Virus record (IMG/VR): IMGVR_UViG_3300022074_005601
Location: 1-32,188 of that record
From: a virus
Taxonomy: Duplodnaviria > Caudoviricetes
Reading direction: 5' to 3' (one strand)
Length of the DNA: 32,188 nucleotides
Numbering within the stretch: the stretch's first letter is position 1; every line of letters starts with the position of its first letter. Below, in pieces: positions 1-32,188 of this stretch. The notes below the pieces were generated by a model. The model did no database searches, had not been told where the DNA came from, and saw only the letters and a program-made list of their open reading frames with translations. The position numbers were made by a program, and so were the translations under genes.

Positions 1-23
1 CATTTACTGAATGTTCTTATGAT

Positions 24-187
24 GGGGGCGAAATAGGATCGACAGGTATTGGATAGGAATGTGGAGCTATCCCGCGCAAGCTGGGTTAACGCAAGAATGA
101 GTAAACGCAAACGATAACTTTGCACCTGAGATGCGCCTAGCGGCATAATCTCTGGGCCCGCCGGAGCCTCGAAACAGAATCCGGCAA
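24..187 (+). ncRNA. ssrA: tmRNA, coding piece of a probably two-piece (circularly permuted) alphaproteobacterial-type gene
   Basis: The 5' end GGGGGCGAAATAGGATCGAC is at 24. The resume codon GCA at 107 reads ANDNFAPEMRLAA*(TAA 146-148). A terminal helix GCCGGA(160-165)/TCCGGC(180-185) encloses AACAGAA. No T-arm/CCA follows, so the acceptor piece would lie upstream of the window. Confidence 0.9.
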
Positions 188-205
188 CTTTTAACGGAGA
201 TAAGT

Positions 206-397
206 ATGCTAGTATTAGTAACAGTAGTATCGGCTTTGTGGTTTGCTGATAACTCTGAATTCATTAAAACCTCGAACGAACAGATTGCTGATGGTTATGA
301 ATGGAATTGGGTCGGTGTAACTAAGCCTTCTGGTGTTCCTGCTATCACAATCAAAACTGACACAAATGAATACATTCTGTATAGATTGGAAAAGTGA
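206..397 (+). CDS. small membrane-anchored hypothetical protein
   Basis: GGAG RBS, hydrophobic N-terminus, coupled to the next ORF by a GTGA overlap. Confidence 0.75.
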   Translation: MLVLVTVVSALWFADNSEFIKTSNEQIADGYEWNWVGVTKPSGVPAITIKTDTNEYILYRLEK

Positions 398-747
398 TGA
401 AAAAGATTTTAGCCGCTTTTATACTTTGTTTAGGTATTAGTACAGCTCATGCTGAACCTCAATTGGTAGAGAAGCCAATTCAATGTGCAACTCCAATTGA
501 GGTAATCAATCACTACGTGTTACCTAGTGATCTCAAAACCCTATTCATAGCAGTGACTAATATTCGAACACAGCATGGAACTATTATTCCTGTGCCACTA
601 GTTGTCTTTGTGAATCCAGACAATGGACGATTCTTAATTATGGAAGGCACTCAAGAAGAGGCTTGTGTAATTAATCTTGGTGATCGAGTTGATTTTAACA
701 TCTCTCATGATGATATTATTGCTAAGTTTTTAGAAAATTCAATGTAA
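394..747 (+). CDS. exported hypothetical protein
   Basis: Sec signal peptide MKKILAAFILCLGISTAHA, two Cys in the mature part. Confidence 0.75.
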   Translation: MMKKILAAFILCLGISTAHAEPQLVEKPIQCATPIEVINHYVLPSDLKTLFIAVTNIRTQHGTIIPVPLVVFVNPDNGRFLIMEGTQEEACVINLGDRVDFNISHDDIIAKFLENSM

Positions 748-750
748 TAG

Positions 751-1635
751 TTGTTAAAATTGGAATATTATGAACTAGAACCAGAAGATAATACTTTCAA
801 TCTTCTAGTAGCAGATATAACTCATAAATGTAATATGGAATGCTCGAACTGTTATATTCCTAACAGAGACATTCCAGATATGAATGAACAGCTGCTTTAC
901 AAATTTTTACGAAAATTACCTAACCGAATAGTTGTACGATTGATTGGTGCTGAACCAACCATGCGTAAAGATCTTCCAGATTTGATTACAGAGATCAAGA
1001 AGTGTGGCCACAATGTTAGTCTTACCACAAATGGATTGAAGTTAGCTAGTAAAAAGTATCTGAACAGTTTAAAATCAAGTGGTTTAAGAATGGTTTTAAT
1101 ATCTATGAATGGAGCTGATGATCCAGACATCTATAAAGTTATGGATGATGGAAGAGAATATTCTGATCTCAAAGTAAAAGCTCTAATCAATTGTATGGAA
1201 GCAAACATGATTGTTAATACTGGTACAATAGTTGCAAAAGGTGTTAACGAATCAGTAATGAAAAAACAAGTTGATTTAGTTTATAAGTGTATGAAAGAGA
1301 CTGGATATAAACCACGACTCGTTCCTCTTCTCAGAATGAAAAGCGTTGGATATATTGGTCGTCATATGGAAGGTAAATCATATAATGTAGACGAACTAGA
1401 AGATTTGTTTTTGTCACAATGTCCAGATTTCAAAGAAGACACCACTTGGGCTCCTAATTCTGGAACACTATGTAAACTATATACGGATGGAAATGTTTAC
1501 GTAAGATTAATTGATTGGTCCATTGATGAAGAAGGTGTACCAGATTCAGGTAATGAGTTACGCGGCCGCATTACTCCTGATTGGAAGGTGGCACCATTTT
1601 TTGAGCATGTAAAACAAAATGAATTCCAATATTAA
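751..1635 (+). CDS. radical SAM enzyme (MoaA-like core, no auxiliary cluster domain)
   Basis: CxxxCxxC (CNMECSNC), GAEP (GGE-motif equivalent), TTNG and ISMNG strands. The TTG start is uncertain. Confidence 0.9.
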   Translation: MLKLEYYELEPEDNTFNLLVADITHKCNMECSNCYIPNRDIPDMNEQLLYKFLRKLPNRIVVRLIGAEPTMRKDLPDLITEIKKCGHNVSLTTNGLKLASKKYLNSLKSSGLRMVLISMNGADDPDIYKVMDDGREYSDLKVKALINCMEANMIVNTGTIVAKGVNESVMKKQVDLVYKCMKETGYKPRLVPLLRMKSVGYIGRHMEGKSYNVDELEDLFLSQCPDFKEDTTWAPNSGTLCKLYTDGNVYVRLIDWSIDEEGVPDSGNELRGRITPDWKVAPFFEHVKQNEFQY

Positions 1636-2185
1636 CTCAATAACATTATCTCCTGATGACCTTGACTTTGACAGGTATTTGTTAAAGGTCGAAAGGCTTT
1701 GTCTTGGCATTAATGATACTTTATATTCAAATCCCCATCGGCTAAAAATAGATGAGTGGGTTGGCGTTACAGTATATATTGATGAATACGATGAAGTATA
1801 TGGGTTTTCATCTATAAGTTATAGAAAAAACTTTGGTAGAGGAGCCAGAATACTTAATAGATTTTATAAAGATCCCAAGTATCGTTTTGAAAATAATAAG
1901 AGATCTCTATCTCTTGCTACATTATCTATGCTTAAGGATCAAGTAGCTTTGTGCGAACAACTGGGATATCAATATGCGTTTATGAGCAGAGACTCAAAAA
2001 CTATAAAAGCGTGGCATCATTACTCAAAGTATTTTCAATTTAGAGAATGGAACGTATCTGATAAATATTATCATATGATCAAAGATTCGTGGCAGCAAAT
2101 TATATGGACACCATTGGTTGATAATGCTGAGCCAACTATGCAATCATTAACAAAAGAGGAATATAATGAATTACAAAAAACTTAA
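1619..2185 (+). CDS. GNAT-fold acyltransferase-like protein
   Basis: VYGFSSI strand, RFYKDPKYR motif-A-like segment, then helix and LGYQYAFMS; overlaps both neighbours. Confidence 0.55.
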   Translation: MNSNINSITLSPDDLDFDRYLLKVERLCLGINDTLYSNPHRLKIDEWVGVTVYIDEYDEVYGFSSISYRKNFGRGARILNRFYKDPKYRFENNKRSLSLATLSMLKDQVALCEQLGYQYAFMSRDSKTIKAWHHYSKYFQFREWNVSDKYYHMIKDSWQQIIWTPLVDNAEPTMQSLTKEEYNELQKT

Positions 2186-3026
2186 AGTGGGGTATCAAGT
2201 CGAAAATGTAAATTATGATAGTCCAGAGGATGCAAATAAGATTAAAGAGTTGATAGGAGAAGGTAGACTAGTAGTAGTCAAAAATAACGCCCATGTTCCA
2301 GCTAAAGATCTTGTTTCTTTATACACAAAAATTGGTGATGTTGTTGCTCAGTCTGATAAAGTAGTAGGTAGTGGAGTAGACGGATATCAAGAGCTTGTAA
2401 GAGTGAGAGCTAATGGTTTATTCAAAGGCGCAGAAGATGGTGAACTTGAGTGGCATTCTGCAGGTATGAATAGACATGGAGCAGAAGATGTAGTAGCAAT
2501 GTATATGAACAAACCTGCTGAATCTGGTGGCGACACTTATTTTAGCGACTTTCAATCTGCATATGATGATTATGAAGATAAGGACACAGTCGATTCTTTA
2601 CAAAGTAAAATGAGAACATATTCTGATGAGAGAAGTTTAAAAGCTAAACATTATGAAAAAGTATTCAATGATGAGGAAACTTATAGAAACTTCAAAGACA
2701 TTGACGGGGTTGCTGCTCACACCAAAGAAGTTGAGACTAAAAGTCTAGTTACAACTCATCCTATTAACAATAAAAAAGGGTTCTATTATCCTTGGGTTGT
2801 TATTAGAGGATTTGATGGAATGGATAGGAGAGAAGGACATACTACATACTTTAAAATTAAAGAACACGTAATGGATGATAAGTATGTTTATAAGCACCAA
2901 TGGGATAACTATGATATTTGCTTAAGCGATCAACATCATAGTTTACACAGGAGAGATGCGTATGATGGAGACCGTGAATTATGGAGAGCTGGAATCTGGT
3001 TTAGATCTGAGGCAAAGTCTGCTTGA
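2166..3026 (+). CDS. TauD/TfdA-family Fe(II)/2OG enzyme with HxA motif (candidate halogenase)
   Basis: WHSA (His97, Ala99) in place of WHxD; GGDTYFSD; HPIN; HQW..DICLSDQHHSLHRR; RELWR. Confidence 0.85.
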   Translation: MNYKKLKVGYQVENVNYDSPEDANKIKELIGEGRLVVVKNNAHVPAKDLVSLYTKIGDVVAQSDKVVGSGVDGYQELVRVRANGLFKGAEDGELEWHSAGMNRHGAEDVVAMYMNKPAESGGDTYFSDFQSAYDDYEDKDTVDSLQSKMRTYSDERSLKAKHYEKVFNDEETYRNFKDIDGVAAHTKEVETKSLVTTHPINNKKGFYYPWVVIRGFDGMDRREGHTTYFKIKEHVMDDKYVYKHQWDNYDICLSDQHHSLHRRDAYDGDRELWRAGIWFRSEAKSA

Positions 3027-3663
3027 CAAAGGGTTAGTTCGAATTCAATGTGAATATCCTATCACGATGAAAGAATTTGAATCTTTAGCTCACTCATTAG
3101 GCAAACCTCTCGTCACTTCTAAGCATGTTCTCAACGAAGCAAGAACTGTTCAGGAACTAAGTAACAACGGCTTGTTTGGAGATGGAGAAGTAGAGTGGCA
3201 TCATGACTGGAGCTATGGGCGAGGTAACTATTTTGGTACTGTTCTTTACAATGTAGAGAATGCTCATTTGTCTGAAACATGGTTTTGTGATATGTCCAAA
3301 GCTCCAGATAGTTTAAAAAAGATGTACAAAAATTGTATTGGAAGTTACTATCCTCCAAAACATTTACAAGAAGCATGCTTTAACGAAAAACAACTTCGCA
3401 TACTAAAAAAACAAAAAGTATCAAGACCATTTATTATTAATCATCATGTTACTGGTGAAGAGATTCTCTATTGTTCTATTGGTTCAATTAGAGATATGCC
3501 AGAAGAAGGTTTGGGTCCCATAAAACGTTGGGCTGAAGAAAATTGTTTTAAGTACAAATGGGAATCTAACGATATCTTGTTATGGGATAATCTAAAAATG
3601 ATGCACAAGCGTTTTGCTTTTGAAGGTACTAGATTTTTATGGAGAACACAATTTTTGATATGA
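2956..3663 (+). CDS. TauD/TfdA-family dioxygenase (canonical HxD)
   Basis: WHHD, TWFCDM, KWESNDILLWDN..MMHKR, RFLWR. The start may be 2962 or 2965. Confidence 0.88.
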   Translation: MRMMETVNYGELESGLDLRQSLLDKGLVRIQCEYPITMKEFESLAHSLGKPLVTSKHVLNEARTVQELSNNGLFGDGEVEWHHDWSYGRGNYFGTVLYNVENAHLSETWFCDMSKAPDSLKKMYKNCIGSYYPPKHLQEACFNEKQLRILKKQKVSRPFIINHHVTGEEILYCSIGSIRDMPEEGLGPIKRWAEENCFKYKWESNDILLWDNLKMMHKRFAFEGTRFLWRTQFLI

Positions 3664-4373
3664 AGATTTTAATTAGCAATCCGAGGCAAGGATCTAGTTG
3701 GGCATATCCTTATTTCAAAAAATATAATGAGGAACAAACACTTTGTAAATCTCCAGAGCATTTTTCAGAATATTTACTTGAAGCTAAAAATGCAGCTAAG
3801 TATTTAGGTAAAGCGGCATTAGAAAGAGAAAATGCTCGTAATATTACTTTAGAACAAAAAATCAATAACATTGAACAACATCGAATGAATGGTTTTGAAT
3901 TCAACATGAAGATTCATGCTTTTCATCTATTTTATAGATATGGTGATGGAGTAGTGTATGATTGGTTTAAAGAGTTTTATTCGAATGCAGAAATATATAT
4001 TATTCGTAGAAAAGATATGTACAGAGCATATTTGAGCTTATTAACTCATCTTACAAAAGGCAGAGGATATTGGCATAACTGTGGCCACGAAGAAGCTGAA
4101 TTGATTAGAGCTTGTAGCAAGTTTGAATTTAAACATAATGAACCTATGTGGAAGTCTTTTAAACACGTTAACAATTGTATGGATAAAGTACAAGGAACAA
4201 TTTTATATCTTGAAGATATTAGTGATGAATATTTAAGTGATCTTCTCGGAATAAAGATTGAACAAAAAATTCATAAGTGGAATATCAATTATGAAATGTT
4301 TTATACAAAAAAAGAACTAAATACTATTAGAGATATTATCGACAAGGGGTACAATAATGTCGTCCCCAATTGA
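3660..4373 (+). CDS. PAPS-dependent sulfotransferase-like protein (Stf0-like)
   Basis: 5'-PSB loop SNPRQGSSW, 3'-PB-like IIRRKDMYRAYLS, and LYLED. Start ATG 3660 overlaps the upstream TGA (ATGA). Confidence 0.65.
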   Translation: MKILISNPRQGSSWAYPYFKKYNEEQTLCKSPEHFSEYLLEAKNAAKYLGKAALERENARNITLEQKINNIEQHRMNGFEFNMKIHAFHLFYRYGDGVVYDWFKEFYSNAEIYIIRRKDMYRAYLSLLTHLTKGRGYWHNCGHEEAELIRACSKFEFKHNEPMWKSFKHVNNCMDKVQGTILYLEDISDEYLSDLLGIKIEQKIHKWNINYEMFYTKKELNTIRDIIDKGYNNVVPN

Positions 4374-4851
4374 AATTTATGACGGTATCAAAGAATATCC
4401 TAAACAACAATTGTTGGAAGAGTACAATCTTTTGAAAGATAATGAAAAAGATTATGCTGATTCTATTACACCAACAGGAGTTCCGTACTGGAAAGTTATT
4501 CGTGGTGATGATATGATATCAGAGTTTGCAGCCAAGGTAGCAAATTATTTTAAAAAAACATATAATATTGAAGGTAAAGTAGATGGAAGATTTTATAGAC
4601 TTCTAGCTAATGCAACACTACCTTATCACACAGATCGATCAACACAGTGTTCTGTTAATATGATTCTGTCAGAAGGACAAGCTCCAGTAAAATTTAAAGT
4701 TAATGGAGTCGAGACTGAATATCTATACGACATAGCTCTATTGAATACACAAGTAGAGCACAGTGTTCAGAATGGTGAAGAAGACAGAATTATTTTTAAG
4801 ATTTCAGTGTTTGATGAATCCTATGATTCAGTAGCTGCAAAGATTAACTAA
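4357..4851 (+). CDS. small 2OG-Fe(II) oxygenase (cupin/AspH-like)
   Basis: LPYHTD, distal EHSVQN, RIIFKIS. Confidence 0.8.
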   Translation: MSSPIEIYDGIKEYPKQQLLEEYNLLKDNEKDYADSITPTGVPYWKVIRGDDMISEFAAKVANYFKKTYNIEGKVDGRFYRLLANATLPYHTDRSTQCSVNMILSEGQAPVKFKVNGVETEYLYDIALLNTQVEHSVQNGEEDRIIFKISVFDESYDSVAAKIN

Positions 4852-5302
4852 CACATCCTACTATGTGAATTCTTTCTTCAAAAGAGGCATTCAAAGCTGT
4901 GTGCCTCTTTCTTGTATCTATTACATAATGATTACCATCAGCAGGATATCTTTTCAACTCATCATCTATAATGAACATGCAATTCGTATTAGTGATAAGA
5001 GGAATGTGAACTCTTATAGACATGTCTCTATGATATGAGTAGCACGTTTTTGGCTTTAATACCATTACACGAGTTCGGAACATCTTCAGATCTGAAATAA
5101 CAGAGTTTGTATATTTCAGCTGAGGAAAACAAAACTCTGTGAAGTCTTCAGCTTTGTGGTTGATATTGTTATCCTGCCACGTTACTCTTTTTTCATGAAC
5201 ACCATAAAAGTGATCTTCCCCACTAACTGTCTGCAGGCCTATTCGATCTTCATAATCTGGAAGTAGTTCAAACTCTAAAAGAATTCTATCAATGTCAATC
5301 AT
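4844..5302 (-). CDS. aspartyl/asparaginyl beta-hydroxylase-like 2OG-Fe(II) oxygenase
   Basis: RTRVMVL, YSYHRD, RVHIPLITN, IDTRKRHTALN, RIHIV. Confidence 0.85.
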   Translation of the reverse strand: MIDIDRILLEFELLPDYEDRIGLQTVSGEDHFYGVHEKRVTWQDNNINHKAEDFTEFCFPQLKYTNSVISDLKMFRTRVMVLKPKTCYSYHRDMSIRVHIPLITNTNCMFIIDDELKRYPADGNHYVIDTRKRHTALNASFEERIHIVGCVS

Positions 5303-5481
5303 CTAATCTTATACCAGTCTCTCAGTTCACCTTCTTCTTTATGCATATACTTACTTATAGAGGCCAACACAACTTTATCTTCATCATGATCTATAACAAC
5401 CCAATCACTTGAGCCGGAGGGAGATTTCACAATATCCCCTCTTTTTAAAACTGTGTGGCCAACCTTGTTTTGAAGTATCAT
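5299..5481 (-). CDS. small hypothetical protein (SH3/KOW-like beta fold possible)
   Basis: Strong GGAGGAG RBS on the minus strand (CTCCTCC 5485-5491); LKRGDIVKS; coupled to the oxygenase gene. Confidence 0.7.
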   Translation of the reverse strand: MILQNKVGHTVLKRGDIVKSPSGSSDWVVIDHDEDKVVLASISKYMHKEEGELRDWYKIR

Positions 5482-5506
5482 AGACTCCTCCTTTGGTTGG
5501 TGAGTA

Positions 5507-5514
5507 TATTTATG
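5507..5514 (-). promoter_or_regulatory. T4-like late promoter variant CATAAATA
   Basis: One mismatch to TATAAATA, correctly placed upstream of the RBS of the minus-strand gene pair. Confidence 0.5.
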
Positions 5515-5558
5515 TTAAAAAAAAAATTAAAAAAGTTTGTTTTAGATGAAAAAAGTTG

Positions 5559-5587
5559 TTGACTTCTCGGTCGAATGGAGTGATAAT
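5559..5587 (+). promoter_or_regulatory. sigma70-like early promoter
   Basis: TTGACT-17nt-GATAAT with upstream A/T tracts (UP-like); the downstream leader is shared with the promoter at 30149. Confidence 0.8.
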
Positions 5588-5616
5588 ATATGTATAGAAT
5601 GAAAGAGGAGAAAGAA

Positions 5617-5820
5617 ATGGGAAAAGTTAAAGCGTGGGCAATGGATTGTGAAGACATGTTTTGGGAAGGAGCTCAGGACGTTGTTATTGAGTGTGAGAAC
5701 TTTCAGCAGTTTGTTGAAGTTATGCAACCTCAGTTAGATCTGGTTGTTCATTTAGATAAGCAAGAGATCGATTTTGGTCTTAGCAATATCTGGTCAGAGT
5801 TTGTGGAGAGTACTATATAA
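5617..5820 (+). CDS. small acidic early protein
   Basis: GAGGAG RBS supports ATG 5617 (MGKVKAWAMD) rather than 5590. Confidence 0.75.
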   Translation: MGKVKAWAMDCEDMFWEGAQDVVIECENFQQFVEVMQPQLDLVVHLDKQEIDFGLSNIWSEFVESTI

Positions 5821-5900
5821 TGTTTATGTTGTTGAAAATCACCCTCGCTACCATGGGTATATTTATGGTAGCATCACTTCCAATTATGCTAATCTGGTAG
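5820..5900 (+). CDS. 26-aa hydrophobic microprotein (not in ORF track)
   Basis: MFMLLKITLATMGIFMVASLPIMLIW; GGAGAG RBS at 5805; TAATG coupling; fills the gap exactly. Confidence 0.55.
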   Translation: MFMLLKITLATMGIFMVASLPIMLIW

Positions 5901-5909
5901 GAGAGAAAA

Positions 5910-6866
5910 ATGGCACATGAAGTTGAAACAATGGCTTATGCAGGATCTGTTCCGTGGCATGGGCTTGGCGTACCGGTCTCAAATGATTTGACACCTGTAC
6001 AGATGATGGACAAAGCTGGTCTGAACTGGAATGTCCGTGAACTTGAATCATATATTGAGTTTGATGGTAAGCGTATGGCTACCGGTCAAAAGTCTTTGGT
6101 TCGTGAAACTGATGGAAAGATTCTTACTAATGTTGGTGAGAATTGGAATCCTTGTCAGAATGAGACTGCCTTTGAGTTCTTCTCAGAATATGTAATGGCT
6201 GGCGATATGGAAATGCATACCGCTGGATCACTGAAAGGTGGTCAGATGGTTTGGGCTCTTGCAAAAGTAAAAGAGTCATTCGAACTGTTTGGTGGAGATC
6301 AGATTGATTCTTATCTTTTGTTCTCTAACCCACATCAGTATGGCAAGTCCATTGATGTTCGGTTTACACCCATTCGTGTGGTGTGTAACAATACCTTGAG
6401 CTACTCACTTAGCAGCAATAAAGATAACTCTGTGAAAGTAGGCCACCGCGCTGACTTCAATGCAGAGTCTGTTAAGGAGTCACTTGGTATTGCTAAGTCA
6501 AAACTCAACACATATAAAGATATGGCTGAGTTTCTTGGCAAGAAGCGTTTCACTACTGATTCGCTTATTGAGTACTACAACACAGTCTTTCCTCGTCACG
6601 CTGATAAGCGAGTGCAAGGTAAGGCTTTGTCAGTAGATACTTTGTCTCGTAATGCTAAGTTGGCTTACGATGCTCTTGAGCAGCAGCCTGGATCTAAGTA
6701 TGCAGAAGGATCTTGGTGGCAGGCATTTAATTCTGTAACATTCATTACTGACCACGTTCAGGGTCGTAGTGCTGATAATCGTCTGTACTCTTCTTGGTAT
6801 GGATCTAACCAGGTTCGCAAGACTAAAGCTCTTGGAACTGCAATTGAATATGCGGAGGCTGCATAA
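5910..6866 (+). CDS. DUF932/DUF945-family phage/plasmid-like protein
   Basis: MAHEVETMAY..PWHGLG, TAGSLKGG..VW, YLLFSNPH, TPIRVVCNNTL, WQAFNSVTF..DH. Confidence 0.9.
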   Translation: MAHEVETMAYAGSVPWHGLGVPVSNDLTPVQMMDKAGLNWNVRELESYIEFDGKRMATGQKSLVRETDGKILTNVGENWNPCQNETAFEFFSEYVMAGDMEMHTAGSLKGGQMVWALAKVKESFELFGGDQIDSYLLFSNPHQYGKSIDVRFTPIRVVCNNTLSYSLSSNKDNSVKVGHRADFNAESVKESLGIAKSKLNTYKDMAEFLGKKRFTTDSLIEYYNTVFPRHADKRVQGKALSVDTLSRNAKLAYDALEQQPGSKYAEGSWWQAFNSVTFITDHVQGRSADNRLYSSWYGSNQVRKTKALGTAIEYAEAA

Positions 6867-7135
6867 TGACTAAGACGAATCAAATCTTTGAGATCCTCAA
6901 GATCTCATCTCCAACTAACAAAGAACTTGCCAAAGCTATTTTTGGCAAGGACACCCCACAAACTCGCGGAAACATCCGTAGGCGGATTTCAAATATTCGT
7001 TGGGATAAGAATGTAAACATTACTGCTAATAGTAATGGTCATTATAATATGGCTTACATCTACACTGAAGATGATCAACGATTCCAAAACCGTTTGGTCT
7101 TAGGTAAAGTTGGACGTCCAAGAAAGGTTGCATAA
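6866..7135 (+). CDS. putative winged-HTH DNA-binding protein with C-terminal AT-hook
   Basis: TNKELAKAIF...IRRRISNIR helix pair, GHY wing, GRPRK tail. Confidence 0.5.
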   Translation: MTKTNQIFEILKISSPTNKELAKAIFGKDTPQTRGNIRRRISNIRWDKNVNITANSNGHYNMAYIYTEDDQRFQNRLVLGKVGRPRKVA

Positions 7136-7326
7136 TGACTGAAGGTCCTCTGAAGTCCGCTTTGGACAGTCTTGATTCCCAGGGAGTTTTTTCACACTCC
7201 CTGGTGACTTATCGTTACAAAAGTGGTATACTTATCAAAGAAACGATAACTCGAAAGTACACTGAGGATGGTGACTATCAAGATTCGTTTTGTAGTGAAC
7301 CGTTTGGAAAGGGAAGTGCAGTATGA
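7135..7326 (+). CDS. hypothetical protein
   Basis: TAATG coupling within a tightly packed operon. Confidence 0.7.
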   Translation: MTEGPLKSALDSLDSQGVFSHSLVTYRYKSGILIKETITRKYTEDGDYQDSFCSEPFGKGSAV

Positions 7327-7505
7327 GAAAGCATTCGCTGGCAATGACAGCAGCTTGGGCTAAGGATTGGGGTATTCGTGGTTACGAACATCTTGATCCT
7401 CAGCAACAGGAACAACGCAGACAATCTTCTAACAAGAAGATGCGTGAACGAGATCGTAGAGATAATCAGAGGAGATATAAAGATGAGCAATCAACGAGGA
7501 GGTAA
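7323..7505 (+). CDS. hypothetical protein with basic low-complexity tail
   Basis: ATGA overlap, GGGA RBS. Confidence 0.6.
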   Translation: MRKHSLAMTAAWAKDWGIRGYEHLDPQQQEQRRQSSNKKMRERDRRDNQRRYKDEQSTRR

Positions 7506-7701
7506 GTGGAAAAAAGCCTCACTGGATAGTGGTCTTAGTCAAATGAAACTGAGAAACTTCTTTCGAGATTGTAAAGAGTTGCTTGAAGAGAATGGTGAAG
7601 AAGATGCGGCCTTTTACTTCGAGCAAGTTATGGATGAGATTAACGAAGGTCGATCTCTTCCAGGAGATAAACGAAACGTGTCTAAGGTATTAGGTTTGTG
7701 A
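7483..7701 (+). CDS. hypothetical protein
   Basis: GAGGAG RBS supports ATG 7483 (MSNQRGGKWK) rather than 7378. Confidence 0.7.
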   Translation: MSNQRGGKWKKASLDSGLSQMKLRNFFRDCKELLEENGEEDAAFYFEQVMDEINEGRSLPGDKRNVSKVLGL

Positions 7702-8174
7702 TGAACACATCTAACTTGTGGAAGAAAGTAAAAAAAATGGATTTAGGGAACCCCGTAATCACAGCTCTTGTAGGATTAGTTATTTTCTACATTGGTCTTA
7801 AAACATTCTCAGGCGGAATGAAATCTATGGGTAACATGGAACATCTTTCCTGGTTCACTGGTAACATATTCTATATGTTTATTGGTGGTATTGTGATGAC
7901 ATTGTTATGGCAGTCATCATCACTTTCTACTACAGCCATTATTGCTTTGGTTGCTAGTGGAGCAATTCCTCTACCGGCTGCAATCGCATGTGTACTGGGA
8001 GCCAACATTGGAACAACTGGTACTATCTGGCTTGCTGGTCTACTAGTTTCGGATGGCATACCGAAAGGAGACACGCTACGAATAGCTATAGCCCATACAG
8101 GTGTCAATCTGTTTATGGCTGCAACACTTCTACCATTTGTGCATCGAATAGCACAATTCCTAGGTCGATTCTAA
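7698..8174 (+). CDS. Na+/phosphate cotransporter family (NptA/SLC34-like), single repeat
   Basis: GLKTFSGGM, LWQSSSLSTT, LGANIGTTGT, AHTGVNL; hydrophobic throughout. The start is uncertain (7698/7701/7737). Confidence 0.88.
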   Translation: MMNTSNLWKKVKKMDLGNPVITALVGLVIFYIGLKTFSGGMKSMGNMEHLSWFTGNIFYMFIGGIVMTLLWQSSSLSTTAIIALVASGAIPLPAAIACVLGANIGTTGTIWLAGLLVSDGIPKGDTLRIAIAHTGVNLFMAATLLPFVHRIAQFLGRF

Positions 8175-8189
8175 GAATTGTTTTTTAAG

Positions 8190-8215
8190 AAAAGCGGGCT
8201 TTGGTCCGCTTTTTT
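8190..8215 (+). terminator. rho-independent terminator
   Basis: AAAA-GCGGGC-TTTG-GTCCGC-TTTTTT, at the end of the early operon and before a late promoter. Confidence 0.85.
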
Positions 8216-8229
8216 AATCTCCTAAAACT

Positions 8230-8237
8230 TATAAATA
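8230..8237 (+). promoter_or_regulatory. T4-type late promoter
   Basis: Exact TATAAATA, intergenic, upstream of a GAGG RBS. Confidence 0.85.
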
Positions 8238-8265
8238 GATCTAAGCATTCTAATGAGGTATTCAG

Positions 8266-9243
8266 ATGTTAAGATTTAAAAGTTTTTTATTGGAGAGGGA
8301 CGTGGCTGTAATCGATTGGAAGCAATTGCAACATAACGATCTTAGAAAAGACCCCAGCCGAAGTGGTATGTTTTTGGCCAAAATTAAAAATGATGAAGAA
8401 TTCTTAACTGTAAAAGGTCTTGTAAAAATAGATAAAAGCGAGTATGATGAATTCTCAATAGGTATGTCCAAATCAGGATTCAGCAAACTTAAAGTAAAAA
8501 CCACCAAAGGAAATTTGAGTTATCCAAAAGACTTTTACAAAACAGGTGAATTTGGTGGAAAGGGAAAGGGATCTGGAGTTGCCGCTGAGAACGCTGCTCT
8601 TACTATTGCACAATCAAATTTAATGAAAGCCCTTGAACAAGAAAAAGATCCTTATCTTACGTTAAGAATAGGTAAGCGAACTGTACAGTGCGCTTCAATT
8701 ATTTCTACTCCAAACCCAGGAGGAAGAGATCCTAAATCTGATTTTGCTATAGTTGATGTAAAAGGTAATATGGTAGCTCATATATCTCATAAAGCTGGAA
8801 GAGATGCTAAAGGATTCCAGCAATATGGTGGTGTTACTGATTTACCAAACGAACCTGAAATTGAACAGTTTGTAAATACTATTTTGAAAGAGAGGCCAGA
8901 AGGCTTAAAACCTGGTGATACATTCTATAGAAAACTAAAATCAGATCGTATTGCTAACAAATCAGTATATGGTGTGGATTTTGGTAACAGAACAGTTGGA
9001 GTCAATAACGTTGACGAGTTTCATCAAGGCACAATGAATTTTGTAAAACGTGGTAGAGGACATATTATTACATCTCTCCATAAAGGAGTTGTGGGAACTG
9101 TTACGCGAGGTGATGGTTATGAACCAATATTAGTAGCTCGATATAATAGAAGAATGGGAAGATATGGTACACTAATATTACCCAACTCTCGTATAGGTAT
9201 ATTCCCCATGGCAAAGCTATCAAGTAGATCTACAGAAATATAA
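8266..9243 (+). CDS. putative internal head protein with PD-(D/E)xK-like nuclease motif
   Basis: N-terminal MLRFKSFLLE; PKSDFAIVD...ISHK; GFQQYGG. Confidence 0.55.
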   Translation: MLRFKSFLLERDVAVIDWKQLQHNDLRKDPSRSGMFLAKIKNDEEFLTVKGLVKIDKSEYDEFSIGMSKSGFSKLKVKTTKGNLSYPKDFYKTGEFGGKGKGSGVAAENAALTIAQSNLMKALEQEKDPYLTLRIGKRTVQCASIISTPNPGGRDPKSDFAIVDVKGNMVAHISHKAGRDAKGFQQYGGVTDLPNEPEIEQFVNTILKERPEGLKPGDTFYRKLKSDRIANKSVYGVDFGNRTVGVNNVDEFHQGTMNFVKRGRGHIITSLHKGVVGTVTRGDGYEPILVARYNRRMGRYGTLILPNSRIGIFPMAKLSSRSTEI

Positions 9244-9247
9244 CACA

Positions 9248-10474
9248 ATGAACTTTAAAGATTACATTACTGAACAAAAAAATACACATATGACCCACAT
9301 TGAAGATAAGGTCATCTATGGTGGAGTAAAAGGTACACGCGAAGCTATCTTGGCCTTGCGTTCGTTAAGAGATACATTAGGAGGTGTTCATGATGGAAAT
9401 GTTAGTGTTAAATGGGATGGTGCTCCTGCTATCTTTGCTGGGACTGATCCTCGTGATGGCAGATTCTTCGTGGCGAAAAAAGGGATCTTTAACAAGTCTC
9501 CCAAAGTATACAAGAGTGATGCTGACGTTGACGCTGATACTAGTGGTGATCTTAATGCAAAGCTCAAACAGGCTTTACAATATCTACCTAATCTGGGGAT
9601 AAAAGGAATTATTCAAGGGGACTTCTTATTTGGACCAGGTGATGTTAAAACTCAACGGATCAAAGGTAAGACATATGTCACGTTCCATCCTAATACGATT
9701 GTTTATGCAGTTCCGTCTGGCACGGACATGGCCAAGCAAATTAAGGCAGCAAAGATTGGAATTGTATGGCATTCGACATACACAGGAAGATCATTCGAAA
9801 CGCTCAGAGTAAGTTATGGAGTAGATGTTTCAAAGTTTAGATCATCTCGTGATGTTTGGTCCCAAGATGCTATGCTAAGAGATATGACTAAGTTTACAAT
9901 GTCCAAAGAAGATACAAATGAAGTCAACGAATATCTAAAGACCGCTGGATTTATTTTCAATAAGATTGCTGGATCAACACTTAGACAACTTGAAGCAAAT
10001 CAGACTCTTGCCCAACACATTGAGACACACGCTAATAGTTATGTAAGAGCTGGCGCACTTCCACCTGACCCAGCTAGAAGAGTTGATGCACTTATTAAGT
10101 TTATTAACACCAAATACAAAAAAGAGATTGATACTAGAAAGACCACTGCTGGAAAGGCTACACAACAAAAGAAACTAGATGATCTTTTGTCTTTCTTTTC
10201 TACTCAAAATAAACGGTCTCTTGTGCAAATGTTTGAACTTCAGAGAGTGATTGTATTAGCCAAGCTAAAACTTATAAATACTTTAAATAAGCTAAACAAC
10301 CTGGATACTTTTCTAAAAACTACTAAAGGTTATAGAGTAACAGGTGAAGAAGGTTATGTAGCGATTGACCAGCTTGGTGGTGATGCGGTTAAAATTGTTG
10401 ACAGAATGGAATTTTCATTTGCCAACTTTAGCCCGACTGTATTAAAGGGATGGGATAAACCAGGGAGAAGTTAG
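9248..10474 (+). CDS. conserved T4-like phage protein (DUF6267-like) with ligase/covalent nucleotidyltransferase motifs
   Basis: MNFKDYITE; KNTHMTHIED; K55WDG, QGDF, E368GYV, VK382IVDR. Confidence 0.65.
   Translation: MNFKDYITEQKNTHMTHIEDKVIYGGVKGTREAILALRSLRDTLGGVHDGNVSVKWDGAPAIFAGTDPRDGRFFVAKKGIFNKSPKVYKSDADVDADTSGDLNAKLKQALQYLPNLGIKGIIQGDFLFGPGDVKTQRIKGKTYVTFHPNTIVYAVPSGTDMAKQIKAAKIGIVWHSTYTGRSFETLRVSYGVDVSKFRSSRDVWSQDAMLRDMTKFTMSKEDTNEVNEYLKTAGFIFNKIAGSTLRQLEANQTLAQHIETHANSYVRAGALPPDPARRVDALIKFINTKYKKEIDTRKTTAGKATQQKKLDDLLSFFSTQNKRSLVQMFELQRVIVLAKLKLINTLNKLNNLDTFLKTTKGYRVTGEEGYVAIDQLGGDAVKIVDRMEFSFANFSPTVLKGWDKPGRS
10273..10280 (+). promoter_or_regulatory. possible internal late promoter
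   Basis: Exact TATAAATA within the CDS, about 200 nt before the next gene. Confidence 0.5.
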
Positions 10475-10924
10475 ATGGCATTACTGTCATTCAAAGATAT
10501 GATAGCCGTTGAATACCGGCCAGGTGAAGACGAACTAACCAATTACAGAGCCAAGCGCCGTAAAAATGGTGCTATGCACGAAGCTGATGAAGCAGACGTA
10601 GACGAGGCTCTTACTCTCCAACAAAGAATGAAACGCTCACGTATGATGAAGCGAATGAAGTCTCGTATCAAGCTAGGACGAGATCGCGCTCGACGTAAAA
10701 TGGCCGATAAAGGTAAATTACAAAGACGTGCAATGAGACAAGCTCGTGATCAAGTTGTACGCAAGATTACAAAAGATATTCCTAAGTCAGAATTGTCTTT
10801 TGCACGCAAGCAAGAGATTGAAAAGAGAATGGACAAGCCACAGTTTAAGGCACGCATCCAACGTATGGCTCGTAAGATGTTTCCTAAGATTCGTCAGGCA
10901 GAAGTGAAAAGGAAAAAAGGTTGA
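10475..10924 (+). CDS. highly basic putative internal head protein
   Basis: SFKDMIAVE leader; acidic linker ending VDE, then an Arg/Lys/Met-rich helical domain. Confidence 0.7.
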   Translation: MALLSFKDMIAVEYRPGEDELTNYRAKRRKNGAMHEADEADVDEALTLQQRMKRSRMMKRMKSRIKLGRDRARRKMADKGKLQRRAMRQARDQVVRKITKDIPKSELSFARKQEIEKRMDKPQFKARIQRMARKMFPKIRQAEVKRKKG

Positions 10925-12771
10925 TTAATTCTTTTAAGAGTTATCTGGTTGAAGAGGAAAAGACTCTATACTTTGTTTGGGGTCGTATGAATCCTCCTAC
11001 AGCTGGCCACGAAAAGTTATTAGACTTTTTGAAAACCAAAGCTGGTAACAACCCGTATAGAATTTATTTGACTCAGAGTGAGGATCAAACAAAGAATCCA
11101 ATTCCGTTTGTGCAAAAGGTGAAGTTTGCGCGTAAAGGATTTCCTCAGTATGCCCGTCAGATTATGATGGATAGAAAACTCAAAACTATATTTGATGCTG
11201 TCACTTCTTTTTACAATGAAGGATTCAAAAGAATTGTAGTAGTAGCAGGTGGGGATAGAATTAGAGAATACGAGATTACTTTGAACAAATATAATGGCGT
11301 CAAGGGTCGTCATGGATTTTATAACTTTGAGAAGATCCAAGTGCTTAATGCAGGAAACCGTGATCCGGATTCTGAAGGTGTTGCGGGTGTATCTGGTACA
11401 AAGTTGAGAGGGTTCGTTAAAGATGGAGACTTCACTAGCTTTGCACAGAACATGCCTAAGAAACTTTCAAATGCAGATGCAAAGCAAGTATTCAATGCAG
11501 TCCGTAAAGGAATGGGATTAAAAGAACAAAAAGAATTTAAGAACCATGTACAGCTAGATTCTGTATCTTCTATGAGAGAAGCATATGTGTCTGGTAATCT
11601 TCTAAATGAAGGTGATATGGTTATTGTAAAAGATACTGATGAAGTAGCTACAGTTAGAATGCTCGGTGCAAATTATGTAATCGTAGAGGATTCGATGGGT
11701 AAGAAGTTTAGAAAGTGGATTGATGCTGTTGAACTTGTTGAGGTAAGACAAGATTCAGACATTGCAGATCGTAAAGGGACACAGCCTGCTAAGTACCACG
11801 CTGGTCTTTCTAAGTCAACTAAAGCTGCCCGCGATAGACAGTTTAAGAAACAAACAAAGATGGCTGATAACAATCCAGCAGCATATAAGCCAGCTCCTGG
11901 TGACAAAGACGCTAAGACAAAACCAAGTAAGTTTACTGTTGCTGTCAAAAAGATGTTTGGAGAAAGTTATACAGCATGGACTAATAGCGAACCAGTTGAG
12001 TATGCAAAACATTTAGAAAAGACTTTTGGTAAACCAGATGAGATGACAGACAGTCAACTTTGTTGGTTCTCCAAAGACGGATTCAAAAGAATTGTTATTA
12101 AAGACGAATATATTTTACATGGATCTCCTGCTCCTCATTATGATTTCATCTATTGCTATATTGATTTGAGTGTTCCAGAAAAGTATGCTACAGCTCTTGC
12201 TGAATCAAGTGGAAGCATTATGATTGACTTCTTAAAGAATGAAGTGGGTGCAAGATGTGGATCGATTACAGCCAATGCTACTACACTTAATTATGTGTTA
12301 GATGTTGTAGCTGAAAGAGTCAAACCAAGTAAAGAAGAATACGAAAAAAGAATTCTTGGTATGAGAAAAATGTTTGAGAATGGTGAGACATATACTACAG
12401 ACTGGTGGCCTGATGAATCCAAAGATGCTGATCCTAAGAATAAATACTATGCAGAGGGTCATTCAGCAGTATGTGGATGTGTAATAAATGAAGGACATGC
12501 AACATCAAGAGCACAACAAGCAGCCATTGCTATTTCTAAGAAAGAAAGAGAAGGTGAGCGCATGAAAGAATATAAGATGTCCATGAAGCCAACAAAGCCT
12601 CTTAGATTTAAAAAAATGTTTGAGAAAGATGCACAAGATGCTGCTAAGAAAAGAATTGATAGAGAAAAAGAACGAGTTGCTGTAAGACACGATCGTATGA
12701 TGGATCGTGCACGTACAAGAGATACAATTGCAAAGAACAGAGAGACAAATCCAAATGATAAAGTTCGCTGA
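10921..12771 (+). CDS. multi-domain protein with N-terminal HIGH-superfamily (cytidylyltransferase/NMNAT-like) domain
   Basis: MINSFKSYLVE; WGRMNPPTAGHEKL; NPIPF; VAGGDR; VSGTKLR; several further modules follow. Confidence 0.85.
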   Translation: MINSFKSYLVEEEKTLYFVWGRMNPPTAGHEKLLDFLKTKAGNNPYRIYLTQSEDQTKNPIPFVQKVKFARKGFPQYARQIMMDRKLKTIFDAVTSFYNEGFKRIVVVAGGDRIREYEITLNKYNGVKGRHGFYNFEKIQVLNAGNRDPDSEGVAGVSGTKLRGFVKDGDFTSFAQNMPKKLSNADAKQVFNAVRKGMGLKEQKEFKNHVQLDSVSSMREAYVSGNLLNEGDMVIVKDTDEVATVRMLGANYVIVEDSMGKKFRKWIDAVELVEVRQDSDIADRKGTQPAKYHAGLSKSTKAARDRQFKKQTKMADNNPAAYKPAPGDKDAKTKPSKFTVAVKKMFGESYTAWTNSEPVEYAKHLEKTFGKPDEMTDSQLCWFSKDGFKRIVIKDEYILHGSPAPHYDFIYCYIDLSVPEKYATALAESSGSIMIDFLKNEVGARCGSITANATTLNYVLDVVAERVKPSKEEYEKRILGMRKMFENGETYTTDWWPDESKDADPKNKYYAEGHSAVCGCVINEGHATSRAQQAAIAISKKEREGERMKEYKMSMKPTKPLRFKKMFEKDAQDAAKKRIDREKERVAVRHDRMMDRARTRDTIAKNRETNPNDKVR

Positions 12772-12991
12772 GTATATCAAAGAGGACGCTGGCAAGTCAT
12801 TTGCTGATAAAGCTAAGAAGTCTGGTATCTCTGTTGGTACATTGAGAAAAGTTTATAACAGAGGAGTCGCAGCTTGGAAAACAGGTCACCGCCCAGGTAC
12901 AACTCCATCACAATGGGGGCACGCAAGAGTGAATGCTTTCATTGTTAAAAAGAAAAGAGGCGGCCTCAACCATGATAAGGATTTAGCATAA
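12755..12991 (+). CDS. small basic viral protein (DUF5824-like)
   Basis: MIKFAEYIKE at ATG 12755; LRKVYNRGVAAWKTGHRPGTTPSQWGHARVN. The family name is from recall. Confidence 0.65.
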   Translation: MIKFAEYIKEDAGKSFADKAKKSGISVGTLRKVYNRGVAAWKTGHRPGTTPSQWGHARVNAFIVKKKRGGLNHDKDLA

Positions 12992-14058
12992 TGCCACTAA
13001 AAGTATCAGATGGAATCGGAGCTTACATTGACGACTTCAAAAAGTCTGATGCTCCTCAGTTCAAAGGTAAATCAGAAAAAGAACGTCGCGACATGGGTAT
13101 TGCAGCATATCTGTCTGCAAAGAATGGGCCTAAAAACGAATCAGTAAAAACTGCAGATAGAAAACCAGAGATGTATACCAAGCCAGATGGCAAACGTGGT
13201 GTACGGATGGTTCCTGTTGATAAAGAAGTTGTCAGCAAAGAAGATTCTGATGCAGTAAAAGCATTCCTTGCAAAGGGTGGTAAGATTACAAAACTTCCAC
13301 CAGGCAAGGCTCAAGGCTATCATGGTAAAGATGACCCAGGTAAAGATGTAGCTGGTGTAATGGATAAACCTGATACTGACAAATTCAGGACTCGTAAAAA
13401 AGTAAAGTCCATGGAATCTACAAATGAAGAAGATGGCCACTTCATGTATAAGGATGGCAAGAAAGTTATGGTTAAAACAAAAGCTGACCATGACAAATAT
13501 GCTAAGATGGGATATACAATGTCAGAGGCTCATCTTACTGGTCCATTGAATAAAGATGATAAACCATTTGTTGCTAATCTGGTTAAAAAACTTCGCAAAG
13601 GTTCTAAGACTCATGCCAAGCAAGCCGACGATCTTGAAAAGGCAATGACTACTGAAGTGTCTGCTGATAAACTTTCAAGTTATATGAGTAAAGCATCTGA
13701 TGCAAGTAAGCATAGAGGTATGCCTACTCGTAAAGTTGATAACAGATACGGTGGTGTCGCAATGGCACAAGACAAAATGGCTAAGGCTGGAATGATGGGT
13801 ACAACTGCTCAAAAAGTTTCGCGAGCAAAAGTTCCAGCAGGTAGGAATGTAAAAGAAGACACAAATTTTGAAGTCAATATTGAAGGCCTTCCTATGATGT
13901 TTATGTCCGGTATGAGTCCAGGCGAAATCAAAGCCAAGCTCAGAGGGATTGTAAAACAACCTTCGATGATTAATGGTGTCAAGAGAGTTACAGATGCTAC
14001 TGTTAGAAAATCGTTTCGCTTGAAAGCTCAAGGTAAAGACGAACAAGAAGATGATTAA
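12991..14058 (+). CDS. Lys-rich modular hypothetical protein, probably head-associated
   Basis: TAATG coupling; short modules (DDFKKSDAPQFKGKS, AFLAKGGKITKLPPG) separated by Glu-ending linkers. Confidence 0.7.
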   Translation: MPLKVSDGIGAYIDDFKKSDAPQFKGKSEKERRDMGIAAYLSAKNGPKNESVKTADRKPEMYTKPDGKRGVRMVPVDKEVVSKEDSDAVKAFLAKGGKITKLPPGKAQGYHGKDDPGKDVAGVMDKPDTDKFRTRKKVKSMESTNEEDGHFMYKDGKKVMVKTKADHDKYAKMGYTMSEAHLTGPLNKDDKPFVANLVKKLRKGSKTHAKQADDLEKAMTTEVSADKLSSYMSKASDASKHRGMPTRKVDNRYGGVAMAQDKMAKAGMMGTTAQKVSRAKVPAGRNVKEDTNFEVNIEGLPMMFMSGMSPGEIKAKLRGIVKQPSMINGVKRVTDATVRKSFRLKAQGKDEQEDD

Positions 14059-14332
14059 ATTTAAAACTTTCATCTCTGAGGACATGTCTGGCATGTCAGT
14101 ATCGTCTGGTCATAAAAGATCAGTTGCTCAGGGTGCAGGTATGACTAAAAAAGGGGTTGCAGCTTATAGAAGGCGCAACCCCGGCAGCAAATTGAAGACT
14201 GCTGTTACTACTGCTCCAAGTAAGCTAAAGCCTGGAAGTAAAGCTGCTAACAGAAGAAAAGCCTTTTGTTCTCGTTCAAGAAGTTGGACAAGCGAAAGAG
14301 GTAAAGCAGCTCGCAGAAGATGGAATTGTTAG
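14051..14332 (+). CDS. small basic protein (DUF6321-like)
   Basis: MIKFKTFISE; GMTKKGVAAYRRRNPGSKLKTAVT...RRKAFC...RRRWNC. The family name is from recall. Confidence 0.7.
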   Translation: MIKFKTFISEDMSGMSVSSGHKRSVAQGAGMTKKGVAAYRRRNPGSKLKTAVTTAPSKLKPGSKAANRRKAFCSRSRSWTSERGKAARRRWNC

Positions 14333-14361
14333 CAAACTAACTTACTATACTACAAGATTCT

Positions 14362-14369
14362 TATAAATA
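14362..14369 (+). promoter_or_regulatory. T4-type late promoter
   Basis: Exact intergenic TATAAATA. Confidence 0.8.
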
Positions 14370-14388
14370 GTTACACAAGTGTAACTAT
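14367..14388. repeat. perfect 10-bp inverted repeat (operator-like)
   Basis: ATAGTTACAC-AA-GTGTAACTAT. Confidence 0.85.
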
Positions 14389-14447
14389 CTGGTATATTAT
14401 TCTCTGTCATTAGATTCTGAGTTGACTTCATTTTAAAGGAGTAAATT

Positions 14448-14927
14448 ATGGATCCAGTTTCAGCTTTAGCTACCGCATCGGCTGCATTTGGCGTACTGAA
14501 AAAAGGTTTTCAGGTGGGGAGAGACATAGAGTCCATGGCCGGAGATTTAGGTCGGTGGATGAGTGCTATGTCCGACTTATCAGAAGCAGAACGTCAAGCT
14601 AAAAATCCTCCTATATTTAAAAAACTAGCTTTCAAAGGTTCAGTAGAAGAAGAAGCCATACAGGCATTTGCTGCTAAAAAGAAAGCAGAAGATATGCGTT
14701 ATGAGCTTAAACAATTTATCAGTCTATCCTTGGGATCGAGTAAGTGGGAGGAGCTCGTGCGCATGGAAGGACAAATAAGAAAAGAAAGACAAGAAACTAT
14801 ATACAAGCAAGCTCAACGCAGACAAAAATTTGTAGAATGGGTAGGCATCATTATTCTTACATCTTTAATGGGAGGGGGATTCGTGGGATTAGTTTGGCTT
14901 TTATATAACGCTCATCACGGAATATGA
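14448..14927 (+). CDS. hypothetical protein with C-terminal TM helix
   Basis: AAGGAG RBS; helical; hydrophobic C-terminus. Confidence 0.8.
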   Translation: MDPVSALATASAAFGVLKKGFQVGRDIESMAGDLGRWMSAMSDLSEAERQAKNPPIFKKLAFKGSVEEEAIQAFAAKKKAEDMRYELKQFISLSLGSSKWEELVRMEGQIRKERQETIYKQAQRRQKFVEWVGIIILTSLMGGGFVGLVWLLYNAHHGI

Positions 14928-15274
14928 AACGATACGTTTGGATAGATAACAGTTTATTAGTTTTATTTTTTATATTGTTCTTATCATTCATAGCGTTTGT
15001 TCCTCGAGCTCAGGCAGTAGATTGGACACACGAACAAAAATTAAGATTAGGTCTTATTGATAAAAAGACGATGGTGACGTGTAGACTAGCAAAGAGGAAA
15101 GTTATTAAAGAACAAAAGATATGTATCTATCTTGGAGCAAATAACACGACAGATACTATCTTCATAGATAAGTGGGAGTACTGTCCTAGACAAATACAGT
15201 GTGTGTATGAACCTGAAAAGGATACACCTAATATTTTAGAAATGATGGAAAGTTTAGAAGAGAGCTTAAAGTAA
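14924..15274 (+). CDS. exported/membrane-anchored Cys-containing hypothetical protein
   Basis: Signal-like N-terminus ending AQA; four Cys (CRL, CIY, CP..IQC). Confidence 0.75.
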   Translation: MKRYVWIDNSLLVLFFILFLSFIAFVPRAQAVDWTHEQKLRLGLIDKKTMVTCRLAKRKVIKEQKICIYLGANNTTDTIFIDKWEYCPRQIQCVYEPEKDTPNILEMMESLEESLK

Positions 15275-15580
15275 ATGATTGAAGTTACAGATAATGCAAA
15301 GCAATATTTGGATAGTGTCAGAAACGATGATTATGTGACCTTGGGAGTAAAAGGTGGAGGATGTTCTGGATTTCAATATGTTTGGGATTTCAAAAAGAAC
15401 TGGCCAGATGTAAATTGGAGTGAGCCTTATAAAAATGTACTTGTATTAGATCCTATGGCTGAAATGTTTGTTGCAGGATGTACAATAGACTATGTAAATG
15501 AACTTGGTGGATCTTATTTAAAAGTAGTGAACCCAAATGCTACTGCATCATGCGGATGCGGTGAAAGTTTTGCGGTATAG
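15275..15580 (+). CDS. iscA: A-type Fe-S cluster carrier (IscA/HesB/ErpA family)
   Basis: GVKGGGCSGFQY; IDY; NPNATASCGCGESF. Confidence 0.95.
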   Translation: MIEVTDNAKQYLDSVRNDDYVTLGVKGGGCSGFQYVWDFKKNWPDVNWSEPYKNVLVLDPMAEMFVAGCTIDYVNELGGSYLKVVNPNATASCGCGESFAV

Positions 15581-15589
15581 GAGAATGTT

Positions 15590-16657
15590 ATGCCCCCTAG
15601 AAATCATATGAATTGGATAAAACAACCTAATATAGAATACATCTCAAGTGAGTGTTACAATAACGCAGAAATATTTGAACAGGAACAAAAAGAAATATTC
15701 AGTAAAGTCTGGATACCCGTATGTCATATCAGCGAGATGTACGAAAAAGGAAACTACAGAACAACACAAATAGCAGGACAAAATGTTATTGCATACAATA
15801 CAGGTGAACTTGGTGCAAGAGCATTTATCGATAATGGGCCCCAGATGCCTTCTGGCAAATTGTGGAACGATTCAACCTTTGGTAAAGAACTACACTGTGA
15901 AGTAAAACATGGAGGAATGGTATGGGTCACGCTAGATTCTAATCCATCGCAGTCAGTTGAAGAATGGACTGCTGGTGCGTTTGAATGTATCGCTGATGCA
16001 ATTGATACCGAAGAAATGGAAGTCTTCCATTACCACAAAGCTATCATTGATACAAATTACAAATTGTGGCATGATACAAACAGTGAATTCTATCATGACT
16101 TTATGCATTACTTCAACAGAGTATCAGGATTCAATGATGAATATTTTGCTCGTAAGAACATTCCGTTTGACAATGGTCATGTTAATGTTAGTAGCTTTAC
16201 TGTTAACTATGAAGAGTATGAAGGCTTTGACGATAGAGGTGAATTATCCTTTCCTAACTTGCCACCCAATCAATGGTACATGGTTGACTTGTTCCCAGGG
16301 TTCAATTTTAACTTACGTGGGAGCGCATATCGTAGCGACTCAGTAACTCCTCTTGGTCCAAACAAAGTGCTTATTGAGTTCCGCGGATATGGACTTCGTA
16401 AAGATACAAAAGAAGAAAGACTGACTCGGATTAAGCATCATAACTCAATCTGGGGTCCTTTTGGACGTAACTTACATGAAGATCTAATAGGTGTTGCAGG
16501 TCAAGGTACAACAATGCGTGAAGGAACAGAAGCAAGAAATATTTTGCATGGCCGGCATGAAAACGGAACCATTCATGATGAAGTGGGTATGAGGCATTAC
16601 TATAGTGCGTGGGGTGATATGTTAGGAGTGAATCCAGCAAGGCCGCTTGCTGCATAG
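15590..16657 (+). CDS. msmA: ring-hydroxylating oxygenase alpha subunit, methanesulfonate monooxygenase MsmA-like, lacking Rieske ligands
   Basis: EQKEIFSKVWIPVCHISE; NYKLWHDTNSEFYHDFMH; LFPG; TPLGP; HEDL. There is no CxH...CxxH. The family call is strong; the msmA subfamily call is from recall. Confidence 0.7.
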   Translation: MPPRNHMNWIKQPNIEYISSECYNNAEIFEQEQKEIFSKVWIPVCHISEMYEKGNYRTTQIAGQNVIAYNTGELGARAFIDNGPQMPSGKLWNDSTFGKELHCEVKHGGMVWVTLDSNPSQSVEEWTAGAFECIADAIDTEEMEVFHYHKAIIDTNYKLWHDTNSEFYHDFMHYFNRVSGFNDEYFARKNIPFDNGHVNVSSFTVNYEEYEGFDDRGELSFPNLPPNQWYMVDLFPGFNFNLRGSAYRSDSVTPLGPNKVLIEFRGYGLRKDTKEERLTRIKHHNSIWGPFGRNLHEDLIGVAGQGTTMREGTEARNILHGRHENGTIHDEVGMRHYYSAWGDMLGVNPARPLAA

Positions 16658-16668
16658 GATGTTGTTTT

Positions 16669-16902
16669 ATGGTCCATGTATTTTTATTGATGCTGTACCT
16701 TGGCACAGGTGATGATAGGCGACTAATGTCAGCTGATATGTATTTCAGAGATATTAATGAATGTAATTACTTTGCTCAGCGGTTAGCTAAAAGATATGGT
16801 AATTATCAATACATTGATTATATGGATGCAAGAGACAGAGCAACAGTGTATTGTTTGCCTAAGTATGTAGAAGAAGGCGCTGGTGTAAAAATATACGACT
16901 AG
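16669..16902 (+). CDS. hypothetical protein
   Basis: Hydrophobic start, two Cys (ECNYFA, VYCLP), AGGA RBS. Confidence 0.75.
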   Translation: MVHVFLLMLYLGTGDDRRLMSADMYFRDINECNYFAQRLAKRYGNYQYIDYMDARDRATVYCLPKYVEEGAGVKIYD

Positions 16903-16915
16903 ACTTCCGTATTGT

Positions 16916-16923
16916 TATAAATA
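16916..16923 (+). promoter_or_regulatory. T4-type late promoter
   Basis: Exact intergenic TATAAATA. Confidence 0.8.
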
Positions 16924-16953
16924 CTGGTAATATTATTTTCTATGGGGAAACTG

Positions 16954-17232
16954 ATGGCCGAAAATACTAATACGAGACTAGATCGTATTGAGGACAAACT
17001 TGATAAATTGGCCGATGCTATGGTAGCCATGGCTCGTGCTGAAGAAAAGATTAATGCGTTGCAAGATGATCATAATAAAATGTATGAGAGGATGAATAGA
17101 TTCTCTCAGAAACTAGACGATATAGAAACTAAAGTCAATGAGAACCATAGAACAGTGAAATTCATGAACAAATTGTTCTGGGTAGTTGTAGTAGCAGCTG
17201 CCGGTGCTATTACAACAAACATGTGGATGTAG
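16954..17232 (+). CDS. coiled-coil protein with C-terminal TM (holin/XhlA-like architecture)
   Basis: RLDRIEDKLDKL heptads, then FWVVVVAAAGAI; the GGGG RBS supports ATG 16954. Confidence 0.65.
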   Translation: MAENTNTRLDRIEDKLDKLADAMVAMARAEEKINALQDDHNKMYERMNRFSQKLDDIETKVNENHRTVKFMNKLFWVVVVAAAGAITTNMWM

Positions 17233-17240
17233 AGGGTAAC

Positions 17241-18323
17241 ATGCAAGAAAAAATGTCATCTAAAGAAAAAATGAAAAAGGGGTTATACAACTCCAAGATG
17301 GATCCGGTCGGTCAAGCTGATAAAGATATTGACAACGACGGTGATGTCGATAAGTCTGATAAGTATTTGCACAATCGTCGCAAGGCTATCTCTAAGAATA
17401 TCAAAAAGAACAAAGGTGAGACGGCAATTATGAATCCCAAAATGAATACTGCTAAGGGAAGCAAAGATGGTGAAATGGAAGCTAAAGAATCAAAAGATTT
17501 GGATACTGCCAATGCCACAAAAGCAATCAAACATGATTGTGCATCTCATGTAGAGCATGCAGAGTGGGGAGCTGGTCAATGTATTTCCGGCCAACACACA
17601 ATTGTAGAAACATCAGATGGTGAAGGTTATGTTACTCACTACGATGTTATGTTTGAACATGGCATTGAGAAAGATGTTCCTGTTGCAGAAATGAAAGTTA
17701 TTAAGTCTTCGAGTCATGGCCACATGAGAAAGAAAAAACCAGCTGAGCAAAAGGAATCACGTATTCGTCAAGCTCTTAAAGCTGTTCTTGAAGCTGAAAA
17801 CCATAGTCCAAATAAAGATAAGTCTGAGAAGCCAGAAGATGCTCTCAAAGGTGGTGGTGCAAAACAAATGGCTGCTGATATGAAAGGTCCTACAGTGGAC
17901 ATTGAAACACAGAGTCATGATGATGCGGCTAAAGCTGGACGTGCAGGTCCTGGTAGAAAGATGCGGTCTAATGATAACAAAGCTGGAGACAGTAAAGTTA
18001 TCAATCAGCCAGTTGATGCTACTAAGAGTGCCAAAGGTGATGCAATGGTAAAGTCAGAAAGTTATGACAACCTCTCACCATTGAAGTCAGCTTACGAGTC
18101 AATGCAGCCCCATGTAATTACACTTGAAGATCTTGATGAATCTATGTTGGGTCATAGTGATGCAGAAAAACTGAATGGCGGTAAATCAAAAGATTCTAAC
18201 TTTAAGTCAGCAGCTTCACATATTGATTATCATCACAGACGTTCCGATGGACATCAAAAATCAGGCGGTGACCAAGATCGGCATAGATATCAAGTTGCTA
18301 AGAAACTTGGTTATGACGTGTAA
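17241..18323 (+). CDS. modular late protein with EF-hand-like loop and His-rich domain
   Basis: DIDNDGDVDKSD; HDCASHVEH...THYDVMFEHG; GAGGG RBS before ATG 17241. Confidence 0.7.
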   Translation: MQEKMSSKEKMKKGLYNSKMDPVGQADKDIDNDGDVDKSDKYLHNRRKAISKNIKKNKGETAIMNPKMNTAKGSKDGEMEAKESKDLDTANATKAIKHDCASHVEHAEWGAGQCISGQHTIVETSDGEGYVTHYDVMFEHGIEKDVPVAEMKVIKSSSHGHMRKKKPAEQKESRIRQALKAVLEAENHSPNKDKSEKPEDALKGGGAKQMAADMKGPTVDIETQSHDDAAKAGRAGPGRKMRSNDNKAGDSKVINQPVDATKSAKGDAMVKSESYDNLSPLKSAYESMQPHVITLEDLDESMLGHSDAEKLNGGKSKDSNFKSAASHIDYHHRRSDGHQKSGGDQDRHRYQVAKKLGYDV

Positions 18324-18341
18324 ATAGCTACTAAATAGCTA
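18321..18341 (+). repeat. 10-bp direct repeat containing late-promoter-like CTAAATA
   Basis: TAAATAGCTA-C-TAAATAGCTA. Confidence 0.6.
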
Positions 18342-18342
18342 T

Positions 18343-18708
18343 ATGATGAAAATTGAACTGACTGAAGAAAATCTTTTTCTGTATGCTGCAAAGCATTATT
18401 ATAACCCACAGTTCTCTGATATTGAAGAATTTCATGAGGATTTGAAACGGTTTAAATATATTAAGAGATTAGTTAATCGTTATCTTGAGAATGATGACCT
18501 GGCTGAGAGACTTATTCTCAATCATGTAATTATTATATTCAACGTCTTTGGTATTGAAGCCGCTTTAAACATACTGGAGTTGAAATTAGATAAAAAACAT
18601 TGGCCGGTAGTGAAACCATTCTTAGTGTTCTTGAAATATATTACTAATGAACAATACACAGGTATTTCAATGGACAATAAAGTGGTAGAAATGTTGAGGA
18701 AGATTTAA
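18343..18708 (+). CDS. conserved T4-like phage hypothetical protein
   Basis: LYAAKHYYNP..EEFHEDLKRFKYIKRL..ERLILNH..NVFG pattern recalled from marine T4-like phages. Confidence 0.8.
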   Translation: MMKIELTEENLFLYAAKHYYNPQFSDIEEFHEDLKRFKYIKRLVNRYLENDDLAERLILNHVIIIFNVFGIEAALNILELKLDKKHWPVVKPFLVFLKYITNEQYTGISMDNKVVEMLRKI

Positions 18709-19295
18709 TGGGTTTAGTAAAACAAGCAGCGGACCTTACATATACATTTCGATTCATTCGTATGCTTGTTATGGATTGGAAAAACTGGGATGCGTATAAG
18801 TTAGGTATCATTGATGAAAATGGCAAACGTAATCGTAATGTCAAAATTGACTCTGATGAAAAAAAGTCTGCTTATACTCCTTTCATTCGCTTGTGCGCTA
18901 ACATTAAGAGGCTCACAGGTAAAGTCCCAGGAGGAAGCTCCAAACTTGGATCTTTTGCGTCCGCGCTCTTTCTCATCAAAGAAAAACATAACGTATCACA
19001 CAACAATTTAGAAAAAATAATTAAAGAATGTGGTTTTGATACTTACGACTTTCTATCTGAAGAAAGTCAATGGTTTGTTTTACAAGACAAACAATTATCT
19101 CCTGGAATCTACAGAGTTGCCGATCATAAGCTGTTAAACCATTCATGTGAAGAAATGGTTTGGGCTAAGGATCAAGTTCGTGTGAACGAAGACGCGTATC
19201 CTATTGGAGATGTTTTTGGTATTGACATTTATGAAGCTACTCATGTAAAAACTAATCAATTAGTTTACATATCAATTAACGAGATTTACAAATGA
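18708..19295 (+). CDS. conserved T4-like phage hypothetical protein
   Basis: YTFRFIRMLV..W..DAYKLGIIDENG..YTPFIRL..NIKR; TAATG coupling. Confidence 0.8.
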   Translation: MGLVKQAADLTYTFRFIRMLVMDWKNWDAYKLGIIDENGKRNRNVKIDSDEKKSAYTPFIRLCANIKRLTGKVPGGSSKLGSFASALFLIKEKHNVSHNNLEKIIKECGFDTYDFLSEESQWFVLQDKQLSPGIYRVADHKLLNHSCEEMVWAKDQVRVNEDAYPIGDVFGIDIYEATHVKTNQLVYISINEIYK

Positions 19296-19753
19296 AGACT
19301 TCAGACCTTATCAAAAAGAGTCAAGCCAAACGTGGTGCACCTGGTACTTTGAAAAGAAAAGTAAAAGGTAAGATGACGGTTGCAAAAGCTCAAGCTCTAA
19401 AAAGCAAACCGGGAGCAACGACATTGGATAAGAAACAAGCAAACTTCTTTATTAACATGGCTCGTGCTCGGCGAGAGCAACAGGAAAGTCTTTGGGCTAA
19501 CATTCATGCAAAGAGACGTCGTGGTGAGAAGATGAGAAAGAAAGGTGCGAAAGGTGCACCTACTCCTGATCAGATTAAACGTGCGCAAGCGGCAAGTGAA
19601 GAGATGACTACAACAGCATCAATTCCAAACCCAGCTACTACAGCTATGGGTCCAAGACTAAAGACAACCTATATGCATGACCGCAGAAGAAAGAAAAGCA
19701 CTCTTCCTGTTTTGTTAAAACGATTCAGAAAATATATGGACGATAATGGTTAA
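19292..19753 (+). CDS. highly basic hypothetical protein
   Basis: Lys/Arg-rich modules (ESLWANIHAKRRRGEKMRKKG); ATGA overlap. Confidence 0.7.
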   Translation: MKTSDLIKKSQAKRGAPGTLKRKVKGKMTVAKAQALKSKPGATTLDKKQANFFINMARARREQQESLWANIHAKRRRGEKMRKKGAKGAPTPDQIKRAQAASEEMTTTASIPNPATTAMGPRLKTTYMHDRRRKKSTLPVLLKRFRKYMDDNG

Positions 19754-20249
19754 GTTATATGCACTTATCATAGTAGTAGCAATATTGGGTGGTGTTGGAT
19801 ATGCTGCAAAATATTACTATGACACTACTCAAGCCACTATTGCAACACTAAGAGAAAATAATTCTAAGTTGGAAGTTGCTGTTGATACAGCTGAGGCTAG
19901 TGTAGAAACACTACAAGGTGACATGGCCAAACTAGCATCCTTGAACAAAGGTTTGCAAGAAGATTTACAAAAAGCAGAAGCATATGGTGATGAGCTTAGA
20001 GGAAAGCTAAGCCGTATGAATCTTACTGTTGAAGCATTAAGAGATTCAAAATCATTAGAAGGAAAAATGAATGGTGCGACAGCTAAGCTCTGGCGTGGCT
20101 TCATGGACGATACCGGTAATACTAATGACTACCCTTTTCCTGACTGGTTGCAGCAGGTTCCAACCGGAACCGGAGATCAAAGTGGTGACCAAGATGGAGA
20201 GAGTACAGATACCGGTAGTAGCAAGACCGAAGCCGCTACAGTTAACTGA
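19746..20249 (+). CDS. inner-membrane spanin (Rz-like)
   Basis: N-terminal TM helix and long coiled coil; overlapped by a lipoprotein gene. Confidence 0.7.
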   Translation: MVKLYALIIVVAILGGVGYAAKYYYDTTQATIATLRENNSKLEVAVDTAEASVETLQGDMAKLASLNKGLQEDLQKAEAYGDELRGKLSRMNLTVEALRDSKSLEGKMNGATAKLWRGFMDDTGNTNDYPFPDWLQQVPTGTGDQSGDQDGESTDTGSSKTEAATVN

Positions 20250-20463
20250 CACACAAGTACGTGTTGTTACAAAAGATAATTTAGATGCGTTCCTTCAAGA
20301 GTTTGAGGAGCAGTATGGAGAGGTTGCATTTGTTGTTCTTAGTATGAGGGACTATGAGAACCTAGCTCTGAATATTGCTGACATCAGAAGATTTATGAAT
20401 CAACAAACAGAGATTATAATTTATTACGAAAAAGCAGTAACAGAGGAGCCTACTGATGAGTAA
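20071..20463 (+). CDS. outer-membrane spanin lipoprotein (Rz1-like)
   Basis: Lipobox FLTG-C27, Pro-rich segment, +1-frame overlap with the i-spanin. Confidence 0.7.
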   Translation: MVRQLSSGVASWTIPVILMTTLFLTGCSRFQPEPEIKVVTKMERVQIPVVARPKPLQLTDTQVRVVTKDNLDAFLQEFEEQYGEVAFVVLSMRDYENLALNIADIRRFMNQQTEIIIYYEKAVTEEPTDE

Positions 20464-21046
20464 TTTTATTTTAGAACAACTTATGACATGGTGGCAGTTT
20501 ACAGTAGTTGGTATCTTAATTATCATTGGGTGGATAATCAATAGATTTGATAAAAAGGATACAGGACCAAGAGTAGGATTCTCATATGTAGAAATGCCTC
20601 AGCTGAAACCTCTTCCAATTAAAACTAAGGACAAAGGCTTCTGGGGAGCAATCTGGATGTGGATCACTGGCACTAGACATTGGATGGTTGCACAGGATTG
20701 GGCATATACGGTTGACGGCGAAGATTATGTTATTCCAGCAGGCTTCAAGTTTGATGGAGCATCTATACCAAAGTTTCTTCACACCTGGTTATCACCCGTT
20801 GGTGTGTTGTTAATGGGTGGTCTAGTACACGATTATGCATACAAGTATGAGACACTTTTGAAAGTTAACAAAAAAGAAACTATGGGAGCCATTAATCAAA
20901 AGAAAGCCGATCAAATCTTTCGTGATATTAATATAGATAATAATGGATTTTATTTCCTCAACTACTTGGCTTACTGGGCTTTGAGAGTTGGAGGATTCAT
21001 GGCCTGGAATGGCCACAGAAAAGTAAATGCTAAAATAGATTTTTAG
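20456..21046 (+). CDS. DUF1353-family protein with N-terminal TM
   Basis: IPAGFKFDGASIP, LVHDYAY, ADQIFR, ALRVGG. Confidence 0.85.
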   Translation: MSNFILEQLMTWWQFTVVGILIIIGWIINRFDKKDTGPRVGFSYVEMPQLKPLPIKTKDKGFWGAIWMWITGTRHWMVAQDWAYTVDGEDYVIPAGFKFDGASIPKFLHTWLSPVGVLLMGGLVHDYAYKYETLLKVNKKETMGAINQKKADQIFRDINIDNNGFYFLNYLAYWALRVGGFMAWNGHRKVNAKIDF

Positions 21047-21048
21047 TG

Positions 21049-21077
21049 TAGACTTTATGAATAATAGGTGCTATAAT
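21049..21077 (+). promoter_or_regulatory. sigma70-like (early/middle) promoter
   Basis: TAGACT-17nt-TATAAT with extended TGn. Confidence 0.7.
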
Positions 21078-21105
21078 AATAGCTATTTGAATGAAAGGGT
21101 TAGTG

Positions 21106-21306
21106 ATGAAAGATCAACTAGTTAAAGCAGCCCGCATGCATGCGGAAGGTGAGCTCGAGAGAGCTAAAACAAATGTTATGGTTTACATGAACCAAAGCGT
21201 AGGTATTGGTGAGCATAGTGATATTGTTGAAGCTATTCAAGAAGAGCTTGACAAGATGGCATCAGCTGAAGATCGTATTGAAATGCTCGACAAATATTTC
21301 TCTTGA
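21106..21306 (+). CDS. small conserved hypothetical protein
   Basis: GIGEHSDIVEAIQEELDKM; the AAGGG RBS supports a start at 21103 or 21106. Confidence 0.8.
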   Translation: MKDQLVKAARMHAEGELERAKTNVMVYMNQSVGIGEHSDIVEAIQEELDKMASAEDRIEMLDKYFS

Positions 21307-21323
21307 TCTACGGTAATTTGCAG

Positions 21324-21352
21324 TTTACAAAATCTGCAGATTGATATATAAT
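21324..21352 (+). promoter_or_regulatory. sigma70-like (middle-type) promoter for nrdJ
   Basis: TTTACA-17nt-TATAAT. Confidence 0.75.
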
Positions 21353-21386
21353 ACTATAACTAATCAAAAAAGAGTGGAGAAGTAGG

Positions 21387-23603
21387 ATGGCAACAGCAAA
21401 TGTTGACACTAGGAAGTTTTTGTCCGAAACCAAGTTCTACGAAAGTTATTCCAGATATGTGGAAGACGAAGGTAAATATGAGACTTGGGACGAGGCTGTC
21501 GATCGTGTAATTGAAATGCACGAAGAAAATTATAAAGAAAAGAATAATCAGTTACAACCATATTTCGAAGAAGCGAGACAGTCATATAAGGAACAAAGAG
21601 TTCTGGGCGCGCAACGTGCTTTGCAGTTCGGCGGTGATCAATTAATGAAGCATCAGATGCGTATGTACAATTGTACATCCTCTTATGCAGATCGTCCTGG
21701 ATTTTTTGGAGAGCTGTTCTATATTCTTCTCTGTGGTGCTGGTGCAGGTTTCTCTGTACAAAAACATCACGTAGCAAAACTACCAAAATTACAAGCCCGC
21801 ACAAAGCAGGCTAAAGGATATATCGTAGAAGACTCTATTGAAGGATGGGCTTCAGCACTTGATGTGTTGATGGGTTCTTACTTTGAAGATGGAGGCAAGC
21901 ATCCAGAGTTTGCTGGTCGTAGAGTTTTCTTTGACTTAACTAACATTCGTCCTAAAGGTGCAAAAATCTCTGGAGGTTTCAAAGCACCAGGACCAGAAGG
22001 TCTTCGTCGTTCCCTCGACAAGATCGAACACCTTCTTCAAGGTATTGTAATGGATTCGAAAGAACCAGTGGCTATTAGACCTATCAATGTTTATGATATT
22101 TCAATGCATGCCGCTGATGCTGTGTTGTCTGGCGGTGTCCGCCGCTCAGCAACAATTTGTCTTTTCTCACCAGATGATGAAGAAATGATGAACGCAAAGA
22201 CAGGCAACTGGTTCGTAGACAATCCACAAAGAGCACGTTCTAACAACTCTGCAGTTATTGTCAGAGATGAGACAACACCAGAACAGTTTGGTAAGATTAT
22301 GGAATCTGTCAAACAGTTTGGTGAGCCAGGATTTGTCTTCGTTGAATCAACCGAACATACAACCAACCCTTGTGTTGAGATTGGTATGTTCCCTCAGATT
22401 GATGGTCAGTCTGGTTGGCAAGGTTGTAATCTCACTGAGATCAATGGAGGCATGTGCAATACCGAGGAAGATTTCTATAAGGCATGCCGCGCAGCATCTA
22501 TCCTCGGTACCCTACAAGCTGGGTACACTGACTTCAGGTTTTTAGCTGAAACTTCAAAGTCGATCTTTGATCGGGAGGCTTTGCTTGGAGTATCGATAAC
22601 AGGGTGGATGAACAATCCAGGTATTCTCTTCAATGAGAAAGTTCTGGAAAAAGGAGCTAAGATTGTTCGAGACGTTAACAAAGAAGTTGCCGCCCTTGTT
22701 GGTATTAATCCTGCTGCTCGCACCACTTGTGTTAAGCCAAGCGGTAATGCATCAGTACTTTTACAAACCGCTAGCGGAATACATGCTGAACATTCAGACA
22801 TGTACATCAGAAACGTGCAGATGAATAAAGAATCAGAAATCACACAAGCGATTATGAAATCGAATCCTTGGATGGTAGAAGAGTCTGTTTGGTCTGCAGG
22901 TGGCACAGATGTTGTTGTGTCATTCCCAATTGTTCCGAAAGAAGATTCTATCTATAAGGACGATCTTATTGGAGTCAAGCATCTTGAGCTAGTAAAGCAA
23001 GCTCAGAAACATTGGGTTGATGCAGGAACTAATGTAGAACTGTGTGCAGATGAAGGAGTAAGACATAATGTATCGAATACCATTATTGTTGATGATTGGG
23101 ACGAAGTCGAAAAGTATGTCTTCGAGAACAGACACTCATTTGCCGGTATTTCTTTCCTTCCTATGACAGGAGACAAAGACTATAACCAGGCACCTAATAC
23201 TCAAGTGATCACAGCTCAGACTATGGTAAAGAAGTATGATACAGCTGCTGTGTTTGCATCTGGTATGGTTGTAGACGCATTGAAATGTTTTAACAACTTA
23301 TGGGATGCCTGTTCTACAGCTCAAGGATTTGGAGAAGACCTTTCACTGGAATCCTCCGACAATGCTCTCAAGCAGGATTGGGTTCGTAGGTTCAAAGCAT
23401 TTGCAAACAATTATCTTGAAGGTGATATTAAGCAAGCTGAGTATTGCCTCAAAGATGCATATCTACTTCACAAGTGGAAAAAGATTCAAGCCAATCTAAA
23501 ACAAGTTGATTGGAGTGAAGACCTCATGGAGAAGAAGTACACTAACATTGATACGATTGGTGCTGCTGCTTGTGCAGGTGGGGCTTGTGAAATCGATTTC
23601 TAG
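21387..23603 (+). CDS. nrdJ: class II (B12-dependent) monomeric ribonucleoside-triphosphate reductase
   Basis: YNC, GGVRRSA, SNNS, GEPG, TNPCVEI, CNLTE, TCVKPSG, C-terminal CAGGAC; no nrdB adjacent. Confidence 0.9.
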   Translation: MATANVDTRKFLSETKFYESYSRYVEDEGKYETWDEAVDRVIEMHEENYKEKNNQLQPYFEEARQSYKEQRVLGAQRALQFGGDQLMKHQMRMYNCTSSYADRPGFFGELFYILLCGAGAGFSVQKHHVAKLPKLQARTKQAKGYIVEDSIEGWASALDVLMGSYFEDGGKHPEFAGRRVFFDLTNIRPKGAKISGGFKAPGPEGLRRSLDKIEHLLQGIVMDSKEPVAIRPINVYDISMHAADAVLSGGVRRSATICLFSPDDEEMMNAKTGNWFVDNPQRARSNNSAVIVRDETTPEQFGKIMESVKQFGEPGFVFVESTEHTTNPCVEIGMFPQIDGQSGWQGCNLTEINGGMCNTEEDFYKACRAASILGTLQAGYTDFRFLAETSKSIFDREALLGVSITGWMNNPGILFNEKVLEKGAKIVRDVNKEVAALVGINPAARTTCVKPSGNASVLLQTASGIHAEHSDMYIRNVQMNKESEITQAIMKSNPWMVEESVWSAGGTDVVVSFPIVPKEDSIYKDDLIGVKHLELVKQAQKHWVDAGTNVELCADEGVRHNVSNTIIVDDWDEVEKYVFENRHSFAGISFLPMTGDKDYNQAPNTQVITAQTMVKKYDTAAVFASGMVVDALKCFNNLWDACSTAQGFGEDLSLESSDNALKQDWVRRFKAFANNYLEGDIKQAEYCLKDAYLLHKWKKIQANLKQVDWSEDLMEKKYTNIDTIGAAACAGGACEIDF

Positions 23604-23757
23604 TCCTTGTGTTAACATTTGCACATTGATAGATAGCTACTGTATTGGTTGCGGTAGGTCAACGGATGAGATCCGAGAATGGCTTACCGCAACCGAAACA
23701 AGAAAACAAGAAATCCTAGAAAGGATCAAACTTGGATCAATACAAAATAGAATGTGA
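23587..23757 (+). CDS. DUF1289-family Cys-rich (Fe-S-like) protein
   Basis: SPCVNIC....CIGCGRSTDEIREW; probable GTG start 23587. Confidence 0.85.
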   Translation: MKSISSPCVNICTLIDSYCIGCGRSTDEIREWLTATETRKQEILERIKLGSIQNRM

Positions 23758-23887
23758 AGAGTGTGAAAGCGTATCTCATATCTTTGCATACGATATACCA
23801 GAATTTTGTCCAATGTGTGGACGAAGAGCAGAAGCCGAACATCTTGAAGATATCCAAGATGAATTGAAAGCTGTTTTAGATTACTAA
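23732..23887 (+). CDS. 51-aa zinc-ribbon protein (not in ORF track)
   Basis: TTG start with AAGGA RBS; CEEC...FCPMCG; fills the gap before the next gene. Confidence 0.75.
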   Translation: MDQYKIECEECESVSHIFAYDIPEFCPMCGRRAEAEHLEDIQDELKAVLDY

Positions 23888-23898
23888 TATATACCTGT

Positions 23899-24303
23899 AT
23901 GTGGTATTACAAAAATGAACTATTTGACACAACACCAGAAGACTTTCAAGGGTTTGTCTATCTCATCACCGAGTTGGACACCGACAAAAAGTATCTTGGA
24001 AAGAAGAACTTCTGGAAACCCAAAACCCTCCCCATCACGAAAACACGTAAGAGAAGAGTACGCACGCGTACAGAATCTGATTGGCGAACGTACTTCGGTT
24101 CATCAGCCGAGGTTCAGCGACTTGTTGAGTCAAAAGGTGAAAAGAACTACAAGAGAGAGATTTTGAAGTTATGTAAGACAAAAGGCGAAATGTCTTACTA
24201 TGAAGCGAAACTTCAATTTGAGCACGATGTGCTACTTCGCAATGATTATTATAATGAGTTTATAGGATGTAAAATACATTCCAAACATTTAAAAACTACC
24301 TGA
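23899..24303 (+). CDS. GIY-YIG-like nuclease domain protein
   Basis: GFVYLIT...KKYLGKK, YFGSS, REIL, YYEAKLQF, YYN. Confidence 0.7.
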   Translation: MWYYKNELFDTTPEDFQGFVYLITELDTDKKYLGKKNFWKPKTLPITKTRKRRVRTRTESDWRTYFGSSAEVQRLVESKGEKNYKREILKLCKTKGEMSYYEAKLQFEHDVLLRNDYYNEFIGCKIHSKHLKTT

Positions 24304-24314
24304 AAGGATAGGAA

Positions 24315-25379
24315 ATGAATACGTTTCTCAAAGGACTGCTTGTCCTTGCGATGTCTATTGTAATGACATCATCAGCACATGCAGTAACAAAAGTAGGTTT
24401 TGTTTACGTTGGACCAATCGGTGATCATGGATGGACATATCGTCATGACATTGGCCGGCAACAAGTAGAAGAAGCATTTGGAGATCAAGTAAAAACTACT
24501 TACATCGAAAGTGTGCCATATGGACCCGATGCAACTCGTGTTCTCAGACAACTGGCACAAGACCATGATATCATCTTTGCAACATCTTTTGGATACATGG
24601 AAAACATGTTGCAAGTAGCAAAAGAATTTCCAAATGTAAAATTCGAACACGCTACTGGTTACAAACAAAGTGAGAACATGGCATCATATGGACTTCGTCT
24701 ATATCAAGCTCGACATGTTCAAGGTATTATTGCTGGTATGATGACTAAGACGAACAAAATTTGTTATGTTGGAGCTTATCCAATTCCAGAAGTTATTCGA
24801 GAAATCAACACATATTATATGGGTGCAAAGAAAATGAATCCAGATGTTGATATCGATATTGTTTGGGTGAACACTTGGTATGATCCAAGTAAAGAAGCAG
24901 CTGCTGCTGAAGTTATGATGGCTGAAGGATGTGATATGGTTGCTCAGCACACTGACTCACCTGCTCCGCTACAAGCTGCACAGAAGCAAGGTAAACTTGG
25001 TTTTGGTCAGGCTAGTAATCAATATGCATTTGCACCAGAAGCTCAGCTGACAGCTACTATTGATAATTGGGGTCCATACTACATTAGTAAGGTACAAGCA
25101 GTAATCGATGGTACATGGGAAACTGGTAACTACTTTGGACATATGAATGAAGATGCAGTACAGATGGCTCCATTTACAAATATGCCAGATGATGTTGCAG
25201 CAGAAGCACAAAAAATTAAAGATGCTATTTCTGCTGGAGAGTATTTTGCATTCACAGGTCCTATCAAAGACAACCAAGGTAACTTGCAACTAGCTGATGG
25301 TGTTGTTGCTGACGACTTACATCTCAACAGTATGATGTACTATGTTGAAGGTATTGATGCCAAGGTACCAGGACAGTAA
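24315..25379 (+). CDS. BMP-family ABC transporter substrate-binding protein (purine/nucleoside)
   Basis: Signal peptide SAHA; KVGFVYVGPIGDHGWTYRHDIGR; FATSFGYM; PIPEVIREIN; TWYDP; QHTDSPAP. Confidence 0.93.
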   Translation: MNTFLKGLLVLAMSIVMTSSAHAVTKVGFVYVGPIGDHGWTYRHDIGRQQVEEAFGDQVKTTYIESVPYGPDATRVLRQLAQDHDIIFATSFGYMENMLQVAKEFPNVKFEHATGYKQSENMASYGLRLYQARHVQGIIAGMMTKTNKICYVGAYPIPEVIREINTYYMGAKKMNPDVDIDIVWVNTWYDPSKEAAAAEVMMAEGCDMVAQHTDSPAPLQAAQKQGKLGFGQASNQYAFAPEAQLTATIDNWGPYYISKVQAVIDGTWETGNYFGHMNEDAVQMAPFTNMPDDVAAEAQKIKDAISAGEYFAFTGPIKDNQGNLQLADGVVADDLHLNSMMYYVEGIDAKVPGQ

Positions 25380-25381
25380 AA

Positions 25382-26242
25382 ATGATTCCAGTAATTGATT
25401 TCAATAGCGAAACAGTACTGGACGAGATCCGCGAGGCCTACACTACTGTAGGCTTCGCAGTCTTTTCAAATGCACTAAACAATGCGGAACAAACTACAAT
25501 GAATAAGTGGTTTGTTTTAATGAAAGAATTCTTTGAACTAGAATCAAAAGTTAAAGAAAAATATACTTATCATCCAGATACAAATTTAGGTTATACTGGT
25601 TGGTTGAAAGAGAATGTAAATCCAGAAGCTCCTGGTGATATGAAAGAGTCATTCAATTATAATAACACCCGTATGCCAGATTACCTTTGGCCCAAAGAAG
25701 TGGTAGGATTTAAGTCCATGGGTCTGGCAACAATCGAAATAGCTGATAACCTTACATTACGGGTTTTAGAGAAGTTTGATACCATTCTTGGATCAGGTAC
25801 AACACTAGTTGATGCACACCAACGACCATTCAATACGACCAGAGTAATTCATTATCCTCCTTACACTGGTCCTATCAAAGATAATCAAAAAAGGATTGGA
25901 GAACATAGTGATTATGGAACTATCACTCTACTTTGGCAAATCAATGACGTACCAGGATTACAAGTACAAGACCTTGAAGGACAGTGGCATCCTGTACCTT
26001 ATGCAGACAACGGTGTAGTTTGTAACATAGGTGACTTACTACAAAGATGGACAAACGATTATTTCAAAAGCACAAAGCATAGAGTTGTGAACAGTCATAT
26101 CCACATGCCTCGTTATAGCATGCCACACTTCGTAGATCCTGCACCCGGTACTATGGTGTCTAATCTTACAAGTGAAATAGCTAAGTATGAACCAATTGAA
26201 AGCAAAGAATATCTTATGTGGAGACTTGCTCAGAGCTATTAA
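25382..26242 (+). CDS. isopenicillin-N-synthase-like 2OG-Fe(II) oxygenase
   Basis: IPVIDF, DMKESF, HYPP, HSDYGTITLL, GLQV, NIGDLLQRWTN, HRV, RYS. Confidence 0.93.
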   Translation: MIPVIDFNSETVLDEIREAYTTVGFAVFSNALNNAEQTTMNKWFVLMKEFFELESKVKEKYTYHPDTNLGYTGWLKENVNPEAPGDMKESFNYNNTRMPDYLWPKEVVGFKSMGLATIEIADNLTLRVLEKFDTILGSGTTLVDAHQRPFNTTRVIHYPPYTGPIKDNQKRIGEHSDYGTITLLWQINDVPGLQVQDLEGQWHPVPYADNGVVCNIGDLLQRWTNDYFKSTKHRVVNSHIHMPRYSMPHFVDPAPGTMVSNLTSEIAKYEPIESKEYLMWRLAQSY

Positions 26243-26245
26243 GTG

Positions 26246-26274
26246 TTGAGCTTTTTGTTATAATTGTGTATAAT
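26246..26274 (+). promoter_or_regulatory. sigma70-like promoter for rnh
   Basis: TTGAGC-17nt-TATAAT with TGTG. Confidence 0.65.
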
Positions 26275-26302
26275 AGACCTAGTTAAAAAAATAGGTGATT
26301 AC

Positions 26303-27154
26303 ATGATTCTAGTAGATTTCAGTGGTGTGTGTATTGCATCAATCGTTATGCATAAAGATCTTGACGAAGATCTAGCCAGACATATGGTCTTGAACTCTTT
26401 GAGGCTATACAATACAAAATTCAAGAAGGACTATGGTGACATGGTACTTGCTTGTGATGGACCTGACAACTGGCGTAGAGGATACTTCCCTCAGTACAAA
26501 GCTGCTCGAAGGTCTTCGAGATCTCAATCATCAATTGATTGGGCTACTGTATTCAATACTCTCAATACAATCCGTGATGAGATTCAAGAAAACTTTCCAT
26601 ACAAATTAGTACAAGTAGATGGCTGTGAAGCTGATGATGTGATTGGCACATTGGTAGAACGATCTCAAGACTTTGGTAACTATGAACCAATCATGATTGT
26701 ATCTGCTGATGGTGACTTCAAACAGTTACAGAAGTATGATAATGTAAAGCAGTTCTCTCCTTTACATAAAAAAGAAGTCGTAGAAGAGAACCCTCGCTTA
26801 CACCTACAAGAAAAGATTCTTAAAGGTGATACAGGTGACGGAGTTCCTAATGTATTATCTGCAGATGATGTGTTTGTTGAAGGTACAAGACAGACACCTC
26901 TCCGCAAGAAAAGAATGGAAGAGATTCTCGATGATCTGGCCGAAGGCGAACTGTTGTATGCAGCTTCGTGGTATCGCAATTATCAAAGGAATGAAACTTT
27001 GATTGATTTGTCAAAAACTCCAGATCATCTAAAGAGAACGATTATAAATAATTTTGAGGGGCAAGATCCTTGGAGCAATAAAGGAAAGATATTTCCTTAT
27101 CTTGTATCCAAGAGAATGAACCGCTTGATTGAAAGTGCGCAGGAGTTTATTTAA
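26303..27154 (+). CDS. rnh: T4-like RNase H (5'-3' exonuclease)
   Basis: MILVDF, WRR..FPQYKA.R, EADDVIG, SADGDFKQLQ, GDTGDGVPN; ATG 26303 with AGGTG RBS. Confidence 0.93.
   Translation: MILVDFSGVCIASIVMHKDLDEDLARHMVLNSLRLYNTKFKKDYGDMVLACDGPDNWRRGYFPQYKAARRSSRSQSSIDWATVFNTLNTIRDEIQENFPYKLVQVDGCEADDVIGTLVERSQDFGNYEPIMIVSADGDFKQLQKYDNVKQFSPLHKKEVVEENPRLHLQEKILKGDTGDGVPNVLSADDVFVEGTRQTPLRKKRMEEILDDLAEGELLYAASWYRNYQRNETLIDLSKTPDHLKRTIINNFEGQDPWSNKGKIFPYLVSKRMNRLIESAQEFI
27043..27050 (+). promoter_or_regulatory. possible internal late promoter
   Basis: Exact TATAAATA about 110 nt before the next gene. Confidence 0.55.
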
Positions 27155-27567
27155 TGAAGTATGTTTATGAAGTGTTGGACCAACTACCCAAACACAAGAA
27201 GAAGGCTGAAAAGATTCAGTTCTTAAAAAATAATGAAACGTGGGCTTTGAAGGACATTATTCGGGGGTCTATGGACACTACAGTGAAGTGGAACCTACCT
27301 CCAGGTCAGCCTCCATACACTCCGGCTCCAGTTCAGAGCCATCCATCCAATCTTCTTAAAGAGAATAGACAGTTTAAGTATTTCGTGAAAGGTGGTCCTG
27401 GCGATAAGTTGCCAGCATACAAACGCGAAAATATTTTCATCGGTTTGATAGAAGGGGTGCATCCTAATGATGCACAACTCGTTATTGCTATGATCAACAA
27501 AGAGAAACCCAAAGGTCTAACAAGAGCAATAGTACAGGAGGCATTCCCGGGTCTATTGGAAGACTGA
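27154..27567 (+). CDS. conserved T4-like phage protein (DUF6433-like)
   Basis: WNLPPG.PPY, YFVKGG, KRENIFIGLIEGVHP.DA, AFPGL. Confidence 0.8.
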   Translation: MKYVYEVLDQLPKHKKKAEKIQFLKNNETWALKDIIRGSMDTTVKWNLPPGQPPYTPAPVQSHPSNLLKENRQFKYFVKGGPGDKLPAYKRENIFIGLIEGVHPNDAQLVIAMINKEKPKGLTRAIVQEAFPGLLED

Positions 27568-27599
27568 GGGTTTGAACATTAACCCTGGAGAAAGTACAC

Positions 27600-27764
27600 A
27601 TGGTATTAGCTCAGCTAGAAAGACTAAAGAAAGACGCTAACGAATTAGAAATCTACGCCAGAAAACTCGAAAAGAAAGGGAATGTAGATCGAATGCGAAA
27701 AATTTTAAAAAAGCAAGATTTCTTGAAACGTCGAATTGCTGAGGTTTATTGTCAACACGCATAA
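27600..27764 (+). CDS. 54-aa basic helical protein (not in ORF track)
   Basis: GGAG RBS; MVLAQLERLKKDANELEIYARKL...; fills the gap. Confidence 0.75.
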   Translation: MVLAQLERLKKDANELEIYARKLEKKGNVDRMRKILKKQDFLKRRIAEVYCQHA

Positions 27765-27772
27765 AATAGGAG

Positions 27773-27822
27773 TGTACATATCCCTGTTAATGGTGTATAA
27801 TAAGTATATCATTAACAGGGAT
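27773..27822 (+). promoter_or_regulatory. promoter nested in an RBS-sequestering hairpin
   Basis: TGTACA-17nt-TATAAT(27796-27801); perfect 13-bp IR ATCCCTGTTAATG(27780-92)/CATTAACAGGGAT(27810-22). Confidence 0.75.
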
Positions 27823-27830
27823 TTCACATC

Positions 27831-28415
27831 ATGAACATATTTATATTACATAATGATCCAGTGATAGCAGCACAGATGCAATGTGATGCTCATGTCGTAA
27901 AGATGACTCTCGAATCAATGCAGATGTTATCTACTTGCCACAGAATGCTTGATGGCAAGCTCACCACTCGTCCATCAGTATCTGGTAAACGTATGGTCAA
28001 GTATTATGACTTATACGAAGGATCAGATGACCTCGAAGCTGAATTGCTCTACATGCGAGCTGTTCACTTTGACCATCCATGCAATAAGTGGTTGAGAAGG
28101 TCAGAAGGTAACTATCGTTGGATGTGGGAACACACAAAGGCTCTTTGTAACGAATATACATATCGATATGGTAAGACACACAAGAATGAAATGCCTTTGT
28201 TGTGGGGATTGCAATCTGCACCTCGTAATATACCTAAAGGTGACATGACTCCTTTTGAATTAGCTTTCAAGGATTACCCAGAATGTCTTGCATTGAAAGA
28301 ACCAGTCAAAGCATATAGAGCATTCTATCAAACTAAGCAACACCGTTTCAAGATGGTGTGGACTAAAAGAAAAACACCGAGGTGGTTTAAACATGCCGAA
28401 TTACACACTGCGTAG
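27831..28415 (+). CDS. pyrimidine dimer DNA glycosylase/endonuclease V-like protein
   Basis: MNIFIL..DP..AA...CD.HVVKM.LE..QMLST; HPC..W; EYTYRYGKTH; AYRAFY. Confidence 0.85.
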   Translation: MNIFILHNDPVIAAQMQCDAHVVKMTLESMQMLSTCHRMLDGKLTTRPSVSGKRMVKYYDLYEGSDDLEAELLYMRAVHFDHPCNKWLRRSEGNYRWMWEHTKALCNEYTYRYGKTHKNEMPLLWGLQSAPRNIPKGDMTPFELAFKDYPECLALKEPVKAYRAFYQTKQHRFKMVWTKRKTPRWFKHAELHTA

Positions 28416-28623
28416 AGTTTCAACAGGAGAGGAGTGGGATGTTAATTGTTCATTTCATGAACTAGCTCCTATGTTAGAAGATGATGATGTTATCAAAATT
28501 CTTTCCACACCAAAGATTGTAAGTGGTGTGGGTACTTTGCATGGCAAAGTTCCAGATGGATTCAAAGATAAATTAAATCAAATTAAAAAGACTTCTGGTA
28601 AAGGTAATACAATTAAGACATGA
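28393..28623 (+). CDS. FmdB-like small protein (degenerate, Cys-poor)
   Basis: MPNYT....TGE; PKIVSG; PDGFKDKL..IKK; located directly upstream of phoH. Confidence 0.6.
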   Translation: MPNYTLRRVSTGEEWDVNCSFHELAPMLEDDDVIKILSTPKIVSGVGTLHGKVPDGFKDKLNQIKKTSGKGNTIKT

Positions 28624-29297
28624 AGACTGCACCTGTAAGACAAGATGAACTCTTTGAGTATGAACCACTCACCGAAAATCAAAAGAAGGCTTTTGATGCG
28701 TGGGACGATGGAGATAATTTGGCTCTAGTAGGTTCAGCTGGTACTGGTAAAACATTTCTTGCTATGTTACTAGCTTTGGAATTAGTTACTGATAAGCAGC
28801 TGCCACAAGAAAAGATTACATTATTCAGATCCGTTGTTCCTACAAGAGAGATGGGATTCTTACCTGGTTCAGTTGAAGAGAAAAAGGCTGTATTTGAAAC
28901 TCCTTACAAAAATATTATTGAAGAGATTGTTCCTGGAGACCAATCATATAAAAGGATGCTCCACACACATCAATTTGAATTTACTACAACATCATTCATT
29001 CGAGGTCTTACAATAGATGATGCTGTTATCATTGTTGATGAAATGCAAAACTTGAACTTTCATGAACTCGATTCAGTAATGACTAGAGTAGGCCACAATT
29101 GTAGAATTATCTTTTGTGGAGACTACCATCAGTCAGACTTCAAAGAAGGACACGAACGAGAAGGTGTAATGAAGTTTATGAGAGTAATAGAACAACTAAG
29201 GAACTTCAACGTAGTTCAGTTTGGCTGGGATGATATTGTAAGATCGGATTTTGTCAGAGACTATATAATGACAAAGGAAATGTTAGGTATCAGATAA
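28620..29297 (+). CDS. phoH: PhoH-family ATPase
   Basis: GSAGTGKT, GFLPG, SFIRGLT, VDEMQN, TRVG, GD..QSD, DIVRS. Confidence 0.95.
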   Translation: MKTAPVRQDELFEYEPLTENQKKAFDAWDDGDNLALVGSAGTGKTFLAMLLALELVTDKQLPQEKITLFRSVVPTREMGFLPGSVEEKKAVFETPYKNIIEEIVPGDQSYKRMLHTHQFEFTTTSFIRGLTIDDAVIIVDEMQNLNFHELDSVMTRVGHNCRIIFCGDYHQSDFKEGHEREGVMKFMRVIEQLRNFNVVQFGWDDIVRSDFVRDYIMTKEMLGIR

Positions 29298-29968
29298 TGG
29301 AGTTTATACATGAAGAAATTGATATCGGATACAATGACCTGGTGGCTACAACTACCTCCTCAGGTCGAACTTATAATGATCCTGATGGTAATTCTTATCC
29401 CAGCATTACTACGGTTCTCAGTATTCTAAACGAAGAAGGTATTGCTGCTTGGAGAAAAAGAGTTGGTGACGAAGTAGCTAATAAAATTAGTACACAAGCC
29501 TCTGGCCGTGGTACACTTGTACACGAGATAGTAGAGAAGTATTTAAAAAATGAAAGCACTACTGACTTTTTACCTCATATACGCCAAAGCTTGGAAAACT
29601 TACGGCCTATCCTTGATTCTTCTATTGGCAGAATCTTTGGTCTTGAGACTCCTTTGTTTAGCCGCCATCTTGGCATGGCTGGCCGTGTCGACTGTGTAGC
29701 GGAGTTTGAAGGTGTTCCATCAATCATCGATTTCAAGACAAGCAGACGTCCAAAGACCAAGGACAAGATTCCTAACTACTTTGCACAGATGTCTGGATAC
29801 GCTGTTATGTTTGAAGAGAGAACTGGCATGCCTATTGTCAATACTGTTATTATTATGGATGTTGACGGTAGTCAACCGCTCGTCTTCAAAGAGCACAGAG
29901 ACAACTACATAGAGCTATTGCTAGAAACGAAAAAGGAATATGACCGACGGAAACTCTTCAGGTCCTAG
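29297..29968 (+). CDS. PD-(D/E)xK exonuclease
   Basis: YPSITTVL, RGT.VH, AGRVDC, IIDFKTS, YFAQ..GYA.M.EE. Confidence 0.9.
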   Translation: MEFIHEEIDIGYNDLVATTTSSGRTYNDPDGNSYPSITTVLSILNEEGIAAWRKRVGDEVANKISTQASGRGTLVHEIVEKYLKNESTTDFLPHIRQSLENLRPILDSSIGRIFGLETPLFSRHLGMAGRVDCVAEFEGVPSIIDFKTSRRPKTKDKIPNYFAQMSGYAVMFEERTGMPIVNTVIIMDVDGSQPLVFKEHRDNYIELLLETKKEYDRRKLFRS

Positions 29969-30134
29969 TCACAAAGAGATGGCTAGAATATTTTGGATGG
30001 TGAAAGGATACTTTCCCAGCGATAAGATGATGAGAGAATCTTATGATGGTTATATTCGACGACTGTGGTGGAACGAAGAAGCATATCTCAGAGAAGATGG
30101 CTTCGAAGAAGCCTATCAAAAAAAGTTTAAATAA
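29940..30134 (+). CDS. hypothetical protein
   Basis: AAGGA RBS; overlaps the exonuclease end; aromatic-rich. Confidence 0.65.
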   Translation: MTDGNSSGPSHKEMARIFWMVKGYFPSDKMMRESYDGYIRRLWWNEEAYLREDGFEEAYQKKFK

Positions 30135-30148
30135 AATCGTTTTTCCTG

Positions 30149-30177
30149 TTGCCTTTTCATGAAAAGTAGAGGATAAT
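30149..30177 (+). promoter_or_regulatory. sigma70-like early promoter
   Basis: TTGCCT-17nt-GATAAT with the same downstream leader as 5559. Confidence 0.8.
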
Positions 30178-30209
30178 ATATCTATAGAATGAAAAGAGGA
30201 GCTAAAAAG

Positions 30210-30512
30210 ATGATTAAAGTTTTCCAGATTACAGACCAAGAGGCTCTGTACCCAGCATGTTCATTTACTTACGGTATGCCTGTTGACAGTGCATTCAAGC
30301 CTGAGAAGCATATGGGTAAGTATGAGCATGTAGCTGACCTTGATGTTGATACTCTTAATGATGCCTTTAAGGTTGGTAACATTGGTCCTGAAGAGAAGAT
30401 TACTCGCTACAGCGATCGTATTCATTCTCTTTCGATTGGTGATATTCTGGAAGTAGATGGTGAGAAGTTCATCGTCGGTAGAGCTGGATTTGATAAGCTG
30501 GAGGTTGCATAA
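30210..30512 (+). CDS. YodL-like domain early protein
   Basis: KVFQI, YEHVAD, LNDAF..GN, HSLSIGDIL, GF..L; the GAGGAG RBS supports ATG 30210. Confidence 0.6.
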   Translation: MIKVFQITDQEALYPACSFTYGMPVDSAFKPEKHMGKYEHVADLDVDTLNDAFKVGNIGPEEKITRYSDRIHSLSIGDILEVDGEKFIVGRAGFDKLEVA

Positions 30513-30613
30513 TGGATTATATCGAACAAGTCATTGCTGATTTTATTGAAATCGGTTACACTGAAAAAGAAGCAACCGCCCTTGCATGGGCAAAGTTTTT
30601 GGAGGTAGCATAA
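30512..30613 (+). CDS. 33-aa acidic microprotein (not in ORF track)
   Basis: MDYIEQVIADFIEIGYTEKEATALAWAKFLEVA; GGAGG RBS; TAATG coupling at both ends. Confidence 0.8.
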   Translation: MDYIEQVIADFIEIGYTEKEATALAWAKFLEVA

Positions 30614-31029
30614 TGTCTATTTGGATGCAAAGGACTTGCGGAGATCTTGAAGTTATTATTGAGAAGCTGAACGACAGAGTTCCTCTCAATGGTCCTTGTG
30701 AGTTGAAGTATACCAAGAATAAGCGTCTTGATCGTTTTCGTAGAGCACAGAATGTGATTCACGATATCTTCAACAATGGTCTTGGTAATCGCGGACGTGA
30801 GGCTAAAATGTTTGGCATTCCTCGCTACGAGCTTCCATATCCTAGTCAAGCGAATACTAACTGGGATCGTGTTGAGAATAGACTTGCTCCTATCTTTCGT
30901 GAGATTGTAATGGATGCTGTTCTCGAGCAATTTGGACGTGACGGATATCTAAAAGTTAGCCACAATCGTTCAAGTGAAATTATTTCTGAAGCTGTCAAAG
31001 AAGGGAGAGTGCAAATTGCCTCACTATAG
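30613..31029 (+). CDS. hypothetical early protein
   Basis: GGAGG RBS plus TAATG support a start at 30613; RFRRAQNVIHDIFNNGLGN. Confidence 0.75.
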   Translation: MSIWMQRTCGDLEVIIEKLNDRVPLNGPCELKYTKNKRLDRFRRAQNVIHDIFNNGLGNRGREAKMFGIPRYELPYPSQANTNWDRVENRLAPIFREIVMDAVLEQFGRDGYLKVSHNRSSEIISEAVKEGRVQIASL

Positions 31030-31489
31030 TACAAAAACTTATAACCACAGTATTGGTCTCAGTGCTGTGTTTCGTCAGCCTCATGCTGATCATTCACACT
31101 GTAAATATCTACATGGATACAGTCTGGGGTTCAAGTTTACATTTGGTTGTGCAGATCTTGATAATAAGAACTGGGCAGTTGACTTTGGAGGTTTGAAACC
31201 TCTCAAGCAATGGCTTGAAGATACATTTGATCATAAGGTTGTTCTGGATGCTGATGATCCTCATCTTCAAGACTTTATGGAACTTGAAGCTAAAGGTCTT
31301 GCTCAGATAACTATCCTTGATGGTGTTGGTGCAGAGAAGTTTGCATACCATGCTTGGAATGTTGCTGACTTACTTGTTAAGAAAATGACTGATGATAGAT
31401 GTTGGTGCGAGAGTGCTGAATGTAGTGAGCATGGATCTAACAGTGCTATATACACTCCATATACAGTTCAGAAAACGAGGTACAGTTAA
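31016..31489 (+). CDS. queD: 6-carboxytetrahydropterin synthase
   Basis: HCKYLHGYS, VDFGGLK, FDHK, GAE, CSEH..NSA; probable TTG start with GGGAG RBS. Confidence 0.92.
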   Translation: MPHYSTKTYNHSIGLSAVFRQPHADHSHCKYLHGYSLGFKFTFGCADLDNKNWAVDFGGLKPLKQWLEDTFDHKVVLDADDPHLQDFMELEAKGLAQITILDGVGAEKFAYHAWNVADLLVKKMTDDRCWCESAECSEHGSNSAIYTPYTVQKTRYS

Positions 31490-32016
31490 TGACATTATAC
31501 TTAGATATGGATGGAGTCCTTGCTGACTTCTTTGGTGGAATTGAAAAACTTCATGGTGTAGGTCACTGGAAGACAATCAAAGATAAGCAAACACTTATCA
31601 ACAGCATTCGATACACAGACTTCTTTTACAAGTTGGATGCATTTCCTACTACCCACAAGCTCATAGATTTTGTAAAACATATTACGTGGGAAAGAGAAAC
31701 TGAGTGGGGAATCTGTTCTTCTCCTCTTCAAGGTGATACTAATAACTCATCATACTGGAAACGAAGGTGGTTAGAAGATAACATGATAATGCCTGAAGTT
31801 GATCAGTGTATCTTTACTTCCCACAAACATAAATATGCTTGGAGTCCTCTTACTGGCCAGCCAAACATTTTGGTAGATGATAAACCAGAGAATATTAAGA
31901 GGTGGAAAGAAAAAGGTGGCATTGGTATTCGATACCAAGCAAACGAAGATGATCTAGAAGAATATTTGTTCCCAGAAATCCAAGATGCTCTTGGTGGAGG
32001 TCCAGTCTATGGTTAA
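31489..32016 (+). CDS. HAD-family 5'(3')-deoxyribonucleotidase-like protein
   Basis: YLDMDGVLADF, CSSP, K..W, LVDD, W..KGG.GI. Confidence 0.88.
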   Translation: MTLYLDMDGVLADFFGGIEKLHGVGHWKTIKDKQTLINSIRYTDFFYKLDAFPTTHKLIDFVKHITWERETEWGICSSPLQGDTNNSSYWKRRWLEDNMIMPEVDQCIFTSHKHKYAWSPLTGQPNILVDDKPENIKRWKEKGGIGIRYQANEDDLEEYLFPEIQDALGGGPVYG

Positions 32017-32188
32017 TGTTCAACGACTTCTCATGCTACGCACAGAGTTTGAAGAAATCACTTCTGGATACAATATGTCTGTAACAGGAAGTGATATAAA
32101 TACTTTAAAGTGGTTCGCGGAGAATGGCCATAGGTCAAACTCACTTCGTAATGGATTTGATAATGCAAAGCAGATTGCAGAAACAATC
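32009..32188 (+). CDS. hypothetical protein, 3'-truncated by the window
   Basis: GGAGG RBS, ATG 32009, open to the window end. Confidence 0.65.
   Translation, partial: MVNVQRLLMLRTEFEEITSGYNMSVTGSDINTLKWFAENGHRSNSLRNGFDNAKQIAETI

Follow-up and report, generated by a model that had tools for sequence, protein, structure and literature searches.

Which molecule is built or decorated by a block of six overlapping viral genes that carry signatures of a radical SAM (rSAM) enzyme, an acyltransferase, iron/2-oxoglutarate (Fe/2OG) oxygenases and a sulfotransferase? The block lies near the start of the window, the whole 32,188-nt stretch of DNA, from a marine T4-like phage, that was analysed. An earlier note, made from the sequence alone, proposed an acquired tailoring pathway. 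We examined the locus gene by gene, compared it with viral and bacterial relatives and weighed possible substrates.

Organization and composition of the locus

The genes of the island are listed in Table 1. The six co-oriented, overlapping ORFs described in the earlier note are confirmed by their coordinates, with successive overlaps of 17, 20, 71, 25 and 17 nt counted from the first start codons. Some starts may lie further in: rSAM may begin at a TTG at 760, in line with the Met of most relatives, and the sulfotransferase-like gene probably begins at 3660. The six genes are real. Compared codon by codon with a relative of 94% identity, five of the six operon genes and the convergent gene have dN/dS values of 0.03-0.09 (0.076 for the latter), TauD(HxD) being left out because of an indel. 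Synonymous divergence in the comparison with the relative is uneven within the cassette. Modification-enzyme motifs had been read in all six ORFs; the Pfam cut-off is passed by rSAM and both TauD proteins but not by the GNAT, sulfotransferase-like and 164-aa proteins.

Table 1. Positions of the tailoring genes in the window
Feature	Position	Strand	Length	Remark
rSAM ORF	751-1635	+	294 aa	
GNAT ORF	1619-2185	+	188 aa	
TauD(HxA) ORF	2166-3026	+	286 aa	
TauD(HxD) ORF	2956-3663	+	235 aa	
Sulfotransferase-like ORF	3639-4373	+	244 aa	
Small Fe/2OG-type oxygenase ORF (predicted)	4357-4851	+	164 aa	
AspH-type Fe/2OG oxygenase	4844-5302	-		Pfam Asp_Arg_Hydrox above cut-off

Spot GC counts of 15, 21 and 24 of 60, on which the claim of low GC had rested, are exact, and the operon is indeed GC-poor (33.5% versus 39.1% for 5590-32188). 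Every 4.1-kb window in 5590-32188 is richer (minimum 37.4%), and GC3 is lower in the block genes (Mann-Whitney p=0.0005, 6 versus 31 genes). Acquisition is only suggested by GC: among 12 relatives that allow the comparison, the block has lower GC than the DNA upstream of it in 9 and higher GC in 3. A tmRNA lies 600 bp upstream of the operon, and the gene upstream is not conserved among related loci. A promoter scan of 1-6200 stayed at chance level (28 versus 26), and a count across 37 loci, with a faulty gap measure, gave one sigma-70-like and one late site. In one RNA run (share 0.07), three 151-nt contigs match TauD(HxD) and the convergent gene exactly; we do not read them as expression because DNA carry-over is possible.

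The radical SAM enzyme

The first protein matches Pfam PF04055, carries the CxxxCxxC motif and forms a compact barrel with a conserved tail. It belongs to a family of 1,352 clusters (E≤1e-20) in phages and bacteria that the sources name only MoaA-like. The top Foldseek match of its model is MoaA over the full length (E 5.8e-12, TM 0.67), followed by viperin-like, BlsE and AbmM structures, and the best PDB sequence match is Tes / GDGT-MAS (E 3e-23). Among the matches listed, it falls below all NCBIfam cut-offs: 66-68 bits against MoaA profiles (cut-offs 231-325), 43.5 bits against viperin (180) and 62.2 bits against Tes (450).

Two arginine features are conserved in the family. R63 (118/118) aligns with the Arg preceding the MoaA GGEP motif, and an RGR motif (112/112) may correspond to the MoaA Arg266/Arg268 pair, going by the fold match along the full length; when only the C-terminal part was used as a profile, it matched neither MoaA nor any rSAM structure. 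The position of MoaA Arg17 is hydrophobic in the alignment, and the C-terminus is aromatic in 100 of 112 family sequences, versus Gly-Gly in MoaA. No auxiliary-cluster Cys is conserved after position 200, and a cluster-like pattern occurs in 0 of 112 sequences; because the enzyme lacks a second cluster, its chemistry may be redox-neutral. Features of SPASM/twitch RiPP maturases, namely a Cys-rich auxiliary or peptide-recognition domain, are missing from rSAM, and no small ORF family (ORFs of at least 45 aa) that could supply a RiPP precursor is common to the cassettes. A small phosphorylated substrate would also fit such a MoaA-like barrel and its conserved arginines.

The acyltransferase, the oxygenases and the sulfotransferase-like protein

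The second protein, an acyltransferase by its GNAT fold (model pLDDT 93; Foldseek), comes from an unnamed family rich in phage members. A VIA search with its model gave Z 11.6 and rmsd 3.3 over 151 aligned residues. GNATs usually bear a CoA-pyrophosphate loop of the pattern Q/RxxGxG/A; this loop is missing from the window protein, and the pattern occurs in 7 of 50 family members. The protein has no match to Pfam HlyC. The longest-alignment fold matches include acyl-homoserine lactone (AHL) synthases and FeeM (150-154 residues), and CoA-using GNATs, AHL synthases and FeeM all score within about 2 Z units of one another, so that the fold search does not distinguish use of acyl carrier protein (ACP) from use of CoA.

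TauD(HxA) has a TauD fold (Pfam TauD above cut-off) with HxA in place of HxD, A99 standing opposite the Asp of PDB relatives. The substitution is shared by 86 of 88 homologues, the window's own protein included, and the distal His261 and Arg270, which we take to be the 2OG-binding Arg (TauD numbering), are kept in 85 of the 85 that cover them. Distant relatives in the same slot carry HxN. A preprint states HXG/A as a marker of halogenases and warns that HXA/G searches yield false positives (10.64898/2026.01.20.700248). No characterised halogenase appeared among the 33 PDB sequences matched at E up to 1, all of them TauD-family hydroxylases, desaturases or decarboxylases. TauD(HxA) is a predicted halogenase whose metal site is read from sequence.

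TauD(HxD) is a short Fe/2OG oxygenase that passes the Pfam cut-off and has the HxD...H triad; it belongs to the same subfamily as the rSAM partner in Geminicoccaceae cassettes (loci L089-L091 and L093). The 164-aa protein is predicted to be a minimal double-stranded beta-helix Fe/2OG-type oxygenase: H91, D93, H135 and R144 (HxD...H...R) are invariant in 21 aligned sequences and a profile links it to the AspH-type family, with weak PDB matches (E 0.43). The protein between them is a putative Stf0-like sulfotransferase-fold protein, so labelled from its motifs and from Atlas, where it has a feature score of 0.97 against a cluster in which 14% of members carry Stf0. Its motifs S-x-P-R-x-G-S, K-x-H, R..S and YLED, presumably PAPS-binding-like residues, are invariant in 6 sequences; Pfam and PDB profile searches returned no match.

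A four-gene core with an accessory tail

Four genes are inherited together, in the order rSAM-GNAT-TauD(HxA)-TauD(HxD). In dereplicated TauD(HxA) loci, rSAM lies upstream in 25/27 and GNAT in 24/27, with TauD(HxD) downstream in 23/25. Free shuffling among relatives, named in advance as the outcome that would speak against a pathway, was not seen: the core order is kept across related loci. Viral relatives of TauD(HxA) were found with an alignment query, a viral scan with its single sequence having given none. The sulfotransferase-like gene comes next in 11 of 23 TauD(HxA) loci and, like the last oxygenase, is accessory; the islands of three of its relatives, found separately, likewise include TauD-like genes, GNAT genes and the same rSAM family, rSAM being full length in two and cut at the locus edge in one. 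The seventh, convergent AspH-type oxygenase overlaps the last operon gene and belongs to the island, and most related islands end in convergent oxygenases. The proposal of the earlier note is partly supported. The genes make a conserved and coherent tailoring pathway with no scaffold synthase among them, but the six-member operon is redrawn as four core genes, an accessory tail and a seventh gene.

The cassette also appears to be undescribed in print: a search of the openly accessible literature found no published description. Among 50,697 deposited phage records, none matched rSAM, TauD(HxA), GNAT or a second member of the GNAT family, and the search thus yielded no cultured phage to serve as a model. 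The system is not phage-specific, however, as the same rSAM family occurs in many bacterial genomes.

Genomic neighbours of the rSAM family

Neighbours within 2.5 kb of rSAM were counted by six-frame translation in those dereplicated loci whose flanks are complete (n=90). An iron oxidase together with a known or putative acyltransferase occurs in 75/90 loci (33/40 viral, 42/50 genome) versus 5/150 control stretches (4/64 and 1/86, respectively), counts that are not independent trials because partner profiles were built from the same loci and kin share neighbours. Restricting acyltransferases to the library-confirmed GNAT, HlyC and MBOAT leaves 52/90 (26/40 viral, 26/50 genome). An acyltransferase lies within 1.2 kb of rSAM in 70 of the 90 loci, and its family varies by rSAM clade (HlyC, GNAT families or MBOAT), which ties rSAM to acyl transfer rather than to one gene. 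Library searches gave no support to two of the putative acyltransferase families. The one beside a heme-oxygenase-like partner looks LpxL/GPAT-like by a single invariant His, with no match in PDB, Pfam or NCBIfam; the second, GNAT-like, reached only probability 25 in profile comparison and E 0.19 in PDB. In 10 of 52 viral loci an ACP with a DSL motif is encoded no further than 2.5 kb from rSAM, usually together with a desaturase, and in one of these the distance is 12 bp; no ACP was found within that distance in 68 genome loci, and the window has neither ACP nor desaturase.

The clade of the window rSAM (FastTree support 1.0) includes alphaproteobacterial rSAM-TauD(HxD)-HlyC and rSAM-TauD(HxD)-GNAT cassettes, and Pfam HlyC is matched by the rSAM partners in L090, L093 and L094. 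RTX proteins are encoded in the fetched flanks of 11/21 HlyC/GNAT8 loci, versus 0/47 other genome loci; the RTX gene is missing from the flanks of 3/4 HlyC loci and from all 52 viral loci. Other rSAM versions lie in pilus-like operons or with MBOAT. A version is also present in cultured Labrenzia/Roseibium strains (L110, L123), which makes the core accessible to experiment although the phage itself is uncultured.

Proposed function and alternative readings

We propose, with a probability of about 0.45, that the cassette is an acyl-tailoring-and-transfer module that moves an unusual acyl group to a surface molecule, the chemistry being predicted. Since its relatives usually adjoin an acyltransferase and an iron oxidase, rSAM likely remodels a carrier-bound acyl chain. 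The donor would be a chain on host ACP, or on CoA; rSAM would abstract hydrogen and then perform a redox-neutral rearrangement or ring closure; TauD(HxD) would hydroxylate or desaturate and TauD(HxA) halogenate; and GNAT would put the acyl group on a lysine or another amine, with the envelope of the infected cell a likelier site than the virion. The accessory oxygenases and sulfotransferase-like protein might add hydroxyl and sulfate, giving variable surface chemistry. With regard to the substrates listed in the earlier note, an acyl chain with a surface acceptor is favoured over nucleotide, tRNA or peptide. A wider scheme, amounting to a new class of post-translational or surface modification, is rather doubtful: that in bacteria and giant marine phages alike rSAM rewires ACP-bound acyl groups, interchangeable iron enzymes oxidise them or, in the phage clade of the window, halogenate them, and HlyC, GNAT or MBOAT grafts them onto exported proteins and surfaces. 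Under that scheme TauD(HxA) would represent a TauD-fold halogenase with no counterpart in the PDB search, and infection would leave organohalogen lipid marks in the sea.

Several other products could be imagined. It is unlikely that rSAM and the oxygenases build the head group of a diffusible N-acyl small molecule or lipid to which GNAT joins a common fatty acyl chain in the manner of AHL synthases and FeeM. These enzymes are among the longest fold alignments of GNAT, structural gene families occur within 7 kb in only 1/13 TauD(HxA)-type loci, and an aspartate decarboxylase (L187) and an ATP-grasp-like gene (L187 and L248) in one cassette type point to a small molecule; the pairings with HlyC, the RTX export operon and the pilus-like operon are, however, left unaccounted for. 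Direct modification of surface-protein side chains, hydroxylated and then sulfated or acylated, with the protein or the transferred acyl group as the target of rSAM, seems quite improbable. It has a precedent in Iyer et al., where beta-hydroxylase and sulfotransferase operons are predicted to hydroxylate and then sulfate tail-collar and collagen-like proteins (PMC2938197), and structural gene families lie within 7 kb in 13/51 viral loci. Yet the compact rSAM barrel has neither a peptide-recognition nor a SPASM domain, no substrate gene common to the cassette neighbours was found, and the ACP and desaturase neighbours go unexplained.

A nucleotide route, in which a MoaA/viperin-like rSAM and a nucleotide-halogenating TauD(HxA) would yield a modified nucleoside against host defences or rival phages, is hardly probable. 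It agrees with the ranking of fold matches, with R63 and with the existence of nucleoside halogenases (PMC12766721), but the auxiliary cluster and Arg17, both needed for guanine binding in MoaA according to PMC9026282, have no equivalents here. Conserved RGR and tail need not imply GTP: in MoaA, the role of Arg268 lies with the C-terminal tail, which sets off SAM cleavage (PMC12625886). The 110 neighbour families scanned include no recurrent kinase, phosphatase or nucleoside gene, and HlyC and MBOAT are poor partners for such a route. DNA or tRNA hypermodification is very improbable: phage rSAM, oxygenase and acetyltransferase genes reportedly act in thymidine hypermodification, and the nearby tmRNA would fit, but bacterial members of the rSAM family sit in export and envelope operons, the upstream neighbour is not conserved, and rSAM, TauD(HxA) and GNAT have no cultured-phage match. 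Thymidine hypermodification pathways have a linked 5hmU kinase and base-transfer enzyme; neither was named among the 110 neighbour families or the 48 ORFs of the 32-kb fragment. That the island merely collects unrelated tailoring genes is most improbable. Oxidase genes alone do occur in 19/64 viral control stretches, the accessory tail is variable and synonymous divergence is uneven, but core order and overlaps are fixed in 23-25 of 25-27 loci, acyltransferases keep close to rSAM, and L102 carries one in-frame oxygenase-rSAM fusion.

Should acyl tailoring and transfer be correct, it would account in part for the oxygenase-rich islands that marine myophages carry and would add a new halogenase family. 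The acyltransferase link gives a large unnamed rSAM family a testable job.

Comparison with known systems

The rSAM enzyme resembles MoaA (GTP 3',8-cyclase) in its full-length fold, partial barrel, CxxxCxxC core, Arg before GxEP and conserved C-terminal tail, and perhaps in its RxR pair. It differs in lacking the auxiliary [4Fe-4S] ligands (three C-terminal Cys in MoaA) and Arg17 and in its aromatic rather than Gly-Gly tail, and MoaC is missing among the scanned neighbours. Tes / GDGT-MAS, rSAM enzymes of lipid C-C coupling, share the best sequence match, including GR after the sixth strand, and act on lipid chains; they are about 500 aa long with extra metal sites, whereas the window enzyme has only 294 aa and scores far under the Tes cut-off. 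TauD(HxA) keeps the HxA, distal His and 2OG-binding Arg of the carrier-dependent Fe/2OG halogenases, such as SyrB2 and the CurA-Hal type, and of nucleotide halogenases of the AdeV type; it differs in that the PDB profile search returned no halogenase and no NRPS or PKS scaffold is present here.

Hypervariable islands of marine T4-like phages, such as the pelagimyophage host-recognition cluster and the cyanophage dioxygenase arrays, likewise hold variable radical SAM and 2OG oxygenase cassettes, and their descriptions, in the parts accessible, name genes without a pathway (PMC7029224, PMC2938197). The present cassette differs in having a fixed core with an acyltransferase and in usually being located away from the structural region. 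RTX acylation operons (RtxC/HlyC with RtxA, B and D) are similar in that bacterial rSAM, with or without TauD(HxD), adjoins HlyC or GNAT and in some loci lies between the RTX gene and the exporter (L089, L094); the phage differs in having no RTX gene and a GNAT of another family. As described in the available part of PMC8339906, HlyC enzymes acylate protein lysines from acyl-ACP, and the four-gene operons transfer plain fatty acyl chains without a radical SAM enzyme or oxygenase. If the proposed function holds, RTX-type acylation would no longer be limited to plain fatty acids and would come to include acyl groups built by radical chemistry.

A four-gene core with a variable tail

A search based on TauD(HxA) gave 89 loci, three of them from the sulfotransferase search; once the window's own record is removed, 82 loci hold TauD(HxA), 32 after dereplication at 90%, and this set shares some contigs with the one found through the rSAM. 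In the dereplicated loci with sufficient flank, the rSAM lies upstream of TauD(HxA) in 25/27 and the GNAT in 24/27, TauD(HxD) lies downstream in 23/25, and a sulfotransferase-like gene occurs in 11/23. The cassette, which is real and conserved, is therefore a four-gene core with a variable tail. The earlier note had read the six genes as one operon: their mutual overlaps and the GC dip over the block are borne out by the ORF coordinates and GC computation, and the unit holds for the core but not for the tail. All three viral relatives of the sulfotransferase-like gene (3/3) sit in islands holding GNAT, TauD-like genes and rSAM.

Features of the window
Feature	Coordinates	Strand	Assignment
tmRNA	1–148	+	Permuted (two-piece), with tag reading frame; cut by the contig start (Rfam RF04321, 53.7 bits)
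rSAM	751–1635	+	Radical SAM protein
GNAT	1619–2185	+	GNAT fold; lacks the usual CoA loop, which 7/50 members of its family have
TauD(HxA)	2166–3026	+	TauD fold, HxA motif
TauD(HxD)	2956–3663	+	TauD with HxD
Sulfotransferase-like	3639–4373	+	Stf0-like by motifs and Atlas score only; no Pfam or PDB match
Minimal oxygenase	4357–4851	+	Predicted from sequence
AspH-type oxygenase	4844–5302	-	Convergent seventh gene
60-aa ORF	5299–5481	-	
Late-promoter-like site	5514	-	CATAAATA; ahead of the 60-aa ORF and convergent oxygenase
Sigma-70-like site	5559–5587		Orientation opposite to the late-promoter-like site
NAD-synthetase-labelled family match	23899–24303		No link to the cassette
QueD-like gene	30974–31489		No link to the cassette

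The close relative L193 carries all seven genes in identical order, with dN/dS of 0.03–0.09 for five of the six operon ORFs and the convergent AspH-type gene. TauD(HxA) and the sulfotransferase-like gene (2166–4373) show a synonymous divergence from L193 of ~0.5, versus ~0.2 for the rSAM, GNAT and two outer oxygenases, which suggests that recombination has exchanged the inner block.

The window is the entire contig of 32,188 bases, and its source is, judged by sequence, a T4-like phage. PHROG matches include sigma-factor-like, exonuclease, PhoH and ribonucleotide reductase genes, and the exact late-promoter octamer occurs in 7 copies versus 2.7 expected by chance. The tmRNA was missed by ARAGORN; passages of PMC9004378 report permuted tmRNA genes from marine myophages and describe them as mostly alphaproteobacterial, and this tmRNA type suggests an alphaproteobacterial host. 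A structural gene family lies within 7 kb in 1/13 TauD(HxA)-type loci versus 13/51 overall, and a sigma-70-like site, identified by eye, directly precedes the rSAM in three relatives (L044, L051, L058); these observations lean towards an early, host-directed role, on which a systematic count of promoters across loci gave no information.

Partners of the radical SAM family

The rSAM profile search yielded 1,352 clusters; it also picked out 144 viral stretches and 90 in species genomes, of which 80 each were kept. At 90% identity, 168 loci reduce to 120. Within 2.5 kb of the rSAM, in loci with full flanks, an iron oxidase is found in 38/40 viral and 43/50 genome loci, a known or putative acyltransferase in 33/40 and 47/50, both in 33/40 and 42/50, and an oxidase with a library-supported acyltransferase in 26/40 and 26/50, versus an oxidase and acyltransferase in 4/64 viral and 1/86 genome control stretches further out; the partner profiles derive from the loci counted, neighbours are shared among kin loci, and of the genome loci at least L088 and L092 resemble phage contigs that ended up in bins. 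In genomes the acyltransferase is the steadier partner, because some bacterial loci (L094, L095, L106, L107, L113) hold only rSAM and acyltransferase. In L106, L107 and L113, GNAT and rSAM stand without an oxidase within a pilus-like operon (secretin and T2SSF matches weak, below cut-off). An ACP gene lies within 2.5 kb in 10/52 viral and 0/68 genome loci, and there is one oxygenase–rSAM fusion.

The rSAM tree (113 sequences, seven short ones omitted, midpoint root, clades without test) holds four partner sets: a heme-oxygenase-like oxidase with MBOAT or a putative LpxL-like protein; an AspH-type oxygenase with GNAT; a desaturase with a putative GNAT-like protein, often with ACP; and TauD(HxD) with GNAT or HlyC, the window's clade. 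RTX proteins lie beside 11/21 HlyC/GNAT8 loci, 0/47 other genome loci and 0/52 viral loci. In L110 (8061–16667) the cassette is followed by an RTX protein with what we take to be an N-terminal nuclease-like domain, preceded by a presumed immunity-like gene, which suggests an interbacterial toxin as acceptor. Cultured Labrenzia/Roseibium carry an operon of the GNAT–oxygenase–rSAM–RTX form.

Bdellovibrionota genomes (L103, L115, L128, L134, L135, L155) carry cassettes of GNAT-like, oxygenase, desaturase and rSAM genes, and their rSAMs cluster with freshwater-type phage versions having ACP. A larger cassette in L187 (5495–12692), L188 and L248 combines TauD(HxN), TauD(HxD), desaturases, rSAM, GNAT-like, ATP-grasp-like and an extra oxygenase; it opens with an aspartate decarboxylase in L187, and L248 carries two HxA copies beside a single HxN copy.

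Proposed function

Passages of PMC8339906 describe HlyC enzymes, which lack CoA-binding elements, as acylating protein lysines with acyl-ACP as the donor. Across its family the rSAM has HlyC, GNATs or MBOAT as a partner, and some phages add ACP and a desaturase beside it; this pattern leads us to propose that the cassette tailors an acyl group and then transfers it (probability roughly 0.45); we infer all chemical steps. The simplest account of its partners would have the rSAM work on the acyl donor. A bolder version, a new radical-built and possibly halogenated acyl mark, is doubtful.

Several points count against acyl tailoring: the window has no ACP gene, the fold does not discriminate the acyl donor, and one cassette type carries an aspartate decarboxylase and an ATP-grasp-like gene. 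So do the HxN relatives of TauD(HxA): HxA is found in 86/88 homologues, with His261 and Arg270 kept, and HxN in 6/10 listed more distant proteins occupying its slot. That the product is instead a soluble N-acyl compound seems rather unlikely to us. The arginine-lined rSAM pocket, which also counts against acyl tailoring, would suit a nucleotide too; a nucleotide product is improbable, the guanine site being probably lost. Direct modification of protein side chains is about as improbable, DNA or tRNA as target is very improbable, and we give hardly any credence to there being no pathway at all.

Comparison with known systems

The predicted rSAM model (pLDDT 82) matches MoaA best in structure, and Tes is closest by sequence; the protein falls below the cut-off of all 25 NCBIfam families among the matches listed. 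Across 120 dereplicated family members, conservation extends to the cluster motif, R63, RGR and an N...Y tail at the C-terminus. According to parts of PMC9026282, MoaA binds guanine via its auxiliary cluster and Arg17, 266 and 268, and according to parts of PMC12625886 Arg268 together with the tail triggers SAM cleavage; unlike MoaA, the rSAM family lacks the auxiliary-cluster pattern (0/112). Relative to MoaA, we infer, the family would retain the trigger and lack the guanine site.

In the texts of open-licence papers and bioRxiv preprints we found no paper on the rSAM–GNAT–TauD combination, in agreement with the earlier note, which knew of no characterised phage pathway of this kind. Passages of PMC7029224 note that pelagimyophage islands contain radical SAM cassettes, and passages of PMC2938197 describe cyanophage dioxygenase arrays and hydroxylase–sulfotransferase operons; the four-gene core is given in neither set of passages. 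As a module, the cassette is apparently undescribed, built from enzyme classes that are each already known.

Follow-up and report, generated by a model that had tools for sequence, protein, structure and literature searches.

A marine T4-like phage is predicted to encode a radical halogenase of the TauD/TfdA fold, an Fe(II)/2-oxoglutarate enzyme (here HxA, for its His-x-Ala iron site) that would tailor the product of a phage gene cassette; we put the probability of this reading at about 45%. It is favored because of the strong prior attached to His-x-Ala/Gly sites and because the alanine, Ala99, is strictly kept in the core clade of homologs; its odds are held down by a sister clade bearing asparagine (His-x-Asn, HxN) and by the exchange of HxN and HxA enzymes in one cassette slot. 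The window (the whole stretch of DNA analyzed, 32,188 nucleotides) is a T4-like phage fragment, as indicated by its phage families and virus record, and carries a permuted tmRNA at 1-148 with a tag peptide that we take to look alphaproteobacterial. The DNA occurs in sequencing runs whose labels are marine, seawater or viral metagenome; the phage origin and chloride-rich habitat of the original prediction agree with this setting. The gene and the residues of its active site are:

2166..3026, + strand: HxA enzyme, TauD/TfdA-fold Fe(II)/2-oxoglutarate, 286 amino acids (Pfam PF02668, E 3.6e-27)
2454..2462, + strand: His97-Ser98-Ala99, Ala where the iron-binding Asp belongs (reading frame and alignments)
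2535-2537, + strand: Thr124, kept (invariant)
2931..2948, + strand: Gln256 to the distal His261, with D-Q instead of the usual W-D-N motif
2973..2987, + strand: Arg270 and Arg274, 2-oxoglutarate/substrate-binding by TauD-type alignment (invariant)

Membership in the fold family is clear. The protein scores 96.4 bits against PF02668 (cut-off 27), and its AlphaFold model (pLDDT 90.2, from an alignment of 78 sequences) resembles RdpA, AAD and TauD in structure searches, the top Foldseek match being RdpA (6d0o, E 5.6e-19) and the VIA comparison with TauD (1gqw) giving Z 25.0, rmsd 2.9 and 255 aligned residues. It fails the taurine dioxygenase model NF007104 (23.6 bits against a cut-off of 313), every NCBIfam model is far below cut-off, and PHROGs has no family matching either TauD gene of the window; the label "taurine dioxygenase" that some sources give to HxA-type proteins is probably wrong.

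Positions 2451-2462 (TGG CAT TCT GCA) encode W96-H97-S98-A99 of the 2166-3026 reading frame and the neighboring gene encodes WHHD, both as originally read. In alignments with AAD-2 and RdpA, Ala99 lies opposite the Asp of their W-H-x-D motif, and with Ala99 the protein lacks the His-x-Asp/Glu...His facial triad of canonical TauD-type enzymes. The motifs LHRR (from residue 260) and RELWR (from residue 270) supply His261, Arg270 and Arg274, so the distal His and 2-oxoglutarate-binding Arg are retained, as had been claimed. The 2-oxoglutarate-binding Thr and Arg of TauD-type dioxygenases are present and invariant (Thr124, Arg270 and Arg274); the roles of the two Arg, in binding 2-oxoglutarate and substrate, are assigned by analogy with TauD-type structures.

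The alanine is strictly conserved among close relatives. It occurs in all 82 homologs of the first search and in all 120 sequences of the core clade (scores of 300 bits or more; identity to the window protein 45-100%); in the shell at 200-300 bits (n = 11) position 99 is Ala in nine, Cys in one and Asp in one, so the two His plus Ala/Gly that characterize halogenases are conserved, and below 200 bits Asn prevails. Invariant columns number 32 of the 267 scored and include His97, Ala99, Thr124, Gln256, His261, Arg270 and Arg274, the pair Gln256 and His261 being constant across ungapped core sequences; among the ten columns with an Ala majority only 99 and 132 are invariant, and position 98 varies. 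The codons for Ala99 in 23 distinct HxA genes are GCA (11), GCT (8) and GCC (4). An earlier remark that GCA is two substitutions from an Asp codon is correct for that codon but carries no weight, since GCT or GCC, each a single substitution from an Asp codon, is used in 12 of the 23 genes.

The original prediction had asked for the motif to be checked in homologs and for the bases to be supported by reads. Both checks uphold the motif: a contig of an independent marine run from a separate study (X2) covers 2381-2600 and is identical at every base. An assembly error or private mutation has a negligible chance of explaining Ala99, because all of the 82 first-search homologs and 120 core sequences keep it, three Ala codons encode it and the independent run gives the same bases.

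In the three closest pairs dN/dS is 0.04-0.09 for the HxA gene and similar, at 0.03-0.06, for its neighbor; closest pairs alone were used for these values, and the medians (0.27 and 0.28) rest on near-saturated pairs, the neighbor's set behind the median having included L024 in error and left out L005. The HxA gene is under purifying selection, and Ala itself is selected. A pooled set of 294 distinct sequences includes 284 with His97, and in these position 99 is Ala in 137, Asn in 89, Asp in 49, Glu in 4, His in 2, Gly in 2 and Cys in 1, with Ser, Thr, Val or Lys in none. Confinement of this position to metal ligands or Ala/Gly argues for a live, tuned iron site.

The HxA gene lies within a cassette, the other members of which in the window are:

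751..1635, + strand: radical SAM protein with CxxxCxxC and a MoaA/Tes-like core (Pfam PF04055, E 2e-15)
1619..2185, + strand: GNAT-fold protein of 188 amino acids, predicted N-acyltransferase (model and structure matches)
2962..3663, + strand: second TauD-fold enzyme, canonical His-x-Asp (HxD), WHHD at 3196-3207 (Pfam E 4e-20)
3639..4373, + strand: variable accessory gene (no Pfam, NCBIfam or PHROGs match)
4357..4851, + strand: small cupin-like accessory gene, H-T-D...H pattern by eye (no meaningful Pfam match)
4844..5302, - strand: Asp_Arg_Hydrox-family 2-oxoglutarate oxygenase, His-x-Asp (Pfam PF05118, E 3.9e-10)

The radical SAM protein has no conserved auxiliary-cluster cysteines in its alignment and its NCBIfam matches are all far below cut-off; it was also examined in viral Atlas clusters. 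The GNAT fold of the 1619..2185 product, which has no Pfam match, is confirmed by a model with pLDDT 90.4, the Foldseek and VIA lists consisting of GNAT-fold entries (best Z 11.4, rmsd 3.4, 151 aligned). The product of 3639..4373 has an N-terminal motif that in our view resembles a sulfotransferase loop, and that of 4844..5302 matches a beta-hydroxylase (PDB 7v4f, E 1.5e-17). The HxD gene probably starts at ATG 2962, overlapping the final 65 nucleotides of the HxA gene; its four closest homologs start at, or one residue ahead of, the equivalent Met. With WHHD, MHKR and RFLWR, its product has the canonical His-x-Asp...His and C-terminal Arg, and WH[HN]DWSY is found in 83 of 84 HxD homologs. A promoter scan was at chance level (28 versus 24.8), and an RNA run (X20) yielded a single 151-base contig over 3102-3252, which is no evidence of expression.

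The two TauD-family enzymes are evidently distant members of the family rather than recent duplicates, because they are 27% identical and occupy separate tree positions, the HxD gene falling among canonical W-D-N enzymes and apart from the HxA clade; the earlier description of them as paralogs holds for family membership and not for recent origin. On the HxA side, 26 loci were compared (25 fetched plus the window, with a few near duplicates). The order radical SAM, GNAT-fold gene, HxA, HxD recurs in 20 of them, sometimes with an inserted gene, an Asp_Arg_Hydrox gene is nearby in 13, and in 6, mostly fragment records, the HxA-clade gene lies elsewhere. On the HxD side, 107 loci (27 viral plus the best 80 of 102 metagenomic) contain 76 distinct HxD genes, and after 21 with less than 1.8 kb upstream were set aside, 55 loci were scored: HxA is found upstream in 38, a distant HxN enzyme in 6 and neither in 11. 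The HxN enzyme directly precedes the HxD gene and so occupies the HxA slot; these six loci also contain a desaturase, a radical SAM gene of the same family and, often, an aspartate decarboxylase.

The 11 loci with neither enzyme occupy at least five separate positions on the HxD tree, and one (L174) retains a relic of the 3' end of the HxA gene. For both reasons absence of HxA represents loss, at least five times, with the rest of the cassette staying, and this repeated loss makes the gene, to judge by these loci, an optional member, as would be expected of an optional step. The proposed HxA/HxD pair therefore stands as an adjacent arrangement within a cassette but not as an obligatory one, given the 11 HxD loci lacking HxA or HxN and the 6 loci with HxA outside the cassette.

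These counts also bear on whether HxA might be a non-catalytic protein that binds the HxD enzyme or serves as its scaffold. The adjacent, overlapping genes would suit such a partnership, and a heterodimeric Fe/2OG oxygenase, TlxIJ, exists according to a PDB title; one of its subunits is reportedly inactive. We consider the idea very improbable: its two His, Thr124 and two Arg never vary, the residue spectrum at position 99 is not drift-like, and each gene occurs without the other, HxD in the 11 of 55 loci and HxA in the 6 of 26 (mostly fragments) noted above.

Given its acyltransferase-fold and desaturase neighbors, HxA would more plausibly act on a lipid or an acylated small molecule than on a nucleotide. 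Related bacterial HxN enzymes have Asp_Arg_Hydrox genes, desaturases and a GNAT gene of the same family as neighbors, one of the genomes being labelled Pseudobdellovibrionaceae. An AdeV-like nucleotide substrate, or DNA hypermodification, is not favored; the cassette loci have no kinase or base-modifying gene and no fixed link to replication genes.

In a FastTree phylogeny built from 158 sequences, the HxA group forms a single clade with support of 0.997, one tip having Cys and another Glu. This clade is nested in a larger lineage in which D-Q or E-Q replaces W-D-N, deep support being modest (0.74). Position 99 in that lineage is mostly Asn; on the tree it reverts to Asp at about eleven places, and Ala arises in two more, one being an Oligoflexia protein (P0082). 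Where residue 256 is Gln (n = 243), position 99 is Ala in 130 and Asn in 88, and where it is another residue (n = 33) position 99 is Asp/Glu in 31; Ala, Asn or Gly occurs in 220 of the 243 as against 2 of the 33, counts that come from one lineage and are not independent events. The 89 Asn99 sequences keep His261, Arg263, Arg270 and Arg274 (100%), Gln256 (99%) and Thr124 (96%). Because this Asn sister clade keeps the other catalytic residues and returns to Asp, the carboxylate looks optional across the entire Gln256 lineage.

In 185,579 species genomes, core-clade patterns found two loci, both HxN, among sequences having those patterns; a profile run against 301 genomes from a single phylum gave seven matches, with no HxA among the motifs read. 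HxN is the only TauD type seen in bacterial clusters L063-L068. A single-sequence scan of viral contigs gave ten pattern matches, none confirmed; the alignment-based scan succeeded, and repeating the viral scan from distant HxA sequences returned largely the same contigs.

The wider family lends a substantial minority chance to an active oxygenase that transfers no halide, a hydroxylase or desaturase working without a carboxylate ligand as AspH does. Here water, a substrate carboxylate or a spectator halide would take the third iron position, and a change of Asn to Gln at 256 would have freed the whole lineage, the Asn, Ala and Asp forms performing related chemistry. The Gln256 association, the catalytic residues retained by HxN enzymes, their place in the cassette slot of HxA and their standing as sole TauD type in those bacterial clusters all count for it. 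AspH, in the part of PMC10915816 used here, is a natural 2OG hydroxylase with only two His ligands and water, the water being held by Asp721, four residues ahead of the distal His725; the motif places Gln256 of HxA, by inference, in the same turn before the distal His, where it could hold water or chloride. Yet Gln is an amide and AspH needs a carboxylate, and a position thus freed should show Asp, Asn, Ser or Gly, whereas the core clade has Ala throughout although half of its codons are one step from Asp; the same part of PMC10915816 records that carboxylate loss inactivates TauD, FIH and prolyl hydroxylase.

A third protein ligand might instead complete the iron site, either Gln256 in a 2-His-1-Gln arrangement or a relocated carboxylate. 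HygX and methylphosphonate synthase use unusual ligand sets, the latter having a known 2-His-1-Gln site that speaks for this arrangement. In TauD itself, the D101A variant is rescued by formate. Suitable residues exist in the core clade: Asp or Glu occupies position 107 in every sequence, and five residues never vary (Gln256, His258, Met114, Glu93 and Asp91). But Gln256 is also kept in 20 sequences with Asp99, including an allele 91% identical to an Ala form, the nearest acid, Glu95, is Asp/Glu in only 90%, and Glu93 lies four residues up the strand, presumably at a substrate-binding place in TauD; we regard such a ligand as improbable.

That Asp allele belongs to a branch (about 40% identical to the window HxA protein and outside the cassette) in which L024 (W-H-N-D) is 90.8% identical to P0169 (W-H-N-A). 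Of the 16 members of the 90%-identity cluster of P0169, 15 are listed and 14 have a visible motif, 8 with Asp and 6 with Ala. Ala is also found in L025, which is more distant, and this makes Asp the probable derived state; three members combine sequence of both types as mosaics, a sign that Ala and Asp alleles recombine within the cluster. The natural Asp allele at 91% identity shows that the iron site can regain its carboxylate. A plant parallel is described in the sections of PMC12346261 drawn on here: the halogenase-motif DAH and hydroxylase-motif DAHy-like genes are 88.5% identical, DAHy-like being described as a likely pseudogene. The Ala/Asp pair fits a halogenase/hydroxylase switch and equally a site with an optional carboxylate; against a simple halogenase stand the dimorphic P0169 cluster, nearest relatives with mostly Asn (89 of 284) and the AspH precedent.

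If HxA is a halogenase, His97 and His261 would bind Fe(II), Thr124 and Arg270 would hold 2-oxoglutarate, and chloride or bromide would fill the space vacated by Asp, perhaps held by Gln256. Reaction with O2 would then give a halo-ferryl species, which would remove a hydrogen atom from the substrate and transfer the halogen to it. The substrate may be an N-acylated small molecule or lipid, which the other three cassette proteins (GNAT-fold, radical SAM and HxD) may assemble in an infected alphaproteobacterial host, and halogenation may be an optional late step. We tentatively extend this to a broader scenario, possible but carrying more doubt than belief, in which marine T4-like phages use the first viral and first TauD-fold radical halogenase to produce a halogenated acyl metabolite in the alphaproteobacteria that they infect, natural Ala and Asp alleles in phage populations switch such enzymes between chlorination and hydroxylation, and the enzyme belongs to a large unstudied lineage found in phages and in Bdellovibrionota-type bacteria, in which Gln256 permits carboxylate-free (Ala/Asn) iron sites.

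A halogenating HxA would make radical C-H halogenation a viral reaction and a TauD-subfamily reaction too. It would point to genes behind the halogenated organics that marine infection releases and would provide a new biocatalyst scaffold. An HxA that does not halogenate would represent a widespread 2-oxoglutarate enzyme family working without a carboxylate ligand (Ala or Asn), and would limit the His-x-Ala/Gly rule now used in halogenase mining. The natural allele pair P0169 (Ala) and P0333 (Asp) makes the question of halogenation directly testable. A literature search, which left most subscription journals outside its range, found no characterized TauD-fold or viral Fe/2OG halogenase and nothing relevant on TauD third-ligand variants or TlxI; in the part of one virome paper considered, viral tauD is mentioned only as a sulfur gene (PMC8940887).

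Among known systems the TauD/TfdA group (E. coli TauD, RdpA/AAD-1, AAD-2, AtsK, Rv0097/ScoE, IsnB and CarC; PF02668) has the same fold (VIA Z 19-25), and HxA shares with it both His, the G-G-x-T threonine and two C-terminal Arg; it differs in having Ala for Asp and S-D-Q for W-D-N, at 12-20% structural identity. The closest relative of HxA is not a characterized halogenase of the SyrB2/CurA, WelO5, BesD, AdeV or DAH kind: none of the 20 best VIA rows (Z 13-25) has halogenase in its title, WelO5 appearing at rank 22 (Z 9.2) and HalB at rank 44 (Z 7.6), and there is no halogenase among the 26 PDB profile matches. The Fe(II)/2OG radical halogenases (SyrB2, CurA, WelO5, BesD/HalB, AdeV/AdaV, DAH, AspX and BtnX) nonetheless have two His plus Ala/Gly as HxA does, and all those reported earlier carry His-x-Ala/Gly, AspX and BtnX having been chosen by that motif and then proved halogenases, according to the portion of PMC13489965 used here. 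A mining preprint cautions, in the part drawn on, that the short motif yields false positives (10.64898/2026.01.20.700248). Radical halogenases also occur, like the HxA lineage, mixed with Asp-bearing relatives; HxA differs in its subfamily, its viral origin and its Asn sister clade, and the loci examined show no carrier protein.

The Kipouros and Chang atlas has, in its Fig. 1c file, 63 PF02668 occurrences with 2-His-1-Ala/Gly and no phage or virus entry (PMC13489965). Its predicted TauD-family halogenases (for example cluster 9, mostly actinomycetes) share PF02668 and the 2-His-1-Ala/Gly site with HxA; the 15 of 63 rows viewed are bacterial with no experimental annotation. AspH belongs to another subfamily and has the second-sphere Asp721 where HxA would, from its motif, have Gln256; a profile comparison of the HxA and Asp_Arg_Hydrox families gave no alignment, and the PDB searches gave none with AspH. 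VirX1 of cyanophage Syn10 is a halogenase encoded by a marine phage, but, as described in the part of PMC8407142 used, it is flavin-dependent and electrophilic and acts on aromatics, with an unrelated fold and mechanism. The isolated marine T4-like Pelagibacter phage Mosig EXVC030M (MT647606.1, genes 72-84), in culture together with its host, has an island of tailoring enzymes, with a TauD-like gene accompanied by radical SAM, acetyltransferase, desaturase and Asp_Arg_Hydrox genes; its TauD gene is of the His-x-Asn type and 25% identical, and the gene order is different.

The iron-ligand position of the HxA enzymes (TauD-fold proteins with Ala at the iron-binding Asp place) is dimorphic, occupied by either Ala or Asp, inside a single 90% cluster, that of P0169, an HxA-type protein ~40% identical to the window's, as seen with L024:1689-2573; mosaic alleles are present beside this dimorphism. 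In the window, 65 nt at the 3' end of the HxA gene (2962-3026) are shared with the likely start of the neighboring HxD gene (the canonical His-x-Asp enzyme), so two reading frames cover the strand that bears Arg270 and Arg274. This overlap is also found at four other loci (L094, L116, L123, and L172) and persists as a relic in L174. Tandem HxA gene pairs occur at L011:4375-6151 and from L179:7971 onward.

Relatives with a His-x-Asn motif (HxN) form a TauD class that seems to be unstudied. Bacterial clusters (L026, L027/L063, L064-L068, and L070) carry one to three HxN genes each, alongside desaturases, Asp_Arg_Hydrox genes, and the GNAT family of the window's cassette. Also recurrent in these clusters is a small protein whose N-terminus is twin-arginine-like and which belongs to no Pfam family; similar small proteins, lacking that N-terminus, are found in phage islands. 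One large phage tailoring island (L080:6785-20000; G303:C1) encodes an aspartate decarboxylase, HxN and HxD TauD enzymes, two desaturases, a radical SAM protein, an ATP-grasp protein, PhyH, and additional oxygenases, and in the same genome a separate HxA gene adjoins DNA polymerase.

Other features of the window are as follows:
1-148 (+), permuted (two-piece) tmRNA matching Rfam RF04321 at 53.7 bits, truncated at the 5' edge of the window
7698-8174, short gene of the Na+/Pi-cotransporter family
15275-15580, phage-borne IscA-like Fe-S biosynthesis gene (Pfam)
15590-16657, ring-hydroxylating dioxygenase alpha-subunit domain (Pfam)
28620-29297, PhoH-like gene

The tmRNA, whose tag reading frame lies at 107-148, was not detected at 1-148 by ARAGORN; its tag type suggests an alphaproteobacterial host. 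The IscA-like and dioxygenase genes are adjacent. A near match to the product of window 4844-5302 (-) is a solved beta-hydroxylase of 182 aa (PDB 7v4f, E 1.5e-17), a likeness that could serve as a guide to its substrate.
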